Virus record (IMG/VR): IMGVR_UViG_3300032219_002612
Location: 1-57,648 of that record
DNA: 57,648 nt
Source: a virus
Lineage: Duplodnaviria > Caudoviricetes
Reading direction: 5' to 3' (one strand)
The translations under genes and the position numbers were made by a program. Below, one piece after another: positions 1 to 57,648 of the stretch. Numbering within the stretch: the stretch's first letter is position 1; every line of letters starts with the position of its first letter. The notes beneath the pieces were generated by a model, which was not told the origin of the DNA, made no database searches, and was given only the letters and a program-made list of their open reading frames with translations.

Positions 1-1
1 C

Positions 2-115
2 TCTGAGGAGATGGAAGCCTTGAACAACGATGCAACGAAGCATGGAGGCGAGGTGCGACAGCATCCGTCTCCCGACGGAGTCACACTTCCCTTGTTTTAT
101 GACTGGGGTACGTGA
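2..115 (+). CDS. 3' end of a hypothetical protein (truncated by window start)
   Basis: Open frame from position 2 to TGA at 113-115, overlapping the likely ATG (99) of the next gene. Confidence 0.35.
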   Translation, partial: SEEMEALNNDATKHGGEVRQHPSPDGVTLPLFYDWGT

Positions 116-737
116 AGTATTTGGGGGACTGAAGTCCCGAGAGGTCAGCCGTTACGTCAACTACTGGGACAAGATTAAGCCAAAGTCCCGCAGTGACGAA
201 TGGCGCTTCTGGGTCTTCTCGATTCTTGCGGCCAACTTCGGTTGGAAGCAGAACGTGAAGGCATTCAATGCAATCAAAGATCGCGACTCGTGGAAAGCCG
301 ATCTTGGCAAGCTACAGTTTGAACTGTACCAAACCAGGACTGGACTGTGGCGGACGAAAGCCGTTAGCATCTGGAAGTTTGACCAGATGTTTCAGGCTAA
401 GCCCCACATCTTCGAGCGTTATTCTAACGAGCCGTTGACGCAATACCGTGACAGGATTGCGGACAACGTTCCGGGATTGGCGATTGCTAAATCGAGCTTC
501 TATGTGGAGATGAAACATCACGAAGAGTCAGACGTTGTCTGCCTCGATCGTAGGGTGTTGAAGTCCATCCACAAGAGGGAAAGAACAGTGAACAGGACTG
601 ATTATCTCGCGCTTGAGAACGAGTGGCAGACCTGCTCAAAGGAATACGGTATCCCAGCGGCTACCGCCAGGTTCATCTGGTGGGATAAGTTGCAGGGGTA
701 TAAAAATAGTCGGTACTGGAGTGAGGCATTAGAATGA
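99..737 (+). CDS. HhH-superfamily DNA glycosylase/lyase, Ogg2 (8-oxoguanine glycosylase)-like
   Basis: RDRIADNVPGLAIAKSSF (HhH), VVCLDRRVLK (cf. ILDRHIL), YLALE...YGIP...RFIWW resemble Ogg2 motifs; ATG 99 preferred over 30. Confidence 0.65.
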   Translation: MTGVREVFGGLKSREVSRYVNYWDKIKPKSRSDEWRFWVFSILAANFGWKQNVKAFNAIKDRDSWKADLGKLQFELYQTRTGLWRTKAVSIWKFDQMFQAKPHIFERYSNEPLTQYRDRIADNVPGLAIAKSSFYVEMKHHEESDVVCLDRRVLKSIHKRERTVNRTDYLALENEWQTCSKEYGIPAATARFIWWDKLQGYKNSRYWSEALE

Positions 738-943
738 ATATGAAAAAAGTAAACGGTGAGATTATGTGGGGTGCTGGGGACAGCATCCATCAAATCTCTT
801 TTAACGCAGACGTGGACACAGCAAACGAAAAGGTGGACAACCTTAAACTTGAACTGGATCCGGCATTTCTTGACGACGTTCTTCAAAACGTCTACAAGGC
901 TGGAGCAGACGAGGCCCTTCGTTTGGCTTCTGTCCAATCATGA
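734..943 (+). CDS. hypothetical protein
   Basis: 69-aa ORF with ATGA overlaps on both sides. Confidence 0.7.
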   Translation: MNMKKVNGEIMWGAGDSIHQISFNADVDTANEKVDNLKLELDPAFLDDVLQNVYKAGADEALRLASVQS

Positions 944-1101
944 AAGATAAGAATAACAAAGCGTTAAATGTGTTGATGATTATACACCTATGCTTCACAC
1001 TCATAGGTATGTTTGTGGTTACTTGGTCAATCTATTGTATGGCCATAGGAACCTATTCTCATGCGTGTGAAGTGGTACAAAAGAAGCTACTGCTGAGATG
1101 A
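940..1101 (+). CDS. small membrane protein
   Basis: 53 aa MKDKNNKALNVLMIIHLCFTLIGMFVVTWSIYCMAIG..., one hydrophobic segment, ATGA overlap; not in ORF track. Confidence 0.55.
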   Translation: MKDKNNKALNVLMIIHLCFTLIGMFVVTWSIYCMAIGTYSHACEVVQKKLLLR

Positions 1102-1105
1102 TGAT

Positions 1106-1267
1106 CTAGAAATTTTCACCTATCCAGGTTTCGAAATCGTCTAATTTATTCCCGAGTTCCTCAGGGGTGATGATGCCTAAGGAACAAGCACGTGCAAATT
1201 GCAAAATATCCGTGACTTGTTCTGGAAGTATCGCCAACTCCGGGGACTCGGGAATATTTTTTGTCAC
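1106..1267 (-). CDS. hypothetical protein (53 aa)
   Basis: GTG start overlapping upstream TGA; MTKNIPESPELAILPEQVTDILQFARACSLGIITPEELGNKLDDFETWIGENF. Confidence 0.45.
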   Translation of the reverse strand: MTKNIPESPELAILPEQVTDILQFARACSLGIITPEELGNKLDDFETWIGENF

Positions 1268-1365
1268 AATTTTATCCTTCTACCTATAAGTATACACACA
1301 GTTTTAATAATTGAAAGCGTGACGAGGCACGTTAGCCAAATAATATCACGCTTCCTATTCCTCAT
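1264..1365 (-). CDS. small hydrophobic peptide (33 aa)
   Basis: MRNRKRDIIWLTCLVTLSIIKTVCILIGRRIKL directly downstream of a predicted - strand promoter. Confidence 0.4.
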   Translation of the reverse strand: MRNRKRDIIWLTCLVTLSIIKTVCILIGRRIKL

Positions 1366-1372
1366 TTTCCCT

Positions 1373-1417
1373 AGTTTGTCCTAGCTATATTGACTTGGCA
1401 AGCCCGCCAGTCAGCAT
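1373..1417. promoter_or_regulatory. overlapping divergent sigma70-type promoter pair
   Basis: + TTGACT(1390)-N16-CAGCAT-N6-GTG(1424); - TTGCCA(1401)-N17-CAAACT-N7-ATG(1365). Confidence 0.6.
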
Positions 1418-1423
1418 TGAATT

Positions 1424-1684
1424 GTGCCCAAGAAGCTCGCAGAAGCAAAATTCGGTGAACTATCCGAACAGTTCCTCCGTGTATTACTCGCCGCAGCTGC
1501 GGTCGATGGTAAATCGGAAGAGTTAGTTATTACCCGAAAGGCTTTCCATGAGTTAAACGAAAAGCTTAAGGAGGGTTACAACCCAGAGATAGACGTATGG
1601 TTTGAGGGAGACGAGCTTCACGTTGCTCTAGCCTGGAGCGAGGTGCCGATTGTGGGGTTCAGAAAAATCCGTGGCCAAAAATAA
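1424..1684 (+). CDS. hypothetical protein
   Basis: 86-aa ORF; start 6 nt after the predicted -10 box. Confidence 0.7.
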   Translation: MPKKLAEAKFGELSEQFLRVLLAAAAVDGKSEELVITRKAFHELNEKLKEGYNPEIDVWFEGDELHVALAWSEVPIVGFRKIRGQK

Positions 1685-1777
1685 AAAGAAAAAGGTTAAG
1701 AGCTTAATCGATCATTCGCATCGGCCGCGCCAGGGCCTGCTCGACAAGGTTGCTAAGCTGGCGTTATACCACAAGAA

Positions 1778-3097
1778 CTAGCGGCTTATCTCTTCCCAGT
1801 CCAAAGAAGCGACAACTGTATCGCTGCCTCCGTTAGAAGCAATAATTAATGAAGTTTCAAATGGAACGCCAGTAATTCCATTCCGTTCTAATTGAAATTT
1901 AAAGAGAGTTTCTTTGAGAATGTCGACCTGACCTGAGGATTGATTGGTCTGGCTAAAGAATCCACTAGCTAAAATTCTGCCACCAGAAGTAGAGGTTCCC
2001 GTTAAGTTGTACTCAACGGCGCTATCCGATCCTGCGCTTGTCCACGTGCCCCCAGTTGTAGTCGATGCTGCTCGAATTTGCCAGTTAAAATTGCCGGTTG
2101 AAACTGGGAGAATAGATAACGCAGTCAAAATAACTATTGCATCTAATCTATCGGGTGAAGTCTTTAATTTTAAGGATATAACTGGATAAAAAACTCCTGC
2201 TGTTCCCAGAGTTCTGGGGGAATTAATTGGAGTGTTAATAGCTTTTTGTGACCCCACCAATTGATAACCTCCCTCTGAAATAACCGTTGAACAAATTTGT
2301 TTTAACGTGCTAGAGGTGGCCGGGCTTGGGGTTCCCTCATTTTTTATTTCATATCGCAGGGGGAGACTGGCTGTCGTAATATATGTAGAAGCAATTAAAT
2401 TAGCGTGATGAAAATAGTGGCAAGTAATAAACTGACCGTTGATTACAAATCCCATGCGGACAGTGCCTACTCCGAGCCACTCAAAATCCATCCAAAGAAT
2501 CTGGGCCTTGGTTATATCAAGTATAATGCCAGAGGCCCCAGTCCCATCAAGTTTGTCACCATTCCAATCCGACTGATAGACAGAGGTTTCGATAACAGAA
2601 CCAGTTACAAGCGATCTTTTTACAAAGCTTAAAACGTTACCATACAGCTCCAAATACATACCGTTTTCGTCGCCGTAATAGCCCACCCTCTGTCTAAGAT
2701 TTGTTTTGGCTGGCCCCATGACAAAAGTATTCATCACAAGAAGGGATTTCCCGGGTTGATAGGCAAAAACTTTTATAGTTTCTCGAATAACTTCATCCCC
2801 GCTAGCGGAGCCAACAGATAGATCGACAAGTCCTTGAGAAGAATTAAAGGCGGCCGATGCCGTTCCAGAAGTAAAAGTCGACCACAATCCATTGTCGTCG
2901 TATCTATGATTTGAATCGAAAAGAGTAAGGGGGTTTGATGTGCGAAGCCGGCCAAAAGAATCTGTGGGGAAGGACCCAATGATACCCCCAGCCCCACCGC
3001 TTGAAAGGCTATCTAAACTACTGGAGATCTTCTGGAGACTTCGAACTTCCGTGTCTGACCAGATCGGAGTATTGTTTTCTGGAAAATATTCAGGCAT
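1778..3097 (-). CDS. putative virion structural protein (beta-rich)
   Basis: 439 aa; DSFGRLRTSNPLTLFDS motif recalled from aquatic phage structural proteins; last gene of the virion operon. Confidence 0.6.
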   Translation of the reverse strand: MPEYFPENNTPIWSDTEVRSLQKISSSLDSLSSGGAGGIIGSFPTDSFGRLRTSNPLTLFDSNHRYDDNGLWSTFTSGTASAAFNSSQGLVDLSVGSASGDEVIRETIKVFAYQPGKSLLVMNTFVMGPAKTNLRQRVGYYGDENGMYLELYGNVLSFVKRSLVTGSVIETSVYQSDWNGDKLDGTGASGIILDITKAQILWMDFEWLGVGTVRMGFVINGQFITCHYFHHANLIASTYITTASLPLRYEIKNEGTPSPATSSTLKQICSTVISEGGYQLVGSQKAINTPINSPRTLGTAGVFYPVISLKLKTSPDRLDAIVILTALSILPVSTGNFNWQIRAASTTTGGTWTSAGSDSAVEYNLTGTSTSGGRILASGFFSQTNQSSGQVDILKETLFKFQLERNGITGVPFETSLIIASNGGSDTVVASLDWEEISR

Positions 3098-3151
3098 AAA
3101 CTGTACTTGTTTTACGGCTAACCGTAATTAGCAGAATAAAAGTCCCGGCAC

Positions 3152-3988
3152 TTACAAATATTTTCCTGTTTTCTCATCGAATCTAGAGCTTCCCCCTGAA
3201 AAGTAATTTTGAGGGGAGCTCGCAGGGGGAGTTAGGTTAGAGATTGTAGCGTATTTCCCAAGTCCTGTTTTCTTTAATGTTGGTTCTACAAATTTTGACC
3301 TAGATAAATTAGTTGAAACGCGGGGAGTTCTTCCTCCTCCACCTTCTATAGTAACTCCAGCTTGTCTATCTTCAATTCCACTTACTTTTTTAGCTACTTG
3401 TGTGGGGTCAAATCTACTTCGCATCCACGACGCAGGAAGCATTGAACCCGCTCCATACATACTTTTAAATTGTCCAGTCTTTTCAACCCCCGCCCCTTGC
3501 GCCCCGCCAATTATTGTTTGCGGTGCCGAACCAGCTTGAAACACCCCCGTGCCCGTCTTCGCCATTTCTTGAGCTTGTATGGCCTCAGCATAGGCTTTAT
3601 CGTATGAAGCTTCCTGCCCGGCCATTTCGGCTCTTTTTGCCTCCTCTTTTCTGGCTAGTTGTATAGCTCCTACGTATGCTTCAGGAGTAAAAGGAGATCG
3701 AGATCCTTGTTTTCCCTCCCTGTATGCTGTACCTGGGGATAAAAATTGACCAAGGTATTGTGCGGCTAAGTCGGATTCTCTTCCAGCTTTGGCAGCGGCA
3801 CTAGTTAAAGCCTGAGCTTCTCGAAAGGCGTTAGTAAAAGGATCATTGTCATTAGCTCGACTTGGGTCTAGGCGTGCCCCTGGCGTATAAGCATAGTCAC
3901 CTAAAGAAGATTTTTGTCGGCCAAGAATGGTTGAGGTACTAAAAGACGGGCGTGTATAATTGTCGAATTGGGTTGACATTCCAGCCAT
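3152..3988 (-). CDS. hypothetical protein, possible internal virion protein
   Basis: 278 aa, Ala/Gly/Ser-rich; contains LKKTGLGKY. Confidence 0.7.
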   Translation of the reverse strand: MAGMSTQFDNYTRPSFSTSTILGRQKSSLGDYAYTPGARLDPSRANDNDPFTNAFREAQALTSAAAKAGRESDLAAQYLGQFLSPGTAYREGKQGSRSPFTPEAYVGAIQLARKEEAKRAEMAGQEASYDKAYAEAIQAQEMAKTGTGVFQAGSAPQTIIGGAQGAGVEKTGQFKSMYGAGSMLPASWMRSRFDPTQVAKKVSGIEDRQAGVTIEGGGGRTPRVSTNLSRSKFVEPTLKKTGLGKYATISNLTPPASSPQNYFSGGSSRFDEKTGKYL

Positions 3989-3989
3989 A

Positions 3990-4130
3990 TTAATACTTCC
4001 CTAAACCCCGACCCTTATTAGTAACCTGAGGCATAACGTAAGGCTTTTTCTTTTCAATTTTAAGGGAAGGCGATTTATCGGTCGGCATCTTCGCATTCTT
4101 TTGATTCAAGTTAAGAGAATAGTTTTTCAT
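3990..4130 (-). CDS. small basic protein (46 aa)
   Basis: MKNYSLNLNQK...NKGRGLGKY; TAATATG junctions on both sides; not in ORF track. Confidence 0.7.
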   Translation of the reverse strand: MKNYSLNLNQKNAKMPTDKSPSLKIEKKKPYVMPQVTNKGRGLGKY

Positions 4131-4131
4131 A

Positions 4132-4530
4132 TTATTGTTTATCCAAACCAGTTTTTTCTAGGGTATCCTGTACCTTCATTCGTCGGGCTCGAGCCCTCTC
4201 GTCATACTCATCCATCCTACGCTGTCTTTCTAAGTCCATGCGTGTTTGTATTAATTTTTGTCTTTTCTCTTCCAACTCTTTGACGACTGCCGGAGTCATT
4301 ATAACCCCCGCCTTCGAAGGCTCTTCCTCCTCCCGAAGCTCCATGCTCGGGGCCACCTCGGCCACACTCCCCATACTTCCCAATGTTTGCTGGCGCTGTT
4401 TTTCGAAGCGGTCCCGCATAATCTTGTCGAGAACAGGATCTCCGGTAAGTAACTCGGCCAATTGAACTCCCATTTTAATCGGGGCGGAAACCGCCACAGG
4501 TAATGCGTCAATCATGTTGGAGTAGTCCAT
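4132..4530 (-). CDS. hypothetical protein with coiled-coil C-terminus
   Basis: 132 aa, ends LEKTGLDKQ. Confidence 0.7.
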   Translation of the reverse strand: MDYSNMIDALPVAVSAPIKMGVQLAELLTGDPVLDKIMRDRFEKQRQQTLGSMGSVAEVAPSMELREEEEPSKAGVIMTPAVVKELEEKRQKLIQTRMDLERQRRMDEYDERARARRMKVQDTLEKTGLDKQ

Positions 4531-4531
4531 A

Positions 4532-4687
4532 TTATTTACCTTTCGATTTGCCAGCCGCGGTTAATGCAATGGCGATGATTTGTGCTCTTGGTCGTGGCTT
4601 GCCTCCGGCGCCACGCTCTTTACCTTTTTTCTTATTATCAGCGTACAGTTCGCTGATATTAGCGGATACATTTTTTCCTAGAGGCAT
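4532..4687 (-). CDS. small basic protein (51 aa)
   Basis: MPLGKNVSANISELYADNKKKGKERGAGGKPRPRAQIIAIALTAAGKSKGK; resembles the common phage 'SxNIxEL...QAxAIAL' small protein family; not in ORF track. Confidence 0.75.
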   Translation of the reverse strand: MPLGKNVSANISELYADNKKKGKERGAGGKPRPRAQIIAIALTAAGKSKGK

Positions 4688-4693
4688 GGGTCT

Positions 4694-4722
4694 ATATTAT
4701 AGGGTAGGGGGTGGGGGGTCAA
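4694..4722 (-). promoter_or_regulatory. sigma70-type promoter (leaderless)
   Basis: TTGACC-N17-TAATAT-N6-ATG(4687). Confidence 0.6.
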
Positions 4723-4922
4723 GAGCCCTTTTCAAGTTCATCCTCAACACCATCGGAATCCCTGTCCTTGAAGCTCGATGGGTCGCGGGTGAAGATTCTT
4801 TTAGCCAACATATACCTTTCCTCGGCGGTCATCTCTACCCAAACCTCAGTCCTACCTCTTGGCTTCCAGAGGATTAGCGCTACCACGATCCCAACAAAAA
4901 ATATAACGGGCCAAAAGATCAT
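4719..4922 (-). CDS. small membrane protein with DxDxDG motif
   Basis: N-terminal TM segment; C-terminal DRDSDGVED (Ca-binding-like). Confidence 0.6.
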   Translation of the reverse strand: MIFWPVIFFVGIVVALILWKPRGRTEVWVEMTAEERYMLAKRIFTRDPSSFKDRDSDGVEDELEKGS

Positions 4923-5149
4923 TTACCTAGTCCCGTTTTTTTCTTCCAGCTTATACGCTCTGAGCTTGTCTTTTTCTTTGCCGAAGAGTTGCACATCGAC
5001 TTAGTAGGCCGGCAGGCTGGATAGCTTCCACCGCTATCAGCCGACTTTCGGCCGCACGGACCGCCAGTCTTGCAGTTAATCCACCCCTTTCCTTTGTTGC
5101 GGGAGAACCAACCATGTAGACCCTTCTTCTTTTCGAGTTCGAAGCCCAC
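4919..5149 (-). CDS. small basic Cys-containing protein
   Basis: GLHGWF...W...KTGGPCGR...YPACRP, a motif recalled from phage small proteins; ends KKKTGLGK. Confidence 0.75.
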   Translation of the reverse strand: MGFELEKKKGLHGWFSRNKGKGWINCKTGGPCGRKSADSGGSYPACRPTKSMCNSSAKKKTSSERISWKKKTGLGK

Positions 5150-5298
5150 TATTTCTTCCCCTTGTTACCCCAGTTTGCTGCTCCAACTTTGCGGCATTTG
5201 ACTAGCGCGCCACTGGCGTATGCGGAGGGCCACACTGAGTATCTAGATTTTACCTTGCGGGTGCAGGCGTCGTTGGCTTTCTTTTTTCCTAGGGGCAT
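5149..5298 (-). CDS. small basic protein (49 aa)
   Basis: MPLGKKKANDACTRKVKSRYSVWPSAYASGALVKCRKVGAANWGNKGKK; 'WPSAYASG' family recalled from aquatic phages; not in ORF track. Confidence 0.8.
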   Translation of the reverse strand: MPLGKKKANDACTRKVKSRYSVWPSAYASGALVKCRKVGAANWGNKGKK

Positions 5299-5299
5299 A

Positions 5300-5593
5300 T
5301 TAGTATTTTCCTTGTCTGTTGCTTGGGTTGGGGGTGGTTGCTCCGCCCGGACCAGACCATAGATTTTTACAAGCCCAGTAACGAGCGCTTAGTTTAGTTC
5401 CAGGAGAGTCGCAGTTGTGGCGAGCCCGGAAGGATTTGCGAGCTGCGGCGGAGTAGTTGTTGCCGTATCCTTTGGCCCCAAAGTGTACAAGTTTTTCCTG
5501 CCCGTTCTCACAAGCTTTGACCATGCGTTTCTTGCCCGGCCGAGTGCTCGGTCGAGGCTTATTGCAAGGCATGCTGGCTTTACCCAATGGCAT
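5300..5593 (-). CDS. small basic protein
   Basis: KKRMVKA...VHFGAKGY...RKSFRARHNC...KLSARYWA motif family; starts MPLGK. Confidence 0.8.
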   Translation of the reverse strand: MPLGKASMPCNKPRPSTRPGKKRMVKACENGQEKLVHFGAKGYGNNYSAAARKSFRARHNCDSPGTKLSARYWACKNLWSGPGGATTPNPSNRQGKY

Positions 5594-5597
5594 AACA

Positions 5598-8500
5598 TTA
5601 GTCTACGGTCTGACTTTTTGGATACAAGATGCCTTCTTGATTTTTTTCTAGAAGAACTTGGTATAGAATTGCTTTTTTAATTGGGTTTGCAACTTGAGGG
5701 ACAAGGGTAACAAACTCGACTCGGCTCATCTGCTCAAGTTGCGGTATCATCTGGCCAAGCACAGTTCGAATCTCTTTTCCGGCCCGTTGCGCCCATTCAT
5801 ATCTCTCGTCGTCGGATAGTTCTCGCTTTAGTTGATAGAAATCATCCACAGAAATCGGTTCCCCATTGGCTCTTTTTTGTTCGGATAGTTCCATCATCGC
5901 AAAATCTTTAAGAGGACCGGCCCCCCAATCCAAAGAGGTTCTATTGGCGGCGAACAAAGAAATCAACTTGTCGTGAATCGCTTGCTCACTTCGTTCCCCG
6001 TTGTCATACGCTTGCGAATCAACGCCGACAGTAGTCACGCGGCGAAGAAACGGAAGTGAGTTTTCAACTTGAGCTTTTACGTTATAGCCCAAGAAGTTAA
6101 GGTCTGGTCTGCCCACTTTAGACGCGAAAGGAACAGACTGCATAAAGGTGGATAGTAATCCCTCTTGATAAGGTCTTGCGGTGGGAGACCCAACTATTCC
6201 GTTAAATAATTGTTCGACGTCTCTAAGGGTTGCGTACCCGGGGATTAAACCCCCAGCGACATTCCCAACGGTTTTAACAAGATTTGTCATAATCCCCTTC
6301 GCGTCTCGTTGCCCAACCCCCGGGGATGTCAGCGACATAATCTGTCGTATCCCCGACAGAGCCGCCATATCTAAAATTCCGTACATAGCCAACGCCCCGC
6401 CGGTTAAGCCCCCTAGAATGACGGACTCTGCGGTAGACCGCTTGTCATATCGGATGGCTTCTACCATGGCGCCCGAAAGAATCAAAGGCCCGGATAGACC
6501 AACAGGGAATCCTTCAAAACTAAAGAACCTAGGCTTTCCATCTTTAAATTTACCAACCTGAATAGATCTGAGTTTTCCTCCGCCTGCGAAGAAAGCTTCT
6601 CGCTGGGCGGGATCGGAAGGTCCCTTAAAATGAATGTTAAGATAGGGATCGTCTTCGCCGCCAATTGCCTCCCGAAATAAAGTCATCAAAGTTCCTGTGA
6701 AAAGGTACCCCAAGATTTGTTTTCCTAACAGCAAATCGTGCTCTACCGTACCGGCGACAGCTGGCGGTCTATAATATTTAGTATCTTTCAACATACCCGC
6801 CGACCCTCGGTACAAACGAACCGTAGAAACTACGGGCATAAAATTTAAAACTTCATTTGCTAAGCTTGATCCTGTTTTTAAAAATTTAATAAACAACCGG
6901 GTAGGCCACGCTTTGGCAGACAGACTCGTTAAACTATCCGCGAGCAAACCAAACCAGCCCTCAAAATCATTAGTGAATGTAGCTTGCGCGCCAAAGGCTT
7001 TTGTTTTTGTAGTTAAATTTTTTACACTTTCTTCTTCTGGTCTTCCTTGTTCCAAAATTTCTTCGACCCGCAGGGCTTGTTGCTCTGAGGTTAAGTCGAA
7101 TTCTTTGGCGTCCGCTTCAGCTCTGGCTTCCGCTCGTTTCCTGGCTTCGGGGGTTAAATTCAAAAGACGAGTTACCTCTAATTCAATTTCATCATTTGAT
7201 TCTAAACCTTGGGAAATAGCTATATTAGTTGCTTCCGCAATCTCATACATTTTTTGAGAGGAGATTCTATTAATGGCATCGCCAGCCGCCATTGCTCGGC
7301 CAAAGAAAATAAACGGCGCTAGGGCCCCGTATTTACTACTAATAAGTTTTGAGTCTAAAGGTACTCTGTACTCCTGGCCCAATACGTTGACTGGAAGTTC
7401 AGGCTTCACGGTGCCAGGTTTCCCGGCCCGATAATCTTCAGCTTGTTTTAGGATTGCCTCCCACAGATTGACTCCCCCCAGCTCTTGGGTTAAAGCGTCT
7501 CGAACGTTTGAATAATCTCCGTTAAAGAAAACATTCATAGCCGCGTTCAACGCCGGCTTTTCACCAACAAAAATCGCCGAGTTTAAATCTAATGCGCCTT
7601 GCAAGTAAGCCTTACCCCGGGCCTTATCCCCAAACGCTGACCTTGCAGATCCCACCGCCGCTAGAATCCCCGCATTTAATTCGTTGCTGACAAGGGCAGA
7701 CCAACCGTTAATTCCTATGGTTCCAACGCCCGCCAGCAAATTAGAGGTTTGGTAATTAACAATCAATTCACCCCATACTTGCGGAGAAACTAACTTTACA
7801 TATTGATACATCTCCGAAATCTTTTTGCTGCGGATCATACCGGCGGGGTAAAGGGGAAGATCTTCGATTAATTTGTTTAGTCGTTTACGCTCTTCCTCTT
7901 TTAATTCTGGTAAGCCAAGCTGAGAATGCATCTGGGCAAATACTTCGTTGTCATTGAGCACCCCAAGATTCGCTGCCTCTATGAGTTTATCCAAAGCCGA
8001 CCGCATTTTACGAGTCTTACGTTCTTTCTTGGCTTCAAACCTTTTTTTAATTCTTTCAAGTTCCAACTTACGCTCACTCGCAATCAGCTCGGTTAAACCT
8101 TCTCGAAGAAAATCTGTTGCCTGCTTTTTTTGCGCCTCGTCTAGTGTTGTGTTTTGCGTCAACAAAGCCCCGAGCTTGTTTTCGAAATCCATGATATCAC
8201 CTTTACTGCTACGAATTAACCCGCGAACATTTGTTTGAGGACCCCCGATTGACTCGAGGGAACGAACCGCTTGCTTCAAGTTTGAAACTGTAAAGGGGCG
8301 ACCAAAAGCTTCCTCGATGAACGGCTCTAGGCCCATCAATTCTTCCTCCGTGTAAACCTCTTTTAGTGAGTCCCGAACGTTGTCAATGAACTCTGAGACT
8401 TCGGGATACTTGGCGATGCGGTCTCTTAAAACTTCGGCTTCAGATGGCTTTGGTTCTGGTTGGTAAGCAGGCTGCAATCCACCCATTTCTTTAGTTCTTT

Positions 8501-11500
8501 GGGCTATCAACCTACGAATGCGGGCCGCAAACTCTTCTAGTTGGTCTTTCTTTTTGGGTTCTTCTTGGAGACGGGCGGCTTGCTTTTGCAAGGCTTCCGC
8601 AGAAGCTTCGGCCAAAGCTTCGAGCCTCGAGCCAGCCTCGGTGGGTACGGCGACGGGGGCTCGGTCTTTTGCCCTGGCCTTGGCCCCAATTACTTGACGC
8701 ACCGCTTCTCCCCGTGTGGCCGGCGGTTGAATCCCCTCTCGGGCTCGGGCCTCACCTAAAGCTTGAGCGGAAAATATATCTAAAGCATTTGTTAGGGCGG
8801 CGTCAAAATAAAGATCTAATTTTCTTCTTACATTCTCCTGGTCTTTGGCGTCTCGAAGGGCGGGCGTTAACAACAGGAGACTTTTAATTTGTTCTTCTGA
8901 GGCCGCCGTTATTTCGGGGTTTTCGGAACGCTGAATAATTTCTAAAATCATTCGGCCCAAAGCTTTTGTCTGCTGAGGATTGAGCCGAATGCCATCTGAA
9001 TCGCTACCTTCAACTTCAGGAGCGGCGGAAAGATCGGCGCCCAAGAACTCTACTCCATCAGTTGCCGCCTGGGCGCTTCCGATGTATTCGGAGATAGCTA
9101 CCTCAAGCTCAGCAACGCTCGCCTGTTTTTTATTTAGCTCAACAAGTTTTGCAATTTTTTCTATTGTCGATTTTGTTTTTGAGTTAGTAACAAGTTTTTC
9201 TACGGCCCGTCTTGTTGAGTCTTTAAGACCTGAACTAATCTCACTTTCTTCCGCGGCGTAACCCGTCAATCGGCCTCGAACAGCAGAATCAATTTGCCTA
9301 CCAATGTACATTTTCATGGCTTCGGGGTTTGAAGAAAGTTCCCCAAGGGCGTTCCAAAGATCTACGGTGCGACCGGGATCTGTTCCATATTTTCTAGCGA
9401 TTAGAAGCATGACTTCAGCTAATTGCTCGCGGGCAAACAAATCAGTTTTCGCTTTGGGCCCTAAAATGTTTGCGAGTTCAAAACCAACCGCGGCTTGCAA
9501 TGGCAGTGAGCTTTTAATATTCCCACTCAAGAAATCATTTAAAGAATTTTGAACTCCGTTTGTTTTTATATAATCCCTGGCGTCAGAAAACTGTTGATCC
9601 CTGGGGATTGATTGATAATACCATGCGCTAGCAATTCTGTCCTTAATTTTTCCGTCGGGCAAAGCGTCTATAAATTTGGTTGCTATGCTCTTAACGGCCT
9701 TGCTTTCCCGAATTTCCGGTGCGGGCGCGGGTGCCGGTAGTGGCACGGAAATGGAAATTGGCTCCCCGCTTAAAGAAACTGAATTAATAATCGGACTCAC
9801 CACTACAACTTCGGGAGCGGGGGAAAGGCGTTTAGCAAACTTAGAAAACCCCGCTTCGCCTAAAGCTTTAATCAGAGCGCCTCTACCGCTTTTAACATAG
9901 TTATTACCGTTAAAAGAAATTACTTCTTGGCGGTCGAATAACCGGGAGACAGCGTTTGCAACCGCCTTGGCCGGGGAGGGAGCGGTGGTCGGTATAGAAA
10001 GAGCGCCAGGAATCTTGACTCGGTAGGATGCATAGACCGGAGACTCTTCGAAAGATTCGGAAGCGTTAACTACTTCTACGGGAGCAGACGTCGCGACTAA
10101 GGCCGCAACGGGTAACGATCTCCCGGCTTCTTCCATTCCCTCCGCTATCTCTAGAGCTTTGTTAGCTATGGCTGGAAGACTCGCTCGGCCACCGTCCATA
10201 ACGGCTTGTGTTGCCGCCCGGAAAAGACTTCGTTCGTCTTTAGTTATTGCGCCTCGCCGAGTGTTTATATCGAGAGCGTCCAGCCATTCCTCCACACCAA
10301 CGGTCTTAAATAAATCATCGGCAACCGTTACCCCAAGCACGCCTTCGGTTCTGCCTTCAAGATGGTTTTCAATCATGCGATAGATTCGAAGATCGTAGGA
10401 GTCGAAAGTGTTTGCGGGGCGGGGAGCGGCTGGGGAAGTCCCGGGGGACGGGACGGGGGATGGGGCGGGTTGGCTCGCGTCCATAAACTCTTTTGAATTC
10501 TTGCGGAGCGTTGAAAGAGCATCTTCGATGCTTTGACGCATTACCAAGCGATCCCTTGCGTTGGGGGCTAATCCCAAGCCACGCTTTACCACCGTGGCCA
10601 TACTGTCAAACCACACGCCCAATCTAGCGAGAACAGATTTATTTTCTTCTTTGAGAATATCCTTTAATCTTTTGGTCGCTCTGGCAATATCGTTTGCGTT
10701 GGTGGCCACGGCCAATTCTGTAATACTTCCGGTAAGATTAAGTTGGGATAGCTGACGAATTCCTTCCATGGCAACAAGATAAGAATCGTTAGCCAAGGCT
10801 CTAATCTTGGACTGCGTATCTGGATTGGTTATGTCAGACCCCGAATTAGAGAAATACAATCTGGCGATTGCGAGTCTTGCAGCTTGGGAGAGCGAGTCGC
10901 CTATTGCCCTGAGTTCTTCGATCGGGTCGAGCCCCAGCTCGCGGAAATATCGCAAGGTCTCCATGTGGATTGTTTCCTCCAGAAGACTTAAAGTCATAAA
11001 AGTTTTAAATTTTTCTGGGGAGAGAATTTTTTTCGTATTTTCTAAGAGGGCCGGGTTAACAAGAATTAAGTCCGACTCATTATCAGTTCCAACCATCACG
11101 GCAATGGCGTGGGTAAAGTCGGGATCAATTTTTACGTTATAATTATGAGCCTGCCCCTTGGCATCCCGGAAAGTAATAACATTATTTGAGAAGTCGGAAC
11201 CCAGGGCGAGCTTGAAAATTTCTTCCGTAGAAGCTATCTGTTCTGGAGTTGCCTGAGCCTCAGACCGAACGGGGGCAACAACTTCGGTAGGCTTGGGTGC
11301 AGCTTCTTCAGCCTTTAGTCCTTCAAACCCGGCACCAGTTGTGGCGTCCAGCAGACGAAGCTTGGCCCGCATACGGTCGATGTTCTGTTGGTCCACTTCT
11401 GCTTGAGACTCCAAGAAGATAAGGTTGGGACGACTTGCGCTGTCCGTTCTCCAGACTCGATAAATTAACTGGACGGCTTGGATTGCGCTGACCGGGGGAG

Positions 11501-14500
11501 ACATAATAATCATGTCTCGGGGTTGATCGCCAAACTTATCGTCCAACTCAATCCCGGTTCCACCCATCTCTTTCGTGGCAATTAGAACGTCAGCATCGCC
11601 TTCATTGAAGGCGGCCAGGGCTTGTTCTTTTGTTTGCCCAGAGCCGGTGTACATCCGAGCAATCTTTAGATCGGGAGCCAATTTGAGGATTGCAGCTTCC
11701 ACTGCCGCCGAGGTGGGGTCAACTGTTTCGCCCCGAGCATTTGTTTCGGAAACAAAGCCGACATAAATAATGGGTTTGCGACCTTGCCGAATTGATTTGA
11801 TGGCTCGCTTTGCCGCAGCGTCTACTTTGTATTCTTCAAGTGCTCGCTTCTGGGCGGCGACAAGTCTTCGTAAAGAAGCAATGTCGGTGTTTTGCGTGCC
11901 GCCGTACATATTTTTAATGTCTTCAAGTTGTTTGGTAATTGTCGAATCAAGTGGCACATCTTGGAATTCAACATTAACCCCATCGAGTCGAAGGGACCGA
12001 GAGCGAAGAACTCCATTCTTTACGAGCCCGTCGAGGTAAGCTTCCAGCCGATCTTGCATCTCTGCTTCAGAAACCCCCGGCGCCAAAGTCCAGTATGATT
12101 TCTTTCCGCCCCGAAGGTATTGCTTTTCAAACCCAAGCCGATTAATCAAGGCATCGGGAGACTCGTTGTCGAAAACACCAAGGCGACCAAGAGATAGAAG
12201 CTGATCGGGGGTTTCAAAGGGAGTCCCTGAGGCCATCAATACTCTGCCAGCTTTAAGCGAAATCTCGTTCATCAAGATCGACCACGCCCGGCTCTTGCCT
12301 TCTTGGGTAGCTTTGTGGAGGTTTCTTCCAGAATGCTGTTCGTCAAACAACACCACAGTTTTGCTGTCCACCAATGGAAGGAGTTTCTCTAGATACTGAG
12401 AGGTGTAGGTGGAGACAACAATCTTCCCCGGGATTTTTTCAACCGGGAGTCCGCGTCCATTATCCCCCTTGCCTCCCCGGGCCACAATGGGAATTCCCAT
12501 TAGCTCGGAGTCCTTGGCGATAGAACCACCGATGGTTCCCAAATCCCAATTCGGGGTTACTGCGTCGGGAGCGGTAAGATAGAAAACATTAAATCCCTTC
12601 GCTAAATAATATTTACCCGCTGCCAGCAGCACTCGAGTTTTACCGGTTCCGGGTCCGTTAGCCAGATAGAAAGCTTTATGCTTAGAGTTCTCCATCGTGG
12701 TAACGGCTGCTGCCACATCCTGCTTTTGCTCACTAGATAGAAGCTTTAAAGCTTCCACCCCGATTGGGTCTAGAACTTTTTCGTTGTAAGGTCTACCTAA
12801 CTGATTGCGGGGCTCGACGAAGGACTTGGGGAGCGGGGTGCCACGAGGGCGTTCAGCTCCAGGTCTCCCTGCTCCGGTTGCCTGACTTGCATCAACTCGT
12901 CCCACTTCTTTCCGCTCAGGGGGAACGGCTTCTTGAGAAACTCGCTTTGTGGTGGCAGCACGTTTGGCCTCGAGTTCCGAGAGCTTTTTGCGAGCCTCCT
13001 CACGTCGACCATCGGTTGTCTTGAGGTCGGGCTTTGTGGCTTCAGGTTGTTTGGATTCTTCATAGGTACCTTTCTCGTTTATGTTAAGTCCGCTATCGAG
13101 CAGGATTTGGTCGCTAACTCGGAGCAGATTCGATCGGAAGGTTAAAGCAATTTTATTTTTAGCTTCTCCCTCTTCAAGTGTTTGCGAAGCCAAATAGGGC
13201 TCCGCAAGTTTGTTTAGTTTGTCGATGTAATCATCGGCTTGTTTTTGTGACAGTCTGTCATCCTCTACCGCGTTCTTTAAATTGTTATCGATGGCTTCTG
13301 AGAGTTCCGTGATGGCTTCCGGAGAAAGCTTTTCTTGCGCGATCGACTCAATATAATTTTCAAAAGCCCGGAGCATTTTGACCGAACGAACTTTTTGCAC
13401 TTCCGACAACAGGGACTTTGCTCCCGCGAGTTCTTCATCGTCAAAGAAACTATCCGATTGTAGTTTGCGGAATCTTTCTGCCGCGGGTTGTATTTGAGCG
13501 GCTGTTAGATTTCCCTCTCGAACTAAGCCCTCCGGTTCGCTAACTGCGCGGGAAGGGAGAGTTCCCGCCTGCTGGTTCTTTCGGTACTCTCCCTCTAAAC
13601 TGGAGATAAATCTATTACGAACTACTTCTTGGATAACTTTAATATCGCCAACGGGAAGTTGGACTCCCGCAGCCTCCTGTTGGGTGATCTGTTTTCCCAA
13701 AACTAAAGCATCGAACGCGAGCTTTTCTGCTTCCGTAGTTAAAGTTTGTCTGAAAGAAGGAACAATCTGTTGGGCGAGAACCGCTAAAGCTTCCTGCCGT
13801 TGAGCTGGCGAGGGAACTTCAGACTGTCCGACAACCTGATTATCCACCTCCGTCGCGTCAATCTGATCAAGAGTTTCATTGATGGCCCCCGCGACGGCTG
13901 GGTTCAAACCCTGCTCCTCCGCCAACGTTTCCGCATCAACGGCGTTAACGCGTAGACCGGGAGTCTCGAGGCTTACGGCTGCTCCAATTCCGACGCCCGC
14001 TCGCATCCGAGGAACGGCTCTGCGAATAAAGTCCCGCAGCCGGCTATTAAAAATTGTACTAAGAGAAAGATTGTTTTTGCCCTGGCGAAGTTCGTAAAGA
14101 AAACTGTTGATCGTGGCAGAGGATACCTCATCGGATATATTATATTTTTGATACCCAGCCAAAGACTTACTTTGAAGATAAGATTTTTTGCGCTCAACGT
14201 AAGCCAATAGGGTTTCGGCGGGAGTCATGAGATCCCGACCGTTTTCGTCGATCGCTCCGAGGCTTTGGAGTAACTCAACCGTCGCGGGGTTTTTTAAATT
14301 AAAAACGCTGGCGAGAACATTTTGGGCGTTTTCTCTCGGATCGGGATTAAGCTTCTGATACTTTTGAAAAGATTCACTTTCCGGATTGTTGATCGGTAGA
14401 ATGACATCGGGTCTAGCCTCGAGCTCGGGGGCTAATTTTCCCTCGCGGGATTCTGCTTGAACTTCGCCCTCGAATTGTTGAACAAGTTTTGACACAGACT

Positions 14501-16811
14501 CTTCTCCTCGAACCAAGCGGGCGGCTTGCCCTTCAACCTGCATGGCCTGAAGTCTTGCCAGCTGTTCTTGCATGGCTGGTACTTCATCAACGGGGGCCTG
14601 TTTAATCTTAGTTTCAAGAACATTAATTTGATCCTGTAATTTTTTTGCGTTAATTTCTGCTGGTTTTTCAACCTCTACTAGATCTTGACTTCTGGCCAGT
14701 TTACTTTCCAAAGCAATTTCGTAATCGGTTGGCCCTAAATATTTTCTGGCCACTGATTCCAGGTCCTCAGGGGTTCCCGCTTGTTCAAGCTCAGACTCCA
14801 TTTGATCGAGCTCTTCTTGCTCAACCCCAACTTGTTCAGCTCGCAGGAGAAAATCATCTTTAAGATCTTGCTCAAATTCAATGGCCGGGATTCCGTTAAT
14901 CCAATTCCCCGAGTCTGTCTTTACATTCGTTACCGAATATACTTTTCCGTCGGTCGAGAGTTCTCCAACAATTCGTCCTTGACTCTCGAGCCATTGAATC
15001 TTCGAAGCATTCTGCGGAGAATTAGCCAACTCAATTTTTGTATTTCCAGCTTCAAAAACATTGACCAACTCGGCCAGGGCGGAAAGAGTTTCCTCCTCGG
15101 TTTCTGGGGGTCCCTCTTTTAAAATAGGGGCAACACCAACTCGACCCTCGGCCTCAGTAAGCTTGGCCGAGAGCATGGATTCAACAGCATTTTGTTTTGA
15201 GTTTTCGACCGCCTCGTCTGCTACCTTTGCAGTTTCCGGGGAAGTGATACTATCAATTGATCCTCTTACGTTGACCGCATCGAATAATGCTTGAGCTTTG
15301 GGGGAAGGGAGGGATTGACGGAGTTGGACAATTTGCTCCATCTTTTGTTGGTCGTTTAAATTGGGGTCGGTCTTTATACCAGCAACCGTTTGTTCAAGCG
15401 ACTTAGCGAATCGGTCGTCGGCCAATGCGTAAATTCTATTTCGTCTAGCCGCAATAGAACCGGATATGCCGGGAATAGCCATTCCCAATCCAATACCGCC
15501 AGAGACAGCTAGATTTTGCAGCAAAGGTTCGATCGGATCTTGACCTCGAAGTATGGCTTCGATTTCTTCCGAAGCGGTCTCCCCTAAGGTTGTGCCGACA
15601 ACTTTACCGGTACTACCCACTAGAGGGGCGAGGGCTGGCAAGTTGGTGGCGAGTGCTTTTGCGGCGACATGATTGGCCAAAGCAATATCAATTGAATTTT
15701 CTAATTTGTTTCCAGCGCCTTCCGCCAAGCCAAGAACGGCGCCCTCACTAAAAACAGAGGACAAACGCTGGGCGACAGAGAGATCCCGGGGATCCCCCTC
15801 AAAAGATTGGGACGCTCCAATTGTAGCGTAGGTCGCTCCTCGGGATAAAACAGTGGGCACCTTTATGGATTGATCCGCGATTTGAGCTGCGCGGCCTAAC
15901 GCTTTTGTTGCGACAGCGCCGGCGCCAATAAACGATCCGACCGAACCAATGGCTGCGCCCGCCAAAGTCCCGGTCATATAATCTTTTTGGATGGTGTTGT
16001 TGATTGAGTTTGAAAGGGCAGAACGTCTGGCAACTTGGTCGGGATCGTTTTCGTCGACTACAATATCCCCGATGGAAACAAATGGCAGAAACGCGTCGCC
16101 AGACTGAATAGCAAAATTTCGAAGGCTAGCCGAGCCCAACTTCTTGGAGCGATCGCTTTCCAAGTCGCGAAGGTAATTTTCCGCCATAGCGAGGTTCATT
16201 CCTAGCTTGGCTGTAAAAGGGCCCGTCCCAAAGGCCATAGCTGGGCTTTCGTCCTTAGGGGCGACGGACTTGCCAGCGGCTAGCTCATCCTCGTAAAGGG
16301 CGCCTAGCTCCAAAGCTTTGGCCGCCTGGCTTGGGTCTTTGATCGTTCCTATGTAGTTGCGGGCCGCAAAACTATTCTGCGTAATCTGCGCTTCTTCTTC
16401 GGTAATTCCCAAACCACTTTGTAAATAAGCCCCAATTGTTTTTCCCACGCCCCCTAAACTTAGTTTGGTCAGGGCCATCCAATCGCCCTTCTTCTCCGCC
16501 TCCATCAACTGCGGGCTTATTTCCAAGCTATAGTCGTAAACCTTTTTTTGAGCATCTAGCCACGATTCCTTATTGAACGGAAGCTTTCCTTCTTTAAGTC
16601 GAGAGGCAAGACCTCCGATCAGATCTACCGACTTCGGGTCGTCGCGGGTAGTGATTAAGTTTTGGGCTTGGGCAAGACTAGAAGAAGGAAGAGTAAAAAG
16701 ATTGTTTATTTCTTGTTGCCCAGAATCAAATAGACCCTCAATAGCTTGTTGTTCTTCGGGAAGCATAACCCCAAGTTCAGGGTTTGACTCAGGATTAAAT
16801 GGATCCGCCAT
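5598..16811 (-). CDS. giant polyvalent internal virion/ejection protein: ECF-sigma-like domain + Strawberry-notch-type SF2 helicase + zincin-like motif
   Basis: 3737 aa; third ejection-protein position after the tail genes; helicase motifs NGPGTGKT, FDEQH, SGT, GGTGIELDD, QLIYRVWR (nt ~12760-11350); sigma-like segment nt ~14230-13590; EETIH at nt ~10980. Confidence 0.85.
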   Translation of the reverse strand: MADPFNPESNPELGVMLPEEQQAIEGLFDSGQQEINNLFTLPSSSLAQAQNLITTRDDPKSVDLIGGLASRLKEGKLPFNKESWLDAQKKVYDYSLEISPQLMEAEKKGDWMALTKLSLGGVGKTIGAYLQSGLGITEEEAQITQNSFAARNYIGTIKDPSQAAKALELGALYEDELAAGKSVAPKDESPAMAFGTGPFTAKLGMNLAMAENYLRDLESDRSKKLGSASLRNFAIQSGDAFLPFVSIGDIVVDENDPDQVARRSALSNSINNTIQKDYMTGTLAGAAIGSVGSFIGAGAVATKALGRAAQIADQSIKVPTVLSRGATYATIGASQSFEGDPRDLSVAQRLSSVFSEGAVLGLAEGAGNKLENSIDIALANHVAAKALATNLPALAPLVGSTGKVVGTTLGETASEEIEAILRGQDPIEPLLQNLAVSGGIGLGMAIPGISGSIAARRNRIYALADDRFAKSLEQTVAGIKTDPNLNDQQKMEQIVQLRQSLPSPKAQALFDAVNVRGSIDSITSPETAKVADEAVENSKQNAVESMLSAKLTEAEGRVGVAPILKEGPPETEEETLSALAELVNVFEAGNTKIELANSPQNASKIQWLESQGRIVGELSTDGKVYSVTNVKTDSGNWINGIPAIEFEQDLKDDFLLRAEQVGVEQEELDQMESELEQAGTPEDLESVARKYLGPTDYEIALESKLARSQDLVEVEKPAEINAKKLQDQINVLETKIKQAPVDEVPAMQEQLARLQAMQVEGQAARLVRGEESVSKLVQQFEGEVQAESREGKLAPELEARPDVILPINNPESESFQKYQKLNPDPRENAQNVLASVFNLKNPATVELLQSLGAIDENGRDLMTPAETLLAYVERKKSYLQSKSLAGYQKYNISDEVSSATINSFLYELRQGKNNLSLSTIFNSRLRDFIRRAVPRMRAGVGIGAAVSLETPGLRVNAVDAETLAEEQGLNPAVAGAINETLDQIDATEVDNQVVGQSEVPSPAQRQEALAVLAQQIVPSFRQTLTTEAEKLAFDALVLGKQITQQEAAGVQLPVGDIKVIQEVVRNRFISSLEGEYRKNQQAGTLPSRAVSEPEGLVREGNLTAAQIQPAAERFRKLQSDSFFDDEELAGAKSLLSEVQKVRSVKMLRAFENYIESIAQEKLSPEAITELSEAIDNNLKNAVEDDRLSQKQADDYIDKLNKLAEPYLASQTLEEGEAKNKIALTFRSNLLRVSDQILLDSGLNINEKGTYEESKQPEATKPDLKTTDGRREEARKKLSELEAKRAATTKRVSQEAVPPERKEVGRVDASQATGAGRPGAERPRGTPLPKSFVEPRNQLGRPYNEKVLDPIGVEALKLLSSEQKQDVAAAVTTMENSKHKAFYLANGPGTGKTRVLLAAGKYYLAKGFNVFYLTAPDAVTPNWDLGTIGGSIAKDSELMGIPIVARGGKGDNGRGLPVEKIPGKIVVSTYTSQYLEKLLPLVDSKTVVLFDEQHSGRNLHKATQEGKSRAWSILMNEISLKAGRVLMASGTPFETPDQLLSLGRLGVFDNESPDALINRLGFEKQYLRGGKKSYWTLAPGVSEAEMQDRLEAYLDGLVKNGVLRSRSLRLDGVNVEFQDVPLDSTITKQLEDIKNMYGGTQNTDIASLRRLVAAQKRALEEYKVDAAAKRAIKSIRQGRKPIIYVGFVSETNARGETVDPTSAAVEAAILKLAPDLKIARMYTGSGQTKEQALAAFNEGDADVLIATKEMGGTGIELDDKFGDQPRDMIIMSPPVSAIQAVQLIYRVWRTDSASRPNLIFLESQAEVDQQNIDRMRAKLRLLDATTGAGFEGLKAEEAAPKPTEVVAPVRSEAQATPEQIASTEEIFKLALGSDFSNNVITFRDAKGQAHNYNVKIDPDFTHAIAVMVGTDNESDLILVNPALLENTKKILSPEKFKTFMTLSLLEETIHMETLRYFRELGLDPIEELRAIGDSLSQAARLAIARLYFSNSGSDITNPDTQSKIRALANDSYLVAMEGIRQLSQLNLTGSITELAVATNANDIARATKRLKDILKEENKSVLARLGVWFDSMATVVKRGLGLAPNARDRLVMRQSIEDALSTLRKNSKEFMDASQPAPSPVPSPGTSPAAPRPANTFDSYDLRIYRMIENHLEGRTEGVLGVTVADDLFKTVGVEEWLDALDINTRRGAITKDERSLFRAATQAVMDGGRASLPAIANKALEIAEGMEEAGRSLPVAALVATSAPVEVVNASESFEESPVYASYRVKIPGALSIPTTAPSPAKAVANAVSRLFDRQEVISFNGNNYVKSGRGALIKALGEAGFSKFAKRLSPAPEVVVVSPIINSVSLSGEPISISVPLPAPAPAPEIRESKAVKSIATKFIDALPDGKIKDRIASAWYYQSIPRDQQFSDARDYIKTNGVQNSLNDFLSGNIKSSLPLQAAVGFELANILGPKAKTDLFAREQLAEVMLLIARKYGTDPGRTVDLWNALGELSSNPEAMKMYIGRQIDSAVRGRLTGYAAEESEISSGLKDSTRRAVEKLVTNSKTKSTIEKIAKLVELNKKQASVAELEVAISEYIGSAQAATDGVEFLGADLSAAPEVEGSDSDGIRLNPQQTKALGRMILEIIQRSENPEITAASEEQIKSLLLLTPALRDAKDQENVRRKLDLYFDAALTNALDIFSAQALGEARAREGIQPPATRGEAVRQVIGAKARAKDRAPVAVPTEAGSRLEALAEASAEALQKQAARLQEEPKKKDQLEEFAARIRRLIAQRTKEMGGLQPAYQPEPKPSEAEVLRDRIAKYPEVSEFIDNVRDSLKEVYTEEELMGLEPFIEEAFGRPFTVSNLKQAVRSLESIGGPQTNVRGLIRSSKGDIMDFENKLGALLTQNTTLDEAQKKQATDFLREGLTELIASERKLELERIKKRFEAKKERKTRKMRSALDKLIEAANLGVLNDNEVFAQMHSQLGLPELKEEERKRLNKLIEDLPLYPAGMIRSKKISEMYQYVKLVSPQVWGELIVNYQTSNLLAGVGTIGINGWSALVSNELNAGILAAVGSARSAFGDKARGKAYLQGALDLNSAIFVGEKPALNAAMNVFFNGDYSNVRDALTQELGGVNLWEAILKQAEDYRAGKPGTVKPELPVNVLGQEYRVPLDSKLISSKYGALAPFIFFGRAMAAGDAINRISSQKMYEIAEATNIAISQGLESNDEIELEVTRLLNLTPEARKRAEARAEADAKEFDLTSEQQALRVEEILEQGRPEEESVKNLTTKTKAFGAQATFTNDFEGWFGLLADSLTSLSAKAWPTRLFIKFLKTGSSLANEVLNFMPVVSTVRLYRGSAGMLKDTKYYRPPAVAGTVEHDLLLGKQILGYLFTGTLMTLFREAIGGEDDPYLNIHFKGPSDPAQREAFFAGGGKLRSIQVGKFKDGKPRFFSFEGFPVGLSGPLILSGAMVEAIRYDKRSTAESVILGGLTGGALAMYGILDMAALSGIRQIMSLTSPGVGQRDAKGIMTNLVKTVGNVAGGLIPGYATLRDVEQLFNGIVGSPTARPYQEGLLSTFMQSVPFASKVGRPDLNFLGYNVKAQVENSLPFLRRVTTVGVDSQAYDNGERSEQAIHDKLISLFAANRTSLDWGAGPLKDFAMMELSEQKRANGEPISVDDFYQLKRELSDDERYEWAQRAGKEIRTVLGQMIPQLEQMSRVEFVTLVPQVANPIKKAILYQVLLEKNQEGILYPKSQTVD
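5600..5627 (-). promoter_or_regulatory. sigma70-type promoter (leaderless)
   Basis: TTGTAT-N16-TAGACT-N6-ATG(5593). Confidence 0.5.
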
Positions 16812-16846
16812 GGCTAATAGAATTCAAGGGACTATTCAGCCGTTCG

Positions 16847-18433
16847 TCAACGAGTTTGTCCTGCGGATTCGCTCTCTGAGGGGGTGCTCTGATCCGCTAT
16901 TTCGTATCCCCTGGCCTTGAGATTAGCTATAATCTCTTTAACCGGGCGACCATAAATAATGGCGTCTGGGTTTTGGCGGAAAGTAGAAACAATCTTAGAA
17001 ATTGTCTCGGGAGAAATTGGAGCCTGTTTGCCCACTGGAGCAACTGCCACATTGGTCGTTCCGGGGGTCGGCACGTCTACGAATTGAGAGGAGCCGCTGG
17101 CGCGAAACGGAAGGGCGGCCATTGCGCTAGCTTGTTCGGGGGTTGCGGCTGGGCCGGCTTGAAACCCCGATGGCATGAGGCTTCGAATCATCGGAACTTG
17201 CCCCAAAAGGAAGGTGGGGGATGTAATTTCGGCAGTCCACTTTTTGTTCGCTTCTATTACACCCTTAGTCAAAAGACCGGTGTTGGGATCAATGGACCCG
17301 TCGTATCCCACTACGGGAGAAAGATCTGGAGTTGAGAAAGGAAACACGCGGTATTTTTGTTTTGTCTGTGGATCCTCCCTAACTGCCGCTAATCCTGGGT
17401 TCTGTAAAGTTAAATTATCCGCAGTCAATGCATTTATTTCTTCTAATTTTTTCAACTGAGCAATTGACTTTCTCTTATTGCTTTGAAACATTAACCGTTT
17501 GGTTTTATCCGCATAGTTTTGGCCAGTGTTTTTTAATTCGTCAGTTGGGAATTGGTTTTGAAGATCGTCCCAAGCCTTTTGATCGACCGGATCTAATTCT
17601 CCCAAGACGGCGTCATTTAAAAAAGTTGAGTAGGCTTTTCCATACTCTTTTTGCATATAATCATTTTGACGTTTTGCGACGTCTTGCGAGAGCGAAAGGA
17701 AAGTATCATTTAATTTTGGGTCAGTGTTCTTTAAACTTTTAAATTGATTGGTATATTCTTCAAGTTTACCGGCGAATTGATCTGGGGTATACTTGTCCAC
17801 GTCAAGCGTGTTTAAATCCTGCAAAAGGGTTAACGCCGCCGGTTGGGTTTTAATATTAATTCCGTCCTGCTCCAAACGTTTCTTGGCGTCTATCAGGGAC
17901 AGGGCGTTTGTAAAAACGTCGTTCTTCTGCTTTTGAGATAAAATTGAACCGGCAAGTTTATTTGTCGTCTCAATTAGTTTAGTCGGGTCGTCGGAGTTTA
18001 AAGCAAAAATCATCTCCTGGTACAATCTGCCGGAAGCTACCTCCGCCTCCCGATCTTTTCTCTCTTGTTCTAAACCTCGATTTATCTTTTGCTGCTCTGA
18101 TTGAAACTTTCTTTCGTCCAAATCCGTTTTTAAAGAATCCTTGTATGCATCCGCTGCGGCAGCAGTTTCCGCGGCAGAATAGCGAGCCTTTTCAATTTCT
18201 GCCTGTTGCGCCGTTTGTTGCGCGGATAAAGCAATTTTACTGCGGTCAATGTCCGCCTGCACGTTCGCGTTCTGGCGTTGCATATCAAGTTGAGCTCTGG
18301 CCAAATCAATTCTTTCCTGTTGATCTTTTTCTTGAATATACAGCTGTTGCTTTTTTAAATAGTTCTCTCGCAAGTCCCCAATAATCCCACGGACTTGTCC
18401 TACATAATCAGGCGCGTTAGGTGTAATTGGCAT
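16847..18433 (-). CDS. internal virion (ejection) protein
   Basis: 528 aa, helical/coiled-coil N-terminus, position between adaptor and giant protein. Confidence 0.65.
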   Translation of the reverse strand: MPITPNAPDYVGQVRGIIGDLRENYLKKQQLYIQEKDQQERIDLARAQLDMQRQNANVQADIDRSKIALSAQQTAQQAEIEKARYSAAETAAAADAYKDSLKTDLDERKFQSEQQKINRGLEQERKDREAEVASGRLYQEMIFALNSDDPTKLIETTNKLAGSILSQKQKNDVFTNALSLIDAKKRLEQDGINIKTQPAALTLLQDLNTLDVDKYTPDQFAGKLEEYTNQFKSLKNTDPKLNDTFLSLSQDVAKRQNDYMQKEYGKAYSTFLNDAVLGELDPVDQKAWDDLQNQFPTDELKNTGQNYADKTKRLMFQSNKRKSIAQLKKLEEINALTADNLTLQNPGLAAVREDPQTKQKYRVFPFSTPDLSPVVGYDGSIDPNTGLLTKGVIEANKKWTAEITSPTFLLGQVPMIRSLMPSGFQAGPAATPEQASAMAALPFRASGSSQFVDVPTPGTTNVAVAPVGKQAPISPETISKIVSTFRQNPDAIIYGRPVKEIIANLKARGYEIADQSTPSESESAGQTR

Positions 18434-18439
18434 AAAATT

Positions 18440-19873
18440 TTAAGCTCCAAATCCAGTAAGTTGAGGGCGGTAAGCGACGCTTTCATAGTTTTGAGCTTCC
18501 GCCTGCATCTGGTTCCTCATTCGAGCAACAATCATTTTCCCTCCGGGTCCCTTAAGAGCGGACGCGGGAACCATGGCGCCACCCATATCGACCATAAAAT
18601 CTCCTGAGGCCCCCATCACAGCCGGGTTGTTGGGTCGTGTGGGAGAATATGTTCCTGGCTTAAACCCAACGTATTGACCTTTTTTAATGTCAAACTGACC
18701 GGGCAGAGGTTGAGACTGCCAAGCATTAAGAGCGTTAGCCGCATTGATCTGCTGATTGTACTGAGCTTGAGTGGTCAGTACATCAAATACTTGAGACGGG
18801 GCTATCATTTTTGAAGCTTCAAAATTAGCTCGCGCCATTGTGGATTGCTGTGCCGCACTGGCCATTTGATTATATATTTGAGAAGGGGGAACGTAAACAG
18901 CGTTAAAAATTGAAGTTGGGTCAACACGTTTCATATTGGCCACAGTGCTAAAAATCTGTCCTGGGTCAGTAATAAACCTGGAGGCTAATGCCTCTCCTGT
19001 AACGGGCATTGTAGATTGTAGAACAGAGTTAGCAATGTTTGCAGTCTGTTGTAAAAGATTAGCGCCGGCGGTTTGAAGTTGTAAACTGGTTTGCCCCAAA
19101 TCTCGAGCAACAATATTCCTGCCAATCCCTCCCCCTAAAAGACCGGTAGTAAATCCCTTGGCCGCAGAGTTCCTGAAAATTTGATCGACAACATCTTGAG
19201 GAATTTTTCCCGCTAGATAGGTACTCGTGAGATTATTGGCCGCCTGCATATTTGCTTTGTATCCAGGCATCGCAGATTCGAATTCATCTTGGTACTTTTT
19301 ATTTAAACCGCTAGCAATTGCCTCAGCTTTGGCGGCAATCACCCCAGGATTATTTAAGGTTTCAGAAATTTGTTTGGCATCGGCTATAAGTTGTCCTGTC
19401 GTTGGGTTGACGCCAGCAATAAAAGCCTTGATCTGCTCCGGGGACATATTAAGTTTAGCCGCAACGCTTTTAGCGTCGGAAGCTATTTTTTGTTGGTCGA
19501 CAAAAAAGTTTGGGTTTACCCCGCTATTTAATTGGTTAAAGGTATTTCTAAAATTACTGATTGGAGATGTTAAGTCTAAATTTTCAATTGTAGGAGCTGC
19601 CCCCAAAAAAAACTCAATAGGCTTAGCGGCGCTGCTTCCCCCACCACCCCCACCACCTCCGCCGTATCCACCGCCTCGACCAGGAGGCTGTTCTTTAGCC
19701 GGAAGAGTGCGAGGCCCACCAGATCTTCTATACTCCTCAGCTGTTTTCGGCATGTTTTCCCACAAACTGCCTTTGCCGGGGGCAAATGGATCGGCCTTGC
19801 TGGCCGGGGAGTTCATATACGAATTCCAGGCATCGGTTTTTGCTTGCTCTGAAGCTGACATTGGAACTGCCAT
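18440..19873 (-). CDS. internal virion (DNA transfer/ejection) protein
   Basis: 477 aa, Ala/Gln/Gly-rich, poly-Gly tract; podovirus synteny. Confidence 0.65.
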   Translation of the reverse strand: MAVPMSASEQAKTDAWNSYMNSPASKADPFAPGKGSLWENMPKTAEEYRRSGGPRTLPAKEQPPGRGGGYGGGGGGGGGSSAAKPIEFFLGAAPTIENLDLTSPISNFRNTFNQLNSGVNPNFFVDQQKIASDAKSVAAKLNMSPEQIKAFIAGVNPTTGQLIADAKQISETLNNPGVIAAKAEAIASGLNKKYQDEFESAMPGYKANMQAANNLTSTYLAGKIPQDVVDQIFRNSAAKGFTTGLLGGGIGRNIVARDLGQTSLQLQTAGANLLQQTANIANSVLQSTMPVTGEALASRFITDPGQIFSTVANMKRVDPTSIFNAVYVPPSQIYNQMASAAQQSTMARANFEASKMIAPSQVFDVLTTQAQYNQQINAANALNAWQSQPLPGQFDIKKGQYVGFKPGTYSPTRPNNPAVMGASGDFMVDMGGAMVPASALKGPGGKMIVARMRNQMQAEAQNYESVAYRPQLTGFGA

Positions 19874-19876
19874 AAA

Positions 19877-21094
19877 TTACGCCATGTTAGGGATTTCACC
19901 CATTGCAAACATTTCCATTTGGATTTGGGGGCGGCCAATATTGGCCCCCTCCACTTCCCGAAGTTCTTCTCTTAATAAGTCTGTGGCCTTGTCTTCGTAG
20001 ACTTGAGCTTCGACTAAATTGTTGTTTTCTTCTTTTTCGATAGCAATCGCCATCATCTTTAAAGCTCCAAGGTTAGTCACGATTAGATCATCATCGTCAC
20101 TTACTACGGGAATAAACTTTCTCTTTGCAAGGACAGTCACAGTAGCTCCTTCTTCGCTTTCAAACCCTGGAATTGCATACCGTCTATACTGGGGCAAAGT
20201 CTCGTCGGGCGCAAGTATGGCGATGCAGTTCTCTGCTCCCGTGACTGGATCGACTGCATAGACCCGGACCCAACCTTTCGTAGGGCTTTTGTTTATTGCA
20301 TCGATAGAACGGAAAGCGTTGACTGTGGTGCGAGGGAGTTCTGTTAAAGTTAGTACAGCTGGATTGTCGTAACCAACTTGCCACGGGTATGCGGAATTCG
20401 ATAATGAGGAAGTCTCTACACTACTGTCGGGAGCTATAAATTGCCAGACAGACCCGTTATTTACTATAATCCACCCGTTAAGATTTCTGTAAGCGGGTTT
20501 TGAGTTTGCTGTGGTATAAAAAGCATAAACACCGTTAGCCACAACGGCTGCCCCAGCAAACCCAGAAACCAATACACTAGAATTCCCCGAACCGGCGCTC
20601 AAGTTCAAACGCTCGCCGTCGATGTAGGCTCCGTTTTCCTGCGTCTGGATTCGATTATTATAGGAATCAGATCCGCGAAACAAGATGGTAGAAGTAGAAT
20701 CTTCAATGAGGTCGGTGTACACGCGGATATACTTTTGGGCTTCGATGGAACGAAAGCAGGGGACATATCCACGATCAATCATCTGTCTCCAATCTCCAGC
20801 CCGAGTTATCCCCGGACCGTTAGCCATGAATTCGTACCACTGGTTGTAAACCTGAGCCGGCGATCCGCCGTAGTTATAACCTAAAATAGATTCAAACTCG
20901 CGGGGTAACGTAACACAACCGCCATACACGCATACCGAGTAACGCCCGTATGTTCCCGCGTATAGTCCCTTATTAAGTAAACGTTCTTGGGCTTCGTTAG
21001 TGCGGGCGAGTAACTGGGGATCGGTCGCGCACATCCCATTCTGGGTAACGCGGGCTAACTGCTGCTTCACCGATCCATATGTTCTTCGGATCAT
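19877..21094 (-). CDS. head-tail adaptor / tail tubular protein A-like
   Basis: N-terminal helix (NEAQERLL), TLPREFESI motif, C-terminal helices; podovirus synteny. Confidence 0.6.
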   Translation of the reverse strand: MIRRTYGSVKQQLARVTQNGMCATDPQLLARTNEAQERLLNKGLYAGTYGRYSVCVYGGCVTLPREFESILGYNYGGSPAQVYNQWYEFMANGPGITRAGDWRQMIDRGYVPCFRSIEAQKYIRVYTDLIEDSTSTILFRGSDSYNNRIQTQENGAYIDGERLNLSAGSGNSSVLVSGFAGAAVVANGVYAFYTTANSKPAYRNLNGWIIVNNGSVWQFIAPDSSVETSSLSNSAYPWQVGYDNPAVLTLTELPRTTVNAFRSIDAINKSPTKGWVRVYAVDPVTGAENCIAILAPDETLPQYRRYAIPGFESEEGATVTVLAKRKFIPVVSDDDDLIVTNLGALKMMAIAIEKEENNNLVEAQVYEDKATDLLREELREVEGANIGRPQIQMEMFAMGEIPNMA

Positions 21095-21513
21095 GAGTAG
21101 TTCCCCACGTACACTTTATACTTATAGCCATTTGGGGCGGCTGGAGTAGGCGGGGTTAAAAGTTCTTGCCCCGCTACAGTATAGGTATTATTCCCATCCC
21201 CCCAGGGCGCAACAACATTTGCGGATGAATCCACCAATACCATATCCCCGAAGCTAAACTGAGTAAACTCAAGCCATGAGCCATTAACAAAAAGATTTAC
21301 GGTAGTGGGGGTTCCGCTTTGCGGGTTTAACTTAAACCATAGTTTATTCTGATCTGAACCCGTTGGGGTAGAAGAACTAACGACTGCATAGCGAAGTTCG
21401 TCGGGGTATTGAACCGAAAGGTAGGAGGATAGAGTTGTAAGGAAGTCTCCAAAATTTCCGGGATATGGGGTTCCGGCTGGCACACTACCGGAAGTAATCG
21501 TTATTTCTGCCAT
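21091..21513 (-). CDS. tail protein (140 aa)
   Basis: Paralogous to the N- and C-termini of 23547..25244. Confidence 0.65.
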   Translation of the reverse strand: MAEITITSGSVPAGTPYPGNFGDFLTTLSSYLSVQYPDELRYAVVSSSTPTGSDQNKLWFKLNPQSGTPTTVNLFVNGSWLEFTQFSFGDMVLVDSSANVVAPWGDGNNTYTVAGQELLTPPTPAAPNGYKYKVYVGNYS

Positions 21514-21522
21514 AGATCCTTT

Positions 21523-21550
21523 AGATTAAGGGGTTGCATTTTTTTGTCAA
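21523..21550 (-). promoter_or_regulatory. sigma70-type promoter
   Basis: TTGACA-N16-TAATCT-N9-ATG(21513). Confidence 0.6.
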
Positions 21551-23550
21551 GGGAGAGGTCCATTTCGACTTCCCGGCGTAACCGAAGTTGTGGCGTAATT
21601 ATAAGCAGGAAGAGAAGTTATTGAAACGTCTGTTCTTAAATATGTTAATGTTCTATTCCCCCCAGTATAATTAGAATAATAGTACAATGCTCCGTCGCTA
21701 GATGGTTGACCGCTTGCATTTACTCCCGGTCCAAAACCCCACTGGAAAGTAATGACGGGTAAAAACGGAGCCACGTTTGGGTTTACCAAAGTTTCTCCGG
21801 CTTGCGTAAAAGTACTGAGTCTGTAATTATTTCCGGAAGCATATGCTGTAAAACCATAAGAAAGCGGGGAGGCTACAAATGGAGCAAAAGGAGCTAAACC
21901 AGTAACAACACCATAATTCCCCCCGGGCCCAGTATTTACTCCAGATTTTGTAACCGTATACAATAAAGTTCCGCTCATGTTGTAAAACTCAAATATAATA
22001 TTAGTCGGGTTTGCAAAGGAAGCCAGCCTAGCAACTAACATGTATTGAGAACTTCCATTGTGATTATAAATACTAATAGAAGTAAGAATAGTGGTGAGGC
22101 CAGTTAAAAATGTTGAGACAACTCCAGCATCAGTAATCTTCTTTACGGCAGTGTTGTCCATAAAATAAATAGAATTGTTTGTATCAAAAAGTAATGGACT
22201 TTCACCATTTTGCCCGTCTAATGCTTGTTGATAATAAGGAGCCCAAGAGGATCCATTCCATTTAGCAATGTTAAAAGTAGTATTATTATCTGTATAAGAA
22301 GCATAAATTTTATTGTTGAAAGTTTCGATAACCCCACGGAGTCGAATTGTCCCGGGGTATGGACCAAAAGACGAACCGAGAGTTCTTAAATATCTAGTTC
22401 CACCTAAAAGATTCGAAACATATCTAACTCTGTTTTGGCCTGTGTAATAATCGGCAAAAAGAGTTCCGTAGGTGGCAGACGGTGAGACTTGACCGCCTCC
22501 GTCAAAAAGACCTGGATTAATTGTTAGGGTTATCGTTTTTGTAATTGTGGGGCCTAATACGCTAACAGCGGATAGACCTATCGACATGATTCCGGTTTCG
22601 GGCCACCCCGAGTTAAGTGTACCGCTTATGAGCCCAGTAGAAGTATTTATTGATACTCCCGAAGGAAGATTTGTCGCGCCGTATAAAGAAGCTGCATTTG
22701 AGGTTCCACCACCCAAAGTAATCTGGTAAGAAAAAGCCCCACCATCGTCTCCAGTGGTATTTCCACTCGTTATAATTGGGGGTACATTAACAGTAACATT
22801 TAGAGTAGCAACTCCAGTAAAGTATTGATTAGAGGCCGATAATATAATATTAGTTGACTGTGCGACTGAGCCTGGTGGAGTCGCGGGAGTTCCAGAAATT
22901 ATTCCTGTGCTTGTGTTAATACTTAACCCGGAAGGAATTGGGGAAGCTCCAAATAATGTTGGAGACTTGGAGGCTGTAATTGTATAAGGAGTAATCGCAA
23001 CGCCCGAAACAAAAGTTAATGGGGTCAAAGAACTAGTTATTACTGGTCGCTGTTGAAGAGTAAATATTAAATTTTGATTCCCGGTTCCAGCAGCATTTGT
23101 AGCACTTACGATTGCGGTAACTGTGATAACGGCATCATCTGAAGCGGATGTGGGTGTTCCGGTTATTAAGCCGGTACCCGTATTAACAGATAAGCCCGTG
23201 GGTAAATTGGTTGCCCCGTAAGAGAGAATAGCAGTGGGAGAAGAAGCGGTGATTTGATACGAGAAAGCTGTAGCCATTTCATGCGTCACTGAGTCAACAC
23301 TAGTAATAAAGGGTGTAGGGGGTGCAATTACAGTTAGATCCAGCACCGCCGCGCCTGTTCCTCCGACTCCTCTAGCTAAAACGGTGATGGCAAATCGTCC
23401 GGCTTGTTGAAGTTCGCCCGAAATAACACCTTCTTGGTTTATCGACAATCCTTGAGGAAGATTCTCGGCAGCAAAATAAATTGTATTCGACGCGGTTATA
23501 GTACGTGAATACACGTCACCAGCCGTTACTGTTTGATACACAATTGTCAT
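21547..23550 (-). CDS. tail/receptor-binding protein with four putative Ig (He_PIG-like) repeats
   Basis: Repeats of A(T/E)NLPxGLSIN(T)xTGxISGT; beta-rich C-terminal domain. Confidence 0.8.
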   Translation of the reverse strand: MTIVYQTVTAGDVYSRTITASNTIYFAAENLPQGLSINQEGVISGELQQAGRFAITVLARGVGGTGAAVLDLTVIAPPTPFITSVDSVTHEMATAFSYQITASSPTAILSYGATNLPTGLSVNTGTGLITGTPTSASDDAVITVTAIVSATNAAGTGNQNLIFTLQQRPVITSSLTPLTFVSGVAITPYTITASKSPTLFGASPIPSGLSINTSTGIISGTPATPPGSVAQSTNIILSASNQYFTGVATLNVTVNVPPIITSGNTTGDDGGAFSYQITLGGGTSNAASLYGATNLPSGVSINTSTGLISGTLNSGWPETGIMSIGLSAVSVLGPTITKTITLTINPGLFDGGGQVSPSATYGTLFADYYTGQNRVRYVSNLLGGTRYLRTLGSSFGPYPGTIRLRGVIETFNNKIYASYTDNNTTFNIAKWNGSSWAPYYQQALDGQNGESPLLFDTNNSIYFMDNTAVKKITDAGVVSTFLTGLTTILTSISIYNHNGSSQYMLVARLASFANPTNIIFEFYNMSGTLLYTVTKSGVNTGPGGNYGVVTGLAPFAPFVASPLSYGFTAYASGNNYRLSTFTQAGETLVNPNVAPFLPVITFQWGFGPGVNASGQPSSDGALYYYSNYTGGNRTLTYLRTDVSITSLPAYNYATTSVTPGSRNGPLP

Positions 23551-25244
23551 GGTGTTATTACCGGTGGTGTCGGTTGTGATATTTGAGCCCCGATATAGTA
23601 CTTGTATACAAATCCTGCGGGGGGCGTTGGGAGAGTGGGGACTTGAAATATAGGTTGACCAAATTGACTTAGATTATACGCTTTGCCGGATTCACCCCAA
23701 GGAAATAAAACAGTATTTTCTTCAGGAGCTAATATGATATCTCCCCTTTGTACATTTTCAAATCCGTACCAAGCACTGCCCGCAAATCTTCTTAATGCCG
23801 GAGTATTAAAATAATCAGTAGGAATGTACTGCTGAACATTGAAGACGGTTCCTTTTATAGACCCACCAAAAGCGTTTTCAGCTTGCATGGTTGAAGAAAA
23901 CACCCCGACGGCAGAAGGTGTGCCGGACACGAGTCCGGTCGAAGTATTAATTGTTAATCCTGTAGGCAAAGAGTTTGCGTTGTAAGAGGTTGGAGAATTA
24001 GTTGCAGTGAGATTAAAACTAAACGGAACGGATAAATTCGCGGCTATAAAATCGGGATTTTGAACTGTAGAAAAAGTATTTGTAGATCCCGAGGTTGCGC
24101 GAATTTTTCCATTCCCAAGATCAGCAATATAAAGATTACCGGTTGACGACACAAAAACACCTGCCGCCCTATCGAATTCCGAGCTTAAATAAGCCCCGTC
24201 AACATAGCCGGTTGAGCCAGTCCCGGCCTCTTCACTGACAGTACCACCTGGAGTAATTTTAAAAATGTTGTTGTAGCCCAAAGCATTTCCTCTCCCAACG
24301 TATAAATTATCAGAAGAGTCTATCCCCATATTCCCGCCTTGACCTGGCTGATTGGCCGCAAAAGTTAAAGGACCTGCTATTTGCGTCGCGGGACCTCCCC
24401 CGGGAGTTACAACGCTCACATACCTTGCGGCATTAGTTAGTCTAGTTGTATGTATGAAAACAATATTACCGGAAGAATTAAAACGAAGACCTTCTATTCT
24501 ATCGTTAGCGCCGAGAGAAATATTTGATAGTACAGAAAAACTATACCCTGAGCTAACTGTTATTTTAAATATATTTTGATTTTGCGCAAAATAAAGATTT
24601 CCAGAAGAATCTGAAATTAGACCATATGGCGGATAAGCAAAATAGGGTGGGTAACCCGCGCTAGGACGTGTAGCTGAATTCCATTGAGTCCTTAAAACAA
24701 AAGAAGAGCCTACGAGTTCATACAAAATGGGTCCCTCTCCACCTTTAAAACCAATTGCGAACAGCTTTCCACCGGGTGTTTTTGTTATAGAGAAATAAGA
24801 ATAAGCACCCATATTATAGTTAGTAACTTGTAAATTGGAGTTTATTTTAGCTATTATATTGTTGGTTGGGCTAACAATTACCCCTGTTCCCGCCCAAGTA
24901 TCTTGTGTTGATTCGTCCAAAAAAACACTCCAGGCAGCGGGAACACTGGCCAAAGTGTCAATTGACTTAGTAGACCCAGGAAAATATGACAGGGGCTGCG
25001 GGGTTGGTAAATTTGGATCAACCCCGGGCTCTGGTGGGGAAACAGTCGAATTGGGATAATGAATCCAAATTTTGTTGTTGTCTTCTACCGAGGGAATGGT
25101 ACTGCCTGTGACATAAACATCGGCGACATCTGTTCTTTCTACATGTGCATTTAACGCTACATGGTCGACAGTATCCTGAACGGTGCGAGGATAATCGTCA
25201 AATCCGGGGGGATTAAAATAGACGGAATACTCGCTCATCCGCAT
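23547..25244 (-). CDS. tail protein with NHL/beta-propeller and Ig domain
   Basis: DSSGNLYFA, DSSDNLYV, STGNLYIADLGNGKIR (NHL-like); LPTGLTINTSTGLVSGTP (Ig). Confidence 0.8.
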   Translation of the reverse strand: MRMSEYSVYFNPPGFDDYPRTVQDTVDHVALNAHVERTDVADVYVTGSTIPSVEDNNKIWIHYPNSTVSPPEPGVDPNLPTPQPLSYFPGSTKSIDTLASVPAAWSVFLDESTQDTWAGTGVIVSPTNNIIAKINSNLQVTNYNMGAYSYFSITKTPGGKLFAIGFKGGEGPILYELVGSSFVLRTQWNSATRPSAGYPPYFAYPPYGLISDSSGNLYFAQNQNIFKITVSSGYSFSVLSNISLGANDRIEGLRFNSSGNIVFIHTTRLTNAARYVSVVTPGGGPATQIAGPLTFAANQPGQGGNMGIDSSDNLYVGRGNALGYNNIFKITPGGTVSEEAGTGSTGYVDGAYLSSEFDRAAGVFVSSTGNLYIADLGNGKIRATSGSTNTFSTVQNPDFIAANLSVPFSFNLTATNSPTSYNANSLPTGLTINTSTGLVSGTPSAVGVFSSTMQAENAFGGSIKGTVFNVQQYIPTDYFNTPALRRFAGSAWYGFENVQRGDIILAPEENTVLFPWGESGKAYNLSQFGQPIFQVPTLPTPPAGFVYKYYIGAQISQPTPPVITP

Positions 25245-27196
25245 TCTCCCAAATCGCTGATATCTTTACGAGAGGCATGAAGCCGAAACAAAACAAGTTT
25301 TCCCCATCCCTCCCAAGAAAGTTTGCCTTGAAACATATACCCAAAATTAGACAAACGATTCGACAGGTCAACGCAAACTGAGCTGGGCTTCACCGTGCGG
25401 GAGGTTTTAAACCCAAACGGAAGATTGGGTGGGGCTTGAGTGGTTAAAACGGAGGTTTCCTGTTCGTTAGGGATATCTTTTGTTTGTACTGGATAGAATA
25501 GATTTAAAAAATCTGGGCTATACTCAAGGTTCCATGTCACACCACCATACACATCTGTAAATCCAACATCGGCCCGCATAAGCTCTTTGATGTCAAACGG
25601 GGTTTGGAAGGAAAAACGCCTCATTTCAACAGAACAATTAATCGGGGTTGGGGCAACGTCCGCAGTTCGAGAGGGCTTAATTTCGTCTTCGTAAGCAAAT
25701 AGCGGAATCTCGTACAAACAGTTTTTCCCGTCGGTGTCGCAAGTAATGGCGTAACATCGTCTTTGTGATCCAAATACTCCTTCGACTAATTTGCATATTT
25801 GAAAGCCATTCCACTCTCCATCAAAAACTGGGGAGGGGGCGCTAATAACTCCGCCGGCGTTAAAGTCTCTTGAAATAAGTTTACTAAACACAATGTTAAA
25901 CTTCCCGGTGTAATCTCCGTTCTCGTCGGTAATTCTCTGTATTTTTGGGGCTCCGCCAAGAATATATCGGCTGTCAAACAAAACGCCTGGGGTATAAGAC
26001 AGCCATCTTTCTGTATCGTAGGTTGTTATTCTAGTCGCTTCTAAACTGTCCGCCAAACTAACTGCCCCAAATCCTTGTGTGGTTTGCGCTAAAGAGCGGA
26101 TACCGTCTTGCGCTCTAAAATATATATCTCGATCCGTAAGAATAATTGATTCTTGATTCAGGGAGCCTCGGCCGACAAATATTTTGCGCAAAAAACCGGG
26201 GGTCGATTGCCAGCTGGTGCGGTCATAATTAGTGGCCCTAAGGGCAAAAATAGAATCTCTTGTAAATAGAATTAAGTCTCCTTGGCCCACTGAATTATCT
26301 GCCCCGGGCAAAAAAACCATTCCCGTAACTGGTTCGTTAAAATAAAAACTCCCGCCGCCCGTAAGGTAAATAGTCTCGGTAAATTTAATTTCTGCGTTAA
26401 CGCTTGAACCAACTAAATCCCCGGCAAAAACATTATTTCCGTTTGCAACCCATAAACGCCCATTCCCATAGGCTACGACCGACCCGATAGGAATTGATAT
26501 GTTGTCTCTTACGACCCCAGGACCGTAAAAATTTAATGTGGTAACGATTGTTCTGGCAGCATCTTTACTTAACGTTATGGTTGAGTTTGCAATATCAAAA
26601 GAAGTAACAAAAGTTTCGTCTTGAATTGCGCCCGATTGGGAGGAGACATACATCCCCACTTCAATCCCTGCAACAGATGGGGCGGCAATGACGGGATTGT
26701 TGGCGCCCAAGACGCATTCTTCAATAGTAACTGCGGGAGAGCTTAATTGAGTTTTGCCCTGGGATCTAAAAGTGGTGGATCCGTCATATACCATGGCGGG
26801 AGAAACTCCGTCCTGAACTACCAAAAAAGCATTAGCCTGCACCATAGAAGTTTTTTGTGATATATATGGACTAGTCTCGTTAGGCGGAGAAATATCTCTA
26901 GCCGGTGTTGCCGGCTCAAGGGGGGCTAGGTCGTATAATTTCCCGTCAATTGTGGCAATTAAATCTTGACTATTTCTCAAACGATTGGAAAAAAAGCAGG
27001 CACCTTGAACCACTCCGGGGGGAAGAAGTTTTATAAATTGAAAGCCCGGCCGGGTAGCTAAAAATCCGTCCCGTACTACAACGTTTTCTGCCCATGAGTA
27101 TTGATTTTCTGCGATGAGCGCTGGATCGACAGCAGAATTGGCTCCGCCCAGAAAGGAACCCATCCCCTCTGTTAGCCTATTTTGATCTGAGATCAT
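25235..27196 (-). CDS. tail nozzle / tail tubular protein B-like
   Basis: 653 aa; N-terminal GG.NS..DP..I.ENQ...AENV..RDG.L.TRPG typical of P22 gp10/T7 gp12-like proteins. Confidence 0.75.
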   Translation of the reverse strand: MISDQNRLTEGMGSFLGGANSAVDPALIAENQYSWAENVVVRDGFLATRPGFQFIKLLPPGVVQGACFFSNRLRNSQDLIATIDGKLYDLAPLEPATPARDISPPNETSPYISQKTSMVQANAFLVVQDGVSPAMVYDGSTTFRSQGKTQLSSPAVTIEECVLGANNPVIAAPSVAGIEVGMYVSSQSGAIQDETFVTSFDIANSTITLSKDAARTIVTTLNFYGPGVVRDNISIPIGSVVAYGNGRLWVANGNNVFAGDLVGSSVNAEIKFTETIYLTGGGSFYFNEPVTGMVFLPGADNSVGQGDLILFTRDSIFALRATNYDRTSWQSTPGFLRKIFVGRGSLNQESIILTDRDIYFRAQDGIRSLAQTTQGFGAVSLADSLEATRITTYDTERWLSYTPGVLFDSRYILGGAPKIQRITDENGDYTGKFNIVFSKLISRDFNAGGVISAPSPVFDGEWNGFQICKLVEGVFGSQRRCYAITCDTDGKNCLYEIPLFAYEDEIKPSRTADVAPTPINCSVEMRRFSFQTPFDIKELMRADVGFTDVYGGVTWNLEYSPDFLNLFYPVQTKDIPNEQETSVLTTQAPPNLPFGFKTSRTVKPSSVCVDLSNRLSNFGYMFQGKLSWEGWGKLVLFRLHASRKDISDLGECG

Positions 27197-28101
27197 TAGA
27201 CAACCAGGACAAAGGTTGTAACCGCCAGGTTCAAATTAATTGAAACGGATGTGTAGGCGGTAGTTGTAAAATTAGTAAAAAATACGGTGACAGTATTGGT
27301 TGCGGTAACCATTGCAGAAATTGAAACATCTGCCTCAAAAGTGGAGCCTGGATTTGCTCCGTAACCAACTTGAACCATATCGCCCAAGGCTGCTCCCGTA
27401 ACGGTTAAGGAGGCTGTTGTGACGGCTCCAATTGTATTCGCTAACGTAATTGTAGTTGATTGGTTAGAAAATAAAATTTTTGTAAGTTCTCCACTTGTTG
27501 CGGTGGTTCCAGTTCTAAATCTAGGCGCTTGGGCAACTCCAGAGGAAATTAAAGTATTTCCGGTTACTTCTAGGCTTCCGCCTACAGTTAGAGTTGATCC
27601 TCCGGCAACGGGACTTACGTTAACTCCTACTTTATTGAGGGTGGCGTCCACTTGTAAAAGGGGCAAACTGTTACTACCATTAACCCTAAAGGCCGGATTG
27701 ATGGATGTATAAGATTGATTAATATCCAAAGAAGTTAGCGCGGGGTTTATATAAGAAGCTGAAGAGGATGGAGAAATCCTTCGATTTGAAGTTACGGTAG
27801 CAGCTGGAGCAACTAAATCGGCGGCCAACAAAGATACAGTGATGGCAGTAGGAGCCACAATAGCAATAACTTGATAGTACCCAGCCTGAGCGATATAGAT
27901 ATTTTGTCCTAAAGCAATCCAAGCGGAATCACCGACGGAAATCGTTACATTCGATCCTACATTTGGTTGAGTAAAAGAAGCAGTAAGAGTAGTAAAAGCG
28001 TTAACACCGTTCGTACCGCTGGTGCCGTTGAACCCACCGAGACCCTGAGGTCCTTGCGGTCCGGCTTCTCCAATTACAAGTGTATTACAATCGCAGCTCA
28101 T
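27196..28101 (-). CDS. tail fibre protein
   Basis: Short collagen-like Gly-X-Y run (GEAGPQGPQGLGGFNGTSGTNG), beta-rich body. Confidence 0.7.
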   Translation of the reverse strand: MSCDCNTLVIGEAGPQGPQGLGGFNGTSGTNGVNAFTTLTASFTQPNVGSNVTISVGDSAWIALGQNIYIAQAGYYQVIAIVAPTAITVSLLAADLVAPAATVTSNRRISPSSSASYINPALTSLDINQSYTSINPAFRVNGSNSLPLLQVDATLNKVGVNVSPVAGGSTLTVGGSLEVTGNTLISSGVAQAPRFRTGTTATSGELTKILFSNQSTTITLANTIGAVTTASLTVTGAALGDMVQVGYGANPGSTFEADVSISAMVTATNTVTVFFTNFTTTAYTSVSINLNLAVTTFVLVV

Positions 28102-28112
28102 TTAATCCTCCT

Positions 28113-29645
28113 TTATGTTTTCAAGGCTATGCGGTAACGGGTTCCGTTTAGATAAATGATAAGGTCTTGGCTGGCGCTCGTACCACCAGAGGTAGTCACA
28201 AGATTGCCCATAGCATTCCCACCAGTTCCACCAATAGCAAGTGAGCCATCAACGGCTGGGGATATTGCTCCAGAACCAATCACAACACACATATCTCTAC
28301 CTTGTGCATCAACATCGGATTGTGTTCCTAGCAGAGTGTTCTGGTAACCACTTTGAAGGGTAAGCCCAGCATTTAGCCCCAAGGCAGAGTTTGAATGTCC
28401 AGAGGTGCAGGCAAATAGAGAGCCTTGCCCAATGCTAGTATTATTATAGGAATCACAAGCTTGTAGAGCGCTAATCCCGACTGCTACGTTGTTTACGCCA
28501 GTTAGATTCGACTTGAGGGCGTTACTACCAAAAGCCGTGTTGTTATCAGCGTTAGAAAGCTGAAGAGCATTTACTCCAACAGCCGTGTTGAAATTTCCAA
28601 TTAGATTATTCGAAAGGGCACTTACGCCAAAAGCCGAGTTGTTGCCACCAGATGTATTTAAGGTAAGAGCATTTGCTCCAACAGCCGAGTTGTTGCTCCC
28701 AGAAAGAGAAGCACTAGCTAAAGCCGTTTCTCCAACATTGATGTTGCCTGCTCCAGCCCTTGCATGGGCATTTGGGCTTACCTCTGTGTATCCAGTTCCG
28801 TTCCACACATAAGTTTTTGCCGTATCTAAAGCTAGATAGACTCTTTGGAAGTTTCCGCTCGCGGGGAAAGCCGCTAGGTTGGCAGCCGACACTAAAATAT
28901 CAAGGGCTGTCCTTTGGGCTTGAACAGTAGCCGCAGTAAGCAAATCTCTGCCAGCGGTTGTAGAATCTGATATTTCTGATGCAGGATGAGTATGAGCCGT
29001 TGGGGTTCGAGCATTGGAAAGTCTTGAATCATCTCCTTGGCAAAAAGTGTTGGTTGTAGTTCCAAACGATCCTGCCTGTAAAAGTCCTCCGGTTCCTGTG
29101 ATAATTGGGAGATTTGCGGTTGTACCAATCAAACCTCCGTTTGAAATATTCCCGTGAGTGTGAGAAAGGGGGGTTCTGGCATCGGAAAGACGGGAATCAT
29201 TTCCCTGGCAAAATGTGTTGGCGGAAGATCCAAAAGATCCTGCGGTTATCACTCCGGAAGTTCCGGTAATCAACGGTAGATTGGCGGTTGAACCTATGGT
29301 TAAATCTGACAACTCAATATAGGAAGCCTCCAGAACTTTTGAGCCGGCTCCGGAATAAACCCAGCGTTTCCCATCAGTGGTAACAACAATACTGCCCTCT
29401 CGAATCAAAGCCTGTTGTGCGGTAGTTAAATTGGCAATACCGCCTGAACTTACAATTACGTCATTTGTCTCCTCGAGAGCTGTAACGCGAGTGTCTAGAG
29501 CAGTAACGGAAGTGTCTAGAGCAGTAACGGAAGTGTCGAGAGAATCAATTTCAGCTTGAATTGTAGCCGGTGGAGGAGTGGTATTCGCCCCGGCTGTTCC
29601 GCAATCGCAATCTCGGGCGTAGTTATCGGGATTAGGAAAACTCAT
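28113..29645 (-). CDS. tail fibre/spike with coiled coil, HxH repeats and NTAVG beta-roll repeats
   Basis: TALDTSV heptads; two GxTANLPxITG...QGxDSRLSxARTPxxHTH repeats; NxAxG repeats; ATG 29645 preferred (promoter directly upstream). Confidence 0.8.
   Translation of the reverse strand: MSFPNPDNYARDCDCGTAGANTTPPPATIQAEIDSLDTSVTALDTSVTALDTRVTALEETNDVIVSSGGIANLTTAQQALIREGSIVVTTDGKRWVYSGAGSKVLEASYIELSDLTIGSTANLPLITGTSGVITAGSFGSSANTFCQGNDSRLSDARTPLSHTHGNISNGGLIGTTANLPIITGTGGLLQAGSFGTTTNTFCQGDDSRLSNARTPTAHTHPASEISDSTTAGRDLLTAATVQAQRTALDILVSAANLAAFPASGNFQRVYLALDTAKTYVWNGTGYTEVSPNAHARAGAGNINVGETALASASLSGSNNSAVGANALTLNTSGGNNSAFGVSALSNNLIGNFNTAVGVNALQLSNADNNTAFGSNALKSNLTGVNNVAVGISALQACDSYNNTSIGQGSLFACTSGHSNSALGLNAGLTLQSGYQNTLLGTQSDVDAQGRDMCVVIGSGAISPAVDGSLAIGGTGGNAMGNLVTTSGGTSASQDLIIYLNGTRYRIALKT
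29490..29537. repeat. 21-bp tandem repeat (2.3 copies) encoding a coiled-coil heptad
   Basis: agtgtctagagcagtaacgga twice, then agtgtc. Confidence 0.9.
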
Positions 29646-29652
29646 CGGTACT

Positions 29653-29680
29653 AGTATGGCAACTGGTTTTTGGGAGTCAA
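29653..29680 (-). promoter_or_regulatory. sigma70-type promoter (leaderless)
   Basis: TTGACT-N16-CATACT-N7-ATG(29645). Confidence 0.6.
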
Positions 29681-29720
29681 TCGTTATAGTTATATTTATA
29701 GCCAAACAGAATCTATTTAA

Positions 29721-30602
29721 TTATGAGGCTCTTTGAATTGGTATTCTATATTCCAATCCGTTGAGCCAAATCCGAAGCCAAGTTCCAGTAGCTCCTGTCG
29801 GTGCAGTTGTTGTCGTAAGGCCACTCATAGCATTCCCACCAGTTCCACCTATGGCAAGCGAGCCATCAACGGCTGGAGAAATGGCTAAATTACCAAGCAC
29901 CACACAATTATTTCTTGCTCCCAAATCGACATCGGATTGTGTTCCAAGCAAGGTGTTTCTAATTCCAGTAGTAACAGTTTGCCCAGCATTAACTCCTAAA
30001 GAAGCGTTTGAATCCCCAGAGGTACAGCTGTATAGGGAACCTTGCCCAACGCTAGTATTATTGTACCCACTTGTGTTGCTATGTAATGCACTAATTCCAA
30101 AGCCAACATTATTAACTCCTCCTGTGTTGCTTTTAAGGGCATACGATCCAAAGGCTGTGTTGTTTCCTCCTGTGGTATTTGCCCCAAGGGCACCTTCGCC
30201 AAAAGCCGAGTTATGATTTCCAGTTGTATTATTTCGCAGAGCATTTGTTCCAACTGCTGTGCTATTGCCACCAGTTGTATTTAAGAGAAGCGCACTTGCT
30301 CCCAAGGCCGTGTTGTTGCTTCCAGTTGTATTATTTTGAAGAGAAAAAGCACCTAAAGCTGTGTTGCCCACTCCGGAAGAAACAATACTTAAAGCTTGAT
30401 AGCCAGCGGCTAAATTCTGAGTGGTCCCTGAAGTATTATCTGTTGATGGACTGGGTCGGAGAAGACGGTATTCATCTGCTGGCGGCCCGGGGGGTCCCTG
30501 CGGGCCGGGAACAGCAGAAGTTGCGGCAATCTGAGCTCCCGTTAAACCTGTTGACAGAACATTTCGATCCCTAACTGGATTATTGACGTCCGCTAAACTC
30601 AT
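29721..30602 (-). CDS. tail fibre/spike paralogue with NTAxG repeats
   Basis: GPQGPPGP followed by 14-aa NTTGxNNTAxGxxAL repeats; C-terminus shared with 28113..29645. Confidence 0.8.
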   Translation of the reverse strand: MSLADVNNPVRDRNVLSTGLTGAQIAATSAVPGPQGPPGPPADEYRLLRPSPSTDNTSGTTQNLAAGYQALSIVSSGVGNTALGAFSLQNNTTGSNNTALGASALLLNTTGGNSTAVGTNALRNNTTGNHNSAFGEGALGANTTGGNNTAFGSYALKSNTGGVNNVGFGISALHSNTSGYNNTSVGQGSLYSCTSGDSNASLGVNAGQTVTTGIRNTLLGTQSDVDLGARNNCVVLGNLAISPAVDGSLAIGGTGGNAMSGLTTTTAPTGATGTWLRIWLNGLEYRIPIQRAS

Positions 30603-31006
30603 TTATGTGAAGCTCCTTTTAGCATATTCCAATTGTCGCGCCATTTACAATTAGGTTCAAGATAAATCGACTTTGTGCGGGGAAGCTTTTCCCTTGGTAT
30701 AATAAATAAAGCGTCCAAAGTTGTATTCAAAAATATAAAGGCGTCGCAATCCCCCTTGGTATATAACCTCTTCTGCATATGTCCAAATCCCGGCCCCCGA
30801 AGAGCTAAAAACTTTAACTTTCTGCGACGACAATCTTCACCCCCAATCGTTGTTTTAACTTGTACGCGTACCATCTTCCCCTTCCAATCGGTAATCAAGT
30901 CGTACCCATCGTCATAGATGGGCAGGCTTACAAGAAAGCCCTGCTCCATCAATCTGGTGGAAACCTTTTGTACGCCTATTGCTCCTAGTCTAATGTTATT
31001 ACTCAT
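30599..31006 (-). CDS. PD-(D/E)XK endonuclease, free-standing homing-endonuclease type
   Basis: G..G...V...L...GF.VS.P..D..YDLI.D......RVQVKT...Y...DCD. Confidence 0.85.
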   Translation of the reverse strand: MSNNIRLGAIGVQKVSTRLMEQGFLVSLPIYDDGYDLITDWKGKMVRVQVKTTIGGEDCRRRKLKFLALRGPGFGHMQKRLYTKGDCDAFIFLNTTLDALFIIPREKLPRTKSIYLEPNCKWRDNWNMLKGASHK

Positions 31007-31545
31007 AACCAGTTCCTTGCGAGTATTGTACCAAGGGGTCGACGCTTGCGATAGACCCCATCCCCCTCACGACTCCCGTCATCGTTTGTGTTACCTTCTA
31101 TTGTAACAGCCATCTTACCCTCAATTCGCTCTATAAGCCCTGTGTGGGCCACCCTACGCAGGCTTTGGAAGTATATACCAAAAGCGTCGGCAGGGCCCGG
31201 GGTGATGCCTTTACCGCGATTCCAGCTAGGTTTAACGACAAAGGCTGGACTCCAGGCGGAACGGGGGAAGGGATTGTGCTGTTTGCCGAAAGCCTCATCT
31301 CCCACAAAAACCACCCAAGCCGCGCACCAAGGCGCCCCAGTCCCTTCTAGCCCAACGGAGGTTAGGATCTTGTCCACCACGGGCCCGGAGTTTCCCCGTT
31401 CTTCTTTCCACCCGATTGTATCTCGGGCAACTTCCATAAGTCTCTCCACTCTTGCTCCTCGCGTCGGTACGATTCCCTGAGCAATTCCCTCTCCGGAACC
31501 CAGCAAAGATAAAGATGCCAAAGCCAACGCATAGATTATCCGCAT
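31003..31545 (-). CDS. endolysin, CHAP domain, with N-terminal signal peptide
   Basis: PWCAAWV...AHTGLI...TIEGNT; MRIIYALALASLSLLGSGEGIAQ signal-like start. Confidence 0.85.
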   Translation of the reverse strand: MRIIYALALASLSLLGSGEGIAQGIVPTRGARVERLMEVARDTIGWKEERGNSGPVVDKILTSVGLEGTGAPWCAAWVVFVGDEAFGKQHNPFPRSAWSPAFVVKPSWNRGKGITPGPADAFGIYFQSLRRVAHTGLIERIEGKMAVTIEGNTNDDGSREGDGVYRKRRPLGTILARNWL

Positions 31546-31877
31546 AACAGGGCGAAAGCCAGGACGAGCCCGAGGAACACGGCGATCAAAAGGGTCGCCC
31601 GAGTCTGCCCACCCAACTCCCGCCAATCGTCTCCCAAGGTATTGTTATCTATGTAGTCATCAAGAAATTTAAACTCTAGATTGATTATTAGCCAAGCTAA
31701 TGACACCGCAAAGAAAAGCTTAACTGCCGAAAAGAGCACTACGTGTAGGGCGCCAAGATCCACAACACCCGCACCGGGGGAAATATTCTGAAGGATAGGG
31801 CCTAAAGCAAGAAATAAAACCACGCTACATGCCAAGGCCCCAAGACCTTGTGCGTTGTCTTTTAGCCACTTTTTCAC
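31536..31877 (-). CDS. putative holin (3 TM)
   Basis: Three hydrophobic segments, adjacent to endolysin. Confidence 0.6.
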   Translation of the reverse strand: MKKWLKDNAQGLGALACSVVLFLALGPILQNISPGAGVVDLGALHVVLFSAVKLFFAVSLAWLIINLEFKFLDDYIDNNTLGDDWRELGGQTRATLLIAVFLGLVLAFALLCG

Positions 31878-32267
31878 TTAAAAGAGTTTAAGAATAGGAA
31901 ACAGATTACGCAAGGCCAAAAATGCGGGTAGTAAGAGCATCCCGCCGATTCCAATCAAACGCCATTTCCACAACATACCAACAGCTTTGCTATACTTGGC
32001 CTCAAGATATTCAAGCCTCTCGGCCATTTCCGAACGTTCTTTGAAGTTCTTGTCGACCTGAGACTGAAGCTTTAGGATTTGGTCTTTGGTGTTGTCAAGC
32101 TCATCGGCCACGGGTTTACAAGCAGGGATAGAACGAGCTATGGCTTGTGCTTTAAGGACTGAATCAGTTGTGGCTTGGAGCGTTAGTGAGCCGGAAGAAG
32201 TCGTTCGTGTCGTGGAAGCGCAAGATGCAAGGGCAAGGCAGAGGGCAAGTATGAGGATAGGCATCAT
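31878..32267 (-). CDS. putative unimolecular spanin
   Basis: Lipobox LASC, periplasmic coiled coil, C-terminal TM helix; in lysis cassette. Confidence 0.65.
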   Translation of the reverse strand: MMPILILALCLALASCASTTRTTSSGSLTLQATTDSVLKAQAIARSIPACKPVADELDNTKDQILKLQSQVDKNFKERSEMAERLEYLEAKYSKAVGMLWKWRLIGIGGMLLLPAFLALRNLFPILKLF

Positions 32268-32635
32268 ACGGCGGTGATGGTGATGGCTGGAGACCAGCCA
32301 GATGTCGGTATGGTGGTTGGGTCGCTAGATGCGTTTACGGCGTGTTCATAGTTGGCATCGCCATCAAAATAAATTAAATACCATTGTCCATAAAATCCAA
32401 CTATAGCACTATCTGAGTCATTAAACGCATAGTATGGACTGTATGAATCGCCTAAATTTGGGTTTAACGGCCCATTTTTTGTGTATGTACCAATTCCGTT
32501 GTTTGGAATGTTAAACATTGTTCCAGTAATGCTTGTAAGAGCAATTTGATTTGTTGATGCAACATCCGGAAAGCCAGCCCCTCCACCACCAATCCTAGGA
32601 ACCGACAAGTTTAAGCCTAAGCCGAGTTTCGGCAT
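32264..32635 (-). CDS. head fibre (RcGTA Rcc01080-like N-terminus)
   Basis: Starts MPKLGLGLNLS; follows a spike-base-like gene. Confidence 0.6.
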   Translation of the reverse strand: MPKLGLGLNLSVPRIGGGGAGFPDVASTNQIALTSITGTMFNIPNNGIGTYTKNGPLNPNLGDSYSPYYAFNDSDSAIVGFYGQWYLIYFDGDANYEHAVNASSDPTTIPTSGWSPAITITAV

Positions 32636-32641
32636 GGCCGT

Positions 32642-32929
32642 TTATCCTGCCTTGTAGGCGATTACTTTTCCAGAGGCTAGGTCGTAGCTAGTAAATGGTC
32701 CGTAAATAATAGTGCCGGCGGTAAGGGTTACACCAACTAGACCGCCGACTGTAGAATTTAAGGCAGTCAAAGCTGAGAAAACTGTATCAGCAATAATTTG
32801 AATGGCGGCAAAATTACCCTGAACTAAAGTCGTGTCGGCTGTGTAAATAAAGCCACGCTGGCCGAGGGCCACAAGTCCGGCCTCTGTGGGGGTAACACTA
32901 GTACCTAAATTTTCGTCTAAAAATGACAT
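32642..32929 (-). CDS. head spike base protein (Rcc01079-like)
   Basis: 95-aa beta protein, F.AIQ...DTVF...G.TL.AG.IIYG.F.....SG.VIAY; precedes the LGLGL fibre. Confidence 0.55.
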   Translation of the reverse strand: MSFLDENLGTSVTPTEAGLVALGQRGFIYTADTTLVQGNFAAIQIIADTVFSALTALNSTVGGLVGVTLTAGTIIYGPFTSYDLASGKVIAYKAG

Positions 32930-32940
32930 ATGGTTCTCCT

Positions 32941-32968
32941 ATTGTGTGGTCTTATTTTTAATTGTCAA
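32941..32968 (-). promoter_or_regulatory. sigma70-type promoter
   Basis: TTGACA-N16-CACAAT followed by AGGAG and ATG(32929). Confidence 0.6.
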
Positions 32969-33180
32969 CTATGTTTGCCAAAAATCTTTGACCAAAAGAA
33001 TTCTGCAAATGTAGAGATCATGAACGTCATGACAGCTACGACTCCATAGCCCATGTGAATATGTTTCTCAACCTTACCGATTCGCTGGTCGTGTTTGTCA
33101 CGGTCATCGAGCAAAGAATCAAGCTTTTCGTCCATGCGGGCGGTGCGCTCAAGGAGGGTAACTAGATGGTCATTTTCCAT
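32965..33180 (-). CDS. small coiled-coil + TM protein (XhlA/holin-like)
   Basis: LLERTARMDEKLD...RIGKVE followed by a C-terminal hydrophobic helix. Confidence 0.65.
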   Translation of the reverse strand: MENDHLVTLLERTARMDEKLDSLLDDRDKHDQRIGKVEKHIHMGYGVVAVMTFMISTFAEFFWSKIFGKHS

Positions 33181-33394
33181 GACTAAATATTCTATCGAGA
33201 GTTGGGTACAGCCGTGATCTCATCTTATTGGCAGTATAGCTTTGAACACCTAAAAGAGGCAAGAAAAGTTCAAAGCATAGTTCAAACGATTCTCGTTCAA
33301 AACAGGCTTTGGGCCTGGATGGCGGCTTCCCGGCTTCAAGATCTTGGAGGTCGTTCCAAGCTTGCTTGACCACAGCCAGGATCAGCTTATCCAC
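33170..33394 (-). CDS. hypothetical protein
   Basis: GTG start 4 nt after the previous stop; MDKLILAVVKQAWNDL... Confidence 0.55.
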   Translation of the reverse strand: MDKLILAVVKQAWNDLQDLEAGKPPSRPKACFERESFELCFELFLPLLGVQSYTANKMRSRLYPTLDRIFSHGK

Positions 33395-33398
33395 GGCC

Positions 33399-33638
33399 TT
33401 ACGCCATGCCTTGCTCGACAGCCTCAACCATACCCATTTCAGGAGAAGAAGTTTCCTCTTCGACTTCAACTTCAACTTCAGCTTTTTTGGCTGGAGAAAT
33501 CTCGACGCCTTCTACTGATGTTAGGTACATTTTGGGGCCTTTAAAATAACCACTGGCCATGAAGTCGAACGAATCGCCTTCAGCAACACCTTCCGGAGGT
33601 GTAAAGCCTTGGGGTACAGGAAAAGAAATGTTTTTCAT
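33399..33638 (-). CDS. hypothetical acidic protein
   Basis: 79-aa ORF in the virion operon. Confidence 0.7.
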   Translation of the reverse strand: MKNISFPVPQGFTPPEGVAEGDSFDFMASGYFKGPKMYLTSVEGVEISPAKKAEVEVEVEEETSSPEMGMVEAVEQGMA

Positions 33639-33651
33639 ATTTTTGTTTTAT

Positions 33652-33690
33652 TAAAAGTGTGATCCCCCGGGGGGTAGAACCCCGGGGGAC
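33652..33690 (-). terminator. intrinsic terminator after capsid and decoration genes
   Basis: Stem tcccccgggg/ccccggggga followed by cacactttt on the - strand. Confidence 0.7.
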
Positions 33691-33701
33691 CAATTAGTTA
33701 T

Positions 33702-33992
33702 TTAGGCATTCAGATTACGCAACAAGGTTAAAATAGTATTAACCTTTGCGGAAACGGAGGCCAAACCATTTTTAACTGCGGTCAGGTCTGCTTGCGCGTA
33801 AGTAGCGCCAGCAGTGATTGCAGCAATAGTGTTGGAAGCCGTACCACCTGTTGAATCAGTGATCGCCGTCAGACTCGTTGTGGCTGAAGAACCGGTCAAA
33901 GTGGATGTCCACTCTGGGCCGTTATTCAATACACCACGAATCTGAGCCGCAAGCACATTGTCTTGCGTAGCCGTTTGGAGGGGGAAGCTCAT
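33702..33992 (-). CDS. capsid decoration / head fibre-like protein
   Basis: 96 aa directly after MCP; AITDSTGGTA...A.VSAKVN.IL..LR trimer-like C-terminus. Confidence 0.6.
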   Translation of the reverse strand: MSFPLQTATQDNVLAAQIRGVLNNGPEWTSTLTGSSATTSLTAITDSTGGTASNTIAAITAGATYAQADLTAVKNGLASVSAKVNTILTLLRNLNA

Positions 33993-34015
33993 TTTTAGAG
34001 TTCTCCTTTCTTCAA

Positions 34016-35398
34016 TTAGCTAACGTAGTCAAGGCTGATCGGAGCGCGTTTGTGCAGGATGGCATAACCATACTGCGGGAACACGGGCCGAGCACCGCTG
34101 GCACAAACCCCGCGGAAATATCCGACATTTCCATCCGGGTTAGTCTGACGATCCAAGATGTTAACCCATTTAAACTCACCACGGTAGTTCTGGGGGTTGA
34201 ATGCCATCTTGTTGGCAGTGTTGACCGGGCTGGGAACGACAGAACGCATTACATCTTGGTGGAAGATGTAACTGATTTCATAGTCCGCTGTCTCATAGGC
34301 TGCGTTGATATCATACGAGGTACCCTTGGTGGTCGTGTTCTTCTTGAACGGATACGTGCGAATGAGTTTGTCATTCGTGGTATCATACACGCGGAACCGA
34401 GGAGGATACGCATCGATTGAATGATAGAAACCACCGTAGCTACGCTCAATCCCGAGAGGGGTGAGGAGCTCATTAGGCTTCGCATAACGGAAATCCTGAC
34501 GGATATCCGCGTTCAATCGGATGAGGCTCTCGCTGGTTTCCGCACCGCAGATCAACATGAACACCGGGGCTCCGTTTTCACGGCCCATAGCGTTGGTGCC
34601 TGCGCCGTCGCGGACCAATTTCATGTAGAGGCGTTTGAGGATTCCTTGAGTCAACTGGCTGGCGGGCAAGTTTGCCGCAGTGATGGCGCCAGAAGCGGCA
34701 GTGCCGACTCCGGCAGTAACCGCATCATAAACTACCTTCGCATCAGCCGAGCTGGACGAGCTGGAGGCAACGATAGAAGAGGTGCTGGGGTAAACCAGGT
34801 TTCCTTCGTTGGCAACTTGAGCTGTGAATAGATTGCGATAGCGATCCTGCCAGATCAAGGATGTGCTCTCAGTGAGAACGTCCATGATGTTGGACAACTG
34901 TTCCTTACGTTTCACTGCGAAGCGCAAGTCTTCGAGTGCAATGTCAGGAGAGTCGATCGACGCCCATTCCAAGCTGTACTGACGGAGCTTCTGACCGAAG
35001 GTCACGCCATTAAGAGCCTGGGGAAGAACGTTGCCCGCAGTGGAGGTGGAGGCCACAGGGGGTGTCGATCCGCCAGAAATCGTCTGGGTATAGGCGTTGA
35101 AACCGGTATAGGTTTGGTCAACAGGGTTAGAACCCAGTTTACGCCAGCCGCTACCAGCATCAGCCGTAATTTCATTTTCCGCATAACCATTGGTGTTACC
35201 GGCGCCCGCAAGGGTGAGAGAAGGATAGAACCGCTCGAAAGTAACCGAGCTGATTACATCGCCCATCTCCTCGGGGAATTGTTCCTGCTTGGTCAATTTG
35301 AGCCAAGCAGAGGTATCGATCGTCCGGCGATAAATCTCCGGTCCGATACGACCCGCTTCTTTAACGAGCAACTGCTCGATATTATAAGTTGTAGACAT
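34016..35398 (-). CDS. major capsid protein
   Basis: 460 aa after scaffold; strong SD (GAAAGGA), own promoter, biased codon use; ATG 35398 preferred. Confidence 0.8.
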   Translation of the reverse strand: MSTTYNIEQLLVKEAGRIGPEIYRRTIDTSAWLKLTKQEQFPEEMGDVISSVTFERFYPSLTLAGAGNTNGYAENEITADAGSGWRKLGSNPVDQTYTGFNAYTQTISGGSTPPVASTSTAGNVLPQALNGVTFGQKLRQYSLEWASIDSPDIALEDLRFAVKRKEQLSNIMDVLTESTSLIWQDRYRNLFTAQVANEGNLVYPSTSSIVASSSSSSADAKVVYDAVTAGVGTAASGAITAANLPASQLTQGILKRLYMKLVRDGAGTNAMGRENGAPVFMLICGAETSESLIRLNADIRQDFRYAKPNELLTPLGIERSYGGFYHSIDAYPPRFRVYDTTNDKLIRTYPFKKNTTTKGTSYDINAAYETADYEISYIFHQDVMRSVVPSPVNTANKMAFNPQNYRGEFKWVNILDRQTNPDGNVGYFRGVCASGARPVFPQYGYAILHKRAPISLDYVS

Positions 35399-35624
35399 AT
35401 TAGTAATTTTCCTTTCAACCTTCCCCCGCTCGCGCAAAGGGTCGGTTATGATTTATAATAAATGTGCCAACCTCTATCGAGGTTATCCACTTTCATTACT
35501 TTTCAAAACTTTTCCCTGGCGGCATCCCAGAGCTTTTAATGCCCGAATTCTGCTAGACCGTCTCAATCTTTATAGGTCTTGTTCAAGTAGGATCTCAATC
35601 TTTATACCTGCCTCGAACAATTTA
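35399..35624 (-). ncRNA. structured 5' leader of the capsid gene (candidate cis-regulatory RNA)
   Basis: Two hairpins with the identical loop sequence TATAAAGATTGAGA, a possible pseudoknot and two more hairpins. Confidence 0.5.
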
Positions 35625-35652
35625 AATGTATCAACCGGTTGGAACATGTCAA
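35625..35652 (-). promoter_or_regulatory. capsid gene promoter
   Basis: TTGACA-N16-TACATT with AT-rich upstream element. Confidence 0.7.
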
Positions 35653-35664
35653 TACTATTTTAAA

Positions 35665-36882
35665 CTATTTTCGCATTCCTCGCTCTAAGGCATCCAAAAA
35701 TCCCAAATCGGTTGGAACTTCGGGGCCTCCGCCTTTTTCTCCGCCGGAAGATGGCAGGGTGGAGCGTAGCTCTTTAGTCAGACTCTCTAGCTCTGATATG
35801 CGAGTTTGCGTCTTGGCTACGTAGTCTTGGAATACGTTCATCACGACCGGCATGGCCGCGGCATTGAAGGTAAGTCTGGCTTTGGCTTTAGGGTCAAGTT
35901 CTGTATTTTCAATTTGGAGGGCCTGCTGTTGAATACCGCTTAAAGCGTTATTCCAGGCTTCGTTGCCGTCAATAGGGCGTAGGAGAGCGTTTTCTTTTTG
36001 AAGATTTTCCCACTCTGTTTTATATGCGGTCTCAACCTCCAACTGACTTTGTTTATAGAACTGCTCCCTCTGCTGTTTCTCTTCTGTCTCCAACATTTGA
36101 AGCACTGTCTGGACGTCTTTAGTTAAGACATCCCTTCTAGCGAAAACCTTCTGGAGGTCTTCCGCCTTAGCCCGAATGGCCAAAGCGTCAACTGGGTCAA
36201 AAGAGGCAGTGGCTTCTTTTAGCAGGGCTCTGCGGGTGGCCGCGTTAGGCTCAACCATTGCCGCATAAATACCCCTGGGGTCTGCTTTATAAAGCTCCGC
36301 AAGTTCTGATACCTCCTGTTGAATACCTTTCAAAGGTTCGGTAACGGCTTGTTTATATTCTTTTGTAGATTCTAAACGAGACAACTTAAGTTCGCTTTCG
36401 TACTCGTCTCGCTCGGTTTTTAAGGCGTTTAACTGATTTTGTAAATCAATCTGTTCGACGGAATTAACGGGGGCTTCTGAAGTTTTTGTTTCTAATTCTT
36501 TAACTTTAGCCCTAGAGTCTCTTAGATCTTTAGTCAAACGAGCCCAAGCAGTTTGAGCTTCGGGTTTAAGATTCTCCGGGGGTTTTACATCAATCTCATC
36601 GGTAGTGGCGGGGGTAGTTTTTGTGTCTTCCTGACCCGTCATTCGTTTGGTCAATACGTCTAAAGGATTAGTTAATGCCGAAGCGTCAGTTTTTGCGGGC
36701 TCAACGATTTTGGTCGTTTCGCTGGGGGCTGTAACTGCTGTCGCGGTCGGCGCAACTTCGGGCGTTGGGGCTTTGTCCAAAGCCTCAAATCCAACGTTAA
36801 AAGCGTCAGCAAAGCTTAAATTATCTGCTCCCGCGGATCCTGCGACTGCTGGTTCTGGGGTGGCTGTAGTTGTTTCACTCAT
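35665..36882 (-). CDS. capsid scaffolding protein
   Basis: Disordered N-terminus plus long coiled coil, between portal and MCP. Confidence 0.75.
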   Translation of the reverse strand: MSETTTATPEPAVAGSAGADNLSFADAFNVGFEALDKAPTPEVAPTATAVTAPSETTKIVEPAKTDASALTNPLDVLTKRMTGQEDTKTTPATTDEIDVKPPENLKPEAQTAWARLTKDLRDSRAKVKELETKTSEAPVNSVEQIDLQNQLNALKTERDEYESELKLSRLESTKEYKQAVTEPLKGIQQEVSELAELYKADPRGIYAAMVEPNAATRRALLKEATASFDPVDALAIRAKAEDLQKVFARRDVLTKDVQTVLQMLETEEKQQREQFYKQSQLEVETAYKTEWENLQKENALLRPIDGNEAWNNALSGIQQQALQIENTELDPKAKARLTFNAAAMPVVMNVFQDYVAKTQTRISELESLTKELRSTLPSSGGEKGGGPEVPTDLGFLDALERGMRK

Positions 36883-36899
36883 GTTTTAGGTTCCTTATT

Positions 36900-37208
36900 T
36901 TAGTTTGTTTCTGTTTCTTCTTCTGCTGTCTTCTCCCACGGAGCGGGGAGATTAGTTGGTTCTGACTCTTCTTCTGATAAAGCTCCTAAAATTCGAACAG
37001 CTTCGTAATAACCTTCTCGGCGAGAATTTAGAGTGGCATTCCAATCTACAAAATCCACTCCAGCTGGTGGTAGGGTTGGTACGGGGGTTCCTAAATTTGT
37101 TAATACTTGCCTTAACGCTTGGCCAGCTTCGGATTTATAAAAGCCTTTCCAGGCCAACTTAAAATCTTGTCTTTTATTCCAATCGTTTAATGTCATGCTT
37201 TTAGGCAA
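36900..37208 (-). CDS. hypothetical protein (portal-adjacent, Bbp19-like position)
   Basis: FYKSEAGQALRQVL...REG motif; synteny. Confidence 0.6.
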   Translation of the reverse strand: MPKSMTLNDWNKRQDFKLAWKGFYKSEAGQALRQVLTNLGTPVPTLPPAGVDFVDWNATLNSRREGYYEAVRILGALSEEESEPTNLPAPWEKTAEEETETN

Positions 37209-39462
37209 CGGTGGTATTCATCGCGGTTCGTAGGTTAGCCGCGGCTTGCGCATCTTGTAAAGCTAATTTTTGTTTTAACTCTGCTTCTTTAAATCTGGTG
37301 TCCATCGCTGCTCTTTCTTGTTTCAATTGCATGTCGAGTTGATGCTCTTGCATTTTCATTTGCATCTGAGGGGAGATTCCCTGTACCTGACCTTGTTCTA
37401 AAGCCATTTGTTGTTCTTGTTCGGCCGTTTTTCGAATGTCCTCTTCGACATCTCGTTGTAGATTTGTCACGGCCTCGCGCATCAAATTCATGGCTAATTT
37501 TACTTGGCCTAACTCTTGCTGTTTAGTTTGGTCTTGCGCTACTTTAATAAAATGTTCGTTAACGTGCTGGAACATCATCGTTAAAAACGCAAGTGTCGCT
37601 TGTTTATTTTCTATTTGGTTATTTTGAACGGCCTCTATAATCGGCTGAGATTCCCGCAAGTGAACGGCTAAATGAATTGTGTGATTTTCACTTGGCAGAA
37701 CTGTTACCGATCTTCCGGCCTGCATGGCCCCGTTTTCAAGCTCGGCTATTTTAGCATCTGCGGGAATACGATTTTTTACTGTGGGGTTCGGGAGATAGCG
37801 GTCAACCTGGTCGTAACCGACCCTGGCGGCAATCCTGTCTCGAATGGCGTTCACTTGACCAAGTTCATCGAATCTGGGGAGCATCCCCATAAACTCATTA
37901 AAGGTCGCTAATCTCGCAGCGGGAGAACCTAAGCCAACAGCTTTTACTGCATCCACGCTATAAACACCCTTAACAGCAGCCCAAGGAACTCCGCGCTCTT
38001 CAATGCGTTTTTTAAATTGAATAGCTTCCGCCGATCCAACTTCTCCGGGGATCCAGGTATCGCGTTGAAGTCTTCGGAATTGCTCCCGCAATAACCTTCC
38101 CCAGGGTACATAAAATAGATTCATTGCATTGGTGGTTAAGATTGCTTCGTTTGCAAGCTGTGCCTCAACCTCTGTTGCGGTGCGGGGGTTGCCGCGGGGT
38201 GCGTTTAGTTGAGTTTGATAAGATCCGGTATTGCTCTGGCGAACCATAGCCATTTCATTTACAATGGGTTGAACGTTCTGAGCGAGATTTGGAAATTGGG
38301 TTTGAACGACATTGAGGCCCGGAGGTAAAAACGAAAGGGGCCCGGAATAGGCCATCGTCATTCTAGAGACATCTTCGGCGCTTTGTGGCTGTAGTAACAC
38401 AGAAGTTTGAAGCATGGCTCCATCTGCCATTGCGCAACGCAAACGATTTGTCATCTGAATGTGAGGAAAAATCTTGTACCCTAAGCCCCGAATAGAATGA
38501 TACATTCCATTCCCAACGCCATATGTAAAGATGTGAAAGGCTTCTGCCGCGCTTTTAAAACGGTTTAACTTCTTAAATAAAAAGTCGCCTTTTCCATCTC
38601 GGCGTCCAATGGCGTGCGAATAACTTCCGTCAAACTCGCGAACGTAGTAGTGAACTACGTGAACCTCCCGACTGCGAACATGGGCGAAGTAAAGATCATT
38701 GTCTTTAATTTGCCTCTGTAACTCTTCCCAATTAAAACCGTCCTGGGGGAAAGTTGTGGTAGCGTCTCGGATTGCGTTGCGCACTTCGTCTACGTTCCAC
38801 CCGGCTTGTGCTGCAATTTTTGGATTTTCAATATATCTGTAAAGTTCGTGGGTCAAATAAATCCTGCGGACACAAGCGATCTCTACTTTGTCCTCAGTCG
38901 CAGAGGTTCCTCTTGGAATAAAGAAATCTCCAATTGGGCAGACGTTCCAATGCCAGTTCCGCTCGTCTTCAAAAAAAGCAATTCCCAAACCTTGGGAGAC
39001 GAAATAGTAAGAAAGAAGTTGTTGTTTAAAATAAAAGCTCGGCCAGTCCTTTGTGATTAAACGGTGAAACTCTTCAGCAATAATCGAACCGTATTCTTCG
39101 CGTTGGCTCTCATCCCCGAAACGAGTTTTTACAGTTACCAATCTATCTACAGATGTCACTAAATCATTGTAAGAGGTAAGGGCTTTTTCTAGGTCGGCGC
39201 CGGCCTCACCAAAGTTTAAATTCGCTCGGTACCCCTGGCCTAAACGGCGAAGAGTAACTGGGTCATAGGGAGCCGCGCCGTCAAACATGTCCATGATTCG
39301 GGTGCGGTCGCGGGACGACGCCTCGTCTGCTAGATAAAGATTTTGATAAAGGCTATGCAGCCCGTTGTGATCGCTGATTCGGGTTTTGGGGGCTTTTCCG
39401 CTTTCGCTTATTGTCAACAAGTCAGAATCAGGCACCGAGTATGTGTTGTATTTGGGTTCCAC
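37201..39462 (-). CDS. portal protein
   Basis: Follows TerL; RTATEV motif; C-terminal Gln-rich helical barrel; GTG 39462 preferred because the track's TTG lies in the -35 box. Confidence 0.85.
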   Translation of the reverse strand: MEPKYNTYSVPDSDLLTISESGKAPKTRISDHNGLHSLYQNLYLADEASSRDRTRIMDMFDGAAPYDPVTLRRLGQGYRANLNFGEAGADLEKALTSYNDLVTSVDRLVTVKTRFGDESQREEYGSIIAEEFHRLITKDWPSFYFKQQLLSYYFVSQGLGIAFFEDERNWHWNVCPIGDFFIPRGTSATEDKVEIACVRRIYLTHELYRYIENPKIAAQAGWNVDEVRNAIRDATTTFPQDGFNWEELQRQIKDNDLYFAHVRSREVHVVHYYVREFDGSYSHAIGRRDGKGDFLFKKLNRFKSAAEAFHIFTYGVGNGMYHSIRGLGYKIFPHIQMTNRLRCAMADGAMLQTSVLLQPQSAEDVSRMTMAYSGPLSFLPPGLNVVQTQFPNLAQNVQPIVNEMAMVRQSNTGSYQTQLNAPRGNPRTATEVEAQLANEAILTTNAMNLFYVPWGRLLREQFRRLQRDTWIPGEVGSAEAIQFKKRIEERGVPWAAVKGVYSVDAVKAVGLGSPAARLATFNEFMGMLPRFDELGQVNAIRDRIAARVGYDQVDRYLPNPTVKNRIPADAKIAELENGAMQAGRSVTVLPSENHTIHLAVHLRESQPIIEAVQNNQIENKQATLAFLTMMFQHVNEHFIKVAQDQTKQQELGQVKLAMNLMREAVTNLQRDVEEDIRKTAEQEQQMALEQGQVQGISPQMQMKMQEHQLDMQLKQERAAMDTRFKEAELKQKLALQDAQAAANLRTAMNTTVA

Positions 39463-39472
39463 AAGTTCGCCT

Positions 39473-39501
39473 AGTATGGGCGAGTCGCCTATCCCTGTCA
39501 A
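39473..39501 (-). promoter_or_regulatory. portal promoter
   Basis: TTGACA-N17-CATACT-N10-GTG(39462). Confidence 0.6.
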
Positions 39502-39508
39502 TCAACTT

Positions 39509-41242
39509 TTAGCCACCGAGAAAAGCTGAATCGGGGATTACTTGATCTAGTTTTCTTACTTGATCCGCCCAACTGGATCGTAGTTTGCCACCAACCAAAG
39601 ACCCGGCGTGGATACCCAATTTCTGCCTCGCTAAATCCAAGCCTAGAAAAAAAGCATCTGCTAAATCGGGGGAGCGCCCCAGTCGGAGTTTATAATCTCT
39701 CTTTGGCTCTACTGTGACCTTTCCGCCCCCAGTAGTATTATATTTGCGGCCAGTCATTTCTTTAGCTAAATCCGGAACTACTCCCTTAAGTTGCCCAGCC
39801 CTCATATACTCGACCCCGGAAAACCACAACTCGGTTACCCGGTTGGTATATTTATCTGAGCCTTTAATCGGGTTTGTGATGCTCACCGGTAGGCTAGATG
39901 CTCTCTCACCGAATTTGATTCGAAGAATCCGGGGGGACCAAAGCTCCGCCAAGATGTCGCAAAAAGGATCGCCCGCTCCTGTTGCGTCTATAGCCAGTCT
40001 TTCGGGCGGTATGCCAGACTCTTGGCAAACGCGCATGACTTCTCTGGCTATTTGAAAGTTTCGGGGCTCAGGCTTGGTTACATCCTCCCGTAAATAATGA
40101 AACTTGTGGAGGGCGACAGCCGGGCCCGCTTCTTCACTTTGGCCATATTTAAGCACGGCCAAGACTGATCTATCTCCTCCGTTTGTGAAGGCAGGGTCAA
40201 AACCGGCTAAGAACAGCGGAGAGGTTGACCACCGGGGCTCTTTAGTAACATCGTATTTTCTAAAGTCGGCTTCAGAATAGATCCCCTCCTCTGCGCCAAC
40301 AGGGGCGGGGAAGCTTCTGATAAAACGCCAAAAAGACAAAGAGTTCTCTCCTTCATTCTCAATGGCGTATTTTACTTGTTTGGACGTAAGCAAGAAGGGC
40401 CATTTGTCGTTGTGCTCAATATTAGGTGTTTTGAGTCCGTCCAGATGAATACATTTGCCACTTTTTGTTTCCCATTCGTCTGCCTCTACGGTTACTGAAT
40501 TCCATCCTTCTTTGGGAGTAGAGAAAACACCGAAGGGATCGTATTGCGAATTAAAGTTTCCAAGGGCAACGCATTGAAACTGCGGGTTTGCATTTAGGTT
40601 ATTGATGGCTTCAAACACGGAATTTGTTACGTCAGTTGCCTCGTCAATAATAAGAAAGACTCTTTTATTTTTTAGCCCGATTAATTTAGCCGTGGCCTCT
40701 TTTTCTTTATCTGGGCTTGAGGGAACCAGAGTAATTGAAGAGCGGTCGGAAGCTTCCCCAGACTCCGAAACATCCAGTACAATTTTTCCCATAGAGTCTA
40801 CTAGCTTTCCGGGCAAGCCAGGAACTTGCATGTAGCGTTCTCTAATCGAGCCCCACAACCGTTTGCGCGCTTCTCGCACGCTAGTTGTGGTGACTAAAAC
40901 CAATGTCTCGTGCGGGGCGCACAGCCAGTTGACGAGCCCCCACATGGCCATAGTGGAAGTCTTAGCGGAGGATTTTGGCCCAGATATTGCTAAATAGTTT
41001 TCTTCGCAAGCGCGCTCAATCATCCAATCGGCCCAAGGGTGCCAATAAAAACCGTTTTTGTTTTTTGTTTTGTGGTATGGCCAAAGCAAATTCACTACGT
41101 TTTTAAAGTGCTGGGCTTTACCAAGACCTCCGTCTTCGGGTTTCAACCCCGCTTTAAAAGCCAGTAATTCGATGTCGAGATCTCCTGCCCCATCGGGCCA
41201 GGACTTTCCATATTTTTCTATAGGCAAGAAGGTAATCTGCAT
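39509..41242 (-). CDS. terL: terminase large subunit
   Basis: Walker A GPKSSAKT, Walker B LIIDEA, GN coupling motif, RNase-H-like GFDPA..GGD, IDATG, SPDLADA. Confidence 0.92.
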   Translation of the reverse strand: MQITFLPIEKYGKSWPDGAGDLDIELLAFKAGLKPEDGGLGKAQHFKNVVNLLWPYHKTKNKNGFYWHPWADWMIERACEENYLAISGPKSSAKTSTMAMWGLVNWLCAPHETLVLVTTTSVREARKRLWGSIRERYMQVPGLPGKLVDSMGKIVLDVSESGEASDRSSITLVPSSPDKEKEATAKLIGLKNKRVFLIIDEATDVTNSVFEAINNLNANPQFQCVALGNFNSQYDPFGVFSTPKEGWNSVTVEADEWETKSGKCIHLDGLKTPNIEHNDKWPFLLTSKQVKYAIENEGENSLSFWRFIRSFPAPVGAEEGIYSEADFRKYDVTKEPRWSTSPLFLAGFDPAFTNGGDRSVLAVLKYGQSEEAGPAVALHKFHYLREDVTKPEPRNFQIAREVMRVCQESGIPPERLAIDATGAGDPFCDILAELWSPRILRIKFGERASSLPVSITNPIKGSDKYTNRVTELWFSGVEYMRAGQLKGVVPDLAKEMTGRKYNTTGGGKVTVEPKRDYKLRLGRSPDLADAFFLGLDLARQKLGIHAGSLVGGKLRSSWADQVRKLDQVIPDSAFLGG

Positions 41243-41276
41243 ATTTACTTGACAGTTGTCAATTTAAGTTCACTCT
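41234..41276. promoter_or_regulatory. overlapping divergent promoter pair between virion and replication operons
   Basis: Near-palindrome TTGACAgtTGTCAA; + TTGACA-N16-CACTCT; - TTGACA-N17-CAGATT. Confidence 0.7.
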
Positions 41277-41304
41277 ACCCGCACGATGAACACACCCTTA
41301 AATA

Positions 41305-41706
41305 ATGAACAGTTGTACAAAAGGCAAAGTTGGAGAGCGTGAGTGGCGCGACGTCCTCAAAGCGGAGGGCTACGAAGCGAGGCGTGGCAGGCAATTTTCC
41401 GGCAGTCCGGAGTCGCCGGACGTTGTCTCCAACCTCCCATTTCACTTTGAAGTCAAACGGGTTGAAGCCCTCAACATTAATAAAGCTATGGAGCAGGCAA
41501 AACGAGATTGTGGCAAGAGTGTGCCAGTGGTGGCCCATAGAAAAAACAAGTGCGAGTGGCTTGTTACAATGGTTGCAAAAGATTGGCTTGAATTAGTGCG
41601 TGAGAAACATGCCGACGCTTGTGCAGTTGCGCCCGTGGCAGGAGAAGTCAAAAAGTACTATACTTCAGGCAATTCGGAGCCACTCGATCGCGCTGGATTG
41701 CTCTGA
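41305..41706 (+). CDS. Holliday junction resolvase (Hjc-like PD-(D/E)XK)
   Basis: NS..KGK.GERE...PDV...FEVKR. Confidence 0.8.
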   Translation: MNSCTKGKVGEREWRDVLKAEGYEARRGRQFSGSPESPDVVSNLPFHFEVKRVEALNINKAMEQAKRDCGKSVPVVAHRKNKCEWLVTMVAKDWLELVREKHADACAVAPVAGEVKKYYTSGNSEPLDRAGLL

Positions 41707-42904
41707 TACTGGGACTGGTAAAACGGTAACCGCTTGCGCGGTTGCAAAAGAGTTGGGTTTTGAATTTGTTATTATAGCGCCAAAAATTGTTCTTCCCGCC
41801 TGGAAAACTTGGTGTAGTGCTTTTGGGCTAACCCCTAAATTCATACTTAACTACGAAAAGCTTCGGACCGGTAACACTGAATTCATAAAGAAACTCGGAA
41901 ACAAACAGTGGGACTGGAAATACAAGGGAAAAAACTTTCTGTACATATTTGACGAGGTTCATCGTTGTAAGAGTTACAAATCGCAAAATGGGGCAATGCT
42001 TGAGGCCGCGGCCGGATCAAACGTACTAATGCTTTCTGCCACTGCGGCTGGAAGTCCCTTAGATATGCGTTTTACGGGTCGGCTTCTGGGGCTTCACAAT
42101 GGGGTGGACTATTTTAGGTGGCTCCACAAAAACGGGGTCGTTAAAGCTCCGTGGGGTGGGATGACGTTTCGAGGCGGGAAACGTGTGCTCACTGACATTC
42201 ATTCGAAAATATTCCCCGCCAAGGGGGTGAGGGTGCGCATTAGCGAATTGGGGGATGCTTTCCCGAGTAACCAGGTCAATGCCGAGGTGCTGGACATATC
42301 GCCCAAGATCGGCGAGCTTTATCAAAAAGTGGAAGAGGAAATTGCTGAACTAAAAGACAGAGCGCGCGCGGATGTTGACCCGGAAAACCCACTAACAAAG
42401 CGGTTGAGAATGAGACAGGAAATTGAATTGCTTCGGGTTCCTGTGATTACGGAAATGGCGGAGGAATTTATCGAGGAAGGAAAGAGCGTTGTTTGTTTTG
42501 TAAACTTCAGGCAGACGCTTGATGCAATTGGTGGGCGAATGAAAAAACACAAACCGGTTTATATTCTCGGCGATCAAACGGCCGATGAAAGAGAATTGGC
42601 CATCGCTTCTTTTCAGGCCAACAACTCGCATTTGATCATCTGTCAAATTGCCGCTGGTGGTGTTGGCGTTAGCCTGCACGATTTACACGGTAGGCCAAGA
42701 GTTTCTTTAATCAGCCCTACGTATTCTGCCGTCGATCTTAAACAGGCCCTCGGTCGTATCCATCGCACGGGAGCTAAAACTCCCGCGCTACAGTATATTC
42801 TATTTGCCGCCAACTCCGTTGAGGAGGAGGTGAGTAAATCGGTGAAATCAAAACTTCGTAATATTGATTTGCTAAATGACGGGGACTTGCTCACTCATAA
42901 TTAG
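41609..42904 (+). CDS. SF2 DNA helicase
   Basis: LRPWQ, DTGTGKT, DEVH, SAT, QALGRIHR. Confidence 0.9.
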   Translation: MPTLVQLRPWQEKSKSTILQAIRSHSIALDCSDTGTGKTVTACAVAKELGFEFVIIAPKIVLPAWKTWCSAFGLTPKFILNYEKLRTGNTEFIKKLGNKQWDWKYKGKNFLYIFDEVHRCKSYKSQNGAMLEAAAGSNVLMLSATAAGSPLDMRFTGRLLGLHNGVDYFRWLHKNGVVKAPWGGMTFRGGKRVLTDIHSKIFPAKGVRVRISELGDAFPSNQVNAEVLDISPKIGELYQKVEEEIAELKDRARADVDPENPLTKRLRMRQEIELLRVPVITEMAEEFIEEGKSVVCFVNFRQTLDAIGGRMKKHKPVYILGDQTADERELAIASFQANNSHLIICQIAAGGVGVSLHDLHGRPRVSLISPTYSAVDLKQALGRIHRTGAKTPALQYILFAANSVEEEVSKSVKSKLRNIDLLNDGDLLTHN

Positions 42905-42907
42905 CCC

Positions 42908-42935
42908 TTGACGATTTTGTTTTTGAGGTCACAAT
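42908..42935 (+). promoter_or_regulatory. sigma70-type promoter
   Basis: TTGACG-N16-CACAAT-N13-ATG(42949). Confidence 0.6.
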
Positions 42936-42948
42936 CCACGGCACGCTG

Positions 42949-43185
42949 ATGGATACACAACACGCAAGATACAGCCCGAGCACTCTAAAAAGCCGGGAAT
43001 TATGTCCGGGATATGAACCTAAACGGGATGGGGAAGTTCACATAGTTACACAGCGTGGAACTGCTATGCATTACGCCTGTGAAATGTCTGACTTTTCAAA
43101 ACTAAACGCCGACGAAACTAAATTGGTTATGAAGTGCTTGGATTACATTGAGCGTTTACGAGCGGAGTTATCCACCGATGCTTGA
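42949..43185 (+). CDS. Cas4-like/DUF2800 exonuclease, N-terminal part
   Basis: HARYSPS......CPG...RGTAMH, the N-terminal motifs of DUF2800/Cas4-like proteins. Confidence 0.75.
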   Translation: MDTQHARYSPSTLKSRELCPGYEPKRDGEVHIVTQRGTAMHYACEMSDFSKLNADETKLVMKCLDYIERLRAELSTDA

Positions 43186-44041
43186 TGTAAAAGAAATCAA
43201 ACTAGAGGTTTTTGATCAATGGGGTTTTGTGGACCGATTGATGATTCGCGGGGACAAAGCTCATCTTATTGATTATAAATTTGGGTTTAACCACGTTGAC
43301 GATGCCGAGCATAACGCTCAAATGTGGGCTTATACTCTGGGGGTTTTTGATAAACACGATTATATTAAAGAAGTTACTGTTCATATTCTTCAACCTCGTC
43401 TAGATCTTATCTTCACTCATGCGTTTACCCGGGAGGCGGACTATGAGCGAATTCACAAACGAATAAAAGGAATCATCGACAAATGCAAAAATCATACAGA
43501 GGCCGATTATACGCCTGGAGATCAGTGCGTTTACTGTCACAAACTAGCAGACTGCCCAGCAGTTCACGGAGCCACTATGGAAATTGTTAAAGCTTACGAT
43601 ATGGCGCACGACGCTCAACTCCCAGAATTATTTCAGCCAAGCCAATTATCAACTCCAGAGCGTCGGTCTCAGGCTCAACGAATTGCAATGGTAATGGAGG
43701 CTTGGTGCTCTAGTGTGCGCAAGCACAATTTAGAATTCGCCAAAGAAGGCGGTGAAATCCCCGGCTACGGATTAAAAGAAATCCAGGGGCGCAGGGAAAT
43801 TAAGGACTCGCAAAAAGCTTGGAATTTGGTAAAAGAAAAACTTACTCCCGAGGAGTTTAGCTCCGCGTGTGAGATTAAGTTTACAGATTTGGCCGATCTA
43901 GTTGCGGCCAAGGCGCCTCGCGGTCAAAAGACCGTGGCGAAAGAACAACTGGAAGACGACCTCATTGTTGCCGAAGCAATGACGCGCGGTGAGCCGTCTT
44001 ATCAACTAAGAAAAAATAAAGAGATAAAACAAATAAAATGA
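43178..44041 (+). CDS. Cas4-like/DUF2800 exonuclease, catalytic C-terminal part
   Basis: E...GFVD...IDYKFG, N.Q...Y..G, QPR, C.YC.....CP. Confidence 0.85.
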   Translation: MLDVKEIKLEVFDQWGFVDRLMIRGDKAHLIDYKFGFNHVDDAEHNAQMWAYTLGVFDKHDYIKEVTVHILQPRLDLIFTHAFTREADYERIHKRIKGIIDKCKNHTEADYTPGDQCVYCHKLADCPAVHGATMEIVKAYDMAHDAQLPELFQPSQLSTPERRSQAQRIAMVMEAWCSSVRKHNLEFAKEGGEIPGYGLKEIQGRREIKDSQKAWNLVKEKLTPEEFSSACEIKFTDLADLVAAKAPRGQKTVAKEQLEDDLIVAEAMTRGEPSYQLRKNKEIKQIK

Positions 44042-44757
44042 AAACATCATTCAGTAAAAAAGATAAGGAAGTGGTAGAGGCTAATGAAGATAAGGCATTG
44101 GCTGTGGCAGAGATTAGCAAGTCTCCCACAATCACTAACCGCAACGCTGGAGTAGACGGAGAGTTTAAGGCTTCCGATTTTCTTATCCCAAGGATTAACC
44201 TTGTGGGGAAAACGGGAAATCTAAGCAACAACTTTCAGCCGGGTTCCTTTGTGTTCAACAAGGAACTTGTGGTTGGTAGTAAGGATGCCGCCATGGAGGC
44301 AATCATTACTCACATCCAAAAGAAATACATCCAGGAAATCCCTTACGGGACAGATGTAATCCCAAAGATTTTTGCCTCACAAGCCGAGGTTGAGTCTGCG
44401 GGTGGATCTTTGGATATTTCGGAATCCGACGATGTCGACCGATATATTCCATTCCTTGTGTTGACTCTTTTGGTTTCAGAGCCAAAGGATAAAAATCCGG
44501 TCTTCTCTTTGGAGGGTCCGGATAAAAGAAACTATGCCCTGGCACAGTATAATCTTACAAAGAGTGCGTACCGCGGGGCGGGTCGCCAACTCCTTACTGA
44601 CAGTCAAACTGTTCTTCGGGGCGGATTGACTAAAGGTAGGTACCAGGTGAATAGCAAGCTGAACACCAATACCATGGGGAGTTGGTTTACGCCCACATTT
44701 AAGTTAGCTGGAACAAACAACGACGAATTCCAGGCTTGGGCTTCTAGCTTAATCTAA
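44038..44757 (+). CDS. putative ssDNA-binding/recombination protein
   Basis: DFLIPRINLV motif; position between nuclease and polymerase. Confidence 0.55.
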   Translation: MKTSFSKKDKEVVEANEDKALAVAEISKSPTITNRNAGVDGEFKASDFLIPRINLVGKTGNLSNNFQPGSFVFNKELVVGSKDAAMEAIITHIQKKYIQEIPYGTDVIPKIFASQAEVESAGGSLDISESDDVDRYIPFLVLTLLVSEPKDKNPVFSLEGPDKRNYALAQYNLTKSAYRGAGRQLLTDSQTVLRGGLTKGRYQVNSKLNTNTMGSWFTPTFKLAGTNNDEFQAWASSLI

Positions 44758-44922
44758 AAAGATGAAAAAGGGGAGACGTTCCGGTATGGTGCGGCGCGAG
44801 AAGCGCCGACAGGTCAGGTGTGTCCTGCCGCGTGAAACACCGGACGTCCTCCGCCGATCAATTCAATTTCTATCTGAATGGATGGGTTGTAAGTGTCTAA
44901 ACACAACGCAAGTAAAGGGTAT

Positions 44923-45234
44923 ATGGATTCGAACAAAATAGACGGGGAGTTAGCTCCGGCAATCTCTTCAGTTGTTGCCGAAGCAGAAGAAATTATCCGT
45001 AGAATTATGGGGCAAGGATCTGACAAGAGTGCATTTGGGCAGTGGTTTCACACTGACAGTCGAAGATATAATGCAGATCGTCTTATTTCCCACGTGACGC
45101 AGGCTATGATGCAACTAGATGGGAACAGACTTAACCCCGACTCAAGTGGAGAGGACGCTATTGCTCACTTAGAGCGCGCATTGGTTCGGGCGGTATTTCT
45201 TATTTGCAAGTGTAAAAAGGGAAAAACGATATGA
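44923..45234 (+). CDS. DUF5664-like dATP/dGTP diphosphohydrolase domain protein
   Basis: G.DK....QW...Y..D.L..H......G....D.SG....AHL..A......FL. Confidence 0.5.
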   Translation: MDSNKIDGELAPAISSVVAEAEEIIRRIMGQGSDKSAFGQWFHTDSRRYNADRLISHVTQAMMQLDGNRLNPDSSGEDAIAHLERALVRAVFLICKCKKGKTI

Positions 45235-45416
45235 TCGACTCATTGCTTCTTAAATTATTTGTTTGGATCGGCAAGAGATGGTTTGAGGCTATTATATTTG
45301 GTTCTGACCCTGAAGAAGGAAGTACCACGTCAATATTTCTTTTTGCTCACAAAGAACACGCGGCTCAAGCAATAAAAGTAATTGAAAAAATGAAGGGAGA
45401 CTCAAATGATATTTAA
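45231..45416 (+). CDS. hypothetical protein
   Basis: 61 aa, ATGA coupling. Confidence 0.6.
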   Translation: MIDSLLLKLFVWIGKRWFEAIIFGSDPEEGSTTSIFLFAHKEHAAQAIKVIEKMKGDSNDI

Positions 45417-45591
45417 TTGGGTTTGGGGGAAAACTGGTTTTGCTCGTCCACAGCAAACAGAAACCAAAAGTACTGCACAAATAAAGAAGAAAGGCAGGGT
45501 GTCAAGTGAAAAACCTAAAAGAAAAAGAAAGAGATAGACGAGAAAAAGAGGTGGTGGCAGAATTGGATTACCTTTTAAAGGAAGGATTTTT

Positions 45592-45957
45592 ATGTCTAAA
45601 GAACACAAAGGAACCGACCATTGTTTTAAGCCCGGGGGTGAGCATATGAGTCTTAACGAGCTTATCGACGCAGATACTATGCGTAAAAACCCTGAATATA
45701 TGCAAAGAGAAATTCATCGTGTCCATCAGTTTTACAAACGTGTAACAGATCTGGCAGAAACCAACCATAAAACAGCCTCGACTCTCGTGGAAGAGAACGG
45801 GCGGTTAGAAACAGAGAACGAAGGATTGAGGGAGTTCTGCCAGGAGCTCCTCACATCCTTGGCCGATCTTGAAGGAGAATGCTCAAGCGTTCGCCATAGG
45901 GTTAGGGCCGCCGTCCTCGAATTAATCCCACACCAGAAAGAACAAATAAATGATTGA
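45592..45957 (+). CDS. coiled-coil hypothetical protein
   Basis: 121 aa, SD GGAAGGA. Confidence 0.7.
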   Translation: MSKEHKGTDHCFKPGGEHMSLNELIDADTMRKNPEYMQREIHRVHQFYKRVTDLAETNHKTASTLVEENGRLETENEGLREFCQELLTSLADLEGECSSVRHRVRAAVLELIPHQKEQIND

Positions 45958-46294
45958 ACTATCTATACAAATTAAAAACGAAGTCGGAACTGATAAAATT
46001 AGTATTGAGATTTTGCCTTGGGACAAGGAGGCCAATCCTATTGAGAAAGACGTATTGAGTGGTTTATTTCCGCATATTACGAATTTACTAAACGGTCTAC
46101 TCGGCGGAGAGGGATTCCGCAAAAACGAGGGATTGGCTACCCCCGCTCTTGATCTTGAGTCCAGCATTGTCAATCAAAACGGAGTGCCCACTTCAATCCC
46201 GATGAATGAGGAATACCTTCGCAAGAAGGGGCTAATCGAGCCTGACGGCGGGGTTGAACCAGTTAGCAAAGATTCAGTCATTATTGCGGAGTAA
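45950..46294 (+). CDS. hypothetical protein
   Basis: 114-aa coupled ORF. Confidence 0.7.
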   Translation: MIELSIQIKNEVGTDKISIEILPWDKEANPIEKDVLSGLFPHITNLLNGLLGGEGFRKNEGLATPALDLESSIVNQNGVPTSIPMNEEYLRKKGLIEPDGGVEPVSKDSVIIAE

Positions 46295-46581
46295 TGGCTC
46301 CGGCCAGTTCTAAGCTGGCTGACGAACTTATTGTCGTTCCTTATCCCTTTGTGGGTAAGGAGCGGCAGGAGATCGAGGCTGAATTTGCAACTCTTTTACG
46401 TCATGGGGTTCCGCCCAATGAGGTAGCAGAAATTGTACTTTATGCCTTAGAAATATTATTACACAAAAGAAAAATAACTAAAAATCAGAACACTTACGAC
46501 AGAATCACTTTCGAAATTTCCGATATGCTCGGACGACTGTTGGTTTTTGAGGAAATGTTCCCCTTAAAAAAACAAAAATGA
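46294..46581 (+). CDS. hypothetical protein
   Basis: 95 aa, TAATG coupling. Confidence 0.65.
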   Translation: MAPASSKLADELIVVPYPFVGKERQEIEAEFATLLRHGVPPNEVAEIVLYALEILLHKRKITKNQNTYDRITFEISDMLGRLLVFEEMFPLKKQK

Positions 46582-48368
46582 AAACATACGCAATTGATTT
46601 TGAAACCTACTACGACAAAGATATATCTATAACCACCAAAGGACAATGGCACTATCTCCGAGACCCGGCCTCAGATATCTATATGGTGTCTATTCAAGGA
46701 GCAGACTTAGATTACGTTGGCCCCACGAAAACGGCGCCTTGGGACAGAATCGAGGGGGGTCAATGGGTGGCCCATAATTATAGTTTTGATGGGGCCGTTA
46801 TTGAGAGATTGCGCGAGCTGGGCCAGGTTAAGGTTAAGCCCGCGAGTTGGGATTGCACTGCCAACTTATCTGTTGCGGTTGGGGCCCCAAGAAATTTGGC
46901 GGGAGCTTCTCGGGAGCTTTTAGGTAAACAGATAGACAAGAATCCTCGGGACAAGATGCATTCCAAGAGGTGGGAAGATGTTCAGAACACCGAATTTGGT
47001 AAAGAGGTGTTAGAGTACGCCAGGGAAGATTCGAAAGCATGTTTGGAAATTTATAATCAATACAACGCGTACATGCTTCCGGTTGAAAAAGAATTGTCTA
47101 GGCACACAATTGAGATGGGCTGGAAGGGGATTCAGGTAGACGCTAAGGCAGTTAAAGACGCTATAAAGACTCTACAGAGAGTGACATGGGAGTCAGAGCA
47201 GAAGCTTCCATGGATTGAGGAAACAGAAGGTGTGGTCCTGTCTACAAAAGCATTTAGGAGGGAATGCGCTAAAGCGGCAATTCCTTGGCCAACCTCATTG
47301 GCTGAAAGTTCGGAAGAATGCGCTGAGTGGGAGAAGACCTATGGTGACCAAGTTCCGTTTGTAGGGATCATGCGAGACTGGCGGAAAGCCAATTCCTTGT
47401 TGGCCAAATTAAAAGTAATGGAAAGTAGGATCCGCCCAGACGGGACGATGGCTTACGGCATGAAGTATATGGGTGCCCATACCGGTCGTTGGTCGGGGGA
47501 TTCTAAATTCAATGTGCAGAATCTCCCTAGAAATGAAATGTTCGGGGTTGATTTGCGTGGTTGTATTATTCCTCGCGAAGGTAAGAAATTTATCATTTGT
47601 GATTTAGCACAGATTGAGCCAAGGGTTTTGGCTTGGCTGTCGGGGAATGAAGGTTTGTTGGACGCCATCCGTAGCGGGTATGGTATCTACGAGGCTGCCG
47701 CGAAAAACATGGGTTTATGGGATGGCCCAAAAGGGACATTAAAGAAGATTGACGGGCCATTATATCAACTTGTAAAAGCTATGGTGTTGGGCTTGGGGTA
47801 CGGCGCAGGATCTAAAAAGTTTGCATTAATCGCCAAGATGCAATACGGGTTAGACATTACGGAAACAAAATCAAATCAAATTGTAAATGATTTTAGGTTA
47901 AGAAATGAACCTATCTTGAGTTTGTGGAGAAAACTCGAGAGGGATTTTCAAAAGGCCAAAGCTGACAAGCAATTTGAGGTGGGTCTGCCCAGCGGAAGGG
48001 TTTTAACGTACCGTAACATTATGTCGCAGTGGCCTGAAAAACAACGCTACGATAAAAGTGGGAAGGCGAGAAAGCCGTCCTGGACAGCGTGTGTGGAAAG
48101 AGGAGGTTCTCAAATTCCTTTCTACGGTGGTAAACTATGCGAGAATCTTGTTCAGGCTGTAGCGCGTGACGTTATGGGGCACGCTGTTCTTAGGCTAGAA
48201 AAAGCAGGGTTCCCGGTGGTCATGCATATCCACGACGAGGCCGTTTGCGAAGTTGACAACTCCGTTCCAGCTGGTGAGATTGAACGCCTCATGAGTATTT
48301 GCCCCGACTGGCTTGAGGGTTGTCCAATAGGTGCAGAAGCGACAGATGCGATGAGGTATAAAAAATGA
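46578..48368 (+). CDS. polA: family A DNA polymerase with 3'-5' exonuclease
   Basis: IDFET, AHN..FD, YA..D; TGRWS; motif A DLAQIEPR, motif B K...LGLGYG, motif C HDE. Confidence 0.95.
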   Translation: MKTYAIDFETYYDKDISITTKGQWHYLRDPASDIYMVSIQGADLDYVGPTKTAPWDRIEGGQWVAHNYSFDGAVIERLRELGQVKVKPASWDCTANLSVAVGAPRNLAGASRELLGKQIDKNPRDKMHSKRWEDVQNTEFGKEVLEYAREDSKACLEIYNQYNAYMLPVEKELSRHTIEMGWKGIQVDAKAVKDAIKTLQRVTWESEQKLPWIEETEGVVLSTKAFRRECAKAAIPWPTSLAESSEECAEWEKTYGDQVPFVGIMRDWRKANSLLAKLKVMESRIRPDGTMAYGMKYMGAHTGRWSGDSKFNVQNLPRNEMFGVDLRGCIIPREGKKFIICDLAQIEPRVLAWLSGNEGLLDAIRSGYGIYEAAAKNMGLWDGPKGTLKKIDGPLYQLVKAMVLGLGYGAGSKKFALIAKMQYGLDITETKSNQIVNDFRLRNEPILSLWRKLERDFQKAKADKQFEVGLPSGRVLTYRNIMSQWPEKQRYDKSGKARKPSWTACVERGGSQIPFYGGKLCENLVQAVARDVMGHAVLRLEKAGFPVVMHIHDEAVCEVDNSVPAGEIERLMSICPDWLEGCPIGAEATDAMRYKK

Positions 48369-50494
48369 ACCTTTTTCGTATACCTAATTTATCATCGTCT
48401 ATTGCTAACCCTTGCACACCTTGGGATGGCAATGTCAATCAGCCGCCAAGTCTTGAGCCAGAAGTTGCAAAACATTGGGCCGTTCAGAATTCTACTGATG
48501 GAATGTTTGTTAGCGGATTCGAAGGTCGTGCCGCAGCTATGCGTGTCACCAGAGATAACCCACCAGCAAAGATGCATGCGTTTATCGCAGATTATGATTG
48601 TGAACTTACATCTGAAGAGTTTATCTCTGGGGTTGGATCTAAAGCCAAAGCTGGGTTAAAACCTATGTACGCTCACCGCACTCCGAGTGGGGGTGCGCGG
48701 GTCATTTGGATGTTTGAGACTCCAATGCAGATTCCGGTAGGTCTGCTTCCAGCGTTCTTAAAGCGAGTTGCTAAAGAGCTAGGAGCAAAGCGTTTGTTTG
48801 CTGGGCTTGATGACAATCATGTTAAGCCCGAGCAGTACTACGCTTGGTACTTGCCGATGACCAAGGTGGGAGATGTCCCTTTAAGGACAGAGACTTTGTA
48901 TAGCTGGTTTGCGTCGACGATTGACGCGGACCACAAGTACCGCGGGGAAGGGCCCGTAGAGATTCCGATGGATCGTGTACGTAATCGCGTACATGAAATG
49001 TACCCAGACAAGCTACTCGGTAACCTCGAGGTCAACGGAAGAACCAATGCGTTCTGGACTGCGACCTCAGACAATCCGACTGCTTGCGTGGTTACTCCCA
49101 CCGGAATCGTCAGCTTCTCGCAGGACAAGAGTTTTTATAGCTGGGCTGAAATCCTTGGCGCGGGCTGGGTTAAGGAGTTTGAAGAGGATCGTTTGGGCGC
49201 GCCTCTTGCTAACTATTACTTTGACGGCAAGCGATACTGGAGGCAGGACGGTCGTGGCATCTGGCGCGACACAGACTCCGAGACTACTCGCAAGGATATT
49301 GCTGGTATCTATGGACTGTCTCTTGCTCCAATGCAACGGGGTGGAATGTGTGAAGTCGACCAGACTGTTTTGCGGGTGCGTGAAACACGGCGGGTTGATG
49401 ATGCCGGTCCGATCCTGTTTAGCAAAGAGGAAGTCGTTTACATGGGCGGTCGTACCGTCTTGAATATATCTAGGGTCAAGGTGCTCGAGCCGCGGTCGGA
49501 GCCTTGCGAAAAATGGGGTGACGGATTCCCATGGATTGCAAAGTTTCTGGACGGGTTCTTTCAGCCCCACGACTCGTTGCAATACTTCCTGGCTTGGCTT
49601 CACCACTTCTACGTGTCGGCCAAATGCGGAAAGCAATCTCAGGGCCAAGCGATATTTATTGCCGGTCCCGTAGGTGTCGGCAAGACGCTTATGGGAACTC
49701 AGATTGTATCCAGGCTGATGGGCGGTGGTTGCGATGCCTCGGGTCACATCTCCGGGGAGAGTGAGTTCAACTCGGAAATGTTTGAGGTGGGCGTGCTCAA
49801 CGTCGATGATACTATTGCTTCGACGAGTCACGAAAAACACTTGCTCTTCTCCAACACGGTGAAGAAGTTTGTTGCTAATCGCCGGCATCGTTACCGCGCC
49901 ATGTGGAAGAATCCTGCAACCATCGAGTGGAGCGGAAGAGTATTTGTAACTCTTAATGATGATCCAGACTCTATGAGAGCTGTCCCTTATACGGACGCAA
50001 GCATATTAGACAAGCTAATGTTGTTTAAGGCTTCTTCTAAAGGAATGGACTTCCCGCAATCACAGGAACTTCAGAGGATCCTCGATGGTGAGCTTCCAGC
50101 GTTTGCCCGGTGGTTAACCGACTTTGAAATTCCTGAGGAGTTGAAATGCTCCAACCGATTCCAGGTCAAGTGCTATCACCACGCTGATATTCTTGAAGAC
50201 ACTCGAACCACCCATCCTAACCACGCCTTCTCGGAGTTGCTTGATGAATTCCTCATTGGGTTTAACCAAGCAAACCCCAAAGAAAAAACATGGAAGGGGT
50301 CGGCCACTCAACTGCTCAATCAGATGCTAAACGACGCAACTTTGACTAATTTGACGCGGCACTACGCTTCTACGCCGGAGAAGATGGGGCAGCGATTGGC
50401 CAAGCTGATGACGACTAAGGGTATTGAGCGGGTAACTATTCAGGGCAAGGTGTTGTGGAAAATCCCCGTTGACGAGGCTACGGCTACTGTTTAG
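48365..50494 (+). CDS. primase-helicase (AEP-like N-terminus, P-loop NTPase C-terminus)
   Basis: FIADYD, TPSGG; GPVGVGKT, LNVDD, TLN. Confidence 0.8.
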   Translation: MNLFRIPNLSSSIANPCTPWDGNVNQPPSLEPEVAKHWAVQNSTDGMFVSGFEGRAAAMRVTRDNPPAKMHAFIADYDCELTSEEFISGVGSKAKAGLKPMYAHRTPSGGARVIWMFETPMQIPVGLLPAFLKRVAKELGAKRLFAGLDDNHVKPEQYYAWYLPMTKVGDVPLRTETLYSWFASTIDADHKYRGEGPVEIPMDRVRNRVHEMYPDKLLGNLEVNGRTNAFWTATSDNPTACVVTPTGIVSFSQDKSFYSWAEILGAGWVKEFEEDRLGAPLANYYFDGKRYWRQDGRGIWRDTDSETTRKDIAGIYGLSLAPMQRGGMCEVDQTVLRVRETRRVDDAGPILFSKEEVVYMGGRTVLNISRVKVLEPRSEPCEKWGDGFPWIAKFLDGFFQPHDSLQYFLAWLHHFYVSAKCGKQSQGQAIFIAGPVGVGKTLMGTQIVSRLMGGGCDASGHISGESEFNSEMFEVGVLNVDDTIASTSHEKHLLFSNTVKKFVANRRHRYRAMWKNPATIEWSGRVFVTLNDDPDSMRAVPYTDASILDKLMLFKASSKGMDFPQSQELQRILDGELPAFARWLTDFEIPEELKCSNRFQVKCYHHADILEDTRTTHPNHAFSELLDEFLIGFNQANPKEKTWKGSATQLLNQMLNDATLTNLTRHYASTPEKMGQRLAKLMTTKGIERVTIQGKVLWKIPVDEATATV

Positions 50495-50497
50495 GAT
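50469..50497 (+). promoter_or_regulatory. sigma70-type promoter
   Basis: TTGACG-N17-TAGGAT. Confidence 0.55.
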
Positions 50498-50520
50498 AGT
50501 TGGACGCTCGAAGCACCTTT

Positions 50521-50928
50521 ATGAAGAAACTTGTCATAGCCTTAGCTATGCTGTTCTCAGTCCCCACGTTGGCCTCCAACGTAATGATTGAAATGCAGCT
50601 TAAAAAGCCCACCAGAAAAATTAAGGTAAGGCTTACAGCCTATTGGACTGGTCAGGATCCGGACACATCGAAGTTCAAGTCTTCGACCGGCTACACCTTA
50701 AAGTCTGGAAGGTCATGTGCGGTTGATCCCAAGATCATTCCCTATGGAAGTACCGTGGTTATTGATGGGAAGGAATTTAAGGCGATTGATACGGGTACGG
50801 CAGTTGTTGCCAAAAAAGCATCGCGTGGTAAATTACCGGTTGTGGATCTTTTCTACAAAACAGAAAAACAAGCTATGGTTGCGCTGGGCAATATGCCAAT
50901 GCATCCATGGGTGGAGGTGTACAAATAA
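50521..50928 (+). CDS. exported 3D-domain (MltA-like) peptidoglycan-active protein
   Basis: Signal peptide; TAY...AVDP.IIPYG...A.DTG...VDLF. Confidence 0.88.
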   Translation: MKKLVIALAMLFSVPTLASNVMIEMQLKKPTRKIKVRLTAYWTGQDPDTSKFKSSTGYTLKSGRSCAVDPKIIPYGSTVVIDGKEFKAIDTGTAVVAKKASRGKLPVVDLFYKTEKQAMVALGNMPMHPWVEVYK

Positions 50929-51189
50929 ATGAAAAAACAAAACAGCAAACTAAAAATTAATCGGGTTCCATCTAACCCCAAAGACAAAAAACTGCCGGAG
51001 ATTAAAATATTGGCAGAAAGAAAGATTGAGATGGTAGAATTAGATCTTGACATGGATGACAGGGTTCACGCAGTATTGGTGCAAGCTGGATGGGAGACTA
51101 TTCAGAAAGACAAGCAAGCTTTGGCAAGTTACGCATTTGCTGAAGCACTAAAAGAGTTTGTCAAACGAGAGGAGAAAAACAGTGCATGA
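50929..51189 (+). CDS. hypothetical protein
   Basis: 86-aa ORF. Confidence 0.65.
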   Translation: MKKQNSKLKINRVPSNPKDKKLPEIKILAERKIEMVELDLDMDDRVHAVLVQAGWETIQKDKQALASYAFAEALKEFVKREEKNSA

Positions 51190-51243
51190 TGTAATGCTAA
51201 ACTCCTTCCTCTTGGCGGTTGCTGCGTTACTAGGAGGAGCAAT

Positions 51244-52236
51244 ATGTATATTCTTAACAATCGTTGGGTTCAGGTGCTTGGATTGGTTTCGGTCGCATCC
51301 GTTGCGACGTCGACGGTCGCGGCACAGCCAGTAGAGCTTCGGCGGCCACCGCAAGAACAAAAATCTAATTCCTTATTGGATTCTACGGTAAGGGTACGGG
51401 TAATTAACCCGTCAACGCTATTAACATCTACCGGCACCGGGGTGGCCGTGGAGAATGGCTTGATCTTATCGGCGGCTCATATACTGGGTAAAGGAGGAGA
51501 GATCGAGATCTTGGTTGGTAACGCAGACTCAGCGGAGTCTTTTGATGGCAAAGTTGAGGCGGTAGATTATTTGCTGGACCTTTGTCTTATCAGGATTGTT
51601 GATTCATTTGAAAAGAAGGTTTCCTTACCCCCAGTTAAGATCTTGGCCGATTTCCCCGTACCCACGGGCTCGCGGGTGTACGCGGTGGGCAACCCATTGG
51701 GATATACCCTGACGGTTTCGGAGGGGATTGTGTCTGCGTGCGGGGTTAATTACGGGGAGAAATTCTTATTAACAGACGCTTTGATTAAGAATGGAAACTC
51801 CGGCGGCCCGCTAGTAAACCATAAGGGAGAGCTCATAGGTCTTGTATTGTCGGTTGTAGAGGCCCAGGGAACCCGTGAAGAGGTCGGAAGGTCTTACGGG
51901 AACGTTTTACCCTCTATCGTCATCCAAGAGTTCCTGAGCGATCCTAAGGCCAGCCGAGAGGGTTGGCTTGGGGTGTCGGGTAGAACGGTTGTCACTGGGT
52001 TTGGGAACTTGGCTGCCAGCGAGGGTTTTGAGGTTCAAAAGGTCTTGAGGCCGGAATGTGGTCTCCAGGTGGGCGACATTCTAATGATGATCGAAGACAA
52101 CCCAATTGTATCGTGGCGTAACCTAGCGCTTGCTGTTAGGTCAAAGACTCCAGGGACAAGGTTAAAGAGTTTCGTCTTGCGTAAGGGAGTATTCACGGAA
52201 CTTGGACTGTTGGTAGGGTCTAAGAAAAGTTATTGA
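51244..52236 (+). CDS. HtrA/DegP-like serine protease with PDZ domain
   Basis: GTG, SAAHI (His), DLCLI (Asp), VGNPLG, GNSGGPL (Ser), WLGV and GLQVGDIL (PDZ); signal-like N-terminus. Confidence 0.9.
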   Translation: MYILNNRWVQVLGLVSVASVATSTVAAQPVELRRPPQEQKSNSLLDSTVRVRVINPSTLLTSTGTGVAVENGLILSAAHILGKGGEIEILVGNADSAESFDGKVEAVDYLLDLCLIRIVDSFEKKVSLPPVKILADFPVPTGSRVYAVGNPLGYTLTVSEGIVSACGVNYGEKFLLTDALIKNGNSGGPLVNHKGELIGLVLSVVEAQGTREEVGRSYGNVLPSIVIQEFLSDPKASREGWLGVSGRTVVTGFGNLAASEGFEVQKVLRPECGLQVGDILMMIEDNPIVSWRNLALAVRSKTPGTRLKSFVLRKGVFTELGLLVGSKKSY

Positions 52237-52319
52237 TTATAAGGTGGAAGCACTTGTGCTTTCAGCAAAGAGACTTACGTAGACCATATGTAGGATCTGT
52301 AAGTCCTTGATGCAGTGAT

Positions 52320-52640
52320 AGGGTGGGGGGTCGAATGGATGGTACAATTGTTCCATGTGCTTGAGTATTAGGATTCTAGGATTCGAAGGGTGGTAGGGTG
52401 GGGGGTGTAGGGGTGGTTTTGAACTCGTTGTTCCTACAGCTTTGTGTGTGTGGGCGTGTGTGTGCAAACACCCGGAACGAGTTGGGATACCCCCACCCAG
52501 TGGGACCACCCCCACCCTCTCTTTCTTTATATTTATATATATTAATAGTAAACATACACTTAGACAAGGACCCAAGGTTCAAAATTTGGGTGGGGGTACC
52601 CTTTTTTGACCCCCCACCCCAGGAGACACCCCCACCCTAA
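52320..52640. repeat. iteron-like cluster (7 x CCCCCACCC) with AT-rich core, candidate origin
   Basis: GGGTGGGGG at 52321, 52396, 52588; CCCCCACCC at 52490, 52509, 52611, 52629; AT tract ~52522-52552. Confidence 0.6.
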
Positions 52641-52667
52641 ATCGTAGCCCTTTGGGGATAAATACAG

Positions 52668-52750
52668 TGGGAGGAGCTGGATTTGAACCAGCGAAGGCAT
52701 AAGCCAGCAGATTTACAGTCTGCCCCGTTTGACCGCTTCGGTATCCTCCC
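52668..52750 (-). tRNA. tRNA-Tyr(GTA)
   Basis: Acceptor GGGAGGA/TCCTCCC+A, anticodon arm GCAGA-CTGTAAA-TCTGC, long variable arm, T-loop TTCAAAT; no encoded CCA. Confidence 0.93.
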
Positions 52751-53447
52751 TGAAGTTCTTTAGGAATTCCCCCATTACATAAGCCTTACCCGCCATGATG
52801 TTTGGCGCTCCGGTAAAGTGGTATAGCTTTTTGGCTGGGTTGAAAGGATGTATTGCCGCCTGCAACTGGGCGATAGACGTAAGGTCGTGGCACTTGGTTA
52901 GGTCGAAGCCAGTCCGTTTACAGACGGCATAATTGAACGAAGACTGTTCGAGCCTTGCATCCGAGTCCACACTGTTGGTTACGTGTTTATCCCACAGCGC
53001 CCTAATCTCTTCCAAGAATCCTAGGTCTTTGAAACAAAAGTTTCCTGCATTTATCCCCAATGTCTGTTCCATCTTTGCCTTATCCTCTCTTGGCGCTTTG
53101 TCGTAGGCGTACCATCGGTCAATCATCATCCGCTCTTCGAATACAATCGAGAAATCTTTGTCCCCATGAAACAGATCGTTCGGACCTCCAAAGTAGAGTA
53201 TGTCTGAGTCTAGATAGACGTACCGGTCATAGCCCCTGGGTACTACTTTTGAAGACTTCATGAAACCAGGATATTCCTTGGGGTGCGGTTCTATGACGAC
53301 TTTGTGTTTGAACTTCCCGCCTATTTCTTTGGTGGCCACAATACAAAAGTCCACGTTGCCCGACCAGTCAATACTGTCGAACAACATGTTGATACAAGAA
53401 TCTGCCCCCGGGCTGAAATCAGAGACTGTGTAAACGAGGGTCTTCAA
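52713..53447 (-). CDS. glycosyltransferase (GT-A fold, GT8-like)
   Basis: YVYLDSDILY, INAG, EQ..FNY, HF.G. Confidence 0.85.
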   Translation of the reverse strand: MKTLVYTVSDFSPGADSCINMLFDSIDWSGNVDFCIVATKEIGGKFKHKVVIEPHPKEYPGFMKSSKVVPRGYDRYVYLDSDILYFGGPNDLFHGDKDFSIVFEERMMIDRWYAYDKAPREDKAKMEQTLGINAGNFCFKDLGFLEEIRALWDKHVTNSVDSDARLEQSSFNYAVCKRTGFDLTKCHDLTSIAQLQAAIHPFNPAKKLYHFTGAPNIMAGKAYVMGEFLKNFREDTEAVKRGRL

Positions 53448-53456
53448 CAGCGCATG

Positions 53457-53499
53457 AGTGTATTTTGTCCTTTACAGAAGTCAAAGGAATTGAGACACT
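53457..53499. promoter_or_regulatory. overlapping divergent promoter pair
   Basis: + TTTACA(53471)-N17-GACACT-N9-ATG(53509); - TTGACT(53484)-N16-TACACT-N9-TTG(53447). Confidence 0.6.
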
Positions 53500-53508
53500 G
53501 TTCGGACG

Positions 53509-53727
53509 ATGAAGGCAATCCTTGAGTTTAATCTCCCCGAGGAGGAGACCAATTTTAGATATGCGATGAGCGCACACGACATGGCGATGATTCTTACGGA
53601 TCTTGGAATCTTTCTCCGATCGAAGATTAAACATGAAGTCTCAGACCCCGACCAACTCAACGCCTATGAGAATGTGCGCGATGAACTTCACTCTTTGCTC
53701 GACGACCGGAACGTCACCCTCCCATGA
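53509..53727 (+). CDS. conserved small phage protein
   Basis: MKAILEFNLPEE...LR..IKH family recalled from aquatic phages. Confidence 0.75.
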   Translation: MKAILEFNLPEEETNFRYAMSAHDMAMILTDLGIFLRSKIKHEVSDPDQLNAYENVRDELHSLLDDRNVTLP

Positions 53728-53951
53728 AGCATCGAATCCTATCCCATCTGTATTACGCCCTGGGGCACATATGGAGTTACCCCATGTGTTGGACTGGTTT
53801 TGGTTACCGTTTTTATTCTTGGGCGATGGAGAATTCCGTTAACCACGATATTGACCGCTCGCTTTGGAAGCCCGCACCCGAAAAGAAAATGGCTCGGTAC
53901 CGGACAGCCCCGTTGGGTAAGAAAAAAAGCAGCCGGCGCCGAAGATCGTAA
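53724..53951 (+). CDS. hypothetical protein
   Basis: 75 aa, ATGA coupling, basic tail. Confidence 0.6.
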   Translation: MKHRILSHLYYALGHIWSYPMCWTGFGYRFYSWAMENSVNHDIDRSLWKPAPEKKMARYRTAPLGKKKSSRRRRS

Positions 53952-54584
53952 ATGCCCACACTCAACGAAAACATCCCGAGCTTCAAGGCGATGGTAAGGA
54001 AATCATTCTTTACCAAAGACGAGACAGATAGAAACGAATTCTACAACGTATACGTGTTTGCCTTGCAGTCATACCCCGGGACGATCCTAACTTTCCATGT
54101 CATGACCGATGCAGGGATGCTTCGAAGCCGAGTCCCTATGTCTGAGATTTACACACATGAGCCTACAAACGATATCCCGTTTAATTATAAACAGCTTTGG
54201 GACTGTTTCTCAGAGAACGTGACCGTGACCGAGTACAACTTCCTGGCTTATCACCGCGCCCAGATTGTTTTGAGAGATAGCTCTAAGGTATGGGGCACCT
54301 ACATGTTCACAGTCGATTGGTTCAATAACCCGTACAGTGACGAGCCATCGGATTATAAATGCGGCCATGTGTTCGCCGCGGACGATGGATACTTACTTTG
54401 CATGCCCAACAATCGAATATTCTGGCGGGACTCTAACTGGGTTACTAAAAAGCTTCCCGAGAATCTGAAGCAGTATCGGGTCGATACAGAGTTGCCAAGC
54501 GTGGAGAACCAGTCATCTCGATGGGTGACCGAGGATACGGATAGCTTCTATTACGACATCCATAAAAGAGAGGAATCAACATGA
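53952..54584 (+). CDS. conserved hypothetical phage protein
   Basis: LNENIP...QLWDCFS...YMFTVDW...K.GH...PNNRI.W.D. Confidence 0.75.
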   Translation: MPTLNENIPSFKAMVRKSFFTKDETDRNEFYNVYVFALQSYPGTILTFHVMTDAGMLRSRVPMSEIYTHEPTNDIPFNYKQLWDCFSENVTVTEYNFLAYHRAQIVLRDSSKVWGTYMFTVDWFNNPYSDEPSDYKCGHVFAADDGYLLCMPNNRIFWRDSNWVTKKLPENLKQYRVDTELPSVENQSSRWVTEDTDSFYYDIHKREEST

Positions 54585-55255
54585 GAAAAATAGTCATTGC
54601 CACCCCTTGCTACGGAGGAGTCAGCGCGGACTTTGCCAACTCCCTAGCCGCTTCGGTAAACGTATTCCTATCCCACGGAATTCATTTGTTTCCTATGCTC
54701 CTGGCCCACCACTCCGTGATTCAGATGGCGCGCAACCGTCTTTTAGCGGAAGCTATTAAACTCGACGTGGACGACATTGTTTGGATTGACTCAGACATTT
54801 CCTGGGACCCCATGGATTTGATGAAGCTGTGTCTGCATGAAGAAGACGTGGTTGGCGCGACCTACCGGAAGAAGATGCCTGAGTCGACCCACTTCACTTT
54901 GATGCTGATCAAGGGCAATGAAACCCCCGACTGGCGGGGCCTGGTGGAAGTATCCCGCCTTGGAACCGGATTCCTTCGCATGACCAAGAAGGCCATGAAA
55001 GAGCTCTTTGAATCTTCGGTTGAGTATATCGACAGTAAGGGGGCGTCTGTTCGCAACGTCTTTGAAGTCGGATTGCTTGACGGCGAGTTCCTATCTGAAG
55101 ACTTCTTTGTTTGCGAGAAACTAAAGAAACTAGGGTACAAAATTATGCTCGACTCAAAGATCAATCTCGGCCACGAAGGTAACTTTGTATACCGCGGGGA
55201 TGTCCAGCATTTCCTGGGATGGATCAAAGATGGCTCTAAAGACAAAGTGGATTGA
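54581..55255 (+). CDS. glycosyltransferase (GT-A fold)
   Basis: IATPCYGG, ARN, WIDSDI (DxD), GTGF, SEDFF.C, LGH.G. Confidence 0.85.
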   Translation: MRKIVIATPCYGGVSADFANSLAASVNVFLSHGIHLFPMLLAHHSVIQMARNRLLAEAIKLDVDDIVWIDSDISWDPMDLMKLCLHEEDVVGATYRKKMPESTHFTLMLIKGNETPDWRGLVEVSRLGTGFLRMTKKAMKELFESSVEYIDSKGASVRNVFEVGLLDGEFLSEDFFVCEKLKKLGYKIMLDSKINLGHEGNFVYRGDVQHFLGWIKDGSKDKVD

Positions 55256-55646
55256 CCTTGCCATGCGGCTGGCTGACGCCGCGGCTAAGACAAGTCAGGA
55301 TCAGTTCGTTCGAGTCGGTGCAGCGGTGCTTCGGGAAGACGGCTCTGTTTGCGGGATTGGGTACAACGGATATCCCCCGGGTTTTGAACTAACCAAACAG
55401 GAATCTTTGGACCGCGACTACCGGCGGGACTTTATGGTTCATGCCGAAATCAATGCCCTTGCTTATAGCCGACCCGGCGAGCCCCACCTTTTGGCCGTCA
55501 CTTACCCTCCCTGTAAAGCCTGCGTCCTAGAAGCAGTCCGATATGGCGTGAAATACATTGCCTACCGCGAAAACGAGAAGCGTCCCATATTTCCGTCTGA
55601 CTATTTGGCAGCCCGGCTTGGTGTCACTTTGATCGCCGAAAAATAA
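55230..55646 (+). CDS. dCMP deaminase
   Basis: VGA, GYNG, HAEINAL, PCKAC. Confidence 0.9.
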   Translation: MALKTKWIDLAMRLADAAAKTSQDQFVRVGAAVLREDGSVCGIGYNGYPPGFELTKQESLDRDYRRDFMVHAEINALAYSRPGEPHLLAVTYPPCKACVLEAVRYGVKYIAYRENEKRPIFPSDYLAARLGVTLIAEK

Positions 55647-55692
55647 ATTAAATTTTTAAAGTACATACAACAGTATAGCAGGGCGGCGGAAG

Positions 55693-55721
55693 GGGGGAGG
55701 GGGGTGGGGGTGCGTATAGGG
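55693..55721 (+). promoter_or_regulatory. candidate phage-specific early promoter, copy 1
   Basis: GGGGGAGGGGG-N10-GTATAGGG; same motif and spacing at 56898-56926. Confidence 0.55.
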
Positions 55722-55788
55722 TTTGTCCCGCAAACCATACCCCCGATAGGGGGAGGGGGAGGGGGGAAACCAAAAGGAAACAAATCAA

Positions 55789-56211
55789 ATGGAAAACGCA
55801 ATCGTAACTCAAGCCTCAATCGAATTGAAACCCCAACGCAAAGCCAAGAGTGGGCGAACACTAAAGGCGGTGTTCGGTAAGTGGCACGGCGAAGCATTAG
55901 TCACCGAAGCAGGGAGACTATGCCCACGGAAGGAGTTTGGGATTGTCACCGATACCAAGGGTGTTCAACTCGCAACCCGCTACGATGAAGCGGTGCAGGA
56001 ATGGACAACCCTAGGAATGGCGAAGATGTCCCACGAGTCCACGGAATTATCGGCGGGCAAGCGGTCGCTCGTAAAGATGTTCCACGATCCGAAGAACGGA
56101 CGGCTCACCATCGTCACCGCACCCGCAAACAAGGATTCGAAATTGGTCAAGCAGATGAAGGATGCAGGATGCACCGATGAACAGATCGAGGCGGTACTAG
56201 CCAAGAGGTAA
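55789..56211 (+). CDS. hypothetical (probable early) protein
   Basis: 140 aa, SD AAGGA, followed by a terminator. Confidence 0.8.
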   Translation: MENAIVTQASIELKPQRKAKSGRTLKAVFGKWHGEALVTEAGRLCPRKEFGIVTDTKGVQLATRYDEAVQEWTTLGMAKMSHESTELSAGKRSLVKMFHDPKNGRLTIVTAPANKDSKLVKQMKDAGCTDEQIEAVLAKR

Positions 56212-56222
56212 GGAAACACTGG

Positions 56223-56260
56223 AGAGGGGGGAGGGAAACCTCCCCCCTCCCCTTTTTATT
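56223..56260 (+). terminator. intrinsic terminator
   Basis: GAGGGGGGAGG-GAAA-CCTCCCCCCTC followed by ccctttttatt. Confidence 0.8.
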
Positions 56261-56299
56261 TCAAAGAATCCAAGAATCTTAGAATCTATGATACCAAGC

Positions 56300-56764
56300 T
56301 TAACCAGCTGTAATGTCGATGGCCTGCTTCATCGCATCATCGCTTCGAAGAACCGCGAGGTTCACGATCGTCTTGCCATTGCTTCCTTGATTCTGCGAAG
56401 CCAAGCCCAATGTAGGGCGAGCTATACGATCAACTTTCTCCAAGACTTCGATATGATCTTTCAATTCCTTGCGGGTTCCAGGCATCTCGGATTCGAGGAC
56501 GTCCAAGCTGTGGTCAACTTGATTAGCAATCCTGTTCAGATATCGAGCCTGCTTATCGACACTACTCTGCACCACGGCCTGTGTATTAGCTTGTATAATC
56601 TTGTGGGTCACGGCATCCTTCTTTGCTTTCCAACCGCTTCTTCGAATCTTTGCATCCAAGGTGTTAAGACTCAACACATAAGTGGCTGCGATAAAGCTAC
56701 GGCTTTTCCCTTGGATATAATCCTTCTCGACAGCTTTCCAATCTACACTCAACGACTTACCCAT
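56300..56764 (-). CDS. terS: terminase small subunit (N-terminal HTH)
   Basis: VDWKAVEKDYIQG.S...IA..Y..S.NTL...IRR.GW, helical middle, ...ARPTLGL. Confidence 0.7.
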   Translation of the reverse strand: MGKSLSVDWKAVEKDYIQGKSRSFIAATYVLSLNTLDAKIRRSGWKAKKDAVTHKIIQANTQAVVQSSVDKQARYLNRIANQVDHSLDVLESEMPGTRKELKDHIEVLEKVDRIARPTLGLASQNQGSNGKTIVNLAVLRSDDAMKQAIDITAG

Positions 56765-56770
56765 AAGGCA

Positions 56771-56799
56771 AGCTTATTACGTGACGTGCACTACGTCAA
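56771..56799 (-). promoter_or_regulatory. terS promoter (leaderless)
   Basis: TTGACG-N17-TAAGCT-N6-ATG(56764). Confidence 0.65.
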
Positions 56800-56897
56800 T
56801 GCATCTTTGAATCAAGGATTCAATGAATCCGTGCATCCTGTGCACCAGCTTTCATCTTCCAATATCCATCCCCCCTACCTATCGGGTCGTTCCCGTA

Positions 56898-56926
56898 GGG
56901 GGAGGGGGACATCGGTCGGTATAGGG
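56898..56926 (+). promoter_or_regulatory. candidate phage-specific early promoter, copy 2
   Basis: GGGGGAGGGGG-N10-GTATAGGG upstream of SD AAGGAG and ATG 56962. Confidence 0.55.
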
Positions 56927-56961
56927 ATTATGGAAGCAACCCTAACCCAAGGAGAAAACAA

Positions 56962-57447
56962 ATGAGTAACACATACCTTCAAGACTTCGGTCTGCTACGC
57001 AAGCAGATGAACGATCGAGAGGTCAACGACCCTATGTCTGGCAGTGGCAGATGGGAGGACTTGCAGATGGACTTGAGGCAACCTCATATCCCGCAGGCTC
57101 GCAGAGCGTCGATGCCTGCCAACCGCAAGCTTAAGATTGGTGACCTTGAGATCAGTATCAGGGAGCCCGATGCCAAGCTGACCACGGCTTTTGGGTTCGT
57201 GACCAATGGAGTTTACAAGCACAAGCTAGTAACCCCCAAGGCTCACACCTACCAGCGTTCTTTGCAAGAGACCCGCGGGCAGGTTCGTGACCCCAAGGAT
57301 GCAGAGCTTTACTGCCCCCACGGTTCGGTGGCCGAGGCTATCAAGCGGTATGTCCGCAAGGCTAGGTTTGCCACCATCCCAAGCGTGGCTGACAAGTATC
57401 GCGAGAAGGTCAGACTGCTATGGCCAGCACGGAGGGTCGGGCGATGA
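56962..57447 (+). CDS. hypothetical (probable early) protein
   Basis: 161 aa, SD AAGGAG. Confidence 0.75.
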   Translation: MSNTYLQDFGLLRKQMNDREVNDPMSGSGRWEDLQMDLRQPHIPQARRASMPANRKLKIGDLEISIREPDAKLTTAFGFVTNGVYKHKLVTPKAHTYQRSLQETRGQVRDPKDAELYCPHGSVAEAIKRYVRKARFATIPSVADKYREKVRLLWPARRVGR

Positions 57448-57648
57448 AGTGTGTCATCTGTGACGATCTTATCGAGGCCGAGCGTATCAACCTAGGCTTC
57501 ACTAAGTGCAAGGGCTGTGCGTTCCTGCACCCCGAAGAGAAGGTCAAAGGTGCGATGGTTTACTTGGATAAGACTGGCGGGGCGATCAATGTGATGAGTC
57601 CCGACAGCTTTGATAACTACAAACGAATTTCGCGCAGGGTCGGTCAGC
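57444..57648 (+). CDS. TraR/DksA-like C4 zinc-finger protein (runs off the window end)
   Basis: MKCVICDDLIEAERINLGFTKCKGCA: CxxC...I...R......CxxC; ATGA coupling; not in ORF track. Confidence 0.7.
   Translation, partial: MKCVICDDLIEAERINLGFTKCKGCAFLHPEEKVKGAMVYLDKTGGAINVMSPDSFDNYKRISRRVGQ

Follow-up and report, generated by a model that had tools for sequence, protein, structure and literature searches.

The ompA leader of Escherichia coli and the T7 gene 10 leader belong to mRNAs with very high expression; in each, a hairpin stands at or next to the 5' end, and the ribosome-binding region behind it is open and A-rich. In the T4 gene 32 leader pseudoknot and the MS2 coat-protein operator hairpin, the RNA is bound by a phage protein and sets the synthesis of that protein or of its neighbour; in gene 32, part of the operator is a 5' pseudoknot at a long distance from the start codon. 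According to extracts from PMC7652899, the flhDC mRNA of E. coli carries two CsrA sites near its 5' end, which protect it against RNase E and raise expression; such sites typically lie in hairpin loops, are bound in pairs by the CsrA dimer, and have a GGA that CsrA needs and that was 100% conserved in SELEX. Of the HK022 antiterminator RNAs putL and putR, putL, as outlined in an excerpt of PMC9378689, is an RNA of ~70 nt with two stem-loops just downstream of PL; put RNA acts in cis without a phage protein.

The leader analysed in this study lies in front of the major capsid protein gene in a linear IMG/VR record of 57,648 bases (CheckV completeness estimate, 81%); "the window" denotes this whole stretch. 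Much as in ompA and T7 gene 10, a hairpin predicted to lie at or next to the 5' end is followed by an open ribosome-binding region; to our knowledge, those leaders are shorter and have neither duplicated conserved loops nor an invariant core shared by phages whose proteins have diverged. The leader also resembles flhDC in its paired loops, which begin ~12 nt into the predicted transcript and, at a spacing of 32 nt, are close enough together for a single dimer; the loops of two related groups (clades C and D, defined below) contain the sequence A-Y-GGA-A-G. However, the window's loops read AUUGAGA, with UGA instead of the GGA found only in clades C and D, and are 15 nt long, in contrast to the hexaloops described in the CsrA extracts. 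Since the window's loops lack the obligatory GGA, CsrA serves as an analogy and not as evidence of membership.

The first two hairpins (35618-35555, 64 nt) are likewise two stem-loops behind a promoter, as in putL, but the put loops are not identical copies and one clade here (B) lacks both hairpins. The central core of the leader recalls preQ1-I and SAM-II in its size of ~35 nt, its invariant A-rich single strands, its covarying stem and the possibility that the loop takes part in a second stem; it differs in having no Rfam match, no overlap with the Shine-Dalgarno sequence, and a candidate second stem whose 3' connecting loop would be only 1 nt long. Unlike in the autogenous operators of T4 and MS2, no phage protein is indicated as the partner: the capsid, scaffold-like and 96-aa proteins are retained both where the twin loops occur and where they are absent.

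Results

Capsid gene and transcription unit

The following features frame the leader.

34016 to 35398, minus strand: major capsid protein gene, 460 aa (identified with AlphaFold2 and Foldseek)
35652 to 35625, minus strand: sigma-70-type promoter with TTGACA (35652-35647), a 16-nt spacer and TACATT (35630-35625), scored 10/12
33660 to 33992, minus strand: likely end of the transcription unit, with a 96-aa ORF (33702-33992) and a terminator-like hairpin (33692-33660)

The preliminary description had called the gene behind the leader a capsid gene, and its fold bore this out. Pfam and PHROGs gave no match for the 460-aa protein or for 17 homologues, and Pfam gave none for 10 distant representatives of the capsid homologues. 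When 118 sequences were supplied, AlphaFold2 produced a model with a mean pLDDT of 81.2 (36 with 17 sequences instead). The best Foldseek matches in the PDB were capsids of phage N4 and its relatives (E = 2.6e-11, probability 1.00); for the N4 capsid chains, E ranged from 2.6e-11 to 7.4e-10 and the TM-score from 0.47 to 0.57. Because the modelled fold matches N4-type capsids, we accepted the capsid identity, and on this model the gene is confirmed as encoding an HK97-fold major capsid protein of the N4 gp56 type. Language-model features of the protein also led to capsid clusters. DARPin matches obtained in a PDB profile search were spurious. A profile search with the capsid protein retrieved 683 representatives at E up to 0.001, and no cultured relatives were found in the phage collection by blastn or tblastn.

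The gene belongs to a co-directional block on the minus strand that runs from ~41242 down to 1778. Within this block just two gaps exceed ~40 nt, one of 226 nt with the terminator-like hairpin and the other, of 266 nt, with the capsid leader; the latter separates the stop of a 405-aa ORF (TAG, 35667-35665) from the ATG of the 460-aa ORF (35398-35396). The leader of ~220 nt does therefore stand out among short leaders, as had been noted from the sequence. The TTGACA/TACATT promoter reported ahead of it is present as listed, with an additional TG at 35633-35632 ahead of the second hexamer. From the promoter geometry, transcription is predicted to start near 35619-35617; the first hairpin begins at 35618, 7 nt past the -10 hexamer, with the 5' end placed by prediction. 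Of the 13 pairs in the terminator-like hairpin 10 are G-C, a T-rich tail comes next, and the transcription unit likely ends in this region (33660-33992).

Several neighbouring genes were also inspected. Clades A, B and D all retain the Thr/Ala/Gly-rich 96-aa ORF that immediately follows the capsid gene; its product is possibly a head decoration or fibre protein. The upstream 405-aa ORF (35665-36882, minus strand) is without a family match, acidic and, by eye, rich in coiled coils; its protein ends in a conserved ...LGFLDALERG... motif common to the clades, and we infer that it is probably a scaffolding protein. In clade D a homologue of it lies ~2.8 kb further upstream. At the end of the structural block, a 3737-aa ORF (5598-16811, minus strand) gave weak, sub-threshold matches to SNF2/Strawberry-notch-type helicase domains (AAA_34, Helicase_C_4, ResIII). 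Family scans of the 62 ORFs of the window detected a family A DNA polymerase, helicases, a dCMP deaminase, an Ogg-type glycosylase, a trypsin-like protease, and tail and virion proteins. No RNA polymerase, sigma factor or RNA-binding protein appeared among the 18 Pfam families and the best 25 of the 38 PHROG families for these 62 ORFs of a record estimated as 81% complete; the lack of an RNA polymerase and a sigma factor among the families listed fits dependence on the host polymerase.

Relatives of the leader

Within IMG/VR, which set the range of this comparison, a protein-based search yielded 34 related loci and a profile-based search 61. With a DNA pattern for the core hairpin, 60 stretches were retrieved, and the 28 that came from new loci consisted of 14 true members and 14 chance matches in coding DNA. 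A looser core pattern gave at least 119 stretches. Among the 102 matches in new loci that were examined, 12 had at least 5 of the 6 stem pairs; seven of these 12 were members, five of which came from a new clade (D).

The members fall into four clades. Clade A contains the window and 19 other distinct full leaders, with capsids 76-91% identical to that of the window; clade B contains 15 distinct leaders, with capsids 41-46% identical to it. Clade C is represented by one complete 80-kb record, and clade D by five loci with a capsid homologue of 500-506 aa and a different upstream gene. In each case seen, the element is preceded by a TTGACA promoter and followed by a capsid homologue, and this also holds in clade D with its different upstream gene; TTGACA and its spacing are retained in clades A, B, C and D, and the capsid N-terminus, M-(S/A)-T-T-Y, starts at the position of the 35398 ATG in all clades. 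The window has all the features by which we define the family, namely the CGGGCA flank, the covarying 6-bp stem, the GAUGCCG loop and the position between the TTGACA promoter and the capsid homologue. Its leader thus belongs to an RNA family that had not been catalogued before and that occurs in freshwater phages without cultured members.

A different leader, ~250 nt long and downstream of a TTGAC-type promoter, precedes capsid homologues that are more distant (39-41% identity; L259:945-1192, L263, L264, L267, L280 and L261). In six sequences of this type, 21 of the 55 predicted pairs are compensatory, and a covariance model of the core (R1, see below) misses them with a best score of 9.8 bits. 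At least two further leader types were recognised by eye (L262/L270/L271/L284 and L274-L279).

Architecture of the leader

The leader was divided into the following parts, given from 5' to 3'.

35581 to 35618, minus strand: P1 (hairpin 1), 11 pairs, 35618-35607 with 35591-35581; 15-nt loop UAUAAAGAUUGAGAU at 35606-35592
35555 to 35579, minus strand: P2 (hairpin 2), 5 pairs, 35579-35575 with 35559-35555; 15-nt loop UAUAAAGAUUGAGAC at 35574-35560
35533 to 35545, minus strand: single-stranded 5' flank of the core, CGGGCAUUAAAAG; GGCA at 35543-35540 is the 5' strand of a candidate pseudoknot
35514 to 35532, minus strand: P3 (core hairpin), 6 pairs, CUCUGG (35532-35527) with CCAGGG (35519-35514); 7-nt loop GAUGCCG at 35526-35520
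35445 to 35509, minus strand: P4 (GUU.UGA with UCA.AAC), enclosing P5 (35499-35455)
35423 to 35441, minus strand: P6 (last hairpin; CCCUU.GC, GCGA, GC.GGGGG), 35441-35434 with 35429-35423
35396 to 35416, minus strand: Shine-Dalgarno sequence GAAAGGA (35416-35410) and ATG (35398-35396)

Each hairpin was found where the preliminary description had placed it, including AACCTC/GAGGTT and the last hairpin before the Shine-Dalgarno sequence. The AACCUC-GAUA-GAGGUU pairing (35484-35479 with 35474-35469) is the tip of the long hairpin P5. Clade A closes this tip with the tetraloop GAUA, clade B with UUCG and clade D with GAAA. P6 belongs to clade A only and is missing from clades B and D. The Shine-Dalgarno sequence and the ATG are unpaired in both consensus folds (clades A and B). 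The parts follow one another as a 5' module, the core, a long hairpin and an open ribosome-binding site, and the element is built of modules, since clade B puts another 5' module before the same core.

In clade D (L358:5045-5153, minus strand, and other loci), GAGAUCC occurs twice, as the 5' strand of hairpin 1 and just past the core, and a U-rich run stands behind the long hairpin. An alternative fold or termination might exist in this clade alone.

Folding and covariation

The minimum free energy of the leader was -59.7 kcal/mol (z = -2.88), and one of 200 shuffled sequences folded as well. The consensus fold of the 20 distinct clade A leaders, obtained with RNAalifold, has 56 pairs in 8 helices; 98.7% of the 1117 cells were paired and 17 of the 56 pairs were changed on both sides, values reached by 0 of 500 shuffles. 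When the partners were slid by 1-3 columns, 37-47% of the cells were paired.

Covariation within clade A is carried by P1, P2 and P5, and P4 and the core stem are invariant there. In P1, 97.3% of the cells were paired and 4 of the 11 pairs changed on both sides. For P2, which was assessed with 13 distinct sequences from clades A, C and D, the corresponding values were 93.8% and 3 of 5. The long hairpin P5 (helices 6 and 7) had 10 of 16 pairs changed on both sides. P4 (helix 5) was not seen in the other clades, and P6 (helix 8) was 100% paired with one-sided changes only, at 5 of its 7 pairs. In the clade B fold, 11 of the 30 pairs were compensatory. Conservation and covariation among the capsid leaders of relatives, the check proposed from the sequence, are thus both present (17/56 in clade A, 11/30 in clade B and 5/6 pairs in the core), which supports a real, selected RNA structure in front of the capsid gene.

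Core hairpin and candidate pseudoknot

The pairing of CTCTGG with a downstream CCAGGG, earlier suggested as an interaction of a hairpin loop, proved to be a real 6-bp stem. Among 23 distinct 45-mers from clades A to D, 138 of 138 cells of this stem were paired and 5 of the 6 pairs were changed on both sides, a result that none of 500 shuffles reached. The strands observed were CUCUGG/CCAGGG, CUCCGG/CCGGGG, CUUCGG/CCGAGG, CUCUGC/GCAGGG, CUCCCU/GGGGAG, and UCUCGG with CCGGGA or CCGGGG. Around the varying stem, the flank CGGGCA (C5 to A10), A13, A16 and the loop GAUGCCG are invariant in all 23 distinct cores, although the capsid proteins of the clades are only 43-46% identical. The covariance model R1 scored 67.8 bits at the core of the window and at most 12.7 bits elsewhere in it, and neither the window nor the complete 80-kb clade C genome holds a second copy of the core.

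The sequence GGCA(U) at 35543-35539 is complementary to (A)UGCC at 35525-35521, within the 7-nt loop of the core hairpin. GGCA and UGCC are complementary in 23 of 23 cores, and the four pairs never vary and hence give no covariation signal either way. Judged by this complementarity, a GGCA/UGCC pseudoknot is possible. A classical coaxial H-type geometry would be too short, since a single base (G35520) must cross the 4-bp stem; a kissing-loop-like 3' stack could pair the four upstream bases, for which the 7-nt A-rich linker is long enough. It is also not very improbable that a 4-nt complement arises within the 13-nt flank by chance.

Two other interpretations of this region were rejected. An upstream reading frame from the AUG of the core loop would encode MPPG in the window and MPPR, MPAG or MPGE in other clades, and these changes follow the base pairing. 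Alternative pairings of the core strand with P4, of an anti-Shine-Dalgarno sequence with P6, and within the GAGAUCC repeat of clade D were seen by eye in single clades and are not conserved.

Twin loops

Hairpins 1 and 2 had been reported to carry the same 14-nt loop on different stems. The identity holds, as the 57,648-base window contains two exact copies of the 14-mer TATAAAGATTGAGA (35593-35606 and 35561-35574, 32 nt apart) and no other copy with fewer than 2 mismatches was found there; the length does not, each loop being of 15 nt. The complete 80-kb relative, like the window, has no exact loop sites beyond the two in its leader.

In all 32 of the 32 distinct 150-nt leader 5' parts with twin loops, both loops were present at a distance of 32-36 nt. 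The two stems are unlike in sequence, one being closed by G-C and the other by C-G. The loop consensus is UAUAAARAYUGARAY in clade A versus UAYAAAAAYGGAAGN in clades C and D; between clades both loops shifted together from UGAGA to GGAAG, and within clade A they vary slightly and independently. Because the loop sequence is kept on differing stems and changed in concert, this comparison supports the idea that the twin loops behave like recognition sites. They occur in three clades (A, C and D), and clade B has a different covarying 5' module before the same core. The loops are accordingly not needed for the role of the core, which clade B keeps without the twin hairpins.

Databases and RNA libraries

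The Infernal search of Rfam that had been proposed for the leader was carried out and gave no family at threshold. Over 35300-35750, four matches were obtained at E up to 10, the best with 17.2 bits against a threshold of 49. In the whole window, the only match to Rfam 15 was a tRNA gene (52668-52750, minus strand). A search of the full-text literature found nothing relevant on a capsid-leader RNA motif.

Near-identical sequence was found in public runs, six of which are RNA libraries. We examined four of these RNA-library runs, which came from freshwater or lake water in four different studies, and each contained contigs on the leader. A contig of 1461 nt (X3, 34071-35531) joins the capsid gene and two thirds of the leader. 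Since DNA can occur in RNA libraries, this bridging contig is a weak indication that leader and gene lie on one RNA. In two runs (X13 and X18), no bin from 35654 upward was covered, where contigs cannot mark a transcription start; in the other two (X3 and X8), only contigs of relatives, with 112 replaced letters, continue from 35654 upward. A single X13 contig ends at 35600, inside loop 1, and then runs into an Illumina-adapter-like string; this could be the end of an RNA or of a fragment.

Discussion

In the reading that we favour, the leader is a cis-acting structured element that binds a putative factor and so tunes the stability or translation of the capsid mRNA; we hold this tentatively and give it not quite an even chance. 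A strong host-type promoter would start the transcript one or two bases before hairpin 1, as far as the start can be placed from the promoter. Hairpins 1 and 2 would then present two sites near the 5' end for one, probably dimeric, putative RNA-binding factor. The 35-nt core would act as a second, independent recognition module, whose loop possibly pairs back to GGCA, and the long hairpin and the last hairpin would serve as spacers that keep the Shine-Dalgarno sequence and the ATG open. The ribosome-binding site would not be masked by the leader; overall, the leader would regulate, and probably raise, the stability and translation of the message of the virion gene with the heaviest expression. 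The earlier proposal of a protein-binding regulatory RNA is partly upheld, in that the leader is structured and selected and has recognition-like loops, but nothing specific was found for scaffold or capsid autoregulation. Candidate factors were examined by co-occurrence. The 96-aa ORF, the scaffold-like 405-aa protein and a 102-aa protein are found in clades with and without the twin loops; because these neighbours are kept in both, co-occurrence singles out no binding protein.

The leader may instead be generic and free of any factor, its hairpins shielding the 5' end from RNase while the ribosome-binding site stays open and its conserved bases serving folding and tertiary contacts. P1 starts only a few bases from the predicted 5' end, stable tetraloops (GAUA, UUCG and GAAA) cap P5 and the Shine-Dalgarno sequence is open, all as such a role would have it. 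It would explain much, since the leaders of the distant capsid homologues are also long and structured but quite unrelated in sequence, one type with the 21 of 55 compensatory pairs given above. However, the unpaired flank bases and the 7-nt loop are invariant across clades of ~45% protein identity, and the two 15-nt loops have stayed identical to each other and shifted jointly. As unpaired bases are invariant and twin loops change together, the constraint exceeds what stability alone would impose, and we judge a purely generic role unlikely, though well worth keeping in view.

In another arrangement, which we regard as decidedly unlikely, the core would serve as an aptamer-like module, its partner being something universally conserved such as a small molecule, host RNA polymerase or the ribosome, and the 5' modules would be interchangeable accessories.

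That the core is a small metabolite-binding pseudoknot, which would make capsid synthesis conditional, is very doubtful. Its invariant unpaired bases around a covarying stem, together with the conserved 4-5 nt complement, are what a riboswitch-like aptamer would be expected to have. The riboswitch-like reading offered in the preliminary description nevertheless received little support. Besides the sub-threshold Rfam scores, the core ends at 35514, ~100 nt from the Shine-Dalgarno sequence (35416-35410), which is open in the consensus folds; no terminator-like site was found in the leader of the window, and no alternative pairing between the core and the start region is conserved. The pseudoknot stem is moreover without covariation, and coaxial geometry leaves a single base over its 4-bp stem.

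It is similarly very improbable that the leader acts like HK022 put RNA, binding the host RNA polymerase and allowing readthrough of the 33692-33660 hairpin into ~30 kb of structural genes. Two stem-loops stand right behind a strong promoter, as putL does according to the excerpt of PMC9378689, a terminator-like hairpin follows downstream, and a host partner under strong conservation would account for the invariant core. On the other side, no sequence likeness to put was seen, both hairpins are absent from clade B, and the genes upstream are co-directional, so that the structural genes need no new promoter.

A processed or stand-alone trans-acting sRNA, with the leader as its precursor, had also been suggested. 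RNA-library contigs over the leader in all 4 runs examined, one of them ending at 35600 with adapter-like letters, would agree with this, but contigs reveal neither the ends nor the levels of an RNA. In the window, no terminator-like site was found between the leader and the ATG, the X3 contig bridges leader and gene, and a 9-mer from the single strand of the core recurs only once more in the window (9509-9517, minus strand). The sRNA reading is thus disfavoured, and we assign it a very slight probability.

Finally, a DNA-level role, whether as operator repeats (14-bp direct repeats 32 bp apart, or about three helical turns, just downstream of the promoter) or as an antisense gene for a 71-aa protein (35448-35663, plus strand; stop-free for 53-91 codons in 18 of 18 clade A relatives checked), can be dismissed as extremely improbable, because the stems covary and use G-U pairs workable only in RNA of the minus strand, and the antisense ORF has variable sites of 27/57, 23/57 and 21/56 by codon position, with no third-position bias, and in clade B the core lies in other frames.

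Beyond a few model phages, little work has been done on structured leaders as determinants of structural gene expression. The RNA described here is modular, supported by covariation and without an Rfam family; it comes from a freshwater lineage of uncultured phages whose capsid is of the N4 type, and parts of the leader sequence are better conserved than the capsid protein itself. The presence of unrelated long structured leaders on related capsid genes suggests a lineage-wide need. If the core is an aptamer-like module, it would be a riboswitch-like or put-like RNA that ties major capsid synthesis to host conditions. Should the twin loops or the core be bound by a factor, the leader would constitute a new post-transcriptional control point for capsid production, and would provide a compact RNA-protein or RNA-ligand pair for tool building.

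Follow-up and report, generated by a model that had tools for sequence, protein, structure and literature searches.

The window, i.e. the entire 57,648-nt stretch of viral DNA analyzed here, contains two copies of a G-rich bipartite motif, each ahead of a gene, which is conserved across a phage lineage and which we consider probably to be a promoter that deviates from the known consensus. Our overall explanation, a promoter class of this lineage that is read by a sigma-like module encoded by the phage itself, is in our judgement evenly balanced between right and wrong; the reading of the promoter by this module, taken for itself, is a tentative assignment. We find the pattern better explained by a promoter than by a site for packaging or by a G-quadruplex, because its place and orientation are conserved, cassettes are swapped after the motif, a structured leader follows it, and it does not conform to sigma-70. 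The sigma link is plausible, as yet unproven.

According to the mechanism that we propose, the motif would be the core of a promoter class private to the phage lineage, with one or two such promoters per genome. Rightward transcription would begin at or just past GTATAGGG, and the RNA would open with a stable stem-loop leader. Copy 1 would be ancestral, with an extra A/T block upstream, and would drive a short unit consisting of gene 1 and a terminator, while copy 2 would be a later addition in one subclade, heading a long run of small genes. The promoter would be unlike the host sigma-70 consensus, on which the phage relies for other genes. Its likeliest reader would be the host core RNA polymerase together with an ECF-like sigma module (residues ~858-1084) of the 3737-aa giant protein, which, in order to act, would need either delivery together with the DNA or cleavage and release.

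Table 1. Coordinates of the features discussed, numbered from the first letter of the window.
Feature	Position	Strand	Details
Giant ORF P0001	5598..16811	-	3737 aa; in the minus-strand virion gene block
SNF2/Strawberry-notch-like helicase region of P0001	11337..12737	-	aa 1359-1825; Pfam and PHROG matches
Sigma-like module of P0001 (fold level)	13512..14294	-	aa 840-1100; AF2 model and fold neighbours
A/T block	55644..55663	+	AAAWTWAATTTTTAAAGTA; immediately follows the dCMP deaminase stop codon
Motif copy 1	55692..55721	+	three G-runs, TGCGTAT, AGGG
Structured leader (predicted)	55720..55771	+	outer stem 55720-55729 with 55761-55771
Gene 1	55789..56211	+	140 aa; no family
Terminator-like G/C-run hairpin followed by T-run	56224..56258	+	11 pairs, loop 4, tail CCCTTTTTAT
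Gene of HTH protein	56300..56764	-	154 aa; shape like a small terminase subunit; between the motif copies
Sigma-70-type promoter of the HTH gene (putative)	56771..56799	-	TTGACG, 17 nt, TAAGCT, 6 nt to ATG
Hairpin upstream of copy 2	56871..56902	+	CCCCCTAC ... GTAGGGGG; first G-run of copy 2 forms the 3' arm
Motif copy 2	56898..56926	+	two G-runs, ACATCGG, TCGGTATAGGG
Gene 2	56962..57447	+	161 aa; no family

Occurrence of the motif in the window and in relatives

The motif, GGGGGAGGGGG-N5-GGT-N2-GTATAGGG, lies at 55693-55721 and at 56898-56926, in both cases on the plus strand and with the same spacing, as the initial annotation had described. No third match was found in the window at up to 3 mismatches, and two or more matches occurred in 0 of 100 dinucleotide shuffles (mean 0.00). 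With a more permissive pattern, a regular expression of two G-runs, 0-14 nt, and [CG]G?T[AG]TA, the window again yielded just these two places and the complete relative G002 yielded two, against a mean of 0.095 overlapping matches in block shuffles of the window. The motif is non-random. Nor is it a general element: its 22-nt form had 0 matches among 185,579 species genomes, and a degenerate exact scan of IMG/VR returned 12 loci, 6 of them from this phage family and 5 of the other 6 looking like chance matches in coding DNA.

Both copies are co-oriented with the genes behind them, whose start codons follow 36-68 nt downstream and are preceded by Shine-Dalgarno-like sequences, in agreement with the first description (AAGGA ahead of ATG 55789, AAGGAG ahead of ATG 56962). 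The arrangement is that of a bipartite promoter, with two conserved blocks at a fixed spacing, upstream of a gene and co-oriented with it. Host regulator sites (NtcA-type GTA-N8-TAC, sigma-54, extended -10) were also considered by eye, and none of them fits both copies.

When the motif was looked for in relatives, a check that the initial annotation had proposed, 2 copies were found on the gene strand in each of five close relatives (5/5), and reversed-pattern controls gave no motif in the same five. The presence of only two copies holds for the complete relatives as well as for the window. One pattern match each was obtained in G006 and G008. The distant relatives G007, G008, and G009 carry one copy each, which is always that before gene 1. 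In G007, the G-runs and TGCGTAT are unchanged and only the next six bases differ, while G009 retains the A/T block, the G-runs, and CGGTATAGGG despite having the sigma-like piece at only 29% identity. Position and orientation of the motif are thus kept among relatives with diverged flanks.

In the search for the closest isolates, no phage record reached 28% identity to the DNA polymerase, and the large terminase had no match. A virion protein (1778-3097) shares 67% identity with a protein of Synechococcus myophages, a hint of a cyanobacterial host but no more.

Structure of the two units and sigma-70-type promoters

In order to describe copy 1, we used 26 distinct units that had been picked by the A/T block alone. 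The G-runs and, at the same place, T[GC][CG]GT are present in 26/26 units; GTATAGGG is found in 22 of the 26, ATAGGG being the usual form (22/26), and TAT of the putative -10 in 25/26, with L083, which has TGCGTGGATAGGG, as the exception. The A/T block occurs in all copy 1 versions, including those of G008, where another gene lies upstream, and of G009 (AAAGTG); it belongs to copy 1 only and is missing from copy 2. Its distance to TGCGT is constant at 45-47 nt, and the 25-28 nt between the block and the G-runs vary in sequence.

For the transcript between GTATAGGG and the gene 1 start codon, a fold of -28 kcal/mol (z -2.49) is predicted, and the leaders of G007 and G008 reach z -3.51 and z -1.68, respectively. 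The inner hairpin, CCCCC-GATA-GGGGG at 55740-55753, whose 3' side belongs to a second G-run tract (55749-55766), covaries among relatives from CCCCC/GGGGG via GCCC/GGGC to GATCC/GGATC with a constant loop. Gene 1 is the first ORF past copy 1 in every relative, its protein being replaced or strongly diverged in G003, G007, G008, and G009, and a hairpin equivalent to the terminator-like one follows gene 1 in G007, G008, and G009.

Copy 2 is present in G001-G005 and in further metagenome contigs, while G007, G008, and G009, whose intergenic region is short, lack it there. It is dispensable on account of this absence, and gene 2 can therefore be expressed without it. Downstream of copy 2, homology stops directly after GTATAGGGATT in G003, L049, and L054, which carry a different leader and first gene; in L115, yet another first gene follows. 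Gene 2 heads a run of small plus-strand ORFs, which reaches ~10 kb past the window end in the complete relative G002.

The pairings that the initial annotation had named for both copies, of the TATAGGG box with downstream sequence and of the G-tract of copy 2 with CCCCCTA upstream, do exist, whereas their significance is uneven: compared to the z of -2.49 for copy 1, the copy 2 stretch from GTATAGGG to the start codon has z -0.51, and the upstream hairpin, whose stem is part of the minimum-energy fold, just -0.68. Relatives pair upstream of copy 2 in another register (CCCCCTC/GAGGGGG in G001 and G002, CCCTAT/ATAGGG in L054 and L115). These data bear on the idea that the shared feature is a G-quadruplex or a hairpin requiring the helicase fused to the sigma-like module, which we regard as very improbable. 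In its favour, copy 1 has four G-runs (6, 6, 5, 3) within 30 nt, and the giant protein carries its helicase region ~280 residues past the sigma-like module. Copy 2, however, has only two long G-runs, the runs being 5, 5, 2, and 3 in the window and 5, 4, 2, and 2-3 in G001, G004, and G005. Four runs of at least three G are therefore absent, the quadruplex proposed in the initial annotation fails for copy 2, and a three-layer intramolecular quadruplex is not a shared property, since the runs of copy 2 are too short. Moreover, the downstream pairing of TATAGGG differs from lineage to lineage and is not significant for copy 2.

A sigma-70 consensus scan of 55500-57100 found no plus-strand site, which upholds the earlier statement that neither gene has a TTGAC-type promoter, and a second scan of both intergenic regions likewise found no plus-strand site. 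Measured against the host consensus (TTGACA-N17-TATAAT), the candidate -10 hexamers TATAGG, TATAAG, TATCTC, and TATTAG never end in T. A sigma-70 promoter in the spacer of copy 1 was considered and rejected: the -10-like hexamers there shift between relatives and have no -35. Elsewhere, the phage does contain sigma-70-like sites, i.e. TTGACC-15-TATAAT at 4722-4696 and TTGACA-16-TACATT at 35652-35625. The HTH gene between the motif copies has a putative promoter of this type as well, TTGAC[CG]-N17-TAAGCT, which is kept in the window, G001, G002, G005, and G008 and has TAAACT in G007. It was missed by the consensus scan because its -10 matches at just 3/6 positions. The 6 nt from TAAGCT to the ATG imply a leaderless or nearly leaderless mRNA.

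The motif might instead be an activator-dependent promoter of the host polymerase, in which TATAGG would be a poor -10 and the -35 contact would be substituted by a phage or host DNA-binding protein sitting on the G-runs, without any phage sigma factor. Phages commonly have activator-dependent promoters that lack a -35, all but one of the 26 copy 1 units retain TAT of the putative -10, no polymerase or sigma factor is recognizable by sequence in the phage, and host-type promoters are clearly used by it elsewhere. We nevertheless hold this alternative to be unlikely: the last -10 position is never T, ~25 invariant bases far exceed what an activator site usually needs, no candidate activator was identified, and there would be no role for the sigma-like fold in the giant protein.

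Further information came from RNA libraries, namely from assembled metatranscriptome contigs of relatives that are 85-95% alike and that cannot reveal transcription starts. Of the words sampled, 5-7% were present in five metatranscriptome runs, and contigs were compared from four of these runs (X1-X4). The contigs begin at ~55741 (X1), 55757 (X3), 55783 (X2), and 55781 (X4), which are ends of assembled contigs and not starts. No contig covers 55518-55721, where gaps in assembled contigs prove nothing, and contigs over gene 1 have mean depths of 47 and 54 compared to 4-8 for the neighbours, although such depths cannot rank genes. Motif 2 is covered by two contigs, of which X3 record 12 begins ~36 nt upstream of the motif and X2 record 6 spans gene 1 to gene 2. 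They may stem from read-through or DNA carry-over, and they do not favour copy 2 as the sole start.

The contigs over motif 2 would agree with a reading in which the motif is transcribed and is not a promoter. The host polymerase would start upstream, for copy 1 in or after the A/T block, and the G-runs and GTATAGGG would act in the RNA leader, i.e. in stability, attenuation, antitermination of the nut/put kind, or translation control. The conserved TAAAGT of the A/T block fits a TAnnnT -10, several spacers hold -10-like hexamers (TATTAT, TAAAAT, TATATT), covarying RNA structure follows the motif, and other G-runs of the phage form hairpins with C-runs. In addition, nut and put sites likewise occur twice per genome ahead of operons. 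However, the -10 candidates have no -35-like hexamer and vary in position between relatives, copy 2 has neither an A/T block nor a sigma-70-like site upstream, and the conserved 29 nt have no conserved pairing partner, as is also reflected in the z-scores of copy 2. Furthermore, the cassette joints lie after the motif and not before it. We consider this alternative unlikely, if still to be reckoned with.

The HTH gene, which is flanked by the motif copies, calls for the comparison with a DNA site for packaging or replication, either a pac site of a small-terminase-like HTH protein or an origin with an A/T-rich unwinding block and G-run repeats. The HTH protein is 69-78% identical in seven relatives and still 74% in G009, far more conserved than its neighbours, and its model combines an HTH at the N-terminus with two long helices and a conserved disordered tail, a build resembling that of terminases. 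PHROG matches comprise an unknown family (7.7e-9), a DNA-binding protein (7e-6), and three small-terminase families (2.5e-5 to 4.5e-3). Pac sites are often located in or beside the small terminase gene. The A/T block and the G-run repeats also resemble the anatomy of an origin, and another G-run cluster, at 52237-52666, likewise flanks an A/T-rich core. On the other hand, the small-terminase assignment is weak: the best PHROG match is a family without an assigned function, Pfam gave no match, and Foldseek gave nothing at E <= 0.001 (best 2ao9_B, E 0.7). Both copies point along with their genes at a short distance before the start codons, the second copy arose exactly ahead of another operon, and different cassettes are joined right past the motif. 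The end classes in IMG/VR are assembly features. Taken together, we judge a packaging or replication site to be quite unlikely.

The sigma-like module of the giant protein

The promoter reading raises the question of the reader, for which the giant protein offers a candidate. Its gene is flanked by tail and virion structural genes, and this position, as the sole basis, suggests that the protein is packaged in the virion. The AF2 model of residues 840-1100 (pLDDT 74) consists of a helical domain 1 (residues ~858-946), a disordered linker of ~50 residues, and a helical domain 2 (residues ~999-1084). In a Foldseek search with this model, sigma chains made up 42 of the 49 rows listed, with a best E of 0.028; no match reached E <= 0.001, and no VIA-align comparison reached Z >= 8 (maximum 6.8). 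Domain 1 (model residues 19-107) aligned with the N-terminal fragment of SigR (Z 6.7, rmsd 3.7, 73 aligned residues), RpoE (Z 6.7, rmsd 3.5, 76 aligned), pro-sigmaK (Z 6.4), and ShbA (Z 6.0), where helical models often reach Z of this size by chance and unrelated helical proteins score as high as sigma-2 fragments. Domain 2 (model residues 168-238) aligned with region 4 of sigmaE on -35 DNA (Z 6.0, rmsd 2.9, 69 aligned, 19% identity) and with region 4 of SigR (Z 5.6, 23% identity). Whole ECF sigma factors are colinear with the module, i.e. AlgU over 153 residues (Z 6.5) and sigmaE over 165 residues, and also sigmaH and sigmaL. The nearest named Atlas cluster is viral Sigma70_r2 with a score of 0.94, a type of match that is often due to chance. 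Overall, a sigma-like module is plausible at the level of the fold.

Profile and sequence searches gave a different picture. Pfam sigma profiles had no match to P0001 at E <= 0.1 over its whole length, nor at E <= 10 to five fragments of it (skipping aa 1351-1849). PF04542 and PF04545 had none at E <= 1 in a six-frame search of G000, G002, G004, G005, and G008, with their controls matching in 11 and 14 of 14 genomes, and the sigma-like piece or the giant protein had no match in the PDB by sequence or profile search. The initial proposal of -35/-10-like elements for a phage-specific sigma factor is thus sustained in part: the motif behaves like a promoter core and the module resembles sigma factors at the fold level, whereas Pfam sigma profiles remain unmatched.

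A full HMMER search with the sigma-like piece returned 7 proteins, all of them giants except one fragment. Besides this fragment, homologues are confined to proteins of 3762-4629 aa, where they occupy the same relative position; a word-indexed search recovered one fragment only, and for the homologues P0006 and P0009 no viral contig was obtained. The co-occurrence of module and motif, which had been put forward as a check, was observed: the module was found in 7 of the 8 relatives searched, the miss being G003, a 36-kb fragment, and it is also present in G009, so that 9/9 near-complete genomes, the window included, have both. Shared ancestry alone could explain this co-occurrence within one family. 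Module and motif show no clean co-variation, as seen in G007, where the module is the most diverged (28% identity, with the alignment limited to residues 6-174) and the G-runs and TGCGTAT are nonetheless unaltered.

The helicase region of the giant protein matched the Pfam families AAA_34 (2e-5), Helicase_C_4 (1.3e-4), and ResIII (4.5e-4), all below the curated cut-offs, as well as a PHROG DNA helicase (7.9e-5). With its size, its multidomain build, an SWI2/SNF2 ATPase recognized at this level, and its location among virion genes, the giant protein has the features of a polyvalent protein. An N4-type virion RNA polymerase with hairpin promoters was considered and rejected: the giant protein has no RNA_pol Pfam match and no PDB sequence match, and catalytic motifs of such polymerases are absent from it. 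A DxDxD-type scan of all G002 ORFs gave nothing conserved. Pfam scans of the giant protein and 20 further, mostly larger, ORFs revealed no T7-like polymerase, and PF00940 (T7-like polymerase) matched in none of five genomes, its control also matching nowhere.

The most far-reaching form of our proposal is a virion-borne sigma factor: an injected polyvalent protein of 3700-4600 aa, in which the ECF-like module lies beside the SNF2-type ATPase, would capture the host core polymerase at infection and fire G-rich promoters, one or two in number, that are unreadable for host sigma factors. We regard this as possible, with doubt prevailing. In a limited literature search, we found neither a G-rich cyanophage promoter nor a packaged or virion-borne sigma factor. 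Phages take over transcription by two known routes, either with an injected RNA polymerase (N4, crAss-like, and phiKZ-like phages) or with small sigma factors and modifiers that act post-infection. If our proposal is true, a sigma module in a giant virion protein with one or two private promoters would represent a third route, and the polyvalent giant proteins of many uncultured phages would gain a concrete role in transcription. The pair of a ~30 bp sequence and a ~240 aa module would be compact and possibly orthogonal, and it could be of use for switching expression in the host group, probably cyanobacteria. Even without the sigma link, an element of ~80 bp that is conserved where proteins have drifted below 30% identity calls for an explanation.

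Comparison with known systems

In its predicted fold, the module resembles ECF (group 4) sigma factors in consisting of two helical domains and a linker that are colinear with AlgU, sigmaE, sigmaH, and sigmaL. It differs from them in that it has no Sigma70_r2/r4 profile match and a disordered linker of about 50 residues, and in that it is internal to a 3737-aa protein instead of a free 20-kDa factor. On the DNA side, the phage signal is bipartite with a fixed spacing and has a CGT-containing block near the presumed start, and CGT-containing blocks are typical of ECF -10 elements. ECF promoters have an AAC-type -35, in place of which the upstream block of the phage consists of G tracts.

With promoters of the T7 group, the motif shares the terminal TATAGGG; T7 class III promoters run into the start via TATAGGG, and a 5' stem-loop of the RNA follows. 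The rest of the phage motif, in contrast, consists of G-runs, and no T7-like polymerase gene was found in the five genomes.

Coliphage N4 has a protein of >3500 aa among its virion genes and very few cognate promoters per genome, which are short DNA hairpins upstream of the start. The likeness lies in a >3500-aa protein of the virion block that would bring in specificity, and in few promoters ahead of small genes of unknown function. In contrast to N4, neither a polymerase domain nor a catalytic motif was found in the giant protein, which would deliver a specificity factor for the host enzyme, and the conserved motif is without such a hairpin. For the N4 virion RNA polymerase, see PMC13492108.

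The likeness to polyvalent proteins of phages and conjugative elements is that of a giant multidomain protein with an SWI2/SNF2-type ATPase (Iyer et al. 2017, PMC5512222). For these proteins, injection with the DNA has been proposed, with jump-starting transcription as a theme (PMC5512222). In the main text of that article, the word 'sigma' occurs 0 times, and its passages on transcription name virion RNA polymerases and enzymes that modify RNAP, but no sigma factor (PMC5512222).

Among the fold neighbours of the module is also a chain of the T4 late transcription complex (7d7d_F, Z 5.6). T4 gp55, SPO1 gp28/gp34, and the sigma factors of jumbo phages are separate small proteins that are made post-infection and serve middle or late genes. 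In contrast to these free factors, the module is fused into a giant protein of the virion block. Common to T4 gp55, SPO1 gp28/gp34, the group 2 jumbo-phage factors (treated in PMC7824862), and the module proposed here would be a phage-made specificity factor that steers the host core polymerase to phage-only promoters.

A paired G-rich motif beside ordinary promoters

The 29-nt G-rich motif that the initial annotation had described before two probable early genes was located exactly at both places with identical spacing, and no third match was found in the window at up to three mismatches. A looser pattern also gives just these two sites, as had been claimed, and only two in the complete related genome G002, while two matches were obtained in 0 of 100 shuffles of the window. 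Both downstream ORFs carry the expected Shine-Dalgarno-like sequences, and a plus-strand scan bore out the absence of a sigma-70-like site before gene 1 or gene 2. The motif observation is confirmed and extended.

Features of the window discussed in the text
Feature	Position	Strand	Content
Virion gene block	1778-41538	minus	weak large-terminase match, tail proteins, 3737-aa giant ORF
Near-perfect sigma-70-type promoter	4722-4696	minus	TTGACC-15-TATAAT; spacer is a C-run pair (complement of another G-run pair)
Giant protein P0001	5598-16811	minus	3737 aa; sigma-like module at residues 840-1100
Sigma-70-like promoter	before 473-aa gene 34016-35437		TTGACA-16-TACATT (promoter scan)
Plus-strand block	from 41600 to window end, through motif region	plus	helicase, exonuclease, DNA polymerase A, dCMP deaminase
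Non-coding stretch	52237-52666 (430 bp)		adjoins tRNA-Tyr 52667-52750 (minus)
Motif copy 1	55693-55721	plus	before gene 1
Gene 1	55789-56211	plus	140 aa
HTH gene	56300-56764	minus	154 aa
HTH gene promoter	56771-56799	minus	TTGACG-17-TAAGCT, 6 nt before ATG
Motif copy 2	56898-56926	plus	before gene 2
Gene 2	56962-57447	plus	161 aa

Because the phage uses ordinary sigma-70-type promoters elsewhere, the G-rich motif would form a separate promoter class. The TAAGCT form of the HTH gene promoter is common to the window, G001, G002, G005, and G008, with TAAACT in G007, and the HTH mRNA appears to be leaderless, its -10 lying just 6 nt ahead of the ATG. A 51-aa ORF (4532-4687) has its ATG 8 nt downstream of the near-perfect promoter, and its mRNA would therefore be nearly leaderless as well. 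The 5150-5299 gap has at its right edge the ATG (5298) of a second ORF with the same opening residues, MPLGK. In the divergent region 56780-56850, which separates the HTH gene from copy 2, palindromes (GAATC-AAG-GATTC and repeated GTGCA/TGCAC) are kept in close relatives; these are possible operator sites.

Conservation of the copies and rival readings

Two copies on the gene strand were found in each of the five close relatives (G001-G005). Three further relatives, picked up through the gene lying between the copies, gave one match (G006), one match (G008) and none (G007) at ≤3 mismatches. Reading G007 directly showed the G-runs and TGCGTAT unchanged, followed by CTCC where the others have AGGG. 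The expected place of copy 2 is taken by a short intergenic region in G007, G008, and G009, which makes this copy a later gain of one subclade. A TCGGTAT variant occurs in window copy 2, in copy 1 of a relative's locus (L052), and in G009. As a side observation, the motif-1/gene-1/HTH locus is present in full in two distinct forms (L030, L032, L093, L105) in the 81,730-bp record G006, one G007-like and one window-like, but the sigma-like piece was matched only once; chimeric or concatenated assembly is a possible cause.

Copy 1 is a component of a larger unit. A metagenome scan keyed on an A/T block plus two G-runs returned 68 stretches of mostly unrelated low-complexity DNA, and units were then defined by the A/T block alone across all loci, giving 26 distinct ones. 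All 26 contain the G-runs as well as T[GC][CG]GT at an identical place, and GTATAGGG is present in 22 of them. The distance from the A/T block to TGCGT is 45-47 nt, and the adjoining 25-28 nt vary freely among relatives. The only IMG/VR match outside the family without the look of coding DNA (L045:1623-1650, on a 216,910-bp viral contig) appears intergenic and has a similar flavour, with G-runs and then AGTATAGGGGGG. A rival explanation takes the motif as a transcribed RNA element, which requires a promoter further upstream; the conserved TAAAGT in the A/T block would suit this, but the block has no -35 and nothing comparable exists at copy 2.

The initial annotation had also proposed that the TATAGGG box pairs with downstream sequence. 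A structured fold does follow copy 1 (z-scores: window -2.49, G007 -3.51, G008 -1.68), and the GATA loop of its inner hairpin is constant across stems that read CCCCC/GGGGG, GCCC/GGGC, or GATCC/GGATC among relatives. Since this leader folds well and its hairpin covaries, the pairing is better taken as the beginning of a structured 5' leader. The accompanying idea of a G-quadruplex fails as a shared property, because copy 2 lacks four G-runs, and it cannot be a feature common to both copies. The suggested early timing, packaging, and helicase and G4 roles found no support in these analyses.

Behind copy 2, homology ends directly after GTATAGGGATT in G003 and in two relatives' loci (L049, L054), which continue with another leader and another first gene, and yet another first gene follows in L115. 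A promoter would be expected to show joints of this sort at its downstream edge. In these loci (G003 at L005/L012/L041, L049, L054, and L115), they resemble a cassette-exchange hot spot at the start of a block of small genes.

The HTH protein, terminase-like in shape and unusually conserved, might suggest that the motif is a packaging or origin site instead; this reading leaves unexplained the orientation of the motif, its place before start codons, the second copy, and the cassette joints. The HTH protein is 74% identical in G009, compared to 29% for the sigma-like piece. If it is a small terminase, its gene has its own promoter and stands ~15 kb away from that of the large terminase.

RNA evidence consists of assembled contigs from relatives' RNA libraries, which cannot show transcription starts; one joins gene 1 with gene 2, and a second begins ~36 nt upstream of copy 2. 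As these contigs cross copy 2, transcription or DNA carry-over across it exists. Overall, a promoter is the best supported reading of the motif, and we consider it reasonably probable; an activator-dependent host promoter is a possible rival reading.

A sigma-like module as candidate reader

Profile searches of five genomes for RNA_pol, Sigma70_r2, and Sigma70_r4 found none, the RNA_pol control itself being silent. No sigma-profile match was found in the giant protein by sequence search, nor was there a PDB match by sequence or profile. The nearest named cluster to its residues 840-1100 in a language-model Atlas was viral Sigma70_r2 (0.94), which serves as a lead only. HMMER searches of 1.84 billion representatives returned, apart from one fragment, only giants of 3762-4629 aa with the module at the same relative position. 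From an alignment of those homologues, AlphaFold built a model (pLDDT 74) in which a disordered linker connects two confidently predicted helical domains.

No Foldseek match reached E ≤ 0.001; among the 49 matches listed, 42 were sigma chains, counting chain F of initiation complexes, which we take to be sigma, and four further ones were TFIIB-type factors. In VIA-align, where unrelated helical proteins reach equal scores and Z under 8 is common, domain 1 resembled sigma-2 fragments (SigR and RpoE, both Z 6.7) and domain 2 sigma-4 (sigmaE region 4 on -35 DNA, Z 6.0; SigR region 4, Z 5.6). The module was also colinear with whole ECF sigmas (AlgU over 153 residues, sigmaE over 165). The structural model thus points to a probable but unproven ECF-like module.

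The module was detected in G001, G002, and G004-G009, and was not found in the 36-kb fragment G003. The proposed co-occurrence with the motif holds in 9 of 9 near-complete genomes including the window; these are one family, and shared descent could explain it. G007 has the most diverged module, yet its G-run/TGCGTAT block is unchanged, so neat co-variation is absent. A link between the motif and the sigma-like module is plausible, with somewhat less than an even chance.

Phage setting and relation to known systems

The linear IMG/VR record of 57,648 bp is 81% complete (CheckV). Compared with G002 (67,614 bp), it lacks ~10 kb immediately past the window end, comprising small plus-strand ORFs, a 780-aa ORF, and a GP88-like protein. 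The 780-aa product (P0002, L025:13107-15449) has no Pfam match; by eye, its N-terminus carries what we take to be GHKL-ATPase-like motifs. No close cultured phage was found for the window. The virion protein encoded at 1778-3097 shares 67% identity with a protein of Synechococcus T4-like phages (myophages), and the ORF at 53952-54584 matches a PHROG labelled ferredoxin (1e-39), which together hint at a cyanobacterial host. RNA runs containing relatives carry freshwater or lake labels.

In the non-coding stretch beside tRNA-Tyr, seven GGGTGGGGG/CCCCCACCC runs, distributed over both strands, form a long imperfect inverted repeat; an A/T-rich core that is present even in G009 comes next. It is 89% identical to G002 although neither flank aligns, and Rfam found the tRNA alone in this region. 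Possible roles for the stretch are an origin, a large terminator, or a structured RNA.

A giant polyvalent protein that carries a sigma module matched to one or two private promoters would, if true, amount to a new form of transcription takeover by a phage. Polyvalent injected proteins have been tied to jump-starting transcription via virion polymerases and RNAP-modifying enzymes, and the word "sigma" is absent from the main text of that 2017 paper (PMC5512222); the window, in contrast, has a predicted sigma module. Sigma factors of jumbo phages are described, in the relevant passages of PMC7824862, as free proteins, whereas the putative module here lies inside a giant protein.
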